Source of the DNA: Octopus bimaculoides
Taxonomy: Eukaryota
Reading direction: 5' to 3'
Assembly (NCBI RefSeq): GCF_001194135.2
Contig: NC_068985.1
Span: 22,111,523 to 22,175,522, forward strand
Length of the DNA: 64,000 nt
In this document: one piece after another, positions 1 through 64,000 of the stretch
How positions within the stretch are numbered: position 1 is the first letter of the stretch
Layout: each line of letters opens with the position of its first letter
The notes under the pieces: model-generated
Seen by the model: only the letters and a program-made list of their open reading frames with translations
Database searches by the model: none
What the model was told of the DNA's origin: nothing
Program-made: the position numbers and the translations under genes

Positions 1-416
1 TCATTGGTTAGAATCAGATGCCTTTGTATCTTTCTGCTCACTGGTCCCAAGTTGATGGGTACAAATATGTAAACGCAAATAAAATATATGCAGCCTCACA
101 GTATGTTCATGTAAACACAGGGAATCATCAGTGCATTTGGTGTAGTTCAGCATTGTGAGTTGTCACTGGGGTGCATTCTTGTGGTACAAGTAGAATCTTC
201 AACTGATCGCTAACTTGTTTTATCACAGATCAATCGACAATAAGTGTAACATGGTTTACAATTAAGCATACCATGCTATCTCGGATCAGTGATGAATGAA
301 TCAGTGATAAACAAGGCTACATATATTCACTCGCAGTCTTAACATTGAATGAATAATATCTATTATTCCCATTATAAGCTATTTAATGAAAGATCAAAGA
401 TATCAAAAGAATCTAC

Positions 417-508
417 CTTATCTTTGTGTTCAACCATCTTTTGTTGGATCTTCTGCACTGCCTTCTGCATGGCAAGCACTGACTGGGCCTGGGCGACTAA
501 AAGTTGTC
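417..508 (-). CDS. Gene A exon, last seen in window: (G)QLLVAQAQSVLAMQKAVQKIQQKMVEHKDK; probable coiled-coil segment
   Basis: Acceptor ctctattcttcag and donor AAG|gtagat. 92 nt, phase 1 to 0, in frame with the upstream exon. Confidence 0.85.
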
Positions 509-1670
509 CTGAAGAATAGAGACAATGGCATTTAAATAAATGACTAAAACCTCAATAGCCAAATAAAGTAATAAAGCAATCTTCAATGACTTATGGAATT
601 ATGTAAATCATTTGAAGTCTGAATCATGAATATTTTATCAAAAGTTTACTTGAGATGACTGAGAATTCTCACTTGCAATGTTTTCTTCATTTCTTAGCAG
701 AAAATGTCCCCGCCAAAAAAACAACAATGACAAAAAATGTTTTTATTCTAGGAAGCCTAACTACAAATAAAGATAGAACTGAATGGAATTAGATATTATC
801 ATATATGTCGCATATACTATGATTCTGACAATAACATAATTAATTCCTTCAGCAACACATCTATGACAATAATTTGTAAAATAGGCACAGGGCAATAAAT
901 TTGCAAATGAGTGTAAAGTGATTGAATTGACCCCAGTGCTTATTTTATCAACTTTTGAAGGACAAAAAAACAAAGTTAGCCTTGTAGAATTTGAACTCAG
1001 AACACAAAGGCTTGTAACTACATACTACAAAGCATTTTGACTGATGCTTTATACTCTAACAATTCCTGCAATCCACCACCTTCGCCAGTGCTAATAATGA
1101 AATATTGTCATGCTCTTGGAGAGTTCAGAATTTGCTGGTGCATACTCTAAGTGAAAACATTCATTACTTATAATTTTCTATAGGCAGTTATTAGATTTCA
1201 TGTAGAAAAAATAGTTTTTTGCAGTTCGTTTTATTTTTACACCAGAATATGAAAAAAACATTATGCTACATCTTTTACCAACCCATATCCATATAATATA
1301 AGGTGAATAAATTTAACTGCTTAATTGAATTAATAATTAATAGTAATCTACGTATAGCAAATACAAGTTACTAATTCTAATAACACATGAAATAAAATAC
1401 TTTTTTAAAAATTGATATCGCCAGACATAAAAAATTTCCTTTTCCCATCATTTCTTAACAGGAAAAAGAAAAGGAAAACTGTTTCTATTTTATGAAGTCT
1501 AGCTGTAGATAAAAATAGAACCATAAGGATTTTAGCTTTCTTCATAAGCAGAATGTGAATGAGCAGGGAATGAAAAGAACATAGGAATCATAAAAGAACT
1601 TTTGAAACTGGATTGAATCTTTTACTTCCCCAGTTATGCTTGATTACAAATAGACAAAAGTATATCACAC

Positions 1671-1764
1671 CTATTCCATGTTGTAAGTTCTCCAATTCTA
1701 CATTATTCAACACAGCTCGATAAACTCGCTGCAGGTATTCTGCCATTACAGCGATATTGACTTC
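1671..1764 (-). CDS. Gene A exon: EVNIAVMAEYLQRVYRAVLNNVELENLQHGI
   Basis: Acceptor tttcttttaacag and donor G|gtgtga. 94 nt, phase 0 to 1; the other two frames are closed. Confidence 0.85.
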
Positions 1765-2929
1765 CTGTTAAAAGAAAAAGAAAATAGTGATCTGTTAGAA
1801 ATTTAAAACACAAAAGAATTTATTATATTAATTATGGATTTTGGAGAATTACTGCTAGTCAGTTTAATATAATTATGAACTTATAATTAAAAGGTCAACA
1901 ACTTATATCCCATCATTAAAATGTTAAAGTGTTATGTTCTATGGTGAAGTTTGTTTAGGTATCACAGCAAGGTACAGACCACTATTGTAGGCAGTAAGTA
2001 CATAATACAATTGAAAAATATTTCATTGTTAAGCTGAAATTCTTCCCACATCCTGGAGCAGACAAGTCTTCCAAAGTAATTGCAATAACCAATCAGTAAC
2101 AGGATATTACATTTTCCTCACATTTACACTCACTTTAATGATTTATGAAATTTCAGTAAGATCAGAGGTTTAAATACATTACAGAAGAAAACCATTTCTT
2201 CTATATCATATTTTAGTTTCCACGCTCGTGTGAGGAAGAAGATATTTGTTTGTCTTTTATTGCTAAGTGTTCCTATCTCTAACTACAAAAAATATGAAGC
2301 AGAACCTCTGAAGCAAGCAGAGTTACTTCCCTTCCCAAAGTCGGACCATAACGCATAAAACCCTCAAGTTTTATTCAGCGATTCAAGATTTTTAAAACAT
2401 GTATGATACATATATTGTTTTTGCTGGCTTGTTTGCTTTGCTTTTTCAATATTTTAATTAAAATTCAAATGTTTGTTTGGATGTACTTTGTTTTTTCGAT
2501 GGTGAGATCTGTTAGTGAAATTTGAAACAAATACAGAAATGTAGAAATATTTCACTGTTTCTTCATGTTTAAGCATCAGAGAAAAACTTAGATTAACACA
2601 AGCAAAAACTTGCTTTTAATTTTTATTTTCATTATGGTACTTTCACAGTAATTTAATTTATGATTTTGTTACACCTTGAACCCTTGTAGCCTCAAAATAT
2701 CAAATAGTTATTATCCTTGACCACACTCAAACTCTTTTCTTCTTATATTATTTTCTAAGCCTGCTATAATATACTTTTAATTACATAACTGAACTTCAGT
2801 TTGATGTTACTGTTACATTAACAAATAATTTACTGTCATCACCATCAATAGCAAGATAAAAAAAGTATAATAATGAAGTTAGTGTAATACAAAATATTTA
2901 TATAAAGTTTTAATATATCAAAGAATTAC

Positions 2930-2961
2930 CTCATTAATCTGTGTATCAGACAATCCTTTAG
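2930..2961 (-). CDS. Gene A short exon: (A)KGLSDTQINE
   Basis: Acceptor tgttttttctgttttgtag and donor GAG|gtaatt. 32 nt, phase 1 to 0, which exactly bridges the phase gap between its neighbours. Confidence 0.8.
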
Positions 2962-3493
2962 CTACAAAACAGAAAAAACATTTAGTAATTTTGTAAATAT
3001 AATTTTCTAATTAAAGATATGAAATGAAATATAAAAAATAGGTATCTATGGGTTTTGTAAATGAAATTCATATTTACCTTTGAGTTCACGGACTAATTTT
3101 TGACGGTACTGAATGTGCCAACTTTTTGATTCTTTATCAACTATATTACTCAAAATTGGTAAGCAGTTATTAATTAAATCTGGAAAACATTAAAATTTAG
3201 TTTTTATTAAGAGGATGTGAATTTGGTCAAATACGAGGTACAGCAATCAAATAAAAATGAATTTTAGGTGAAATTAAAAACTTTTGAGATCTTTGAGCAT
3301 ATAATTTTCAATCAGTAAAAGAACGAAAACAATTAAATTGTATTTTGCATTTAATTTTTACTAGTTCTTCAAAACATATTATAATGAATTATCCTTGTAA
3401 AATAGTGTAGACCTGAGCTGACTACTTTCTAAGTCTTCATAGGAATACTACTGCTCCAAGAAGTTTTCACAACTAATATGTGGTGCAGCTTCC

Positions 3494-3536
<43 letters not shown>

Positions 3537-3747
3537 CTTTTATAAGTAATATTCTAAAAGAATATATAACTGAACTTATATTGAGTGCTCAATCGTATAT
3601 TGAGTACGATCGTAAGATATTTAACTCCTTAAATTTTAGGTTCTTTTATATTTTATATTTTAGACTTTACAATATTCATGCTTAATTACGCATAAATTTT
3701 TATACGCATTTATATTCACACGTATATATATATATCTNNNNNNNNNN

Positions 3748-3795
<48 letters not shown>

Positions 3796-4077
3796 CATAG
3801 CAGATCCATATCAATGTATCACTCATAAACATTAAGTAATTGCTTTTATTAATCTTTTTAATGACTTAAACAGAGGAGGAAGGGTAGTACTTATAACTGT
3901 TTGTAGAGCATCCCAGATGTTTTACAAACATATAAACAGCCATATTTGGTACATGTCCCATCATACACTGCAGATCATCTGCATTCATTATTGTATTTAA
4001 CTACAGTACAATGTCATACTCCTTAAATATGCCTTATCTAGTATACCTTTTTTTAATTGAAATAGGAACATCAAATT

Positions 4078-4527
4078 CATCATCATCATCATCATCGTTT
4101 AACGTCTGCTTTCCATGCTAGCATGGGTTGGACGATTTGACTGAGGACTGTTGAAACCAGATGGCTACACCAGGCGCCAATCTGATTTGGCAGAGTTTCT
4201 ACAGCTGGATGCCCTTCCTAACGCCAACCACTCTGAGAATGTAGTGGGTGCTTTTACGTGCCACCGGCACGAAGGCCAGTCAGGCAGTACTGGCAACGGC
4301 CATGCTCAAAATGGTGTATTTTACGTGCCACCTGCACGAGAGCCAGTCCAGTGGCACTGGCAACGATCTTGCTTGAAAGTCTTTACACGTGCCACCAGCA
4401 CATGTGCCAGAAAGGCGATGCTGGGCACAGGTGCCATCACGATTTTGCTTTCGCTTGCCCCAAGAGGTCTTCGCAAGCCAAGTTTTGTGTCCAATGAAGG
4501 AGACGACGTTGGCATGGGTGCCAGTTG
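4078..4527 (-). mobile_element. Young RTE-tailed SINE-like retroposon (my family X) with (ATG)n tail and internal tandem hairpin units
   Basis: (CAT)n followed by cgtttaacgtctgctttccatgctagcatggg, near-identical to copies at 14592, 22421, 39665 and 60310. Flanked by the 7-bp direct repeat TCAAATT (4071-4077 and 4528-4534). Confidence 0.85.
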
Positions 4528-4659
4528 TCAAATTAAGTTCAATTTCGATAATAAATTAGGCCTGGTGACAATTAAATCTTCAGATTAGAATCACCTAACA
4601 AATAATATAAAATATAAAAGTGCTAGAGCTTGAAGTTTTAGAAAATATAAAAACGTTGT

Positions 4660-4945
4660 TCTCATCATTATCATCGTTTAACATCCACTTGCCATGGGTT
4701 GGGAAATTTGACATGGAGCTGGCTAACTGGGAGCTGTCCAGATTCCAATTGTTTGTTGTGACATGATTTCTATGACGGGATACCCTTCCTAATGCCAATA
4801 ACTTAACAGAGTCTGTTGGGTGCCTTTCACATGCCACTGGCATGGGTGCATTTATGCAGCACCAGCAGAGGTGCATTTATGCAGCACCAGCACAGGTGCT
4901 TTTTATGTGGCACTGGCACCTGAAAGGACAGTCCTGTATGTGTGG
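4660..4945 (-). mobile_element. Older relative of family X
   Basis: catcattatcatcgtttaacatccacttgccatgggttggg tail, plus a 24-bp tandem catttatgcagcaccagca(g/c)aggtg. Confidence 0.7.
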
Positions 4946-5372
4946 GAGACAGCAATTTTACATAGTTTGACATGTCTTATCTAAACTAAATACTCAATTC
5001 CCATTTCTATTAGTTTACAACTCATAAATCAATGACAAAGTGTTACTAGGAAGAAGAAAAAAAAAACTAATACACTGAATTTGTGTTTTTTACAAGGATT
5101 AAATATATAAATTAATGTACATCCTATTTGAAATGAACAGCCAGTTTATTATCAGCACAATGAGACTCCCAAGATACAATAAAAATTTATTATAATTAAT
5201 TTATTTTTGTTGCTAATCTTTTGTTAAATTTACATTTCTGAAATATTTGTACATTTTTTTATCTCGTCTATCTACTTCCTTATTATTCAATACTTCACTA
5301 TAGTTATAGATTAGGACAATGCAGAGAAATAAGTATATTCTAAAGAGAATTAGTGTCTCCTTGTGAAATTAC

Positions 5373-5457
5373 CTTTGTTAAAAAGCCTTAGGTCTATATG
5401 CAGACCCTGTGGAGTTTGATAATAATAAGGTATAGGTGGTGGTCTGAGGTCAGCAGT
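5373..5457 (-). CDS. Gene A exon: TADLRPPPIPYYYQTPQGLHIDLRLFNK
   Basis: Acceptor tttttcttctttacag and donor AAG|gtaatt. 85 nt, phase 0 to 1. Confidence 0.85.
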
Positions 5458-5624
5458 CTGTAAAGAAGAAAAAGTAAATATTTATAAAAATAATACAAAT
5501 AGATATTTTCTTCGGAATAATTATGTGTATTTTCAAATGTGTTTACCATATAAAGCAAGATATAATAAAGCTGGCATAAACCAATAAAGACACTCACATA
5601 AGCAAATATAAAGAAAAACATTGT

Positions 5625-6030
5625 ATATTGCTATTGTGAAGAATGAAGAACATTGACTGGCTATGGCACAGAAGCCATAGAAAGATCCATGCTAGGAATA
5701 TTCTTGTGGAAGCATATCCAAAATGAAGTAATTCAAGAATGGAGTGGAGTGAATGATGTGATTATGGAATACTGAAAGCACAAGTTCCACTGGCCCAGAA
5801 ATGCTGTAAGGCTCTCCCAGATAACAGATGGTTCCATGCAATTGTTGAGTCTTATCCAAAAGATCAGAAAAGACCTCTCAGAAGATCTCCAAAATGATGG
5901 AAAATTGAAATAGTGAAAAAAAGTTCAAGCCCAAATGGAAGAGAAAGGTGCAATCAAAGGAAGACTGGAAGTGCATTGTGGCCATCAACGTCAAAGGACT
6001 TCTAAGTTTGGTCAAGAGAGTGAAAGAGTA
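5625..6030 (+). mobile_element. RTE-clade LINE 3' fragment, degenerate
   Basis: Translates across frameshifts to IERSMLGI..HIQNEVIQEWSGVNDVI and DNRWFHAIVESYPKDQKRPLRRSPK*W, typical of the post-RT region of RTE elements. Confidence 0.7.
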
Positions 6031-6400
6031 ACTTACTAAAGCGTTCCAGGGGAGGTAATTCTAAGGCATCTACTATTTTCACGGGATGTTCGCAAGTAAA
6101 ATTTGTTTTTTCTGATGTGAATTCTCTAGTTTTCAAAATGACATTTCCACAACTTAATTGTGATGTGAAATTTGTCTTTCTGTTTATATTTGATTTATAA
6201 AATAACAATTTCAATACTTATACAGTTTATCTTAATGATTTAATGAATATAATAACAAATTAGCATTCATTCTGTGTCTAAAAAGAATCATGTAAAATTA
6301 GTACCATGCAAATTCAAAATCTAATGAACTCAGCAGCCAATAATATATGTTTCTGCCTACATATATTAAGTTTTTAGCAGACGTTTTCTGCCTATAAAAA

Positions 6401-6456
6401 ACATGAAGTAAAACTATTTTATGATAAGACATGAAGTAAAACTATTTTATGATAAG
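6401..6456. repeat. Perfect 28-bp tandem duplication
   Basis: acatgaagtaaaactattttatgataag occurs twice in tandem. Confidence 0.95.
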
Positions 6457-7406
6457 AGTTTATACAAGTTGTTAATGTTTTAAATATAACTTTTAAATTA
6501 AAGTCATGAACAGATGAGATGGTATCATTTTCGAAATTATATTACAGTATCAACTGCTTTTTGCAGAATACCAGTTAATTAAATATATGCAATCTATTTA
6601 AGGAACATACAATAATATTCATCTATTAATAATGGTTTCAAATTTTGGCACAAGGCTTAAAATTTGGGAGTGGAGTAAATCGATTATATCAACCCCAGTA
6701 CTCAACTGGTACTTATTTTATCAACCCTGAAAGCATGAAAGGCAGAATTGAACTCAGAATATAAAGATGAACGAAATTCATCTATAAATAATAACATGCT
6801 CTTCAATGGCACAAATTTGGAAAGATGGTTCTGGAGTCAGTACATTTGTAGAAATCGGATTCACTGAATAGATTATATTAGTACAATCTACAGAAGAGAG
6901 CAACAATATATTTTGTAGCAATTTGGTCTGTGAGGGTTGATGAAAATACAGAAAATGTCAGATAAATGTAAAAGAATAAATGAAGAAATATTCCGACATG
7001 GCTTACTAAGTCTATGCTTATCTTTAATGTCTAGTGTATTAAGCTTTTGAAAAGGGTAAATTTCCTCTTGGATATGATGTTAGTCTACAGCAAATGAGTT
7101 TTTCTCACAGGTGATATTAACATTAACCTCAGCATTGCAAACCAATAAAAGATGCATCAATTTTTGTTGTGATGATGATGCTAGCTGCTATTCACAGATG
7201 TGAATTATACCAACCTGCAATACCTTTTTGCAACTAACTAGATTCAGTTGTTAAGAGCTAAATATTTTAACCAGTCTACATCAAGTGCCAGAATATGAAC
7301 TACTGATCTTTCAGCTGACTGTCTGGCACTCAACCAACACAGCCATTCACACACTCTACCATAAACGTATTCCATACATGCTAATTTACAATTTCTTTAA
7401 ACATAC

Positions 7407-7487
7407 CTTGTGCTTCTCTGTTCTTAACATCTTGCATTTTTCTTTGACGTATTCACAAAAACGATTAAATTCTTTACGGCTGTGTTG
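7407..7487 (-). CDS. Gene A exon: QHSRKEFNRFCEYVKEKCKMLRTEKHK
   Basis: Acceptor acatttcatttgcag and donor AAG|gtatgt. 81 nt, phase 0 to 0; lies inside track ORF 7386..7571. Confidence 0.8.
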
Positions 7488-7589
7488 CTGCAAATGAAAT
7501 GTTAGGTGAAAATTAGATTTTATTAAATAACAAAACAAGGGAAAATAATGGAAACATAAATTCTTGTACATTAAGCCTCAGAATAAATT

Positions 7590-8800
7590 GAGTTGGACGG
7601 TTTGACAGAATCAAATGAACCAGAAGGCTGCATCAAGCTCCAGTGTTTACTTTGACATGGATTCTATGGCTGGATGCCCCTCTTTTAATGCCAAGCACTT
7701 CACATAGTATACTGAGTGCATTTTTCTTTCATGACACCAGCACTGGTAAGGTTACCAAATAACAAAGAGAAAGTCTCCTAGACTGAATGGAGTTCTAGTA
7801 GAGAAGGAGGTGGCTTTATGCTAGGAGTTGAGAGGTTAAGGTATGATAAAGAGTCAGGTACAAGTGTCTTACTATAGAGGAGATACATGGTTACCCAGCA
7901 TAATATGAGAGTATGTGGGAGTAACTAGTAAGAAGACAAAGATTGTGGTGACAAGTGTCAAAGCATACTCTCAAGATATAAGAAGGTGAGTATAAGAGAG
8001 AATATTGACAGAGGATCAGGAAGTGTTGGTGGATAAGTTTATAACAGTATGAGAGGAAAGTGACAGATGGCTAGATGAAAGTAGAAGTGAATGTAGTAAA
8101 TGATGAACAAAAATGGAGGTGTGGTCAATAGTAAATATTAGTATGGGGGAGGGAGGTTAAAGAAACAGGAGTGGCTCAGGGAGGAGGAAGTGATAAAAGG
8201 CAGTACAGGAAAGGTGAAGAACAGAAGTGTAATAATTTGTAGATAGACCAGAAAATATGGAGATGATGTACAAAGAGGGAGAGATGTACAGTGACAGAGA
8301 TGGATATGAGAGGTATATAGGGGAAGCTATAGTGAACAGGTGACAGATGTGTGTATGGGAGGGGGGCACCAACAGCAGATATGAAAGGGTGTTAAAGATG
8401 AAGTATGGCAGTCCAAAGATAGTGAGAAGGGATGATATTGAGAAAGAGAGAGGGATTTTAAAAGCAAATGGTTCCAAAGAGAGAGTGTGAAAAGTAACTA
8501 GAAGCCCAAAGTGGATGAGATATGTGCAGATTCTGCCCTCATATGATTATAACAACTGAATAGTATCATAGTTAGAATAGTGATTGAAGGATGGAGGCTA
8601 GTTAGATGAGAGATGGGAAGGACTGATAGGAACAAACTGAGTGCAGAGGCAGGACCTAGAGAATGTATTGACACAAATATAATGCTTTTAGGACCATCTT
8701 GGACACAGCAAACCACCAGTACCTTATCATCTCCTCTATGAAGCTCAACATCTTGAGATCACCCTTCGCTGCTTCATTCCATGTATTTTTAGATCTCCTT
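7590..8800 (-). mobile_element. ~1.2 kb non-coding RTE-tailed element with a purine/pyrimidine-skewed body
   Basis: Homologous, in reverse complement, to 61040-61970 (e.g. tgctagg..ttgagagg.taaggtatgat and agaggagatacat), and ends in the same tail as family X. Confidence 0.65.
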
Positions 8801-8820
8801 CTTCTACAAGTTCCATCCAC

Positions 8821-8852
<32 letters not shown>

Positions 8853-9828
8853 NNNNNNNNNNNNNNNNNNNNNNNNNNNNNNNNNNNNNNNNNNNNNNNN
8901 NNNNNNNNATATTATATATATATAGTCAATACCAGGTAATTACTGATAACTAAGAACTGATTTGGCTACATAGAGAAAATCTCATAAATAGTGGCATGTA
9001 TGAAGAAGGGCATTCAGCTGTAGAAACCCTACCAAAGTAGACAATGGAGCATGATGTAGTCCTTGGACCCATCAGATCCTATCAAACCATCCATCATATG
9101 CCAGCATGAAACATGGGTGTTAAATGATGATGGTGATGATCTGGACTGCAAAGTCTCTAAAATGGATTTAAAGAATGCAACCAAAAATATCTTAATCTTC
9201 AGAAACTTGTAATGCTCAACAGAAACATAGTTAATTCTTAACTTATTAGCAGTTAACCAAGCAGTATTACCAGGAAGTTAAGAATTTTTCTATTCTCATG
9301 TGTGTATATAAATATATATGTATATGTATATATATGATGGGCTTCTTTCAGTTTCCAACAATCAAATCCACTCACAAGGCTTTGGTCAACCCAAAGACAC
9401 CTACTCAAAGTGCCACGTAGTGAGACTAAACATAGAAACATGTGGTTGGGGAGCAGGCTTCCTACCGCACAGCCATACCTGCACCTATATATTTACATAA
9501 TATTTCATTCGGTCAGTTGTGTATATTCAGGATGAATTATGAATAATAGACTACAATGTATTTCACATTGAATTATTTACAAATATATGGAATTAATATT
9601 AGAAAACATTTGATTTTTTACTGAAATGCTCAAAAACCTCCTTTAATAACTTCTTGAGTCTCCAGAAAAAATCCGATATTGTAAAACCATACGTTCACTG
9701 TTTTATAATTACTGTTTAGTAAATCATTCCAACTCAAAATACCTATGTTCTATCGTTTTAATTTTAAGGCTGTACCTGATTAAACTGTTGTTGACTTTAA
9801 GATCAAAATAAAATACAAAAGTACAAAC

Positions 9829-9926
9829 CCTAATATCAAGTTCAGCAACTAAGTACCGCATATGCTCTTCCCTAAGTTTTCCACATAAATCACCAGGGGT
9901 CGTTGAAGGCATGCCAATAATGATAT
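9829..9926 (-). CDS. Gene A exon: (D)IIIGMPSTTPGDLCGKLREEHMRYLVAELDIR
   Basis: Acceptor cctaaatatttcag and donor AGG|gtttgt. 98 nt, phase 1 to 0; lies inside track ORF 9724..9960. Confidence 0.85.
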
Positions 9927-10074
9927 CTGAAATATTTAGGAAGGGAATTGTTATATGCAAAATAAAACAAGATGTATTTTAAAAATAGATGTTTGTAAAA
10001 TAAAAATGAATTAAAATTTTTGGATGTGCGACTGAAATACCATTTCAACAAAGAAGCTTAGTTTACTGTATTTT

Positions 10075-10435
10075 TCACTTTTTACTTGTTTCAGTCACTG
10101 GACTGTAGCAATGCTGGGCCACAACCTTGAAGGGTTTAGTTAAATATATCAACCCCAATACTTACTTTTTAAAACTAGGTACTTATTTTATTGGTTTCTT
10201 TTGCCAAACTGTTGTCAAGCAGGCGGGGAAGAGATAAACACAAACACACACACACACACAAGTATACAACAAGCTTTCACACAGTTTCCATCTATCAAAT
10301 TCACTATTCACTCACAGGGAATTGGTTGGCCTTGCCCACAATACCACACAGCAGGGCTGAACTAGAAACCACATGGCTACAGAGCTTCTTAATCTCACAG
10401 CCAAGCTTGTGCTATAGCCATGCATGCAGCTACAG
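10075..10435 (-). mobile_element. Composite tRNA-derived SINE: head Y, (GT)n linker, tail W
   Basis: The head has a tRNA B-box-like gttc motif, and the tail ends gactgaaacaagtaaaa. The same layout occurs at 17365-17755 and 33115-33842. Confidence 0.7.
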
Positions 10436-10654
10436 TAGGTGATAAAAATCTGATACTGTTATAGTCTTAAAACTTACAAATATGAGACAATCACATTTAA
10501 TGATCTAAGTAGATCTAACATGGTATCAAGTTTATGTTGTTAAAACTAGCTGTTTACATTTAGAGAATCAAACAAAACCATTGACAACTGGGACAAGCCT
10601 TTGAATTAAAACTGAAACTGAATAAATTTAGCTTGTTGGTGTATAAGTACTTAC

Positions 10655-10772
10655 CAAATATTTTCCATAAACCTCGAGCCCAGCTTTTTATCCCTTCTGA
10701 TAAACTGAAGAAATGTGAATGGAATCGGTTCCGAGCTGTAATCAGCAGAATTCTTAATGCTAACGCTGTGTC
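10655..10772 (-). CDS. Gene A exon: DTALALRILLITARNRFHSHFFSLSEGIKSWARGLWKIF
   Basis: Acceptor cttgcatcctttccttatag and donor TTG|gtaagt. 118 nt, phase 0 to 1. Confidence 0.85.
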
Positions 10773-11063
10773 CTATAAGGAAAGGATGCAAGAAATATTG
10801 GTAAGATAATAGTTTATAAATGTATATTTTACAAGATTTTATAAAATTGTTGACTAGAGTAAAAGTTTCTTTGCTATAATGTATTTACCACTTCTATACA
10901 AATCCTATACAGATTTGAAACTTACCTTACTCATATTAATACATTGCAAAATGAATGAATCAAACAAATCATAATTATCTATTTTTTTCTGGTATTCGTT
11001 TTCACATTATTAGAGATTGATGATGTCACATAAAGCAAGAATTAGCAATGACATACTACTTAC

Positions 11064-11169
11064 ATCAAGAAGTGTTTCATGGGATCGTTTTGAACCTTTC
11101 TGCAGCAGTTGACTAAGATGCCATTTATGTGTTTGGCCAGGAAAATGAATACTGTCTACTTCAAATTCC
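11064..11169 (-). CDS. Gene A exon: (G)EFEVDSIHFPGQTHKWHLSQLLQKGSKRSHETLLD
   Basis: Acceptor attgattttag and donor GAT|gtaagt. 106 nt, phase 2 to 0; lies inside track ORF 11010..11282. Confidence 0.85.
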
Positions 11170-11436
11170 CTAAAATCAATGGATAATGAATATGTAATTA
11201 GAAACAAAAATGCAAAAACAAATTTGGACAAACAGACTAAAGACATATATTTAATGAGGAAAGTTACAGCAATATTAAACAAAGATATGGTCAGCCAACA
11301 AGGAAGCTTCTATATATTGTTTGACCTACAAAAAATAACAATCAACATCTCCCTAAAAAAAGAAAATAAGAACATATTCCACAATCTGGTCCTAAATACA
11401 CTATCTCTAAAAATAGGAATTTAAAACTGCTAATTT

Positions 11437-12722
11437 CAGGCTGAGTAAAAAGGAACGTTTTGAAACATGAAATTCATCAAAATATATTTCAACAATGCAG
11501 AAATTTTATACATCAAAGTAAGTACCATTACAATCAACATATTTTTGTCAACAAGTTACAAGTTTGTTTATTCTGGTAACATAAAAAAAAAAATCTGGTG
11601 TTCTGGAGCTGATGAACTCTTTGAATGCACTTTCAGCATTGGTTTGATTTTTGAACTCCTTCTCTTACAGGAAACTATCAAGGTGCTTGAAAAAGTGGTA
11701 GTCAGTAGGAGTAAAGTCTGGGGAATAAGTTGGATGGAGAAGAACTTTGTAGCCAAGTTCCCTCAGCTTCTGGAGTGTCGTTAGTGAAACGTGTGGTCAA
11801 GCATTATCATGAAGAATAATTGGCTCTCTTCAGTTGACCAGTCTGGGATGGAGGAGTAACAGTTTTTTGCTCATTTTGGTAATTTCATGGCAATATGTTT
11901 CTGCAGTAATGGTTTCTGCAGGTTTTAAGAAGTTATAGTGAATGAGTCCAACAGTACACCACCAAGCAGTTACCATAACCTTCTTTTTGAAGAGCTCGGA
12001 TTTAGGGAAAGTTTTTGGTGTTTCATTTTGGTCCAACCACTGCGAAGAATGTTTTTTATTATTGTGCAGAATCCACTTCTCATCACAAGTTACAATATGG
12101 TTGAGAAATGGGTCGGTCTGGTTATAGAGAAGAAGCAACAAGCAAATTTCATATCTACACATTTTCTGATTTTCATTCAAATTGTGTGGTACCCATTTGT
12201 CGAGCTTTTTTGATTTTCCAATCGCATGCAAATGGTTGCAGGCAGTTTTCTGGCTAACTTGAAGTTCTTTGCTAGTTCTTGAGTGGTTTTACATGGCTCT
12301 TTCTCAATGATGATCTTTCACTGACTGTCATCGATGTCAGATGGGTGTCCACTATGTTCACAATCTTCAAGGTTTGGGTCTCCACTGTGAAATCGTTTAA
12401 ACCATTTTCAAGCTGACCACTCACTGGTCAGTTCCTCACCAAACGTTTCATTGATATCGCAAGCAGTTCCAGCTGCTTTTATGTCCTTTTTTGAAGTTGA
12501 ATAGCAAAATTGCTTGAATATCATGCTTTAACAGTTCCATTTCAGATGATTGTAACAATGGTGAAAAAAATATCAATGTTAATTTATTGATGCATTTGAG
12601 CAAGTTTATGTCTGTATTATCAGATAATTGCAAAAAAATGTCTAAAAAAATTCAAAACTCTGCAACAATCCAGTACAAATTCTTCATGATTCAAAACGTT
12701 GCTTATTTTTTATTCAGCTTGG
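11437..12722 (-). mobile_element. Mariner (Tc1/mariner) transposon, near full length, transposase disrupted
   Basis: Motifs WVPHNL, IVTCDEKWIL, KKVMVTAWW, ILHDNA* and HPTYSPDFTPTDYHF. Imperfect TIRs caggctgagtaaaaaggaacgttttgaaacatga and (rc) ccaagctgaataaaaaataagcaacgttttgaatcatga, with TA at 12723-24. Confidence 0.92.
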
Positions 12723-13701
12723 TACTATTTGATTATAAGAACCCTGCAGCTCAACAAATCCTGTCAGACTGTCCAACCTATGTTAGGATGTTAGGTGATA
12801 ATGATGATAGTGATGGTGGTGATGGTGGTGAAGACTAAAGATAAGATTTAAGACAACTTATATTATTTGATTGTAAGATTGCTTATATCATTTGATTATA
12901 ACAATGTTAAAGGCAGCAAAGTGGCACAATTGTAAAGCATTGGATAGAATGCCTCACAGTGTTTGTTCTTGATTCTCTGCATTCTAGTTTCAAATCCTAC
13001 CGAAGTCAACTTTGTTTTTCATCTGTTTGAATTCAATAAAAAGACACCAATCCAACCAATCCAAAGCAGTAGATTGGTAAAACTGTCAAAGAGTTGAACA
13101 AGATGTTTGCAACACTTGTTCTGGCTCAGTGTGTTCTGAAAGAATTACATGTGATGATACTGGAACCAAACTGTATCAGCTCAAGCTGGTGGCCTTTCTT
13201 TTGGATAAATACACAGGATACATAGAAAAGAGTCACTTGCGTGTTTGGCCAACTGCCAGTCTTTTTCAAAGAATCTTGCCCAGGCTTGTGCTTACATGTG
13301 AAAATGCATAGTCAGCTTTGACCAACAGAGGCTACCCCAAGGCTGCTTTACTGAGATTGATTTAGAGCTAAACAATAACAACAATGATATAATATTCAAT
13401 AATTTTCTTCATTTAAGGAAATCAAGATTGAATCATATGCTTAATTAAGGTTTCATGACATTTCCATACTTCATACATATTTTATGTTAGAATATATATT
13501 TTGAAAAAATAATTATATTAAAAATATCACAGTATTAAGTTATCAAACCAATGTAGATATAGTTATGGTTATACAGTCGACTTAAATACAGCAGGCCATT
13601 TTCAAAATACATACATTATAAATTAGTTTTACCATATAATTAAATGATATATTATATAGTTAAACAAAACGAATACATTTTTCAGTGATAATACTGATGT
13701 T

Positions 13702-13903
13702 TTAACTCTTTAGCCAAATGTAATGCCTATTTATGCACATAGTTTTGAATCAATCATGCATTATCTTGTTGCTTCAAAAGTTTGATAATCCGACTGTATA
13801 TTTTTAGAATGACACTGTAGAGAGGTTACATCTGGCCAGTTTGAGCACAAAACAGGTAGTATATTTGGGCCAGGTATGATCAGTTTAAATACTAAAGGGT
13901 TAA
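13702..13903. mobile_element. piggyBac-type MITE (TTAA-flanked)
   Basis: TTAA|ctctttag ... ctaaaggg|TTAA. The internal sequence is the reverse complement of the copies at 18353 and 32777. Confidence 0.75.
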
Positions 13904-14476
13904 AATATATATTTTTTTTTAATTTACAACAGAAAGTAAGTCTTTCTCAAATTATGTATCAAACAAAGGGGAAAATATCCCAAGTAAGCCATATTATAAA
14001 ATATAATATTGCAAAAGAAATTTCTTCTTAAAACAGATGTTACATCAACCTAAAAATATATATAATACAGACTCATCCTTTATTATTTTAACAGTGTTTG
14101 TCTTAAGCTAACCCTTTATTTATAAAGACGTGCAGAAAGAACGAGATGGAAAGAGAAATCCTTTTATAGAATTTGTATACCCAACTCAGTCAACATATCA
14201 TTGGTTCATTATTTTAAGAGGTCTTATGACAGCTGTTCAAGAATCATAAGGTAACAGAATGTTGCAAATGCTGCTGATTCCACTGTACTTCTTCTGAATA
14301 TTTAAGAACAACTCCACAAATAACACTCTGCTTTATTGCTGTAAAGCATTAATATGGATAAAAAAATATAGATAATTAAGTTATTCAAAAAATAAAGTTG
14401 GTGATTTTAGTACAATTTTACAGAATTATTGAATACATAGAGAAGTGACCATGTGATTAAGCACACACATGTACAA

Positions 14477-14477
<1 letters not shown>

Positions 14478-14523
<46 letters not shown>

Positions 14524-14531
14524 TGATGATG
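14478..14531. repeat. (AAT)n/(GAT)n microsatellite
   Basis: Read directly from the sequence. Confidence 0.95.
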
Positions 14532-14591
14532 GTTTCAAATTTTGGCACAAGGCCAGCAATTTTAAGAAGAGAGTGAAATCAGTTACATGGA

Positions 14592-14842
14592 CATCATCAT
14601 CATCATCATCATCGTTTAACGTCCACTTTCCATGCTAGCATGGGTTGGACGATTTGACTGAGGACTGGTGAAACCGGATGGCAACACCAGGCTCCAATCT
14701 AATTTGGCAGAGTTTCTACAGCTGGATGCCCTTCCTAACGCCAACCACTCAGAGAGTGTAGTGGGTGCTTTTACGTGTCACCCGCACGAAAACGGCCATG
14801 CTCGAAATGGTGTCTTTTATGTGCCACCCGCACAAACCAGTC
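14592..14842 (-). mobile_element. Family X copy nested inside a family Z SINE (14530-15000)
   Basis: The family X sequence splits the Z element between ggtttcaaattttggcacaaggccagc and ctggtacttatttt..ttgaactcagaac. Confidence 0.8.
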
Positions 14843-15582
14843 CCAAATATTAATCTGGTACTTATTTTAACAACCCTGAAAGGATGAAAGGCAAAGTTGA
14901 CCTTGATGTAATTTGAACTCAGAACATGAATCAGAAGAAATAATGCAAAGTATTTTTTTTTTCCTGGTGCCGTAATGATTCTGCCACCCCAACATCTTAA
15001 GACTACTACTACTAGTAATAATAATAAATTTTTACAACTTATATTATGTTTTGTATGCAGTCTGTTATGAAATTATTAGTATTTATAATTCTTGCAAAAC
15101 TATTTCTCTAATTACCAAGCAACTAATCATTTGATTGCTCGCTTCCAATTTCCTTCAATTATTTGTGTTTTATACAATTATTAATTAGCTACATTTTTCG
15201 TTTCTTTTCCAATTCCATTTTAAATGAAATTTAAGAATATCAGTAAGTATTATACTCTCAAATTTTGAATGAAATTTCAGATTAAAGCAATGCAAACAAG
15301 TAACAAGTGATGATGAATACTAACTATGAAACTAAACAGTATGACAGAAAACTTAAGGAATGTCAATTGAAACAATGTACAGAGCAACTTCTTAAATATC
15401 TTAGTGCATGACAGATGTCATATATTGCTGAAAAACCAACTGAAAAAACGCCATTATAGAGAATAATAGCTAAAAAGAAATTGCTACATTATCTGTTCTA
15501 ACACACACACACACACACACATATGAATACAAAACAAAGGTGGAGAAAATAGTATTTGAATACTAACTGTAGAGTAAAATCC

Positions 15583-15750
15583 TATTTTATTAAAGCTGAA
15601 AAAAATTCACAAACAGCCACTCAGAGTTTCACATAACTATTCATCAGACAGTCAAGATTATTCAGAATACTATTCATGACTGTCTAACAAATGGTTATGT
15701 GAAACTCTGAGTAACAGCTTGTAAAAAGTTTTTTTACCTTTGATAAAATT
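15583..15750. repeat. Palindromic repeat with hammerhead-like arms
   Basis: Perfect 19-bp inverted repeat actcagagtttcacataac (15619-15637) / gttatgtgaaactctgagt (15694-15712), an inner IR agacagtca/tgactgtct, and imperfect outer arms. Confidence 0.85.
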
Positions 15751-15847
15751 ATAAATATGTATATGAAATTTAAAAAGTAACTAAAAATTACATTTCAGTA
15801 TACATTGAATGCTGGGTTAATCTGTAAGGTCAGTCTTTTGTACTTAC

Positions 15848-15975
15848 CCATTATCCCAAATACAGTAAAGCTGTTTTTCATTTAGTTTTTTCTGCACCCC
15901 ATTAGGAAGTCGTGCTACCTCTTCCAATTCATCAAAGGTAGGTGCAATGAAAACATCTCGAAATGTAACTTTTTC
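15848..15975 (-). CDS. Gene A exon: EKVTFRDVFIAPTFDELEEVARLPNGVQKKLNEKQLYCIWDN(G)
   Basis: Acceptor gttttctgtcttttaag and donor TGG|gtaagt. 128 nt, phase 0 to 2. Confidence 0.88.
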
Positions 15976-16935
15976 CTTAAAAGACAGAAAACACTAATAA
16001 AAGTCACCAAAAAACAAAATTAAGGAGGAATACAACTAAAAGGCATACATTTATTAAGACTGTTTCATGACAAATTGTAAGGCAGTGCTGGGGCATTGCC
16101 ATCAGAAACAAGTATAATTTCTTTTACTGAAGGTTCCTTTCAATTCTATGCAGAGTTTAAAACTCTACACATAATGCACACCCTTGCATTCAAATGCATA
16201 AAAACTGTTTTTTTCACATGTTGCATCAGCTGCAGTAACATATTTTACACTAAATATCATAAGGAAATGAAAACAAAAAACAAAAGAAAACTCATGGGGA
16301 GAGCAAAATATTATAGCCATGGATGAAATAAATTTGTTCAGTATTATAAAGAAGGACATGCAAGACAAATTAAAATAATTAGTAAATGCAAAAAATATTA
16401 CTTTCATAATTCTAAGAAAAAAAAATGATATGACGTAAAAAGAGAATTCAACGAAAATATTTCATTAAATTTTTTTTCATGTCACACCATCCTCCTGTAC
16501 TCAATAGCAATGTTTCCTCGACTATTTGCTGTGGGTGTGCACTGAAATTTGCACTGTGTGCAATTTTGTGCTTGTTTGCAAAATATATATGCATCTATGG
16601 GAGTAACCATTGCTCAAATTTCTTCAATTAAAAAAAATCTGATTTCATTTTGAAAACCTTGTGTGTGCACATTCTTTCCTTTTCTTAGCCGTGAAAGTTG
16701 TGCGTGAAAGCTTAGAGAGAACACTGGTCATCATGTGTCTTATTCCTGGAATGGTGAGCAGAAACCTCCTATGGGGCAAGTGGATAACAGGAGAAATCTT
16801 CAGAGGAAGAAATTCTGTCAAACAAGTGTATGATGTCTCAGCTTGGATCTGAACTAGGAACCATTACAAAGGAAAAAGTTTCATAGGTAACACAACAGAA
16901 ATAGATGTTCAAATCAAATGATCAGTGAAACATCA

Positions 16936-16992
<57 letters not shown>
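16936..16992. repeat. (CA)n microsatellite
   Basis: Read directly from the sequence. Confidence 0.95.
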
Positions 16993-16996
<4 letters not shown>

Positions 16997-17364
16997 GGTA
17001 AGGGAGAGAGCTGGAGATAAAGAGAGAAAAATCAAAAAAAGAATTGTGGTCTGTGCAAATGCTAAGGACAGGTGGTAAACAAGAAAAAAACAAGTGGAAT
17101 AACTAAATATTTTACCATAAACTAAAATGCAATGATAAAAATAAATGGAAAAATATGGAGATCATAATTTTCCTGATTACTAATCTAATATTTAGAGTGT
17201 ATATTTATACTAACATATTGTACATATATACCAGTGGCTTTCTTGGTTAAACTCAAGTTAAAAAATAATGAGTTGTATTTCAAATCCAGTCTGAGCCATA
17301 TCCAGGAATAAGACACTTAGTGTCTATCAGAGAATGAACCAAGTAAAACAGCACAGATACAGTC

Positions 17365-17755
17365 GTTTTATTTTTTTGCTTGTTTCAGACACTGGACTGC
17401 AGTCATGCTGGAGCACTCCTTGAAGGTCTTAGTCAATCAAATGATCTCAGTACTTCTTTTAAGTTTGATACTTTTTCTCTATCAGTCTCTTATTGTTAAA
17501 CTGCTAAGTTACAATGACACAAAACACAATGACTATCAAATGGTCAGAGGTAAATTCAAAGGCACACACACACACACACATACACACACACACACAATGG
17601 GTTTCTACACAATTCCAACTATCAAATTCTCTCATAAGACAATGGTGAGCCTGGAGGCTTATAGAAAACATTTGCCCAAGATGCTGTGTAGTGGGACTGA
17701 ACCCAATGCCACATAGTTGCAAAGCAAACTTCTTAACCATATGACCATGCATAGA
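17365..17755 (-). mobile_element. Composite SINE: head Y, (GT)n, tail W
   Basis: Same modules as 10075-10435. Confidence 0.7.
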
Positions 17756-18352
17756 CCAATTGTAAATATATTGTAAACATATACTTTAAAGTTGAGATTA
17801 ATAGTCTAGAAAATTATCATCTTAATAAGACTAACTCTTAGCAGTCATCTGAACATTTAATATGAAAATTTCTTACAAGAAAAATATTTTTCTAAAGATG
17901 GATATAAAATGCAGGAAACAATTCAATGTGTAAAAGGATCTTATAGTTAAATACAAATGGAAGATAAATTAGCCTAAAGTCCCCCTTTGTCGACTCTTTT
18001 CTAAAAATGATTGCCACTTTTATTTTTGATCAACATTTAAATGTTACCGTAATTTTCAGCAGTTTCATATCAAACTGTAAAGATTTAAACTATGCCTTTT
18101 GTTCATGACTACATAAATTAGCAGAATTTGTCTTAGATAAATAAAAATTCTCATGTATTTCTCTTTGATATCTTCCTCAATGATGAACCTGATATCCTAA
18201 AGACTCACTTGGACTTTGCCTTCATGCAATGTATGTAGGGCATGTCAGTTTGCTGGAGCCAATCTTGTCTAAATTGTGTTCAGAGGAGTTGAATTCAGTA
18301 CCTCAAACCAATAAAACACTTGTCAATTTTATAACTAATATTGGTGAGTTGT

Positions 18353-18582
18353 TTAACCCTTCAGCTTTTAAACCAGCTATATCTGGCCCAAATATTCTTC
18401 CTGTTTTATGTTCAAACTGACCACATCCAGCCTCTCACATCTATCCGACACAATGTCATTCAAGGCATTAACAATCATATCATCAAAATCTTAAAGCCAT
18501 GAGATAATGCTTGATTAATTAAAAACAACGTGAATCAACGAGCATAACATTTGACAGAATAATCTGATTGCTAAAGAGTTAA
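18353..18582. mobile_element. piggyBac-type MITE
   Basis: TTAA|cccttcagc ... gctaaagag|TTAA. Confidence 0.75.
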
Positions 18583-20804
18583 CCAATATTTTAACACCCT
18601 AACCACACTTCCTTTATCTTCTCTGTATGAAAATATATAGAATTATAAAGTGCAGGCATAGTTGTGTGGATAAAAAATTTTGCTTCACAACCACATGGTT
18701 TTAGGTTCAGTCATTCTGCAATGGCACCTTGAGTAATTCATTTCTGCTACAGCCCTGGCCTGCTAATGCCTTGTGAGTAAATTTCATAGATGGAAACTGT
18801 TAGATACTGTAAGATACTGTAAGAATTTACTCATCTCTCTAGATCAAGCCATGAAGTTATGTTACTATAAGTATTCCGTAAAGGAAAGCTTATATCATCA
18901 ATATTACTTTACAGTTCACTTTCTTGCATGAGGTGAAAGATTTTAATGCATATTTTTTAAGGCTGAATGAATTTACTGTTACCAACCCCAACCTGTTTCC
19001 AAACAATATAATATTTCCCATAGTCCATCTAATATGAACCTCAATGACATGTTTTCACTGCAGACACAACACCATTTTCCAAACAAAAATGGTGTGCATG
19101 TGTGTGCACTTGCAAGTGTGTGTGTGTGTGTATGTGTGTGTTTGTCTTGGCATTTGTGCACTGCTTGTAAACAAAGTCATCAGTTATACAAAAACATTAT
19201 CATTTGTCAGTAATCTTCTGTGAAAACATGTCTGATCATCAAGTCCTTCATGTCTGAAAGACAGCGGGGAATATTACCTTTCTTGTAAACTAGTAAGGAT
19301 TAACATAGTGCACATCCAGCCAGAGAAAAACATGCCTCTATAAATTTTGTCTGACCAATGCAAGCATGGAAAAGTAGAAGTTAAAACGATGACAACAATG
19401 ACAATAAAAGCTTTTCTTTACAGAATGCTTATAGTGACATAACTTCATAACTTAACCTAGAGCTATGAGTAAATATATGAACACAGTTTGCTCTTTGGCA
19501 AACAGAAAAAGCTTTGAAGCAATCATGCCATATTCAGTTAATGCAACAAATACAATAAAACCATTTGCAAGTCATTCAATAATAACACAAATAGGCATAA
19601 AAAATGAGAGCTTGAAAATATCACTCTCACAGAAGTCAAGAATCTGAGTCAGCCATCCAATAAACACCGAATTCAATATGGTATATTGGAATGGATCAAC
19701 TGAAATAACTTCAGATTGATCAGCATGCTGATGTAACCATTTATTATTATACTTATGAAAACAGTTTGTACAGCTATATAACAATATTAGCTTAAACAAA
19801 TTAAACAGAGTTCTGAAAACAAACATCAGAGAACTACTGGGTTAATTAATTGATAAGCATTATTCATAATTCAGTAGGTTCTTGTGTAGAAAACAAAGAC
19901 AAGAACTTTGCTTTAGTGACATTATGACAATAATATTAATGACTGTAAAACACAAGAAATTATTACATTGGTCCAAGAAATCTAAGACAAATATAAGTAT
20001 ATTTGAGTAACTTTTAATTTCTTTTCTACTTTAGGGGCTTCATGTATTAAGAAAATTGTTGAAATATGTATTTTGTAGAAGATTGTTCTTATGACCTTGG
20101 ATAAGCAAATACTCTCCTCACTCCTTCTCTCTCTCTCTCCTTCTTTGTGTATGTGTGTGTATGCATGCACATATGCATGTGTACATGTATATATGCATTT
20201 AAGTATGTATGTTTACATGAATGAATGAGTGAACAAATGAAAGGAAACAGTACTCAACACGTTTGGTTGGAATTACATGGATTTAATAACAGTTTAACTC
20301 AGCTCAACATTACATTCGTGGGTGTAGGACATGTCCACCTCCTCAGAACATCTGATCAGGTCTTTGCTTCCCAGCCATGTGGTTTCAGGTTCAGTCTCAC
20401 TGTGCAGCGCCTTGGGCAAGTGTTTTTTAGTACGACCCAGGATGGACAAAGTTATGTGAGTAGATTTAGCAGGTGGAAACTAAAAGAAGCCTGTTGGACA
20501 CACACACACACACACATACATATACTCATTCAAACTCAAATGTGTTTGTAGGACTTGAATGACCTCTTGTACTCTCTCCTTCCAATTTGTGTGCTACTTT
20601 TGAGGGTGATAAGCTGAAAAAACTTGGGCACTTGCTTAAAGATTTCCAATGCCTATTATTATTGGGTCCTCAAGAATCCACTTTTTTCTAGTGACAGGAC
20701 ACAAGATTTGAATCCAAAATGCATGGAGCCACACAACATAAACTTCAAGACATTCCACTTGAAGCTCTACAAATTCTGCCAAGATTATACAATATAGGTA
20801 CAAA

Positions 20805-21057
20805 TATAGCTGTATCTATATTAGTTGTGTGGTTAGAAAGCTTGCTTTGAAACTATGTGGTTTTGAGTTCAGTCCCACTGCATGGCACCCTTGGGTAAGT
20901 GTCTTCTGCTATAGTCCTAAACTGACCAATGCCTTGTGAGTGAATTTGGTAGATAGAAACTGTGTGGAAGCCTATCATATGCATGTATGTATGTATGTAT
21001 GTATGTATGCATGTATGTATGCATGTATGCATGCATGCATGCATGCATGTGTGTGTG

Positions 21058-21121
<64 letters not shown>
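20805..21121 (+). mobile_element. tRNA-derived SINE head Y followed by a compound (ATGT)/(TA)/(TG) microsatellite
   Basis: gtgtggttagaaagcttgct..gagttcagtcccactgcatggcacc..gccttgtgagtgaatttgg. Confidence 0.75.
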
Positions 21122-21998
21122 AGAAGGTTGAAGAGGAACACACAAGTTGATATGTATAAGGTAAATAAGACAAGGTAGGAAATGCTAAAATAATTTGATC
21201 ATGAAAACCCTTTTAGTACTGGTTTCAGTCATTGAGACTTTTTCAACTTAGAGTAAAGTATGAAAAACATTAAATTGTGGAAAAATTAAATGAAAAGATT
21301 TTTAAGAAAAATATTTCCATAGTATTCAAATACAAGGGGCATTTTCCTTGTTTCTACCTGTCTCTATTTCTCTCTTTTTTTACTCTTGTGGGTTCGATAT
21401 ATATATATGTGTGTCTGTGTGTGTACGTATGTCTTGTGTGTGTATTTGTTACCAGCATACTCTCACCATTTGACAACCAATGTTGGTTTGTTTATGGCCC
21501 CATAAATTAGTGGTTTGACAAAAAGAGACTGATAGAATAAGTATCACATTTTAAAAAAGCATAAGTTGATTTGTTGAACTAAATCCTTCAAGGCAGTGCT
21601 CCAGTATGGCCACAGTCCAATGATTGAAACAAGTCAGAGGTAAAAGAAAGAATTGATTTATTCAGCTCTCCATCGTAACTTAGCTACTGGTCTACCTCTT
21701 CATTAACATCATCTTCAGTGTTTGTTGTTTTCAAAACCTATATACTCAGTCCTTTATTCTAAGGACTTCTAACTTTCACCTTTCTCATATGCTCCAGAAA
21801 TAACTAGTCTTCAAACTTTCAAATTGTGTAGTAATCATATCTATTTAAGCCATTCTTTCTATGCTTCTTATGCAAGAGAAGAGAGCCTCAGGTGTTATCT
21901 GCTGCATTATTCTTCTACAGTCATAATGATAACAAAAATTACAACAATTATAGTTAGTTCTGCTGATGTACGAATGTAAAACAAGACATTTATCTTAC

Positions 21999-22118
21999 AG
22001 GCTGTTCCTTGTTAGCATCTCCATTGGCAGCATTTGTTTGTTCTGCATCATTGTCTGTGATAGAGGCAGGAAGAACAATTGGGAATTCTCGCCAATGAAA
22101 TAACATCTTCTCTGCAAG
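21999..22118 (-). CDS. Gene A exon: LAEKMLFHWREFPIVLPASITDNDAEQTNAANGDANKEQP
   Basis: Acceptor ttgtctttctacaatttag and donor CCT|gtaaga. 120 nt, phase 0 to 0. Confidence 0.85.
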
Positions 22119-22420
22119 CTAAATTGTAGAAAGACAAAACAATGAAAGTAAAAGAATAGCTGTTTTTCTTTGTAACAAAGAGATATTTATAAATATTTTT
22201 TTTTCAAATATTATTACTTCTAGCTAGAACATGCTGTGTTGAATATTGCTGGAAGATAATACCTTTCTAATCAATTTAGCTTAGTAAATAACTAGTTGCC
22301 TATTTTGCATTAATCTCATGTTGCTGTTGTTTAACCCTGGGTTAACTCTGATCAAGCAAACTTATTATCAGACGCATTTCAGCTGCAATCATCCCATCAT
22401 TTTGTTTTCATAGATATAAT

Positions 22421-22775
22421 CATCATCCTCATCGTTGTTTAACGTTTGCTTTCTATGCTAGCATGGGTTGGACGATTTGACTGAGGACTGGCAAGCCAGC
22501 AGGCTGCACCAGGCTGCACCAGGCTCCAATCTGATCTGGCAGAGTTTCTACAGCTGGATGCCCTTCCTAACGCCAACCACTCCGAGAGTGTAGTAGGTGT
22601 TTTTACGTGCCACCGGCACGAGGGCCAGTCACATGGTACTGGCAACGGCCACGCTCAAAAAGGTGTTTTTTACGTGCCACCTGCACGGGAGCCAGTCCAG
22701 CGGCACTGGCAACGACCTCGCTCGAATGATTTTCTAACGTGCCACCAGCACAAGTGCTAGAAGGCAACACTGGTA
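22421..22775 (-). mobile_element. Family X copy with 3 tandem units
   Basis: Near-identical to 4078-4527. Confidence 0.85.
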
Positions 22776-23769
22776 AATGTATCTAAAATTGTATTCTTCC
22801 TTTTTTTTTTAAGATGGTAGGAAGTGATGAGGCACAGAGACATAGCTTGTTATTTCTAGCAAACAGAAAATCTACCCCTGAGCACATTTTTCAAAATTGG
22901 CACCTTTTCAACAATTTTTTGTGCAATAACAGTCAAATCTGTTTACTATGTTTTTTTTTTTTTGTTTTTTTTTGTTAATCACATGGAAGAACTTTCGGGT
23001 GTCATTGCTTTATTTGACCAACTTCCCGTGTTTTTGCTCAATCTCCTGTGATGTGTTGGTGACCGCTGATATCTGAAGAACCAAAATAAACCCTGATGTC
23101 ATAACCTCTTAACACTGGACAATCCCATGGAGTTTCATCTTATTCATGTCACACCAATATCAGTAGTTGTAATACAATTATGCATACCATAACTAATGAA
23201 ATATATCGTGTGATATAAGAGAAATGAGTTTTAAATTGTTTGATATGTGTCACAACACCCTTTTTTTTATATATATTTGCTCCCCATAACTTTAGAATGT
23301 GGCTATGCTACTGTTTCCTTGATAGATCAGATGGCTACTTTTTACTTTTACATTCCATTTGAAATAATAAAAATAATTTGAAAATTTTCAATATAAAAAT
23401 CTTCTAAATTAAGAGATTCTCCAAATTGAACCTAATTAGGTTTAATATTCCCATTTTAAATTATAATAATATATAATGAACTTATTGTCTACAGTGCTCA
23501 AGTGCACAACAATTTAATATTAAAATGCCATTTTTTAGCACATTATATGGAGTGTGCAATAATAGTTTTTCTCTTCTTTTCTTGTGATTGGCTTAGATTT
23601 TAGTAAGAAATTATTAATTCTGTTCTTAATCAATACCAGAGATATTCTGTGGGATTGGATAAGTTTGCATGCCGAGAGGAGAAAATGAATTTAATGTTTC
23701 TGGTCTATCGAAACCATCAAACTTCTTTATCTCCACTAAACTGATTTATCCACCACAAGGTTCAGTTCT

Positions 23770-24040
23770 TGTGATGTAGTGGCTTGTGTGCCTCATTGAC
23801 CCTGAGATCTATGCCAGCAGTGCATAAGCTCCAGGTAGGTCAAAGAATAGAGACCAAACAAATATGGACTACCTCTTCACTAAGGTAAAACTGGGTTTGT
23901 GTAGGGCCAACAGCTCTACCTAGAAAAGGAGCAAAGTTACAGATGCCAACAAGACCTGGAAGAAAAAAAGACAACCCAGAGTCAAGACGAGTAGAGAAAA
24001 GTTGTCAATGGCCTATTTTCTGCAAGGAGCAAAGGGAATA
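23770..24040 (+). mobile_element. Short internally deleted RTE-type element (5' UTR-like end joined to 3' end)
   Basis: gtgatgtagtggcttgtgtgcctcattgaccctgagatctatgcc resembles RTE 5' ends, and gttgtcaatggcctattttctgcaaggagcaaaggg resembles RTE 3' ends. Recognised from memory only. Confidence 0.45.
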
Positions 24041-24331
24041 ATTTTTTAAAATACTGATTTATACAAACTAGTTTAGATTCTAAACAGTTTAGATTCTAAA
24101 AGAAAAATCAGTGAAAAACTTCATTGAATCAATTTTTGCTGTGTCCTATTAAACTGTGATCTATTAAAGCAGTGTTGTTGAACAAAGAAAAGAAGAAGCA
24201 TTGATAAAAATATTTCTTTTAAATTGCTTTAAAGCTCAGAAATAATTCAAAATAGTCAAATTATAAATTATGAAGTCATAATTTACTCTGTACATTGTAT
24301 TTATGCAAAATATAAAAATTATTTTACGTAC

Positions 24332-24409
24332 ATTCTTAATGGAGGACATGACACCTGCCATTTCAGAAGGCACGTCTGCAGGGTCATATTGGAAAAGAAG
24401 TTGTTCTTT
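24332..24409 (-). CDS. Gene A exon: KEQLLFQYDPADVPSEMAGVMSSIKN
   Basis: Acceptor tatattttatttcag and donor AAT|gtacgt. 78 nt, phase 0 to 0; lies inside track ORF 24236..24436. Confidence 0.82.
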
Positions 24410-25342
24410 CTGAAATAAAATATATAAATAAAACATTTTAAAACAATATGATTAAAACAACTGTCTGTTATTGAATAACAGAAATTTATAACATTCTTAT
24501 ACAGTAGTAAACAGTACTATAAGAACAATACTAGCAATCTGAGGAAGCATTTTATACTCTCTATAGCTTTTTTTGATATTGTGTGCTGTGATGTAGATAC
24601 TATTGTTGCTCATGTTTCTAGGAAGAAGAAATAGAAGATAACAGAAGAAGAATTTGTGGAAAGAAGTTCTCAATGACGAGAGCAGAGATAGCAATGATGG
24701 CGAAGATGATGAACCATTGCCCAAGAAACCCAAATTCTCAGTTGTATGAGAATCATTTTGATAATTTCATATTATACATTGACTTGACAACAGAAACTGA
24801 TATTCAGCAATATTATCAACATTTTAGAGGCTTAAAGGAACTCATTAGTCAGAATTAGCATTAGCAAGTAAATAACAGAAATTTGACTCATTCTCCAAAT
24901 TCATCCCAACTCTGCTATAACTGTTAATCCTGTGGATGATATGGATTAACCACCTACTGTTGATTCAATACTTACATCCTTAGTCACCTCATATTTCTAC
25001 AAATAGGGGACAAGGACCAATGGAGTATCATAGCTTTACTAAATAACAATAAGCGTTATCACTTTTATTTCTATCTCTACTTTCACTACATTAATCTAAT
25101 AAACCATCTACTACAGGTAACAAGCTACAGCACAAACTTCTTAATTTTTACATACTGCAATGTTAAATAATTTTATAAGATATTTCCAGTATTACCAACA
25201 GAGTTACACATACTAAATCTAGAAAATGTAACTTTTAAATTGTAGTTTATCATACAAGTAAAAGAAAACTATGTCAATGTATTTTTAGATTTAGGATCTC
25301 TTTATAACATATGCTATAGTTCTCCCCTTCCACATACTTTAC

Positions 25343-25396
25343 CTGGTCCTGCATGCATGCATACAAGCCCAGACAGCTAGTATGAATCTGTGTTTT
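25343..25396 (-). CDS. Candidate upstream exon of gene A: KTQIHTSCLGLYACMQDQ. An alternative is NYHQYHFIEKDW ending at 25517.
   Basis: Donor CAG|gtaaag at 25342 is phase 0 and acceptor catgttttcaag precedes it. A second in-frame donor TGG|gtaagt lies at 25516, and I cannot choose between them. Confidence 0.4.
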
Positions 25397-25568
25397 CTTG
25401 AAAACATGATAATGTCTCAATTTTAATTTTGCCATAAACAAAGATTTCCTTATTAGTCCTTCATGCTTTGCTTCAAACAATAAGTTTCCAAAGCCCTTCA
25501 ATATTGCAAAACTTACCCAGTCTTTTTCAATGAAATGATATTGGTGGTAATTGCTTGTGTCATTTTAT

Positions 25569-25571
<3 letters not shown>

Positions 25572-25632
<61 letters not shown>
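25572..25632. repeat. (TC)n microsatellite
   Basis: Read directly from the sequence. Confidence 0.95.
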
Positions 25633-25636
<4 letters not shown>

Positions 25637-26289
25637 TTTTTCTTTCACACATATGTAGACAAAAACTAAAGTATTAGTCATGGAAAATATATTAATAGCA
25701 AAATGTAACACAAAAGCTCAATACACAAAGAATGAAAATGAACTCTAGTAACAAAATAACCACAGTCACTAAGGCTAAGCTATTTCCTCATTGTTGAAAG
25801 AGACTTCATTTTAATTGTCAAATATATTTCAAATTCTACTACAACAAATGAAAACCAGAGAATATCTTAATGATTTTCACCTACAATAAAACAGCAATAG
25901 CATGTGTCACCATACTCATTTCACTATGAAGACTGAGAAAGTCTTGAAACTTTTCCTTTTTTATCAATTTATTTAGATATTAAATATGTGACCCAGCTCC
26001 ACTCAATAAGTCAAATGCTAGGTGAGTTATAAGTTATCAGTTACACAACAAATTACAACAGAAATATGTTCACAGAAACACGCAGATGCAACTCAACACA
26101 ATTTCTTCCAGATATTGGTAACCATAATAATTAATAGCTATGGTACTTTGCTATTATCAACAACCAACTTTTATTTATTAAAGGATTAGGTTATAGATTA
26201 TTAACCAAAAAATTTCAAACTGAATCTTTAATTCTCAAAACACCAAGAAATCAGTTATAATTGAGATTATGGAAGCAGAACATTTTCAA

Positions 26290-27039
26290 TGTTTCCAGAA
26301 GTGACTTGAGTATGCTGCCCACAACATACTTTCCCCAAATAAATTCAGCCAAATATAACTTCAGGTGTTGACGTGCAGTTCATCAGTGGTGTTTGCTGTG
26401 CCATTTAGCTGATCTCCACATTCACTCAATGATCTCAGTGTGAACACCACTGTGCTGATCAAATGAAGATATAAGTGAAGATTCACTTTGAAGTGCTCAA
26501 ATCCAACCTCTTCAGCTTCTATTGTCTTGTAGACAGGTCAATTATCTGAGCAAATGATAGAGCTTTTTTCTATGGTATTCATTGTTGTTCCTTCACTACA
26601 ATCACCAACTATGACCAAAAAGTACTTGATCATCTCCTAACAGAGTCCTCCAAAGATCCACTGCTGAGGAAACATATGAACAGTATTGTTCTTATGCTTA
26701 GTGAACAAGCTCTTGATTTCAATGATTAATCCTTTGTCTCTGATCTTATCTCTTGGCTCAAGTATTTGGTGCAAATTTATTGCATGTAGTTGTTCCAGTT
26801 GAACAGTTGTGTTCTTGTTTATGCCTCATTCCTCCTCACAAAACTTGACTGACATCACTTCCTTGGACCAGCAATATAAGAAGTGGTTGGCTGTCGTAAA
26901 CAGTAGATGACTATCAGTGAACCAATTTCCAGTATGCATGTTGACCTGCTTTTGAGAAGTGGACTTCCTGCAATCCCACAAAACATACAAACCAAAGTAC
27001 AGTTTCCTTTCATGACTGAGGCAGAGAAAAGATATTCAT
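26290..27039 (-). mobile_element. Merlin / ISXO2 (IS1595-like) DDE transposase relic
   Basis: Reads MNIFSLPQ, LYFG..LWDCRKSTSQKQVNMHTGNWF, FLYCWSKE, GLIIEIKSLFTKHKNN, QQWIFGGLC, IICSDN*P and GFEHFKVN, with stops and frameshifts. Confidence 0.8.
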
Positions 27040-27599
27040 TCTAACAAAAAAAAAAAACTAAAAATACCAGAAAAATGTTTAGTTATATTTATCTTTTAAT
27101 AAATGATAAGTTGGTTGTTTATAATAGAAAAACACTATAGTTATTATAGTGGCACAAAATGCATTCAAATACTGACCATAGATAGATAAAGAAAATTTTC
27201 TCTTCTTTATATTTGTTAACTTTTTCATAGGTATTAAGCAAAATATTTCATCCAATTACATGTTAGGAGGGGGTGGTCATCAAACACAGCTTGCTGGGTT
27301 TTTATTGTTTTTGAAATAGCTCTATATTAGCATGGATTGACTGATTCTTCAAATACAAATATTCATCTGAACCTGTTGAAGCAAGTATTTTTACAGCTGG
27401 TTGCCCTAACTATCCTTAAATATAAATTAGGAGAAACAGTTCGTTTTCTAGGTTAATAGTGTACTCATTGACAAATAAAACAGAATAGTTATGCTTAAGT
27501 TTGAAAACAGTACTTTGCTTGTTAGTGGTCCTGTATTTTATTGGAAGTCATTGTGTTTATTAATATTACTTTATCAAGAGAGCAGTTGTTTATTTAGAG

Positions 27600-27929
27600 C
27601 AGAGACTCTCAAACTTTTTGGGTCACCGCCCCCCCTCAGGCCACATAATACCCTCAGCGCCCCCACCCCTATTTTTATCTATAAATAAATATTTTATATT
27701 TTATTAATTTATATATACTATGAATCATTTGATATTTAATATAATATTATATAACTTGTATACAATACTATAATAATATTATAATAAATTCATAGCATCC
27801 CCCAATTCACTGCCTTCCCCCTAACGCCTCCTTTTTTTCTACTGCCCCCACCACCACCACATACACACTTAGGCACCAGCACCCACCTGCTCACTGGGGG
27901 GGTGGTAGCACCCACTTTGAGAACCTATG
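27600..27929. mobile_element. hAT (Charlie-like) MITE, 330 bp
   Basis: Ends cagagactctcaaa ... tttgagaacctatg, with an exact 8-bp TSD ATTTAGAG at 27592-27599 and 27930-27937. Confidence 0.88.
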
Positions 27930-30900
27930 ATTTAGAGTCACACAAAATGCTTTGCTATATTTAGTTATGATCATTTGCAGTCAGAGTTCAAATCCAGCCA
28001 ACATCAACTTTACCTTTCATCCCTTCTAGTACCTGTCAATTATTGAGGTCAATGTAATCAAGTACACTCTGTATCAAAAGGTGTGATTTTGCATGTCTGC
28101 TAAGTTCACCGTCATCGATTCACTGTTTTTGATTTTAATATAACAGTTTTTAACTATTAATGGTGAGATACTATGGATATATTTTCTTGGTAAACTTTCC
28201 TGTAATTGTGATTTTTTACCAATGTTAGAAATCAAAATTATATAATCAAGGACAAAGTCAAGTATGACAGGGTTTGAACTCAGAACCATATTGAACAAAT
28301 GCATCACTAGATTTAATTTCTTCTCTCATGCTTTCATGTTCAAATTCCATTGTGGTCCCTTTCAGAGCCTAAGATAATGAAAATATGTACTTGTAAAATA
28401 CTGGAACTGATTCAGTGGACCATACCTTTCCCCATACACTCTTAACTTGAAGCCAAAGACAAATATCAATATATTTTTACTTCAAAAATTTAAAGAAAAA
28501 ACAATACTAGAATTTATTTTTGTTTTCAATGTGAAAAACAAATATTAAACATGTTTCAGATTGACATTTGGTTTATTAATCTCAGCCTGATCTTTAAAAA
28601 GAATTTTAATTGACATAAAAAAATAAAACCTAAATGTTTTAAAGTGTCAATGGTTATATACACAAATTATAATGGAGACTACATCTTCCACATGAGATGA
28701 AACTTGGCAAATATTTGTGCACAGATATTGAATTCATTTAAAGAAAGAACAAAGAGGTTTTTAACTACCGATTATTGAAGAAATTATTTAGTGTGCTTAA
28801 ATGATTCAATACAGAAAATTTTATGATCATAACAATGATAATGACAAACATAATAACACATTATCACATACACAAACAATTAACTAAAAATCTCAAATTA
28901 AAATGCATGGCTAGAGAAAGAAAAACAAATTTGACGAAAATTTGGCGCCAGACTATTTGGATAGAAATTTAAAGAAGAAATTTTTAAAAATCTAATTTGT
29001 ACCATAAATGATGTAGATTAAAAATAATTTAATATCAAAACAATGTACATAAACTGAACCCAAATTTCTAACCTAATCCATAATGCACACTGGTTAAAAT
29101 TAAATCTTGCTGTCATGAAAATTATTCTAAACTTGAAGGATTCTAATTTGATCATTAATTTCAAGGAAAAGTGGACAAATTAAAATATAATTTTTCAGTA
29201 AATTAATAGAATAATCCCAACTAAAATAAGTAACGGAATCTACTGGCGTTCATTCAGAACCATGGGTTTAAAGCTGTGTTATACTTTTGGATAAAATGAG
29301 TTAAACTTATTTTCTGGTCCATAGCTAGAGAATATGTTTTAGACTTCCTACGGAAATTGAAGGCAATAGACTAACATCCTATGCAATGCAAGACTTGTCT
29401 TTCATTCACTCTATACTAGATAAAAATAAAAATAAAAAAGAGCTAAGCACCAGACCTATGAAGCATTAAAACATCAAATTCTAATTTTCTGCTGGAATAT
29501 ATGGCAGTTTCTATTACAAGTACAAGCCAATTCTATAAATATTCATATATTACTTTGGTATTTCTAAATAGAGAGACTTTCAAAGTAGGAAGCTAGTTTG
29601 TAAACAACATCAATAAAAAAGGAGAAGAGTGTAATTAGAGCAGCCTACAGATAACAATTTCAAAAAATAAATCACTGAGGTTATTGCTGTATGATTGATT
29701 TCAAAATGAAATAAACACATGGAACAGTTTGATAAAGAGGGGTCTTTTTCTTCTTTTTTTAATGGGTTCAAAACCATTACAATAACTAATGCCTTAATGG
29801 TGTTAGGTTGACTCTCTTGATTTTTTGGTTTTTACTTTTTAATCATCAACTTTAATTTAAAAAGACAACAATATCTTCTAACCATACTTTCTGGGGTTTT
29901 TTTTTTTTTTTGGTTCTTACACTGTTTTCCCATTATCAGCTCATCTATTTTTCCATGTACATCCTAACAATTATTGACTGTGTATCATGTTCTTTTCTCC
30001 CTCTCAAAACTGACCAATTTATTTATGAAAATTTAAACAAAACAAAATGCATTAACTTACGCAAAACAATTATTTTGCTTGTTTGAAAAAATGAATTTTT
30101 CTTGAAATAAATTTATATATTTTGAGATTACTACTGGATAATTTTAACAAGCAACTTGAAAATAGTTGTAGCAAAAAATGTTTTGATAAATGCTTTAGTT
30201 GGCAAATCAAAACCAAAAACTTATTTCTTCTTGCTGATGTATCAAGTTCATTTTATAGTCTCAGTTATTTCCAATTGCTTTGGGTTTACATTCCTTTCTT
30301 TAATAAAATAATTATCTTGTAATTTGTAAGTAAAAAAAGAAATTGAAGAATTCAAAAACAACAACAAATAATTCTGCTTGAAAAACAATTCTCCACAATA
30401 AAACATATATTCAAAAGCTTTATTTTTGTTATAAAGATTCCATCGCCGTGTGAATTTAGTATTCAACTATTACTATTATTCCTTACAATACACATTATCT
30501 TTCTCTTTCTCTAAGTCTGTTTTAAAAACTGTCTCATGTGAATACTGTATTCTTTCTAACACAAACTGTACTCACACAAAACATGAACTAGTGTACAGAT
30601 AATATCAATACTAAAGTGATATAAAATACTTTACTGAAACAATGTTTCAGCTTTTATAACTATTTCAAGCCACTCCTTTCATTGAATGCAATTTATCAAT
30701 AATCATGCTGTTCAAAATCTGTTTCTATTATTTAAGAAAAGAAGAAAAAAAAAACAGTTTAAAGAAAGCTATTTGAAACATCTGTATTTTAGCGTAAGTT
30801 CCTCTATCCTATTTGAGGAGTTTAATAACATGGCTTCAAAGTTAAAAGGCATTCATAAAACAATACATTTTCTCTGTTGATAGGTTGGCCTCATTATCAA

Positions 30901-31844
30901 ATGAGCTGATTATGTTAATTCATAGAATCCCGAAGTCACAGAGCAGAATATCCTGCTTATAGACTAAGTGAATGAAGGTGAAAAAAGCCCCCACATTTTG
31001 TATTGAAAAATAGTACTGATAAATGCAACAACTGTGTGTAAGGAGGGGAAGGAAGTGAATGAATAAAACAAAAAAAAAATAGGGAAAAAGGGAAGGAGGA
31101 ACATAGATAATTTGTGAGAAAATAGGATGAGTTTATTTCTTCGTGTTGTGATAAACAGAACAAGATAAAAATTGTACAGTGTTTGATTAATAAAATTTGT
31201 AATGTATACGAAAGGTGACTATGAAAACATGGACAAATGCATAAAAATGCATTTACAAATAAATATATATTATAACCTTTTGGACATTCCACTAACAAAA
31301 CTGGAATTTTAATTTCTTTCAAGATTGTGACAAAATAAAGGAGTAAATAATATAGTAATTTTTTTTAAAGTTAAATTACTTTGAAAAGCATAAAAATCAA
31401 ATGATAATTTTCATTTTACTTTTTGCAAACACAGATTTATAAAAATAGTTAAATAAATAAATGGATGAAAAACAGATAGTGATTAATGGTAAACACAAAT
31501 GAATAAAATAAAGTGCTTAGTGAATGAGATCTTGAGAAAAATATAAATCGTTAGAATATGCAAAAATAAACCTAGGAAATTCTAGATTTCAATCATTTGA
31601 ACTTTTATTTAACTGGTTAAAATGCTGATGATAGCTGAAATATATTTGTCCTTAATTTTCTTTCCTTTTTCCTTTTTTACATCACTATCATAACCAATTT
31701 CAACTTATAGATGAGAATGTATCTGAAGCTGGATGAATTGTATGACTTTCTTTTCATAGAAACCACTAAAAGTGCTGATTGATTAGCTCAATATAGCAAA
31801 ATAGATCTTCTTTCACAAATGCCTTACTATCTCATTTTGTGTGT

Positions 31845-31875
<31 letters not shown>

Positions 31876-32776
31876 CACGCGTGCATGCATGCACACACAC
31901 ATGCATTCATGCACATGTGTGTGTATTACCCTACCATCTTTCGATTAGAAATGCTAATTAAATCCTTTGTTTGATAAGCAACCTCTAAGCCATCGATCCA
32001 CTCAGGCAGAGCTGATCACAACTATCCAACTTTTGACACATCTCTAATGATTAATAGAAATTTATGACAGTAATTAATTTAACTTTTTTTTTCCCTTTTT
32101 TGCAATGTAAAAATTGCCAATGATTCTCAAATCTGATGTAAAACAGAGTGTAAGCTGTAGCTCACACAAAACCATCTTTTGCTTACCTAATGAACTGTTT
32201 ACAATAATCACGGTTAGAATCAAATGACAGTAGGCAGATATCAGTGGACCAAACTTCAAACGTTTTGTTTTTTGTTTGCATAGCAGCTTTCCATCATTTA
32301 ATAAAGTATTCGGTGGAAGTTGGCTTACAGCTCTTGGAAGTGTATTAGATGTAGAAAGACATTGCTAGGAGTGGCACCTGCAGTATTTTTGGTGGGATCA
32401 CAGGTTAAACTGATCTGCTGACCTACATAATCATAAAAGAATTAACAAAGTCCAGACCAATTAGCAGATTAAATGACTAAAAAGTATGTGTGTTGCTGTA
32501 TAAATTGGGTGTTATAGGAATAGCAATGTTTATAGGAGTTAATTAGATGTAAATCATGCTCAAATACTATGTTAGTTTTATTAAATAAAAAGGAGGATGA
32601 ATGTATTGGGAGAATGCAAACTTAATGACAAAACTAAGTAGATGCTGTCATAAGAAGTAACCATAAGAGATCTCCTTGCTAAAAACTTTTATTTAATGAA
32701 TAAAAGATACCCCTCAGTATCCAGCTTTAGTAAGGTAGAGCACTTGGCCATCATGTCTGATGTGTTGGTCTCAACT

Positions 32777-33003
32777 TTAACCCTTTAATATTTAAACCGG
32801 CCATATCTGGCCCAAATATTCTCCTGTTTTATGTTCAAACTGGTTAGATCTGGCCTCTTACACCAACCCTACAATATCTTTCTAAACATTAACAGTTACC
32901 TCATCAAAATCTCAAAGCTACAAGATAATGCAAGATTAATTCAAAACAATGTGAACAAATAAGCATTACTTTTGACAGAATAATGTGAATGCTAAAGCGA
33001 TAA
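32777..33003. mobile_element. piggyBac-type MITE, right end decayed
   Basis: TTAA|ccctttaa..., colinear with 18353-18582. Confidence 0.7.
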
Positions 33004-33357
33004 ATGGGACAGAATTGTAAACAGCATGGAGACAAACATTTTGTAAGTCGATTTTAATACCTTTGAAGACATAAGAGCTTATTGGAGAGAGAGAGAATAG
33101 TATATTTCTTTCAAGTCAATCTTTTATTTTTTACTTGTTTCAGTCATTGGACTCCAACCATGCTGTGGGACACCACCTTAAAGGGCTTTAGTCAAACTAA
33201 TCAACCATCAACCACAGTACTTTATTTTTTTAAATCTGGTACTTATTCTATCATTCTATTTTGCAGAACTGTTAAGTTATAGGGACATAAATAAACCAAC
33301 ACCAATCATCAAGCAGTGGGGAGACAGACACAAATACAACAACATGCATGCATACAC

Positions 33358-33650
33358 AGAGTTGAGGTACATGGCCTAGTGGTTAGAGTGTTACATTCAC
33401 AATTGCAAGATTGTGGTTTCAAATTCCCAAACCAGCAGTGTATTGTGGTCTCAAGCTAAACACTTTATTCACATTACTCCAATCAACTCAGCTATATAAA
33501 TGGGTAACGCTGCAACAGACTGGTGGAATATTGGGGAATATTGGCATGACCACCTAACCAGCAGGATGCCATCATTCAAAAGCTACAACAATGTGATGAA
33601 GTGCATTGTAACTGGCAGTGTATAACAACATCTGATTGTCTGGTCAATAT
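33358..33650 (+). mobile_element. Different tRNA-headed SINE inserted in the linker of a Y-W composite (33115-33842)
   Basis: tggcctagtggttagagtgtt A-box-like and ggtttcaaattccc B-box-like motifs, lying between tail W and head Y. Confidence 0.55.
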
Positions 33651-34437
33651 CATCACACACACACACACACACACTCATATGATGGCCTTTTTCCAGTTTC
33701 TGACTACCAAATCTACTCACAAGGCTTTCCTCAGCAGGGGGCTATAGTAGAAGAGACTTGCTCAAGGTGCTATACAGTGAGACTGAGCCCCAAAGCATGA
33801 GATTGGGAAGCAAACATCTTATCTCACAGTCATGCCTGCGTCTAAATTATGTGTGCCTAGAGAGGAATTGTTTTCTTTTGCAAGTTCTTTTTTAGAAGTA
33901 AGACATTTTGAAGGAAGCAAATGATGAGAATTATTGTTATTTTGAAATTTACAATGCAATGCACAAAGAATTGACACTGTTCATTAAAAATACATTTTTA
34001 CTAAAACAACGATTATATTGAAAGCTGAGTGATACACTTCATAATGTAGATTTTTGTTATGATCTTCCATGGATTACTGCATACAAATGATGTTATCTAA
34101 ATACCGGTGGATAGATTTCTATTATACTACTAAATAATTTAATTTATCCCTTGTTGAAAACATGACAACTTTTGTTAGCTAAATGGAAGTCTTGTTTACT
34201 GATACAATTGTCCTAAGGCTAGAAAAGCAGTACAAGGACAGGTTTTAATCTCTAGTGTTAGCTTATTAAAAGACATGTCACATGTCAACCTTGCTGAAAT
34301 ATGTATGTTGTGATATAATATGTATTAACTTGTCAATGATATGTACTAGTAAAACATCAAGAGGTGTACGAATGTTGACAGTACTTGAGAAATCAATGAC
34401 AAGGCATCATTTCTGGTTTTTGCTTTTGTTACTACAG

Positions 34438-34520
34438 CTTGAGTTCAACATAGGGACTTATTTCAGTTCTATAATGCCTTCTTTTGATTATTTTGGTTAT
34501 TTATTTCTTGTTATGAATTT
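34438..34520 (+). CDS. Gene B exon: LEFNIGTYFSSIMPSFDYFGYLFLVMN(F)
   Basis: Strong acceptor tttttgcttttgttactacag and donor TTT|gtaatt. 83 nt, phase 0 to 2. A weaker phase-1 donor gttatt near 34496 is an alternative. Confidence 0.55.
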
Positions 34521-34589
34521 GTAATTGACCACAGGATATCATCAAGTAGGTGCAATAGTAGATTTGTTGTTTAGATTTAAATTAGTGAA

Positions 34590-35010
34590 GAGTGGTTGTG
34601 TGGTTAAGAATCTTGCTTCTCAACTATGTAGTCTTGAGTTCAGTCCTACTATGTGGCACCTTGAGCAACTGTCTTTTTACTTTAGTCCCAGACCAACCAA
34701 AGCTTTGTGAATGAATTTGGTCAATGGAAACAGAAAAAAAGCATCATGTATATATGCAGAGGGGGTACTCTTCTTTTTGGTAAGATGTGATAACTGTAAG
34801 CAAACAATGCAAGTGATGTCCTTTATCTTCTCTCTTCTGTGAAAAATGTCTAGCTATGAAAAATATTACCTTATTTGGAAACATTCCTCCCTTAGTTGGA
34901 AGAAGGGTGAAAAAGAAGGGCATCTGGTCATAGAAAATCTCTCTCAACACATTACATCTGACTCATGCAAGCATGGAAAAATGGATATTAAATGATGACA
35001 ATAATGATGA
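34590..35010 (+). mobile_element. Composite SINE: head Y and RTE-type tail U
   Basis: Head gtgtggttaagaatcttgct..gagttcagtcc; tail ends gcaagcatggaaaaatggatattaaatgatga. Confidence 0.7.
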
Positions 35011-35534
35011 TGTACAAAATAGAATCTTGCAGCAAGCAAAATTTATCAACACAAGAAGGGTTTCAGGGCCTTTAAACTTACAAGCCACTGAAGGATGTTG
35101 AAACATGAAATGTGGTCCAAATATAAAATCTGGGTAGAAACTAAACACAACTAAGAGCAACTGCTGTTTATACAACTTTTCAGCATATCAACTATATTCC
35201 TATAATTCAGAAACAAAACAGTATTGGCACTACCGCAATATTTCCTCTCAATGGTTTAATAAGTAAACCAGAATAACTAAAACTTGCATCGATTGATTGT
35301 TAATTATAATGTTAATGAGTGCATAAGATGATGGATATTCCAATAAAGCTGAAAAAAATCTTTACAAGCTGAAGTTAATGCACTGGAGACTGGTTTATAA
35401 CTTGGTTTAAAATGGTGCCCCATAGGGGTAATTATGTGATTCGCATGCTCAAGAAAAATAACCTTTTTTTTTTTCACACTTGCAACACAGGGTATCTCTT
35501 GAAGGACATTTTCTGTGGTCATGTCTATATACCA

Positions 35535-35766
35535 TCATCATCATTCACTTAACATCCACTTTTTCATACTTGCTTGGATCAAGCAGATTTTAGTGAGGCA
35601 GATTTTCTATGGCCAGTTGTCTTTCCTGTCACTAACAATCACATGTTTCCAAGCAAGGTGATATTTCCACATTGCTGGACATGTTTCCATGGAATATTGG
35701 AAACAAAGGACACTGCTTGTATAACAATGATGCTCATTTACAACTATTCCATAATGTCAAGACAAG

Positions 35767-35799
<33 letters not shown>

Positions 35800-35930
35800 T
35801 GGGCTTCTCACAGTTTCTGTCAATGAAATCCACTCACAAGGTTTTGGCTGGCCTGGGTCTATAGTAGAACACACAAGCCCAAGATGCCTTCCAGTGGGAC
35901 TGAACCCCAAACCATATGGTTGGGGAAAAA
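35535..35930 (-). mobile_element. Composite SINE: head Y, (GT)n, tail U
   Basis: The same layout recurs at 38735-39115, 39145-39598, 42590-42952 and 62015-62650. Confidence 0.7.
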
Positions 35931-36221
35931 ACTTTGTAATCACATACAAAAAAAAAGAGCAAAAAAAAAGACAATGAACACTTCTCTGAAACAGCTGCTT
36001 GTTATCCTCCATTGTAACAGTAACAGTATTATTTATAAGCATATCTTGATAATAAACATCTTTAGAGCTAAGCTCTGGCTTGTGATGCAGCTCTTTCCAA
36101 TTCTAGCATCTTACTTTCAGTTTTTAGACTACTCAACATTATTTGAGAAATAAAAAGTACCCATTATGGTATATTTCATATGAAATCCATACAATGCCCA
36201 TTCTGAAGTTGTAATTCGTAG

Positions 36222-36336
36222 CCATGAGTTTTATGGTTTGAAGAAATTGATCCACAAATTCGGTTGGCTGTTGTCTGCAAGTTGTGAGCTGATGTACTAC
36301 AACCTTCTTCATTGGTTTAATGAAGATATTTTCCAA
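36222..36336 (+). CDS. Gene B exon: HEFYGLKKLIHKFGWLLSASCELMYYNLLHWFNEDIFQ
   Basis: Acceptor gttgtaattcgtag and donor CAA|gtaatt. 115 nt, phase 2 to 0. Confidence 0.62.
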
Positions 36337-38606
36337 GTAATTTATCCCACCCTCATAATTGTCTGTCTGTAATAAATTGGAATGCTTTGCAATATGCAAA
36401 GTTTACAAAGGTGTGTTGTCTATAGCAAACAGGAATATTGATAGGAAAATTTTCAAAGCATATGAATGTTTGAATTCCAAAAAGCTGACAGAGATTGAGA
36501 AGAATCGCTTTGAGTCTTTTAGAACATAGAACTCTGGCTCATTTGATTCATTGAATAAACTATCATTAGAATGATAAAAGATCTGATTATGAAAGACTTT
36601 ATTCAGTAAATAATTCTACAACTAGATACAAAGCTTACATAAAGGAGAACATTTACCCATTAAATGGTACATCAACTATTTAAGGAAAAAAAAACCCCAC
36701 AAAATCACAAAAGAATCTTCTTTGGTTATGCAATGTATGCACAGTACATACAAAATAGAATAACAAATATGTGTATTTTCATTTCTGATAGTTTTTTTCG
36801 TACAAGGAAAGAATAATGTTAACATTTACAGGGAATACATCACAAGTTCATTCCATGACAATATGCACCCAGTGCACTCTGTAAAGTGGTTGGTGCTAGA
36901 AGGAACATCCAGGCATAGTAACCATGACAAAATGAAATGTACAAACAAGACATGGAGCTCTAACCACACCTATGAGAGAAATAACTCTGAATGAGAGCTG
37001 ACTTGACCATGATGTTAACCTGGAAAGTAAATATAAACTGATGACAATGACAATGATAAGCACCGAGTAACAGAAAAGCTAGGCTACTAAATGCCTCCTA
37101 AAGAGGTTCAATTATTTCCATCTCTGTTTCAAGTTCAAATCCAGGCAGGATTAATGCTGAGTTAGTAGAAATAGTACCAGTGATATATTAAGATCAATTT
37201 AATTGGCTTCCTTTTTCCCTACAAACTTAAAATGCATTATTAACAAATGGTATTTGTATGTGTGTGTATGTTTGCAGGTGTACGTGTGTAGTTAGAATAG
37301 TGGTTAACTGCTTCTGAGATTATTCTACAATTTGGTTTCAATTTCTAATTTACTTCTTTTAAATTACTAATGTGCTTAGGAAGGCATAAACAACCCAACT
37401 TCTTCTCCAAGCTTTCATGAATCTCATTACTGTCATCATCATCATCATCATCATGAGCATTGGTTTTAGACTTGCTGCAGGTGCATTTAGTAAGTGCTTT
37501 TCACTGACATAGGAATAATTTGGTTGTCTTTCCATTCTGTTAGACTGAATGGAATTGTCATGAACCACATTTTTGTTTTCTATTTGTTCTAAACCAACAA
37601 TAACAAAGGGATTTCTCTCCCCCCCCCCCCACCGCACCTTGTTTTTCTAAACTTCAGTTGTGAACAACATACTCATTTTTAGAAACCATACATTACATTA
37701 TGTTATACTAAATACACTAACATTACATGCCCACATTAGTGAATAAATACACACATTCATGTGAATGTAAGGAGTATAAAATGTATGATGCTGTTGTGGA
37801 CATGCTATCTGCAAGGATAAGGAAGACAATGATGGTAACAATGTCAAAGCTACACCATTGAAGTGAATGGATTTCTCAATGTTCCAAATTCCATACATTT
37901 CATGTTTTCACTTTGTCAGTTTAGAAAACCTATTACCTAATGCTTCTTATTCCATGTTATTTTTACATTATTCTTTCTACATTCTCTCTCAACTATCTTT
38001 TTTCATTCATCCTTTTCTCCCATTAACTTCACTTTAGTTATAACCCATCTTCATGTCTCTCCTATCCCTATTTATTTTGTGGCAATGGGAGGAGAAAGTT
38101 TGTCTCTTTTGTCCAGTAACATTCCCCACCACTCAAACACAAAAAGCTGTTATTGGAATATAAAACTTTTCCACTACAAATTAACACATTTTTCTTTTTA
38201 CACAGCAAAGAATTTCTAGTTTTTTTTTCCCCTCACTTTTTAACTCTTATTTGTGACAAATAGTTTTCTAAACATTTTTATACTATTTTTTTTTTTTTTT
38301 CTGATAATCTTTCTATTTTCATGTTTCGTATCTAGATTCCCTACTTAACATCTGCAACCCAACCATGAAGGCATGATGACTCTTTCTCCTAGCTAAACTA
38401 TAAAAGACACAATTCACAGGATCAGGATCATGAGTTAGCTCTCTCTAGCTACAAAATACATTTAGCAAAAAATGTTTACTTTTTTGCATGACATTATAAC
38501 CAAAATTTATTCGCCTTCTTCATCATTAAATTGAAGAAGTTAAAACTTAATTCAATTGTTTTCCAGCATAGCTGAACACACAGTGTAAATGTTACATTAA
38601 TTGCAG

Positions 38607-38698
38607 CTGGATCAGTTGTCAGCTGATCAACCAGAGTTGATGATTTGTTTTGTTTTTTTATATAATCAGAAGACAAAGGAGATCTTAAACTTATCAAG
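38607..38698 (+). CDS. Gene B exon: LDQLSADQPELMICFVFLYNQKTKEILNLS(R)
   Basis: Acceptor gttacattaattgcag and donor AAG|gttatc. 92 nt, phase 0 to 2. Confidence 0.62.
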
Positions 38699-39434
38699 GT
38701 TATCATGAAAACTTTGATAATATCATTATCCTCATCATTGTTGTTTCATCATCATTTTCAACTTATTGAGGCAGATTGTCTATGGCTGAATGCTCTTCCT
38801 GTTGCTAAGCAAGGTAATATTTCCTTTAATCTTCTGAACAATGAACAGTAGATTGTAAACAAATGGAACTGTTTGTATAGATGGTGACTTTGTTTTTACA
38901 TAGTGCACAAATAATGTCAAGACAAGTCAACACACACACTGAGCTTCTTACAGTTCGTCTACCAATTCCACTTATAAGGCACTAGTCATCTTAAAACCAT
39001 AGTAGCAAGTATAAAGCCATAATAGAAGATATTTACCCGTAGTACCATGCAGTGGGAATGAACCCTAGACTACATGGTTATGAAGCATACTTCTTAATCA
39101 CACAACAATACTTGTGCCTATATAAAGTATAAAGTTGTAATGCCACATCATCATTACTATCATTTTAACATCCACTTTTCCATGCTGACATGGGTTGGTC
39201 AGAATTTGTTCAAATGGATTTTCTACAGTGGATGCCCTCCCTCTTGCCAACTCTCACCCATTTCCAAGTAGGATAATATTTCCCCTTGACCAGACTTGTT
39301 TCCACAGAGTATTGGAAATGAATGACACTGCTTGTATGAATGATGGTGATATTCATTTACAACAATCATGTGATACCAAGACAAGGAGATATAGATACAC
39401 ACACTCACATACATACAGATATGTACATGTCATG

Positions 39435-39487
<53 letters not shown>

Positions 39488-39664
39488 ATGATGGGCTTAT
39501 ATACATATATGATAGTAGAAAACACTTTCTCAAGGTGCCACAGAGTGGGACTGAACCCAGAATCATGTGGTTGGGAAGCAAACTTCTTGCCTGCACCTAT
39601 TCATCAACCATGCACCACTAACATCAAATTTACTTCTTTGAAAATTTGGATACATTATATAGAT

Positions 39665-39990
39665 ATCATTATCATCATCATCGTTTAACATCCGCTTTCC
39701 ATGCTAGCATGGGTTGGACGATTTGACTGAGGACTGGTGAACCTGATGGCTACACCAGGCTCCAATCTGATTTGGCAGAGTTTCTACAGCTGGATGCCCT
39801 TCCTAACGCCAACCACTCAGAGAGTGTAGTGGGTGCTTTTACGTGCCACCGGCACGAATGCCAGTCATACGGTACTGGCAATGGCCATACTTAAAATGGT
39901 GTATTTTACGTGCCACCTGCACAGGAGCCAGTCCAGCGGCACTGGCAACGATCTCGCTTGAATGTCTTTACACGTGCCACTGGCAGATAT
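39665..39990 (-). mobile_element. Family X copy
   Basis: Near-identical to 4078-4527. Possible TSD atatagat at 39657 and 39991. Confidence 0.85.
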
Positions 39991-40622
39991 ATAGATGGTA
40001 TATTTTCATATAAGTCATAACTAAAGCAAAGAAATGATAGCTTTTTTCATAAAAAAACATAAAAGCTCAATTTATTTATCTAAATTTATCTAAGTTTTGT
40101 ATACAAAAAGCCCAGTCTATGTCTAACTAATAAAATCACTAGGATACAATATAATCTGCAGCTGTTGTATATGTGCAGTTGCAAAGAACAATGGACCTTT
40201 TAGCCTTTAAAGATACTCTTGTAGTAAACTAATGAGAGATAGTTTACTAATGTTTTTTGTATTTTTTTTTTTATTTGTTCAATGATTAATAACTGAAAAA
40301 TAGCATGCGAAGGAAGTAAAGTATAAATGTGGTGTTACAGTACAAAAATTTTATCTGCTGGTTAGTGATGGGCTTTCATGGAGCAAGAGAGAGAAAAGCG
40401 AAGAAATAGAGAAGCAAAAGGTGAACAGGTAGATGATGTATGGCATTGTAAACAGTAGAGGATGTTGATATAATGGTACAAGAAGCAAAGGGAATCTATG
40501 TTTCTAAAGCAAACGTTTCCAAATGGAAAAGTTGAAGACTAAAAGGAATGCACCATCCAATTTATTTTTGGTATCCTATTTGAATTATCATATTTATTTA
40601 CTTATCAGCCTGTTCTCTTCTT

Positions 40623-40661
<39 letters not shown>

Positions 40662-41094
40662 TTGAATCCATATGTAGCTATTTACTTTTTCATAACTTGT
40701 TTATGATATATCTTTAAGTACAGTATCACAAAATATACTTTACATTTTGTAACACAATCTGATGTGTGTGTGTGTGTGTGCACGCACACACACATACACA
40801 TGCAATGTGTGTTCTGATGGAACAACTACCATCTGCTTTCTAAGCATATCATGATGAACCAGATACATCTAGAGATCATGGTGTGATATATATCTATATA
40901 TATATATATATATATACAGAATTAAAAAGTAGTTTCCTAAACATGAGTTAATTTGCCAAAATAAAACCATTATTATTGCTTAAATATCTGTTTAGCAAAC
41001 TGGCATATACTCCTTTACTCTTCCCAAGGACTGTGACCAAATATTTCCATGTAACCATATTTTGTGTTATATATCTACGAAGAATAACTTTCAG

Positions 41095-41149
41095 AGTTCT
41101 GAATGAACAGCCACACTCCAGAGCTTTCTTAACCTACTCCCTTATAATG
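41095..41149 (+). CDS. Gene B exon: VLNEQPHSRAFLTYSLIM
   Basis: Acceptor aataactttcag and donor ATG|gtattt. 55 nt, phase 2 to 0; the other frames are closed. Confidence 0.68.
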
Positions 41150-41334
41150 GTATTTTTCACAAAACACTTCATATGTTTATATGAAAACTCTTATACATCT
41201 TATATGAACTGACCTATATATTATTCTGAATTCATTTGCACTGGAAAATTTGATTTCCACATTCCTCTGCAATTGCTGCAACTCTCTTTCGTTGCAAATT
41301 ATTTTATTTCTGTTATAATCATTACATATTTTAG

Positions 41335-41414
41335 CTTTTGGATGATGCAAGATTTTTTTATTTTCTATTTTGTTATCAACAAAGACAACACAATCCCTTG
41401 ATATTCTCCCCAGT
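41335..41414 (+). CDS. Gene B exon: LLDDARFFYFLFCYQQRQHNPLIFSP(V)
   Basis: Acceptor cattacatattttag and donor AGT|gtaagc. 80 nt, phase 0 to 2. Confidence 0.7.
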
Positions 41415-41761
41415 GTAAGCATATTGGTTACACTTCACAGAAAAACCCAATAATTCCTTTTCTGTAAAGTGAAAAGATACTGGTTTTAATTCTTGGTCGC
41501 ATTTACAGATTTTTTACTCTTTCTACTAAACCCTTCACCACACAAAATATTGATCCATAGGGAAATTCTTGTCAGCAATTAATCTTGATTGAATTCCTTA
41601 ATGAGAACTCAAACACAAATATGAAATGGAGCAGACTGAGAAAATAATTTTATTGAACATTTACTTTTCACCAAACTTCAGCAAACTGATCTTATTAGCT
41701 CTTTATAACATGACTTATATAGATTTAATGATTCACAAAGATGTTTCTCATTGTCCATTAG

Positions 41762-41803
41762 ATTTCTACTTAGCATATTCCAAAATATGCAAAGCAAATC
41801 AAG
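41762..41803 (+). CDS. Gene B exon: FLLSIFQNMQSKS(R)
   Basis: Acceptor tttctcattgtccattag and donor AAG|gtaggg. 42 nt, phase 2 to 2. Confidence 0.65.
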
Positions 41804-42170
41804 GTAGGGAAATAATTGCAAGAGATATACTTTTCGCATCATCATTTCACCAGAGTTAGCTTATGTAGTTTCAGGGTATGGAGAAACTTCAAACTGCAAC
41901 CTGAACCTATTGTTCCTTTTTCTTTTCTTTTTTTCATTTTCTTTTTGTTCTATTTCATTATGATTCTACAGCTTCATATTAGTTTTTGTTCCATTTGATT
42001 CTCCCTGCTCCATTAGGTTTGTTAAAGAAAGCTATGTTACAAAAAAAAATGTAATGTCAAAAATTAATGAGTGAAATGTCACAATATACTCAAGAGGAAT
42101 TGATATATAGATGTTATAATACAATGAATTACTACATTTCATTTTCCGATCCTTGTTTTGTTCTGTTTAG

Positions 42171-42252
42171 GACTTACAGAGAGAATATAGACCATTTGTA
42201 TGACATAGTCAATTCTCATGACTATCTTATATGTTTCAATTCCATCTCCTAA
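42171..42252 (+). CDS. Gene B probable terminal coding exon: TYRENIDHLYDIVNSHDYLICFNSIS*
   Basis: Strong acceptor ccttgttttgttctgtttag, phase 2 start, TAA at 42250-42252 and AATAAA at 42383-42388. An internal donor TTT|gtatga at 42198 could instead continue the gene downstream. Confidence 0.6.
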
Positions 42253-42382
42253 TTATCTAATTAACATGTCATATCCACTCCATGACTGCAGTTGACATCA
42301 CATACAATTCTATCTGCTCCATACTTTTATGCCTTTCTTATTGCTAACATCACATACAATTCTATCTGCGCCATTTACATAA

Positions 42383-42388
42383 AATAAA
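42383..42388 (+). promoter_or_regulatory. Candidate polyadenylation signal for gene B
   Basis: AATAAA about 130 nt after the stop codon. The motif is common in AT-rich DNA. Confidence 0.3.
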
Positions 42389-45300
42389 ATAACTATTAAT
42401 GAGGTATTGTTTTCCATACTTTTATGCCTTTCTTATTGCTAACTCTTACCTGTTTTTCAAGTAAGGGATCTCTTATTCTCTACATTTTGAAAGCTGCAAC
42501 ATCAGTTAATGATTTGTAAACGGGGGGGGGGGGGATCAACGTCATTGTTTGTAGTTCAGCAATTTTTAGAGGAGTGCACATGTAAACAAATACACAGACA
42601 CACATATACATCACTTTTCTGTGGTTGCATGGGTCAGAAAGAATTTGATAAGGCAGATTTTCTACAAACGGACGCCCTTCCTGTTGCCACCTATTTCCGC
42701 TTGTATGATGATGATCCTCATTTACAACCCTCATGCAATGTCTAGATGAGGGCACACATACATACACACACACACACACAACACACATACTGGGCTTCTT
42801 TCAGTTTCCATCTATCAAATCCATTCACAAGTCTTTGGTCAGCCTGAGACTGAAGTAGAAGACACTTGCACAAGGTGCCTCACAATGGGACTGAACTCAA
42901 GATCATATGGTTGGGGAGCAAACATTTTAACCACACAGCCACACCTGTGCCAATGCATGTTACTTATATAACAACTATATTTCACTGAAATTCACAAGCT
43001 TCAGAAATATATCCATCATTCATTGTCTCATTTTTGATTTGGTAATGTTTGCATGCTGCTCAATGAATATATCTACCTATTTGGTCAGGTCTGTATATTT
43101 ATTCTCATTTGGTCCACACTGTATAGCTGTACAAAATGTAGCCAATTGTCTTGTAGTATCTGTTATATTTCCTAGATTTACTATGTTAATTAATAACATT
43201 TTTACATATAGTTTCTTGTGGGTAAGCACTGGTTTTAAACAACAACAATATATTAAATATTGTTTCTTCTTTTTGAGAAACCTTCAAACTTATTCTGGTT
43301 TCTTTGTAAAGTCATTACTATCATATCTAGCTTTAGTACATACTAGACTACCCATGACCCATTGGGTCACTGATAGTTCAGGTTATACAACATTGAAGCT
43401 GATTTCAACATTGCATTGAAATGAAAGTTAATTTTATGATGATTCAGTTAAATATTTCAATTCATTTGTGTCTTCATAAGTCTGGTTTACAAGTTCATGT
43501 TTAAGGTTTTATTGATTATTTACAGCATCTACTAGAAATAGAACTTCTGGGATAAACTTGAACTCCAGTAACAGCATTTATTTATGGCATATATGCACAC
43601 TTCTACAAAAATACAAAAGGAATTGTTATATTATGTAAACATAAAATTAATAGAAACAATTTTCACAGTATTATATATTCCCATTTCAGAGTTATGTTAT
43701 TTTTGGAGTATTTTCCCATTATGTGCAGTTTTGGCTATTTTTGAAGGTAGCTCCCAAAAATTGCATATCTCAGGAATCCATGATCCAATTTACGCAAAGC
43801 TTGTTTTATTCTGTTTGTATTCACATTTCAGGGGTTACTTACTTTCAGAGTATTTTCCCATTATGTGCTGGTTTGGCTGTATTAAATTACAGGCAAGCAC
43901 ACATGCAAACAAGCAAGCAATCATAGAGTTTTAGTAGTATATAGATTGACTATGATGGAATTTATTTTATCATTCTTATGTGGCCATATCATAGCTTTTC
44001 TTTTATGGCTTTCCTTTAATTAGCTTTTTTGGATGAAATGTTAGGGGAAGGGGTTCTATCTAAAACTCACTCAATACTCCAAGCCCTGTGTTATAACTAA
44101 TAATTTCCTTATCAATAAAAATAACAGAAAATATTCTGTTGCTTTTTTATTCATATGCATTATTCCTGTTATTTTATTATTACTTCAGAGATGTAATTGC
44201 CTGGCAAGTGATTTGATCTGAGACTGTGTGTTGAAACTAATATAATTACAGCATGGAAGACACATATGAGACATTCAAAAGCACACAAAAAATCTTTAAC
44301 TTCACTTAAACATTTATTATTTGGTGTTGAAAAGTTTTGTCACAATAAGTGTGATATGATCCCTGACAGGGTTCTACTGCAACTGGAACTCTTGTAGTGA
44401 CTGGTTTGCAGCTGATGTAACAAAAATTCTGACACCAAATAAGATGTAGTTAATATTTTGGGTGCTTTTGAATGGCTAATATGTGTCTTCTGTGCTGTAA
44501 TTGGTTCATTGTCGTTGTCATCATTCCACTGCTGCCACGGTTGTCATCACTATTATTATCATTTAAAAGTCACAAAATATGAAAGAGAAATTGAATATAT
44601 TTAATAACCAAATGGGAGTAGAAACAAACAAATATATTTCTGTCTCATAAAATGCTTTTTATTTATTTTTATATGAAAGTAATATTTGTGATCAAATTAC
44701 TATGAACCACTGGTTACTGAAACCACTAGTGAATAAAAACCATTTGAAGGGTGGGGATCGTAAAATCTAAAAAAAAAGAAAAATAATAAATGAAATATCT
44801 GCTACTGAAAACATTGTTCAGTTTAAATGTTCATATTGTGATACATCTGGTGACTTATTAGAGTTGAATTTTTATTTTTCCTTTCCCTTTAAAAATACAA
44901 AATTGGAAATGGTTGGAAATTTAGATGACAAAACAAAACTAGTTGAAACCCAATTACTCTTAAACTACTTCAACTGATACATGAAGAATGCAAGGAATGT
45001 TTAGAGATTTGCAACCTCAGTGGCACAAACGTTAGCAAAAGTCAAGTATAGTATATACATATAGCTTTCAATAAAAAAAAATTCTAAATATATTTTCAAA
45101 ATACAGTGGTAGAGATTACAAATGATGAAAGGCAAGTCGACAATTTTTTTTTATGAGGGAAAATAAATTTGGAATGAATGATAACTGCACTTATCTACAA
45201 ACATACATACATACATACACACATACACACATAATGACAATTTATTATATGTAAGTGTGTAACTCCAAAGCTAGTTGAATAACAACTAAAAAGGAAAATA

Positions 45301-45736
45301 ATACAAAACTAAAAATATATTTTTATCTCAATATTCTGCATCATTTAATAATTATAAAAATCTCATTAAATTCTTTTGAAGAATTTCAGCAACCTAAATG
45401 CTGAATTAATGTAATGAACCAGGTGTTAAAAAATCTGTTACTAATAATATAACATTCCAACAGCTATATAGCTGCAGTTGGGGCATAGAACTTAATGTTA
45501 TGCAACAATAACTGGTTGAGATAGGAACTGAGTACAATGTTATAGCATAGCGGTGCTCCAGCATGGCCGCAGTCAAATGACTGAAACAAATAAAAGAATA
45601 AAAGACTACAAATAAACTTAAAAAAACAATCACTGTGATATTCAGATATACCTTTAATTAATTAATAAAAGTAATTGACTTCGTTTTTGGATTTGGTTTG
45701 CAAGATTCTTTATGTGAGTTTGTGTGTTGAAGCATA

Positions 45737-46082
45737 TTTTGTTGTGTCTGGGGAGAGTCATTCTCTTTTAGTGCCTTATTATTTAACACACTCACTGGTA
45801 AAGTTTCCACTCATTTACTTATTTATTTTTCCTAGAATTTTCATTGTGTCTTGCAACCTTTTTAATAGTCGTTGACTCTGTCTGTTATCCGAGATGCATT
45901 CTTTTTGTTCATTTGTGCGCATGTGTGTGAGACAGCGTGTGTGCACATACACATGTATGTATGTATGTATGTATGCATGTAAGTGTATGTATGTGTGTGT
46001 GTGCATACGTATATAAGTATGTATATGTGTACATTTGTATGTAAGTATTCTGTGTTTGTGTGTTCGTATTTGTGTGTTTTTA

Positions 46083-46130
<48 letters not shown>

Positions 46131-47549
46131 GGTTTTTGCGACTATGTACTGTCTGTATGTATGGATGTGTGTCTCCATGCATGTCCTTGTGTGAAGTGTG
46201 TGTGTATATGGTCACATGTTTCAGTCTTCATTTGCATATGTATGTGTGTATGTGTGCTTGTCTGTTCATATCACATATGTACCTATCTGTCTGTATGTCT
46301 ATCTGTTTACATTTATATCCATTTACCTACACAGATGTGCACATACATATACATATACATACACACACACACACACACATATACATACATCTACATAACA
46401 GCCCACTAACTATTCTACCTGTATATAAATATAAACTGTGGGTATGGGGGTAGGATTACCTACTACATATATTTCCTATTTAGTACTGGGGATGTTTCAT
46501 TAATGAGCATGTACTCCTGTATTTGTCTGAGTGTTGACTCCTTTGGGTGCTTGGATAAAATGCAGATATTACGTTGACCCAGGCTGTGAATGTCAAGTTG
46601 ACCCAGGTTGCCTCCATGTTGGTCTAAGTTGACCCAGGTTGCTTCCATGTTGGTCCGGACCAACACGGAGGCAACCTGGGTCAACTTGACATCTGCATTT
46701 TATCCAAGCACCAAAGGACCCAACACCCAGAGAAATACAGGAGTACGTCATCATAAATGAAACATTCCCAGTACTAAATATGTAGTAGGTAATCATACCC
46801 CCATACCCATAGTTTATATTTATATACAGGTAGAATAGTTAGTGGGCTGTTATGTAGATGTATGTATATGTGTGTGTGTATGTATGTATATGTGTATGTA
46901 TGTGCACATGTATGTAGGTAAATGGATATGATGTAAACAGATAGACATACAGACGTACAGGTACATAGGTAATATGAACAGACAAGCACACATACACACA
47001 TACATATGCAAATGAAGACTGAAACATGTGACCATATACACACACACTTCACTTTACACAAGGACACATATGGAGACACATATCCATACATACAGATACA
47101 GTACATAGTCATGAAAAGCCATACACAGACACACTCAGACATGCGCGCGCACACACGCACACACACACACACACATAAAAATACGCAAAGACGAACACAC
47201 AAACACATGAATATGCATAAAACATACATACAAACATACACACATACAAACATACACACATACACACACATACATGCATACACACACTTGCATGGATACA
47301 TACATACATATATACATATGTGCATACATGTGACCCACACACACACATGCACACACAGTGACCCACACACGTGTGCACAAACAAAAAGAATGCAGCTCAG
47401 ATAATGGACAGAGTTAATGACTATTGGAAAGGTTGCAAAACACAATGAAAATTTTAAGAAAATAAATAAGTAAATGAGTGAAAACTTTACCAGTGAATGT
47501 GTTAAATAATAAGGCACTGAAAGGGAATGGCTCTCCCCAGACAACAAAA
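45737..47549. repeat. ~1.8 kb foldback palindrome with diverged, microsatellite-rich arms and no spacer
   Basis: Centre gttggtcc|ggaccaac at 46656/46657. The arms are colinear in reverse complement, so the track ORFs on opposite strands share SGESHSL.VPYYLTHSLVKF.LIYLFIF and MCVYGHMFQSSFAYVCVYVCLSVHITYVP. Confidence 0.95.
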
Positions 47550-47650
47550 GTAATTGAAATACACCTTTAATTAATCAAATAAAAATAATTGGAAGTTATT
47601 ATTACATTTTGTTATCTTATTGCTAATTAGAAAAGGCTGGATATTTCTTA

Positions 47651-47830
47651 AAAATTTAGTTGTACAAGAGGCTGCTGAAAAGTTCCAGGCTTTGAGGGCA
47701 TCACAAAAGACCTGGTCGGAGGCCCAACTTTCCAGCTTCCACTGCAATAAGTGTGTGAATCTGAAAGGAGAATATGTTGAATAAAAGTCATAATAAACTG
47801 ATCCTCTTGTATTTTCTTTTACCCAATACA
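47651..47830 (+). mobile_element. Mariner-derived MITE fragment
   Basis: tacaagaggctgctgaaaagttccaggc TIR-like start and the transposase C-terminal remnant NKCVNLKGEYVE*; the right TIR is missing. Confidence 0.6.
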
Positions 47831-49129
47831 CTTACTTATATACACATGAAGGCATACACAATTTTTCATTAAAACCCTACGCTATTTGTCATTATTTATC
47901 TTGTAGACAAAATAGCTTAAATTCTGCAGGACAGATCTTTTTCAGTTCTGTCAGTTATTAATTAACCCATCATTTAAAAAAAAGGAATTTATTTTAAAGA
48001 TGATACGTCTTAAAATGTCAATTGAGCAGTAGCCACAACATTACTTTCGTTTCCAACTCTTTATAATGTCATAATAACAATCTATCTACTACACAAGGAC
48101 AGCTATTCAGTACACTTGAAGTTTTTGTTGGTATCAGACAAGTGATCTATTCATCAAATATATGCATTGATAATAGTATTGTACCAGAATTAATGGACAA
48201 TTTAGTGCAAGCATAGATGGTAAATAGTCTTTTTTACTATAGGCACAAAGCTTGAATTTTGTAGGGTGATGCTAGTTGATTACATCCAGCCCAGTGATCA
48301 ACTGGTACTTATTCTATTGCTCCTAAAATGATAAAAGGCAAAGTTGACCTCAACAGAATTTGAACTCAGAACATAAAGCCAGAAGAAATACTACTAAACG
48401 TTTTGTCTGGTGTGCTAACAATTCTGCCAATAATGATGACTGAGTCTCAATGCCTGTGAATCAGCATGAAAACAGAATAAAAACAGAAAATAATCAGTAA
48501 CATCATCAACTAGGAATAATTATTTTCCTTGTACAATAAAAATGAAAGAGTTAATCTTGATGATCATATATTTTGATGATTGTTTAAATTATAAAATTAT
48601 AAAAACAGCAGAAAGATCTTGACTGCAGCTTTCTTGGATAAAATGAACCTTGAATGTAGAATGTAAAGTGATTATCACATTCGAGACAGGAACCCAATAA
48701 TTATAGTCTTTAAAACAGAAGGTGGAATACCTTAAATATGTTATTAATTATTCACAGGATGCTATTTTAATGCTTACTAATTAAATATGTTAATGCATAT
48801 TAATTAAAGAACTTAATCTAGTGATTACTTTAAGTAATGTTAAGAGTAAATGCTTATCTGACAATGTATGCAGAGGTCATGGCCATGGCACATAGAATAG
48901 AAAGGGATTGAAACTCTGAGATGTAACCATTTGCAATACTAACTCAAAACACTGGCCTGCCACCTAATCAGCTACCACTCAAGTGAACACACAAACTAAA
49001 TAGATATCATGCTCATCAAGAAACAGAATAGACAGTTGGTTGTGAATATCAAGGTTTTACCTCAGTGAAGCATGTGCCTCTCAACATAAATTAGTAATTA
49101 GTGTCTTCAGAGTAAGAGATAGAGAGACC

Positions 49130-51170
49130 CAGAGAAATGAGAAGGAAGATATGGAAACAATTGAAAGATCCTTCAACTGCACATAAATTCAAAGCAGTAC
49201 AATGTGGAGAAGGAGGAGGAGATACTTACAACATAGAAGATAAACTGAGAGTTCTTACAAGACAATTTACTGCAAACTAGATCTGTGGATAGTGCAAAGT
49301 TCTATCAGAGAGAAGGTGACATTGTGGTGGAATAGTAGAGTCATAAAAGCTCAGAGACAGGCTCATGAAGAATGAGAAAAAAATAGGAAGCAAGAACAAT
49401 ATATCTGGTAACTGGAAGAGAAGCTAAATGTCAGGTACACTTAGAAATGAATCTAAGAGGTTTGCAAGTTTGACATGAACGATGAGAAGCTTGGAGTATT
49501 TCAGATTGCAAAGCAGTGTATTAGTATGAATCAGATGTTGGGGGTGGTACCAAAAAGAACGAATTATGGAAAGGTTATGATACTAAATGAGAAAAATGCT
49601 CAAGAGAGTGAAGGATTAATCAAAAGAAAATATAACAGAGGGATCAGCTATTGAAAGTGACATTGAAATGTTTGAAATAGCCATTAAGGATATGAGAGCA
49701 GAGAAAGCATCTAAACCATTTTGGAAAAATACTGAAAACATCCCACAGAGTAGGGGACACATGAGTCTTGCCTAGTCAATAAGATAGCATAAGAAGTGGT
49801 CATTCCCAATGATTGATGCAGTAGCATTATCAACCATTACAAGGGCAAACAAGATGCTTTATAAAGAAGCAACTACATATGCATTAAACTGATGGAGCAA
49901 GTTATAAAAGAAACAGAAAGAGTTATAGCAAAATAATTAGGAAGAAAATTAGCTTAGTTAAGATGTGGCTTGAGTTCATGCCAAAGTGTGGTACAATTGA
50001 TGTTGTTTTCTTAGTGAAATAAGTACAGAAGTCCTGAACAAAAAGCAAGACATTATTTGTTTTGATAGAGAAAGTCTCTGACAGTGCACTGTGCTCTGAG
50101 ATTGAAAGTGGCTAAGAAAACTAGATGCTTTTGAAAACCAAGCAAACCATCTAATGAACTATTGTCAGCAAGATGCAAGTTAGTAATGAGCAGTTTAGTG
50201 TAAAGACAGGTGTACACCAGGGCTCAGCTCTCAGCCCTTCCTATTTATTGTATGTAGTCCTCCAAGCTATAACAGAGAAAATTTTACTATTAGCTTTCCA
50301 TGGAAATTTCAGCTTAGTTTTCACAACTAAATCTGTGAAAAGATTGAAGAAATTTTGAATATGGAGGCAAGAAGTCTTAAAGTAAACCTAACAAAGTCAA
50401 AGATTTTAGTGATCAAGAAAGAAAGCAGGACTTTATTGCCATCTGGGAAGTGGTCATGCTCAATAAGATAAACAGGGATAAAAGATGCAGCTGTATCACA
50501 AGCAGGCTAACAGATAAAAAGTAATTAGTAATAAAAACACCCATAAAATAAATTCTTTCAAATATTCGGCAGGCACCCTGGAATAGTTAACAGCTTCCGT
50601 TACCTAGGTGTCATAATTAGAAATAAAGGAGAGTGTTCCAAAAGCACAGTAGCCAGAGTAAGAATAAGATAGCAAAAGTTCATGGAGCTGTTATCTCTAC
50701 TGACAACAAATGGATCCTTTTTTTCAAGTGAAAAGCAGATTGTAGGAGGCTTGTGTAGAAAGAGCAATGTTACCTAGCATTGAATAAGAAGGATTTGCAA
50801 AGACTGGAAACAAATAAATAGAGCATGCTTGCTGGATCTACACTGTTGGTGTATATGAATGACAAAGTAGAAACAAGATGAGGGAAAAAATTTAATACAT
50901 GTAAGAGATTCAGATGCAGTGAGCAAGAGAGGAAACTTTGCTAGTACAGACATATGATGCATACTGAGAATGACAGTTGAATAAAGAAGTGCCAAATGAA
51001 CTAAGGAAGTTGCAGAAGAGGAAGACAAAAGAAAACATAAAAAGGAGTGGTGAAAGATGATGACAGGAGGCTGAACCTCATAAAAGATATGACAAAGAAC
51101 CACAAAGAGTGAGGAGACCTATACAACCTATGCAAGCATAAAAAAAGAAACATATAAAATGATGATGAAG
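49130..51170 (+). mobile_element. Degenerate RTE-clade LINE (RT region plus 3' tail)
   Basis: FSVKTGVHQGSALSP RT motif (track ORF 50173..50358). Ends tatgcaagcat..aaatgatgatgaag, the same tail seen in SINE families X and U. Boundaries are approximate. Confidence 0.8.
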
Positions 51171-52117
51171 TGGAGAAAGATATTTCACTTTTAATGCTAT
51201 CTATATTTAAAGCTACTTCAGAGATTGTTGATTTTATTCAATCCTACACACAAGATCGTTTATTTCAATCCAGCATAGAAAAATTTAATGCCAGTAGTCA
51301 TAGTATACAGCAGTGTCTCATTTTTGCATTTACATTTAGAAAAATCAATGACATTTCTTCAATTTGATCAATTACAGAAACATTAATTTCTTTTATGTAA
51401 TTGTTTTAGTTTGTTTATTGATTAATTTTGCACTGAAATAAATTATGAAGCTTCTGAACAACTTCTACTTCAGACATACACAAAGGAACTTTATGAAGAT
51501 GCATTCCTAGCAACAATAAAAAATCCCAGAAAATATGGACATTGATCCTTTGAATGAGGAAAATGCCAAGGACACCAAAGATTGAAAGTGGAGTGGTCAA
51601 CAAAGAGGAAGAGAGATAGATGATACCAGTGGTCATACTAAGACCAACAAAAACCAAAATGATGTGGCTGAATATACAAGTCAGACCAACAAGAGTCACA
51701 TCAATAACAACAACCACAGCAACAGCAACAAGAGCCACAACAACATCAACAAAGAGGTACAACAAACACAAGAACAAAAGATACAGTTACAATAACAGCA
51801 ACAAGAGCAGAAACAACAGCAAAACAAACATGCCCTCTCCCAATTTCTTGTCTCCTGTTTACAAGAGTTATGAAACTAGAAGGGGTCACTTTTGCCTTTG
51901 AAGTGTCAGAGCAATTCAGAAATTCATGATGGTAGGGGGAAGTCACATAAATTATTCTGGGTAGTTTTCCTTTGAATCAGGGACATTTTTCTTGTTGACA
52001 TTTTATTATGTATAGTTTTTACTCAATGTAAACATGTCACTATTTTTGTATTTCACTCTTGCACTACCATCAATATCTTAGGTTCTTGAAGGCAATAAAT
52101 AAACTCATCACCATCAT

Positions 52118-52200
<83 letters not shown>
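52118..52200. repeat. (CTA)n microsatellite, the tail of the adjacent family Z SINE (52200-52380)
   Basis: Read directly from the sequence. Confidence 0.9.
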
Positions 52201-52769
52201 TTAAGGTGGCAAGTTGGCAGAATCATTAGCACACTGAGAAAAATGCCTAGTGGCATTATGTTCTGAGTTCAAATTCTATCCTTTCAGGGTCAAGGAAATA
52301 AGTACCAGCAATGCACTGGGTTGATGTTATCGACTAGTCTCCTCCCCACAAAATGTCAGGCCTTGTGCCTTTAGTAGAAATTTTGCTAAAATGAAGTAGA
52401 TTGAGATGATTATTTTGAACTTGTGGAAGACACACAAAGTGTCGAAACACCCATTTCCAGAAGTGAATTATTCAAACCCCAAAGAATTACTCTCAACACA
52501 TAGCTATGATGCTGCCCCACTACTTCTGCTCATGATCAGAGATGTACAAATCACCAGCCATTAAGGAACATGTTCAACTTATTAAGGTCAAGTAACTGAC
52601 AAGCAAATCTGTGGTATTGAGCAAAATATTTGTCATAGTCCATCTTTTATACCAAGACAAAACATGTACATGAGAACACTTCCAATCAGTTAAGATCAAA
52701 AGCCATGAGAGCCACTGCCTGGTACTGCATCAGGGTATTTATTATTATTATTATTAATATTATTATTTT

Positions 52770-53146
52770 ATTGTTTTTGCACAGCTTCTAACGCTGGCGA
52801 TGTACTACAGTGTCAGTTGTTCACTATCAGTGAACTATGGTCACGTCACACCCCTTATTTTTCGAGCACCATCCGGAGTATTCAAGCGGTTCCAAGCAGT
52901 GCTGTTTTCTGCAAGTGCTCCACCCTTATTGCAGCCCCTATTTGTTCCATGTACTTCTCAAGATTTTTACTCACTGTTCCCAGGGCTCCAACAATTATTG
53001 GTACTACTTACCACCTTTTTCAGCGACCACAACTGCTTAACCTCCCAAGCTAACCTGTCATACCTATCGACTTGTCTTTCTTCCTTATCACATACCTTGT
53101 TGTCAGCTGGGCATGCTATATCTATGATCCAGCATTGTTTGTTTTC
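52770..53146 (-). mobile_element. 5'-truncated R4/Dong-type non-LTR retrotransposon (restriction-like endonuclease C-terminus)
   Basis: ENKQCWIIDIACPADNKVCDKEERQVDRYDRLAWEVKQLWSLKK, then after a frameshift VVPIIVGALGTVSKNLEKYMEQIG..LQKTALLGTA*ILRMVLEK*. Flanked by (TAA)n on both sides. Confidence 0.78.
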
Positions 53147-53185
<39 letters not shown>

Positions 53186-53193
53186 CATTATTA

Positions 53194-53239
<46 letters not shown>

Positions 53240-53247
53240 CATTATTA

Positions 53248-53302
<55 letters not shown>

Positions 53303-53315
53303 CATTATTATTATT
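53147..53315. repeat. Long (ATT)n microsatellite with ATC interruptions
   Basis: Read directly; it is the source of the poly-I and poly-Y track ORFs. Confidence 0.97.
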
Positions 53316-53694
53316 TTATTATCACTTGAAACTTGCTCCAAATATGAGTCTATGTTTGCATGTATTAGGCAAGTCTGTAGTATGACATATCCCCTCTCAT
53401 CTCAGCCATGCTTTATTTTGTTTGAGAGACTCAGTGTCTTGAGATAAGACTTTTTATGTCTTGCTAGGGTTTTCTAGTGACACAAACACCTTTTATTATC
53501 AGTACTCATCATGCATATCAGCACAGCCATCTCTTTCCAGCTTATATCTTTAATTACTAGCGATGTTTTTGCCCTCCACCTATTATACAAGTTTACATTA
53601 CACAGCCATCAGAGTCATTTCCCCAACCTCTACATGTCTGTCATTCTAAGTCAATAAAGCTTTATCCTGTAGCCATGCTCCAGATAGTCTGTCA

Positions 53695-53822
53695 GAGAGA
53701 GGAACAGAGAGACAGAGACAGACAGACAGACAGAAATAGTGAGAGACAGATAGATAGACAGACAAACAGAGAGACTGAGAGAGAGAGAGAGACAGACAAA
53801 CAAAGAGAAAGGGAGAGAGAAA
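53695..53822. repeat. Compound (GACA)/(GA)/(GATA) microsatellite
   Basis: Read directly from the sequence. Confidence 0.9.
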
Positions 53823-54727
53823 GGCAGATGTAGTAATCTTTCTTTATATCTATTACATTATTTTTTACACTAACTCCTATAATTTCACTTATGTAGCACT
53901 AACTAGGTCCTATAGGTAACAGAAATTGTTTACTACATGTTGTGAACCATCTGAACAGCTCATGGATTTACATGTAAATGCTGAAAACTATGATGTAAGT
54001 AAATAAGCAACAATAATAGATGCTGTGCTTTCAGAATAATAGACCTAAATCCTTGATTGGAATCTTTCTTTAAATTATTTGTTTATGTTTTGGAGGTATT
54101 TTCAATACTAATTTATATTTTTCAAAATCCTATTATATGTAGTTTATTCTTAGAAAATTCAATAATTCAAAATCAAATAGTGATAGATTTGTTTGTAGTT
54201 TATGATAGCAATTCAATATCGATCTAGTCCACAATTATCAGCAGAAAGATGCTTTTATCACTTTCAATTGATTAGATCAGAGCAATAAGTTTGAGTCAAA
54301 TTTTTATTTAAATACATTTGTTAGATAATATTGAGTTCTTTCTATTAAAAAAGATAAAAATTTGGACTAAAAAGTTATTTTTATTAAAAAAAAAACACTT
54401 CATTTTCTTCAGTTTACATGCTTGCTGAGATATCATATAGGCAAAAAATAAAAGGTCAGTGTGAAGCAAAATGTAGAATGATATAATGAAGATCAAGGAA
54501 AAGATATTTCCTTTTGTTTTTAACAAACTTTATGCCATATTTTATCTGAAATTTACTAGTATCAAACTGCGTAAACTCTCTGCATGCTTGCTTGATCAAC
54601 TAGAAATGGTAGACAAGTAACCTCTGAATCACACAAGTCAATCTCAAATAAAGATGGGTGAAGCAGGCTACTCACGCTTCAAGAAATAGTAACTAAAATC
54701 ACTCATAAATCATACCCTACTGTTTTT

Positions 54728-54771
<44 letters not shown>

Positions 54772-56919
54772 TTGACCAATGTGGGAACCTCTATACAATC
54801 ACTTAGAGATCAAATCTTCCTCAAATCACACACTACTCTCTAAAAAAAGAAAATAGATTCAACATTGTAGTTTCAAGTCCACTGTATCTAGAAAAAAAAT
54901 ACACAAAAATAAAACAGAATGATTGCAGTGTGGAAGGTGTTTATAAGCCATTTAAAATAACACACAAAAACCGTTAGATTCACTTCAACATTTAAATTTA
55001 ATTTGTCAAAATATTTTCATCGCTTTGAGACCGCGACAAAATTCTGTGCTGCATCTCAACAGAATGATGTCTAGAATACCTCTGATCACAGGACTGGTCT
55101 GGGCTAAAACAACAATAGCTGCTAAACTCTTTCCATTGTAGAACTTTAAAAACATGGAATTTATAAGTGATATGTGAAAAAAATAATAGTTTACTTTATT
55201 ATGATAAAATACTGACTAAACAGATTTTATTTGAAATACTAAAATACTGGTGTCAAATTATATTTTCTATACTTCTACCCTAAGTATGTCTATTCAGTTT
55301 AGTAGTGTAGAAAACATCCCAATTTACAAATTCCTGATAATGCATTCCTAATTCTACCACTAATGCCAGATGAATTCCCAATGGTATGTGAGAATCATGG
55401 CATTTATTTCTAAGCTTGACATATAATACTGCAGCTAATGTTTTATGATAATTCTTTAGAAATTGTGAGTTAGTAGTTGAAACATTTACACCTATAAGTA
55501 CTGAGATAGAGATGTGATTTCAAACTAATTAAATTACAAATAAAATATAAGAAAAATTTAGTAGCAAGCAAACTTTACAGCAACTCAAATTACTGGAAAT
55601 AAAGCCAACTTATTCTTGGTATCATAAATGGGATTATCAAAACATTATACTCTTTTTACAACAGAATTAGAATTTGATTCCAAATATAAATTAACATTAT
55701 TACATATAATTGTAATTCTATAATTGCTCAAATAACAAATGAACAGAATAGTTAGAGAGACTGCTTCATAACATTTTCATTAAAGAACAGATATATAAAA
55801 GATTTTAGTAGGATATTTTCATTTTTTGAAATTTAAACCAAAAGTTAATAAATCATTTAACTTTTTTTCTGAGTATTTGCATCAATTATACATCTAACCT
55901 AGGCATACAAAAAATCTGATAATGAAGGAAACTGTTACTATTATAATAATCAAATTTTTTAACAGAAAACAGTTGATTTCTCACACAACCAACAGTTTCA
56001 TTATTTTTAAAGAAAGTTCTTGTTTAAATTAAAAGCTGAAGTTTTCAACACTAACAATGAACTATCACATCACATAATAATTAAAATAATGCCATATTTG
56101 ATTAAATTTTAATTGCAATCATTCTTATTGCATAACATCTCTAAATTAGCAATCACTAAATACACCAAAATGTATTCTAGATCTTCATAGGAAAAGAAAA
56201 CAAAAATTTGTCTTTGTAGTATAGGATATTAGACATGATACTCAGAGCTGCTTGATGCCAGTTCAAACTGAAAGTATGCACAAATGGATTTATAAATAGA
56301 AATGCATTTAGTAATTATAATTTCTAAAAGGCTTATTAGTAGAATTGAATAAACAAAATTCATGAAGTACAGTGGATGGAATCACTAACAGCTATGAAAA
56401 CTGGGTTACAGGATTGCTGAATACAGAGTGGCAAAAGGGTCTCATATATGTAATATAGTAAGTGGAAAATATTTGAGTGACTAAGATTATCCATGTAATT
56501 AGTAGACAAAAGCACCTCAAATGATATTTAAAATCTAAACACAACAAGCAAGGGAGACAGCTTCTATAAGATTGTTGGAAAATAAAGATGACTCTAGTTT
56601 TGTCTAATCAATGACTACTCAACCTCTCAAGGTTGCTACCACAAAAAATGCATCCAATATACCTCTGTATAGATGTTGACATAAGGAAGGGCATCCATCC
56701 ATAGAAACCAAGCTAAAATGAGCATATGAGCACCTAAGCTGAAGGAGCTGTTGCTCCCAATGGCAGGAAACTGGGACAGTGACAACCTGTCCAACTAATG
56801 CCAGCATGGAAAGCAAATGTATATGATGATGAGAATGGATCTTGCCTTTGAAGCCAACTGTTGATATTGTTTACAATCTTTCACTTGATTGTTATGAGCA
56901 TTCCATTATTTACTCTGTC

Positions 56920-57130
56920 CTTTTAGCAATAAGCAACTCAATGGTGACCTCCCAGTTGACCAAGAAAATAGCAAGAAGACAGCTGCAGCTTGCCATGTAC
57001 TGTTGGAGACACCTAGAGCTGTAGTCAGCTAAGTCATCTAGGAAGCATTACATAGAACTGAAGTAATCCTTCCCAAACTGATCTAAATAATCCATGGAAG
57101 ACAGTAGTATGTGGCTGCTACATAAACATC
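56920..57130 (+). mobile_element. RTE-type LINE C-terminal fragment
   Basis: SNKQLNGDLP then, after a frameshift, LTKKIARRQLQLAMYCWRHLEL, resembling the post-RT LYGDLP..I..RRL.LAGHC.RH motif. Confidence 0.55.
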
Positions 57131-57639
57131 AGGTTATGTAGCATGTCTGTCATTCTGTTCAACATAAGTGCAAGAGCTGATATACAATGATTTGGTTATG
57201 ATTTCAACAAGATATATAAAGTCCAGTTGACCTAATACTGGATATCAGAAAGGTCAAGAAGAATGAGAGATCAATCCAGTTGTTGTAAAGTTTGCTATTT
57301 TCTACAAACTGATAGTTTGATGAAGGGTCTTATGGTTCTGAAATTGAATTTCCTTAAAAACGAACCAAAAATATTTGATAATTTGTGAAATACATCATGT
57401 GATTATGCCAAAACATCAACCTTTGTTAATAGCTGAACTACTGAAAATAACAAATTATTAAAACATTTTCAATGTTTAACGAGGCATCTCTAATCTATTG
57501 TGGCTATATTTTGATATCATTACATAAACAATGGGAAAGCCAAAAGACAATAATTTGTTTTCCTCTCACCACTTTCATCACTGATCATTTTCATTCTTTC
57601 CCTTTTAATTTGTTGATGTTTCAAATTCATACATATACT

Positions 57640-58074
57640 TATATATACATACAGTCATATATATATACATACATACATACATACATACATACATACATAC
57701 ACACATGCATGCATGCACANNNNNNNNNNNNNNNNNNNNNNNNNNNNNNNNNNNNNNNNNNNNNNNNNNNNNNNNNNNNNNNNNNNNNNNNNNNNNNNNN
57801 NNNNNNNNNNNNNNNNNNNNNNNNNNNNNNNNNNNNNNNNNNNNNNNNNNNNNNNNNNNNNNNNNNNNNNNNNNNNNNNNNNNNNNNNNNNNNNNNNNNN
57901 NNNNNNNNNNNNNNNNNNNNNNNNNNNNNNNNNNNNNNNNNNNNNNNNNNNNNNNNNNNNNNNNNNNNNNNNNNNNNNNNNNNNNNNNNNNNNNNNNNNN
58001 NNNNNNNNNNNNNNNNNNNNNNNNNNNNNNNNNNNNNNNNNNNNNNNNNNNNNNNNNNNNNNNNNNNNNNNNNN

Positions 58075-58114
<40 letters not shown>

Positions 58115-58232
58115 CACAAACATACATACATGCATGTGCATGCATACATACATACATACATACATACATACATACATACACACATGCATGCATGCACACA
58201 CATGCACACACACACACATACATACATACATA
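57640..58232. repeat. (ATAC)/(TA)/(ATGC) microsatellite block containing an assembly gap (N 57720-58074)
   Basis: Read directly from the sequence. Confidence 0.95.
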
Positions 58233-58910
58233 TTGTTACAAAAACATTAAAAAAAACTTCAATGAAATGCTATAAATGGTGGTTAACTTGCTCTGAAGCT
58301 ATAAAGAACTATGAATTAGGCCATCAAAATTATCTTACAAAAAACTGAGAGCAAAGACAAAGTCTCAAACTAATATGGCAGCCACTTTGTTTAGTAATCA
58401 CTTTATATGTCCATGCATGTCTTTGTGTCTGTGTTTAACCCACCACCACTGCTTGACAACCGGTGTTGGTGTGTTTATGTCCCCATAGATTAGTGGTTTG
58501 GCAGAAGTGGCAAATAGAATAAGTACCATGTTTTATAAAAAGTCCTGGGGTCAATTTGTTCAACTAAAAATCTTTCAAGTCAATGCCCCGGCATGGCCAC
58601 AGTCAAGAATGACTAAAACAAACAAAAGATAAAAAATAAATAAAAGATATTAAATCCTCATACATTGAAATTGATGAGAGAATCCCACTATTATTATATT
58701 TTTTTCTTTAAATTTTCTTCCATTTCTCACCGAGTGTTTTCCGTACACCTAGGGCAGAGAAGCTCATTGTACGCATTCCCAGTTTGCACACGCAAATTCA
58801 CAGGTAAAATATGTATTTGGAAAAATTAATTAATAAATAAATTCATGAAAGGATGTTGTTTTCACAGCGATAATGCTCTTCTCAGTACATGAGTCGCTTT
58901 TAAAAATTTT

Positions 58911-58924
58911 TTATTATTATTATT

Positions 58925-59022
<98 letters not shown>

Positions 59023-59240
59023 GGCAGCAAGCTGGCAGAATCATTAGCATACTGGGATAAATGCTTAATAGCATTTCCTCTGTCTGCACATTCTGAGTTC
59101 AAATTCTGCTGAGGTCGACTTTGCCTTTCATCCTTTCGGGGCTGATAGAATAAGTACCAGTTGAGTACTGGAGTTGATGTAAACAACTAGCTCTTATCCC
59201 CGAAGTTTCAGGCCTTGTGCCTTTAGTAGAAAGGATTATT
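58911..59240 (+). mobile_element. (ATT/ATC)n microsatellite followed by a family Z tRNA-derived SINE
   Basis: aaggcagcaagctggcagaatcattagc..ttctgagttcaaattctgctgaggtcgactttgcc. Confidence 0.8.
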
Positions 59241-59284
59241 ATTATTATTAGTAGTAGTAGTAGTAGTAGTACACACACATGCAT

Positions 59285-60090
59285 CAACATCATTATTATT
59301 ATTTTACATATGTTTCCAATTTAGGACAGTTTGACAGGATTTAACAGGTTGGCAAATCACACCTTGCTTTAATGTCTCTTTTGTCATGGTTTCTATGACT
59401 GGATGTCCTTACTAACATCAAACACTTTACAGAGTGTACTTTTTTAGGCACCAGTACTGTTGGAGGTTGCCGTGCAGCTTGCTAAGTAAAACAGAGCCTC
59501 CATGATGGATTTATTGTGGAAGTATGGTTAATGAAGAAAATAACAGAGAGAACAGTGTTGGACTGGAGTAACAGAGCTAAGGGGAAGGGGAAGAGTAATG
59601 TTATGAATTGGTGTGGAGAAGAGTAAGGAGGACAAAGTGATAATAGGGTGGGATGTGTAGGTGGACCAAATGATAGAATGGACCAGTCCATGTGCCATAC
59701 TTGCAGAGGTTGGACAGTTTGTTGTGGTCCAAGACAGTTCTGACTGGAGTTATACTGGCTTATTATTGAAAGAGAGTGGCAAAGGAGAGACTAACAGAGA
59801 CAGTGTTAAAGAAGGGAATAATAGGTGGGAAAGTGAAAAGTAGTGCCAGGGGAGTAGGTGAGAGAAAATTAGGAGATAACAGGATGGTGGGGAGTAGGAG
59901 ATGAGTGCTACCCCATGTTATACATGGGTGGATAAAGTGGTGCATGAAAGAAAGATAAGATGGATATGGGAAATAGGAGGGAAAATGGAAAGTAGTATCA
60001 AGGTATTAGTGAGAGAACATAACAATGATAAGGATGATGTGTACGGGTTGAAGATACTTCAACTGATATTATTAATCAGGTTTTGAAAAT
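59285..60090 (-). mobile_element. Purine-skewed RTE-tailed element, same architecture as 7590-8800
   Basis: RTE-type tail at the left and a G/A-rich body on the plus strand. Confidence 0.55.
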
Positions 60091-60309
60091 TTGTAGGTTG
60101 ACAGCATGTATCTATGCTAATGTATGCAAGTTTTTCACTGGGTTTGCTATAAGATTTTTATTTGCCTGTAGTTAAATTGAGGATAAAACATCAATGATAT
60201 TTATGATATTACGATACATGGTAGTAGTTATTTTTAGGCCAGAAGTTTTGATGGCACTAATAAGGTCTTTTTGAAAAGTAACACACACACACACATATAT
60301 ATATGTGTT

Positions 60310-60524
60310 AGTTGCCAGTACCATGTGACTGGCCCTCGTGCCGGTGGCACGTAAAAGCACCCACTACACTCTTGGAGTGGTTGGCATTAGGACGGGCATC
60401 CAGCTGTAGAAACTCTGCCAGATCAGATTGGAGCCTGGTGTAGCCATCTGGTTCACCAGTCCTCAGTCAAATCATCTAACCCATGCTAGCATGGAAAACA
60501 GACATTAAACGATGATGATGATGA
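60310..60524 (+). mobile_element. Family X copy, short, 1 unit
   Basis: Reverse complement of 4078-4300; ends ttaaacgatgatgatgatgatg. Confidence 0.85.
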
Positions 60525-61039
60525 TGTGTGTATTGGAATGTTGGAATATAGCTAACCAATCAGTACTATACAAGCCAGTATCATGGTAGGGTTCTCACTG
60601 ATTGTGTCTAGGATATGTAAGCTGTCAACATCATATATCTCTATTTCTGCAGTGTATAATCTGCAGTGTATAATTTCTGCTGTACCACATATCAACAATG
60701 AGTATGGTCTTTTGTCATCTCTTCTGTGAGCTGCAGTATCTTCAAATCAGTTTCATAACTGTTCACTATTTTGTCCCAAGTTTTTCAAGGTCCCTTCTTC
60801 CAAAGCTTCTCCTTACTTTCAGCACTCCATACTTCTTTGTACAACACACACAGACCATTGGGAATTCATCTGGCATTAGTGGTAGAATTAAGAATGTATT
60901 ATCAGGATTTGTAAATTGGGATGTTTTCTATACTGCTAAACTGAACAGACATACTTAGTACAGAAGTATAGAAAATATAATTTGATACCAGTATTTTAGT
61001 TTTTCAAATAAAATCTGTTGGTATTTTATCTGTTCCCAC

Positions 61040-61970
61040 TTTATTTCCCACTGATCACCCCTTCCTGTGCCTCCAAGTATCTCTCCTTCTCTGAGCTACA
61101 TTTTAGGTTTGCAATACCTCATCTCTAATACTCTCTCATCTCTGCTATCATTCTCAACACCTTCTAATATTTGCTGTTGATGCTCCATCCCACCTNNNNN
61201 NNNNNCCGCCACTCCTGCACATCTCCAATAGCCATCTCTCCCTCTTCCCAGCCCTCCCACTCTGTACATCATCTCCCCATTTTCTGATCTATCTACAGGT
61301 TTATTATACTGCCACTCCCCACCTTTTTCTGTACTACCACTTATCACCTCCCCCTCGAGCCAATGCTATTTCTTTCACCTTGTTGCCCACACTGCTATTT
61401 ACCATTGACCACACTTTTGTTCATTATTCACCACATACGCCTCTACTCACTCTTTAACCATCTATCACTCTTCTTTCACACTTGTGTGAACTTACCCACC
61501 CACCCTTCCTGATCCACTGTCTCTAGTCTCTTTTATACTCGCTTTCTTGTACCTTGAGATTATTCTCTGATACCTTGTCATCATCTGCTTTATCTTCTTT
61601 CCAGTAACTCCCTTATATTATGTGGAGTAGCTATGTATCTCCTCTGTACCTGTGCCTGTCCTTCCATCATACCTTAGCCTCTCAAAACCTAGCATGACAC
61701 CGCCTCCCTCTCAGCTACAACTCCACTCAGTCAACAAGGTTTTTTTTTTTTTTATCTTGTGAGTTACTTGGTTACCTCATTAGTGTTGTCATGCAAAAAG
61801 CACCCAGTACATTCTGTAAAGTGCTTGGCATTGAAAAGACTAGCTGCAGTAGAAACCATGCCGAAACAGACACTAGAGTTTGACACAGCCCTCCAACTTG
61901 TTAGATCCTGTCAAACCATCCAACCCATACCACCATAGAAGACATATGTTAAATGATGATGATGATGAGA
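61040..61970 (+). mobile_element. Pyrimidine-rich RTE-tailed element
   Basis: Reverse-complement homologue of 7590-8800; ends gttaaatgatgatgatgatg. Confidence 0.65.
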
Positions 61971-62271
61971 TAAATGTATGTGTGTGTGTGTGTAAGAGAG
62001 AGAGTGAGGGAGAGAGATCATTTTAAAGTCCACTTTTCCATGTTTGCATGGTGCAGATGAAGTTCATTGAATCACATTTTCTACAACTGGATGTTCTTCC
62101 TGTCGCCAACCTTCACCTGTTTTCACACAAGACAATATTTCCCTGTGGCTGGACATGTTTTCACAAAAGGTTCAAAAAGAATGAGTCTTCTTGTATGATG
62201 GTGACACTCATTTGCAACTATTTCACAATATTGAGGGAACGCACATGCATATTCATCATACATGTTTCTTT

Positions 62272-62500
62272 TAGTTTCTTATTTCTTTGCTGCCCACAAG
62301 GGGCTAAACATAGAGGGGACAAACGAGGGATTAAGTCGATTACATTGACCCCAGTGCATAACTGGTACTTAATTTATCGACCCCGAAAGGATGAAAGGCA
62401 AAGTCGACCTCGGCGGAATTTGAACTCAGAACATAGCGGCAGATGAAATACTGCTAAGCATTTCGCTCGGTGTGCTAACGTTTCCGCCAGCTCACCGCCT
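62272..62500 (-). mobile_element. Young, full-length-looking family Z tRNA-derived SINE
   Basis: (rc) ggcggtgagctggcggaaacgttagcac..gagttcaaattccgccgaggtcgac with A- and B-box-like motifs and intact CpGs. Older copies lie near 890-1090, 6635-6780, 12910-13050, 27960-28080, 48230-48430 and 52200-52380. Confidence 0.85.
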
Positions 62501-63153
62501 TATTTTCTTCCAGTTTCTGTCAACCAAATCTACTCAAAATACTTTTTGTCAAACAGGGCTATAAATGAAGACAATTATCCAATGTGCCACATAGTGGGCA
62601 TGGAGTGAAACCACATTGTTGTGAATTGACTTCTCAACCACAAAGCTGTATTTGAACCTAAATTTACATGGAGATTCAGGGTGTATATTTACAATGGGAT
62701 ATATCTTATCACAGAGAAATTGGAAAACATAATTGATCCATTCTTCTAAAATTTAGGTGTACATATTATGTTGAATGCAGACAAAATTTTTGTATTGAAA
62801 ATATCAGTACCTAACTTTATTTTATGGACTAGACAGAGGAGTGGGAGTCGGTACCCATGACCTTTACAAACCTTTCCAGACTTGCATGCTTGATGCAACT
62901 GATGTTCAGTTTGAGCATCTGTAAATCAATGTCCAATTTGTTCATACCTTTATATATATAAGTGTACACACATGCACACACAGGAACCAGGCAATTATAC
63001 AAGTCAGATTTAGATATTTCCAATAGAAAACATTGCTTATGTTCAACATACCATGAACACCTTTATTTTAGAGGAATGGATCAATTTTGTACACCAATTG
63101 CTATCAGATAAGATTTTTCTCATGGCAAATCAATAAAAAGTCAGTTTTAAGCT

Positions 63154-63154
<1 letters not shown>

Positions 63155-63225
<71 letters not shown>
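63155..63225. repeat. (TC)n microsatellite
   Basis: Read directly from the sequence. Confidence 0.95.
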
Positions 63226-63229
<4 letters not shown>

Positions 63230-64000
63230 GTTGAATTGCACTTGCCATATGGAAATGGTTTTCTTCATCTTTATTAAAAATGTATTGACATATTATATAC
63301 ATTAACAGTAATCTTACTACTGTTACCACAAATAATAATAGTCATTTCTTTTGTAGCCATAGGAGCCTTAGACATGCATACAAAACATTTTATAGAAAAT
63401 GATTACAAGCAAAAATGTTGGAACTCTTCAGTTTGATTGAGCCAGTAAGGTTGAGGCTACGTACTGAAGCACACATACAATAAATGGGAAAAGGGGCAAA
63501 ATCGTAATACATAAAAACATATCTAAAATGTATGACAACATAAAATGAAAGCACTCGTAAAGGATGGGAAATTCCAAACCACTTTCTGCTAGGTAGTTGT
63601 CTTTGCAATTATCAGGAAGAGTTCAATGTCTGGTCTTCTCATATGTATCAGCTTTGCTATTTATCTATGTTATGCTTCTTTTTTTATATCATAATTGTTG
63701 AACAATACCATCATTGGTTACAGATTTTCAATGAATTGGTCATTGATGCAATGTATTTCTGATTGCAAGTGTGACAAGTGAATGTCCACAACTGAATACA
63801 GTATAACACTTTTGTTTGAAAAGCTCTGGTATTTTTAGTTTTCTCACCATCCTTCAATGATGTACATCAGTGAAAACACACATACACATTATGAATTTCA
63901 CAAGCCTTGATCAATCTGAGCTTATGGTAAAAGATACTTGCTGAGTTACCATACAGTGAGATCAATCTAGAACTATCAGTGAAAACACACATACACATTA

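What the first reader, a model, noticed from the sequence alone, without database searches (positions are those of the whole stretch)
45646..47591. ~1.8 kb zero-spacer foldback palindrome with old, diverged arms, bracketed by a ~30-bp direct repeat
Seen: arms 45737-46656 and 46657-47549 are reverse complements meeting at a perfect centre (gttggtcc|ggaccaac). They differ by many substitutions and microsatellite length changes, so a simple assembly mirror is unlikely. Near the apex the left arm has extra copies of a ~30-bp unit (aagttgacccaggttgcctccatgttggtc twice, plus a partial acgttgacccagg), while the right arm has one. Outside, ata(t/c)acctttaattaat..aaaa(g/a)taattg occurs in direct orientation at 45646-45677 and 47559-47591. 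Established: long spacerless palindromes form cruciforms, are unstable, and can arise from hairpin-capped ends, foldback transposons or inverted Penelope pseudo-LTRs. Inference: either a member of an undescribed foldback or hairpin-intermediate mobile family whose GC-rich apex is the resolution site, or a one-off fold-back repair event. If transcribed it would give a ~900-bp dsRNA.
Basis: partly seen in the sequence, partly recalled or inferred. Interest (0 to 1): 0.75.

Follow-up and report, generated by a model that had tools for sequence, protein, structure and literature searches.

The report
Head-to-head dimer of a truncated retroposon
The 1.8-kb palindrome is real in the assembly, but it is two inverted, equally truncated copies of a very abundant interspersed repeat sitting between one target-site duplication, so it is most likely a one-off by-product of a single retroposon insertion and not a new kind of foldback mobile element.

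Summary
Arms 45737-46656 and 46657-47549 are reverse complements meeting at GTTGGTCC|GGACCAAC. They show 8.8% substitutions (K2P 0.094) and 20 indels.

The interpretation changes. Every sampled part of the arms belongs to an interspersed repeat present in thousands to tens of thousands of copies in this species and three relatives. Ordinary copies run straight through the "apex" (...GTTGGTCC-TTGGCATGTTGGTAGAG...), so the apex is a shared truncation point, not a family-specific resolution site.

The left copy runs 58 bp further out, to the family's sharp terminus at 45679. The whole 1,871-bp unit (45679-47549) is flanked by an exact 8-bp duplication, GTAATTGA (12 bp counting an AAAA microhomology). 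Both outer junctions are present in a sister species.

Best reading: one retroposition event in which the nascent copy turned back on itself. This is the head-to-head arrangement described for Penelope-like elements.

Caveat: the exact centre is held by only one public run, from the reference sample, so long reads are still needed. Interest is low to moderate.

The parts
45640..45673 (+). Target-site unit 1, a 34-nt AT-rich single-copy sequence.
   Evidence: It aligns 29/35 with 47553-47587. It has single-copy depth in species B, C and D. In the reconstructed empty site the two units are adjacent in tandem.
45671..45678 (+). Left copy of the exact 8-bp target-site duplication GTAATTGA. It is preceded by AAAA, giving 12 identical bases with the right junction.
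   Evidence: Read directly from the sequence. The repeat finder family D12 also reports it.
45679..45736 (-). Outermost 58 nt of the repeat family, present only in the left copy. It is taken to be the element's 3' terminus; the element's sense strand here is inferred to be '-'.
   Evidence: Word depth jumps from about 2e2 to 2e5 at 45678-45680, and many contigs start at 45680-45690. The depth here equals that of the adjacent arm. The family consensus continues past the right arm end as CAACAAAATAT..., matching this left-copy sequence. It has no similarity to the rest of the arms.
45737..46656 (-). Left arm: a copy of the abundant interspersed repeat, truncated at 46656.
   Evidence: Arm alignment. 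The outer part, middle and inner part are all high copy in species A, B, C and D (species C sampled for the outer part only).
46566..46655 (+). Left-arm-only tandem amplification of the 31-bp unit AAGTTGACCCAGGTTGCCTCCATGTTGGTCT. There are two full units (46595-46655) and a partial, diverged third (46566-46586).
   Evidence: TRF, the repeat finder families D6 and D7, and a 23-25-nt plus 31-nt gap in the right arm. In the DNA fold the second unit forms the hairpin loop.
46648..46665 (.). Centre: an 18-bp perfect palindrome TGTTGGTCC|GGACCAACA, with the symmetry axis between 46656 and 46657.
   Evidence: Read directly from the sequence. It is spanned exactly by one X2 contig, 46627-46693, and by no other indexed run.
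46657..47549 (+). Right arm: an inverted copy of 45737-46656, truncated at the same family position. It stops 58 nt short of the family terminus.
   Evidence: A 249-nt contig of species D crosses the arm end into the flank, 47521-47721.
47550..47557 (+). Right copy of the 8-bp target-site duplication GTAATTGA. The arm's last four bases, AAAA, give 4-nt microhomology with the target.
   Evidence: Read directly from the sequence.
47553..47587 (+).
   Evidence: It has single-copy depth.

Best explanation
The palindrome is a single insertion of an abundant retroposon-like interspersed repeat that ended up as a head-to-head dimer.

Inferred sequence of events:
1. Copying of the element began at its 3' terminus, now at 45679, on one side of a staggered target cut.
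2. Copying proceeded about 980 nt inward and stopped at ...GGACCAAC. This is a 5' truncation inside a short-repeat region of the element.
3. The new strand then turned back and used itself as template, either by snap-back self-priming or by a template switch of the reverse transcriptase. This produced the inverted second arm with no spacer.
4. The return copy stopped 58 nt before the terminus. It was joined to the other target end through a 4-nt AAAA microhomology.
5. Gap repair left an 8-bp target-site duplication, GTAATTGA.

The target was an AT-rich 34/35-bp tandem repeat, which now appears as a ~38-bp bracketing direct repeat.

Since then the arms have accumulated about 9% substitutions, microsatellite length changes and a left-arm-only amplification of a 31-bp unit next to the centre. 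That amplification breaks the symmetry and may help the palindrome persist.

What is shown: the arm homology, the high-copy linear family, the shared truncation point, the sharp outer terminus, the 8-bp flanking duplication and the conservation of both outer junctions in a sister species.

What is inferred: the RNA intermediate, the orientation (outer end = 3' end) and the snap-back step.

No function is implied. It is a fossil of a transposition accident.
For: - High-copy family: all four sampled parts of the arms are high copy in species A, B and D (species C was sampled only for the outer part). Word depths: outer 45678-45930, 5e3 to 6.6e5 against about 14 for single copy; right outer 47423-47542, 3e4 to 7e5; middle 46149-46330, 8e3 to 1.6e5; inner 46395-46625 and 46657-46780, 4e3 to 1.3e5.
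- The family sequence continues into what looks like microsatellite at 46331.
- Linear copies: family copies read through the apex. Loose-end consensus after 46624/46625 and before 46657/46658 gives GTTGGTC[C/T]TTGGCATGTTGGTAGAGTATGGAGGACTGT in all species.
- Copy number is highest at the outer end and falls inward over 45680-45930. This is what a 5'-truncating retroposon with its 3' end outside would give.
- The family boundary is sharp at 45678-45680.
- An exact GTAATTGA abuts both ends of 45679-47549. AAAA microhomology lies at the right junction. The reconstructed empty site gives a clean tandem of two 34/35-nt units.
- Single-copy contigs of species B, C and D cross the left flank-to-element junction. 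A species D contig crosses the right arm-to-flank junction. The structure therefore predates their split, in line with K2P 0.094 between the arms.
- The arm differences checked against the family consensus, including the two mismatches nearest the centre, are each private to one arm. This fits divergence after a single event.
Against: - No coding sequence, reverse transcriptase, endonuclease, tRNA-like head, poly(A) or hammerhead ribozyme was found in or next to the arms. The retroposon nature and class of the family therefore rest on copy-number profile and end structure only.
- The depth profile is not monotonic. The low-complexity middle attracts unrelated contigs.
- No other palindromic copy of the family was demonstrated.
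- A true intramolecular snap-back needs a small loop. The zero spacer requires either that the central CCGG was the loop or that a template switch occurred without a loop.
- The centre-specific words occur in only one run worldwide.
- An 8-bp TSD is also typical of hAT and P-type DNA transposons.
- The empty site could not be checked in an outgroup.
Confidence: 0.5

Rival explanations
1. Post-insertional DNA-level inverted duplication. An ordinary 5'-truncated copy (45679-46656) inserted first. Later a replication template switch or fold-back repair of a break at its inner end copied 45737-46656 in reverse, next to it.
For: Spacerless inverted duplications are the classic product of fold-back or template-switch repair (established knowledge). 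The right arm is a shorter copy of the left. The apex lies in a short-tandem-repeat region prone to slippage. No other palindromic family copies were seen.
Against: The new arm would have had to land exactly between the element's truncated end and the right TSD copy, leaving GTAATTGA flush against both ends. The AAAA microhomology at the right junction matches the target sequence upstream of the left TSD copy. It does not match what would have preceded GTAATTGA in a single-copy insertion (...GGTCC).
Confidence: 0.22
2. The two inverted arms are real, but the exact zero-spacer centre is a gap-closure or assembly shortcut. The true locus would have more family sequence or another spacer between the arms.
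For: Centre-specific 31-mers are held only by run X2, which is from the reference sample. They are absent from two sister runs of that sample and from all other indexed runs of the species at 40-55x coverage. Variable N gaps in the window suggest a scaffolded short-read assembly. Single-copy contigs share the exact 31-mer 46626-46656 but continue as family sequence, TTGGTATGTTGG.... The literature warns that such structures are mis-assembled (PMC8557442).
Against: The X2 contig (depth 45.7) matches 46627-46693 exactly and carries the two arm-specific mismatches at +-10 and +-14. It is therefore not an in-vitro fold-back of a single molecule. Exact-match coverage by Logan contigs is patchy everywhere in this repeat; for example 46720-46741 is uncovered in all four runs. 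Palindrome centres are known to drop out of amplified short-read libraries (established knowledge).
Confidence: 0.18
3. A member of a genuine foldback or hairpin-intermediate mobile family.
For: Long inverted arms with internal short tandem repeats near the centre, flanked by a duplication of the target.
Against: About 1e3 or more family contigs per genome read linearly through the apex. The two ends of the unit are not symmetrical, because the left has 58 extra nt. The 'opposite strand' joints are explained by alignment switching between the arms.
Confidence: 0.05
4. Two independent insertions of the same family in opposite orientation that happen to abut.
For: The family is very abundant, and the arm-arm identity of 91% is not obviously higher than expected between two contemporaneous copies.
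Against: Both copies are truncated at the same base with no spacer. A single 8-bp duplication flanks the pair, with no internal TSDs.
Confidence: 0.03

Closest known systems
Penelope-like element (PLE) insertions with an adjacent inverted 5'-truncated copy (inverted pseudo-LTR arrangement)
   Same: Both have a head-to-head arrangement with 3' ends outside, a palindrome at the inverted junction, heavy 5' truncation, a short (8-10 bp) TSD, microhomology at a junction and unequal outer ends. [quoted passage not shown]
   Different: No RT or GIY-YIG coding sequence, pseudo-LTR tandem or hammerhead ribozyme could be linked to this family. The outer asymmetry is 58 nt and is part of most family copies, unlike the optional 30-40-bp 'tail'. 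Here both arms are the same about 900 bp, with no full-length unit between them.
L1/LINE 5' inversions by twin priming
   Same: Both are insertion-coupled inversions bounded by one TSD, with microhomology at the junctions.
   Different: Twin priming joins two different, adjacent segments of the element, so it does not make a palindrome. Here the two arms are the same segment meeting at a symmetry axis.
Foldback (FB) transposons
   Same: Both have long inverted arms with short tandem repeats, flanked by a target duplication.
   Different: In FB families every copy is an inverted repeat. Here ordinary copies are linear through the apex and only this locus is palindromic.
Spacerless inverted duplications from fold-back or template-switch DNA repair
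   Same: Both have a zero-spacer junction and a second arm shorter than the first.
   Different: Those events are not expected to be bracketed flush by a target-site duplication.

Membership tests
Foldback (FB-type) transposon family | Family members are themselves long terminal inverted repeats, so the palindromic layout recurs at many loci. | tested here: not met
   Family contigs in four species continue linearly past the apex into TTGGCATGTTGGTAGAG.... No symmetric 'skip' joints were listed. The opposite-strand joints are alignment switches between the arms.
Foldback (FB-type) transposon family | The two termini of the unit are inverted copies of each other. | tested here: not met
   The left end has 58 nt (45679-45736) that are absent from the right end and unrelated to it.
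Penelope-like elements | An ORF with a PLE-type reverse transcriptase and a GIY-YIG endonuclease. | not testable with these tools
   The arms hold no such ORF. The host genome could not be searched. A protein search with the two open frames at the apex found nothing.
Penelope-like elements | A hammerhead ribozyme in the pseudo-LTR (canonical clades; Naiad and Chlamys lack it). | tested here: not met
   Rfam scan of 44500-48800 at E<=5 gave no hammerhead, only sub-threshold hairpin and microsatellite hits.
Penelope-like elements | An inverted 5'-truncated copy adjacent head-to-head, with a palindrome at the junction. | tested here: met
.
Penelope-like elements | A short TSD around the whole complex unit. 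| tested here: met
   GTAATTGA at 45671-45678 and 47550-47557. The empty site was not verified in a relative.
Non-LTR retroposon (LINE/SINE) inserted by target-primed reverse transcription | A fixed 3' end with variable 5' truncation, so copy number falls from the 3' end inward. | tested here: inconclusive
   There is a sharp boundary at 45678-45680, and depth falls about 100-fold over 45680-45930. However the middle and inner parts rise again, partly because of low-complexity recruitment.
Non-LTR retroposon (LINE/SINE) inserted by target-primed reverse transcription | A poly(A) or simple-repeat 3' tail, or a tRNA/5S/7SL-derived head for SINEs. | tested here: not met
   The terminus reads ...CCAAATCCAAAAACGAAG with no tail. 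No tRNA-like sequence occurs in the window.
L1-type twin-priming inversion | The inverted and direct segments are different, contiguous parts of the element. | tested here: not met
   The two arms align to each other over their whole length.
hAT-like DNA transposon (8-bp TSD) | Short terminal inverted repeats at both ends of the inserted unit. | tested here: not met
   The left end is CTTCGTTTTTGG.... The reverse complement of the right end is TTTTGTTGTCTGG.... They show no terminal similarity.
Assembly mirror artefact | Near-identical arms with no reads across the centre or the outer junctions. | tested here: not met
   The arms differ at 74 substitutions and 20 indels. Both outer junctions are present in other species. 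The centre is spanned by one X2 contig, though by no other run.

The most novel reading that the evidence does not exclude
The family might not be a Penelope-like element. It could be an unclassified, very abundant retroposon of this lineage that regularly produces spacerless head-to-head dimers by self-primed reverse transcription. This locus would then be one fixed, conserved example. Such dimers would be a widespread and systematically under-assembled source of long hairpin (dsRNA-capable) loci in these genomes.
Probability: 0.1. Interest if true: 0.5.

Novelty: new member of a known kind. Interest (0 to 1): 0.25.

Why it matters
The main value is as a worked example. A striking 'ancient spacerless palindrome' resolves into a known type of transposition by-product once copy number, family read-through at the apex and the target-site duplication are checked.

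It also flags a practical point. The centre of such dimers is almost invisible to short-read data, with only one run holding it. Head-to-head retroposon dimers may therefore be under-counted in short-read assemblies of repeat-rich invertebrate genomes.

If a census showed that this family makes such dimers often, it would bear on how the responsible reverse transcriptase primes second-strand synthesis. That question is still open for Penelope-like elements.

Tried and rejected
The region was therefore sampled in five pieces.
2. The 'opposite strand' joints looked at first like other palindromic copies. Mapping the coordinates showed that each joint lands on the mirrored position +-9 nt at known arm-specific indels. 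They are alignment switches between the arms.
3. A scan of metagenome contigs with a conserved 20-mer of the family returned one bacterial contig with a chance match. No host-derived family copy was obtained, so no family consensus could be built.
4. A protein search with the two frames that stay open for about 43 codons across the apex found no homologue.
5. Rfam and tRNA scans gave nothing above threshold. The mir-like hits are the apex hairpin and TG/TATG repeats.
6. A search for PacBio runs found none that are served. Raw Illumina runs are sampled at only about 0.7x, which is too thin to judge the centre.
7. A long (38-39 bp) TSD was considered. It was rejected in favour of an 8-bp TSD inside a pre-existing tandem repeat. 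Only the second reading explains the exact 12-mer AAAAGTAATTGA at both junctions while the rest of the repeat is just 83-85% identical.
8. The 58-nt left-only terminus was compared with the rest of the arms on both strands. Scores of 18-19 fall within the shuffle range, which reaches 22.
9. The organism names are coded. An octopod origin is suspected from composition, repeat content and run dates, but it was not verified and nothing in the verdict depends on it.

Full report
**Observation**

- A local alignment of 45600-46656 against the reverse complement of 46657-47640 gives arms 45737-46656 and 46657-47549, with 767 matches, 75 mismatches and 96 gap columns.
- A global alignment gives 769 matches, 54 transitions and 20 transversions (p = 0.088, K2P = 0.094) and 20 indel events of 1-25 nt.
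- The arms meet at GTTGGTCC|GGACCAAC. The perfect palindrome is 18 bp (46648-46665), with the first mismatches at +-10 and +-14.
- The left arm has two 31-bp units at 46595-46655 (TRF, 96% matches) plus a diverged partial unit at 46566-46586. The right arm has one unit.
- As single-stranded DNA the apex folds at -68 kcal/mol (z = -13). The right-arm unit pairs with the first left unit and the second left unit forms the loop.
- The flanking direct repeat is real and longer than reported: 45640-45677 versus 47553-47591, 39 nt at 84.6%. It is well beyond chance. Its score is 26, the maximum in 2,000 shuffles was 22, and none of 2,919 real pairs at the same spacing reached it.

**What the arms are made of**

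Contigs of public runs from the window's species (A) and three relatives (B, C, D) were laid on five pieces of the region. Every piece is a high-copy interspersed repeat. Single-copy word depth is about 14 in X1 and 40-56 in the other runs.

| Part of the arm | Coordinates | Word depth |
|---|---|---|
| Outer left | 45678-45930 | 5e3 to 6.6e5 |
| Outer right | 47423-47542 | 3e4 to 7e5 |
| Middle | 46149-46330 | 8e3 to 1.6e5 (about 1,500 contigs) |
| Inner | 46395-46625 and 46657-46780 | 4e3 to 1.3e5 |

- The family sequence continues into the apparent microsatellite at 46331. The TG/TATG-rich stretches therefore belong to the element and are not later expansions alone.
- No other copy lies in the 64-kb window.
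- The family has a sharp outer boundary at 45678-45680, where depth jumps a thousand-fold. This is 58 nt outside the palindromic arm.
- On the right, family copies continue past the arm end as CAACAAAATAT..., matching the left copy. The right arm is therefore a shorter copy of the left.

**The apex is not special to a foldback family**

In all species and at all stringencies, family contigs that reach 46624/46625 from the left, or 46657/46658 from the right, continue as GTTGGTC[C/T]TTGGCATGTTGGTAGAGTATGGAGGACTGT.
- Ordinary copies are therefore linear through the point where this locus turns back.
- Both arms are truncated at the same base of the family.
- The 'opposite strand' joints fall on mirrored coordinates offset by the known arm-specific indels. 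Examples are 46536 with 46712 and 46472 with 46773. They are alignment switches between the two diverged arms, not other palindromes.

**The flanks**

GTAATTGA occurs exactly at 45671-45678, flush against the family terminus. It occurs again at 47550-47557, flush against the end of the right arm.
- With the preceding AAAA, the identical stretch is 12 nt. On the right this AAAA is also the family's own sequence, which gives a 4-nt microhomology.
- Removing 45679-47557 puts the two 34/35-nt units (45640-45673 and 47553-47587, 29/35 identical) in direct tandem.
- The simplest reading is that an AT-rich tandem repeat was the target and the insertion made an 8-bp target-site duplication.
- A 38-bp TSD is less likely. 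It would not explain an exact 12-mer at both junctions within a repeat that is otherwise only 83-85% identical.
- Either way, the whole palindrome lies between one duplication of the target.

**Age and reality**

*Outer junctions*
- Single-copy contigs of B, C and D run from the left flank about 20 nt into the element.
- A 249-nt contig of D crosses from the last 29 nt of the right arm into the right flank.
- Both junctions therefore predate the A-D split, in line with the 9% arm divergence.

*The centre is less secure*
- One 70-nt contig of X2 (the reference sample) matches 46627-46693 exactly.
- X2 is the only indexed public run holding the centre-specific words.
- Two sister runs of the same sample, three other individuals and species B and D show no spanning contig.
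- The X2 contig carries the two arm-specific mismatches, so it is not an in-vitro fold-back of one molecule.
- Exact contig coverage is patchy throughout this repeat.
- Amplified libraries are known to lose palindrome centres.
- I consider the centre probably real (about 0.8), but unconfirmed by independent data.

**Mechanism**

The combination points to one insertion event:
- a linear abundant family;
- a sharp outer terminus with copy number falling inward;
- identical truncation of both arms with no spacer;
- one short TSD around the pair;
- microhomology at the junction of the shorter arm.

In such an event the nascent copy turned back on itself, through snap-back self-priming or a template switch of the reverse transcriptase. 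This is inference, because no RNA intermediate or enzyme was seen.

The arrangement is the one described for Penelope-like elements:
- an inverted 5'-truncated copy adjacent head-to-head;
- palindromes at the inverted junction, read as self-priming;
- 8-10-bp TSDs and microhomology-mediated junctions;
- unequal ends;
- assembly difficulties (PMC8557442; PMC3846280).

Membership in that family could not be tested.
- No coding sequence is linked to the arms.
- No hammerhead ribozyme is present.
- No full-length family copy could be fetched.

The main rival is a later DNA-level fold-back or template-switch duplication of an ordinary truncated copy. It is disfavoured because the second arm would have had to land exactly between the truncated end and the TSD. 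The AAAA microhomology also fits the target, not that junction.

**Function**

None is indicated. A 6% sample of one RNA run gave 105 reads on the mid-arm, in both directions, none at 95% identity or above. The family is transcribed, but this locus is not shown to be. The left-arm-only 31-bp amplification next to the centre makes the hairpin tip asymmetric. That may have helped the palindrome survive, but this is speculation.

**Verdict**

- The 'new foldback or hairpin-intermediate family' interpretation is not supported.
- 'One-off' is supported, but the structure most likely formed during insertion and not by later repair.
- It is a new member of a known kind of structure and is of low to moderate interest.
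- The open item is long-read confirmation of the centre.

Noticed in passing
window 45542-45609 (also 10060-10122, 17361-17416, 21593-21647, 33120-33165, 58584-58644): The 3' part of a hyper-abundant SINE-like repeat...GCGGTGCTCCAGCATGGCCGCAGTCAAATGACTGAAAC + A-rich tail. Word depth is about 1e7 in all four species, and at least five more partial copies lie in the window. Its tail often lies 20-70 nt from the outer end of the palindrome's family at other loci. This is probably chance adjacency, given the copy numbers.
   Followed up: partly
window 47663-47707 and 47738-47797: Two further high-copy repeats lie just right of the palindrome, with word depth 1e5 to 1.4e6 in species A, B and D. Only about 95 nt of single-copy sequence (about 47553-47647) separates the palindrome from them.
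   Followed up: no
window 11830-12231 (-): Remnant of a mariner-type transposase (Pfam Transposase_1, E = 1e-23).
   Followed up: partly
window 4151-4588, 17405-17716, 35574-35864, 39195-39491, 62048-62446: ORF translations share a motif (...LP.AN.H.FP...FP...TCFH...) followed by (CA)n/(TG)n, read as THTHTH. This probably represents bodies of one repeated element with an attached dinucleotide repeat.
   Followed up: no
window 3738-3747, 8853-8908, 57720-58074, 61196-61205: N gaps of 10, 56, 355 and 10 bases. Their variable sizes suggest a scaffolded short-read assembly, which bears on how far the palindrome centre can be trusted.
   Followed up: no
window 52967-53341: A long (ATT/ATA)n-type simple repeat giving poly-isoleucine ORFs on both strands.
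   Followed up: no
window 47617: Species D carries a 13-nt insertion (TAGTTTACATTCA) in the right flank relative to the window.
   Followed up: no
window 46626-46656: The exact 31-mer of the second left-arm unit, including its T variant, also occurs in single-copy contigs that continue as ordinary family sequence: TTGGTATGTTGGACTGTTTGTACATGGAGG... and TTTGACATGTTGGTAGAG.... It is unresolved whether these are other loci of a subfamily or an alternative true continuation of this locus.
   Followed up: partly
L001 3574-3593: The only metagenome hit to a conserved 20-mer of the family is a bacterial contig with no other similarity, a chance match.
   Followed up: yes
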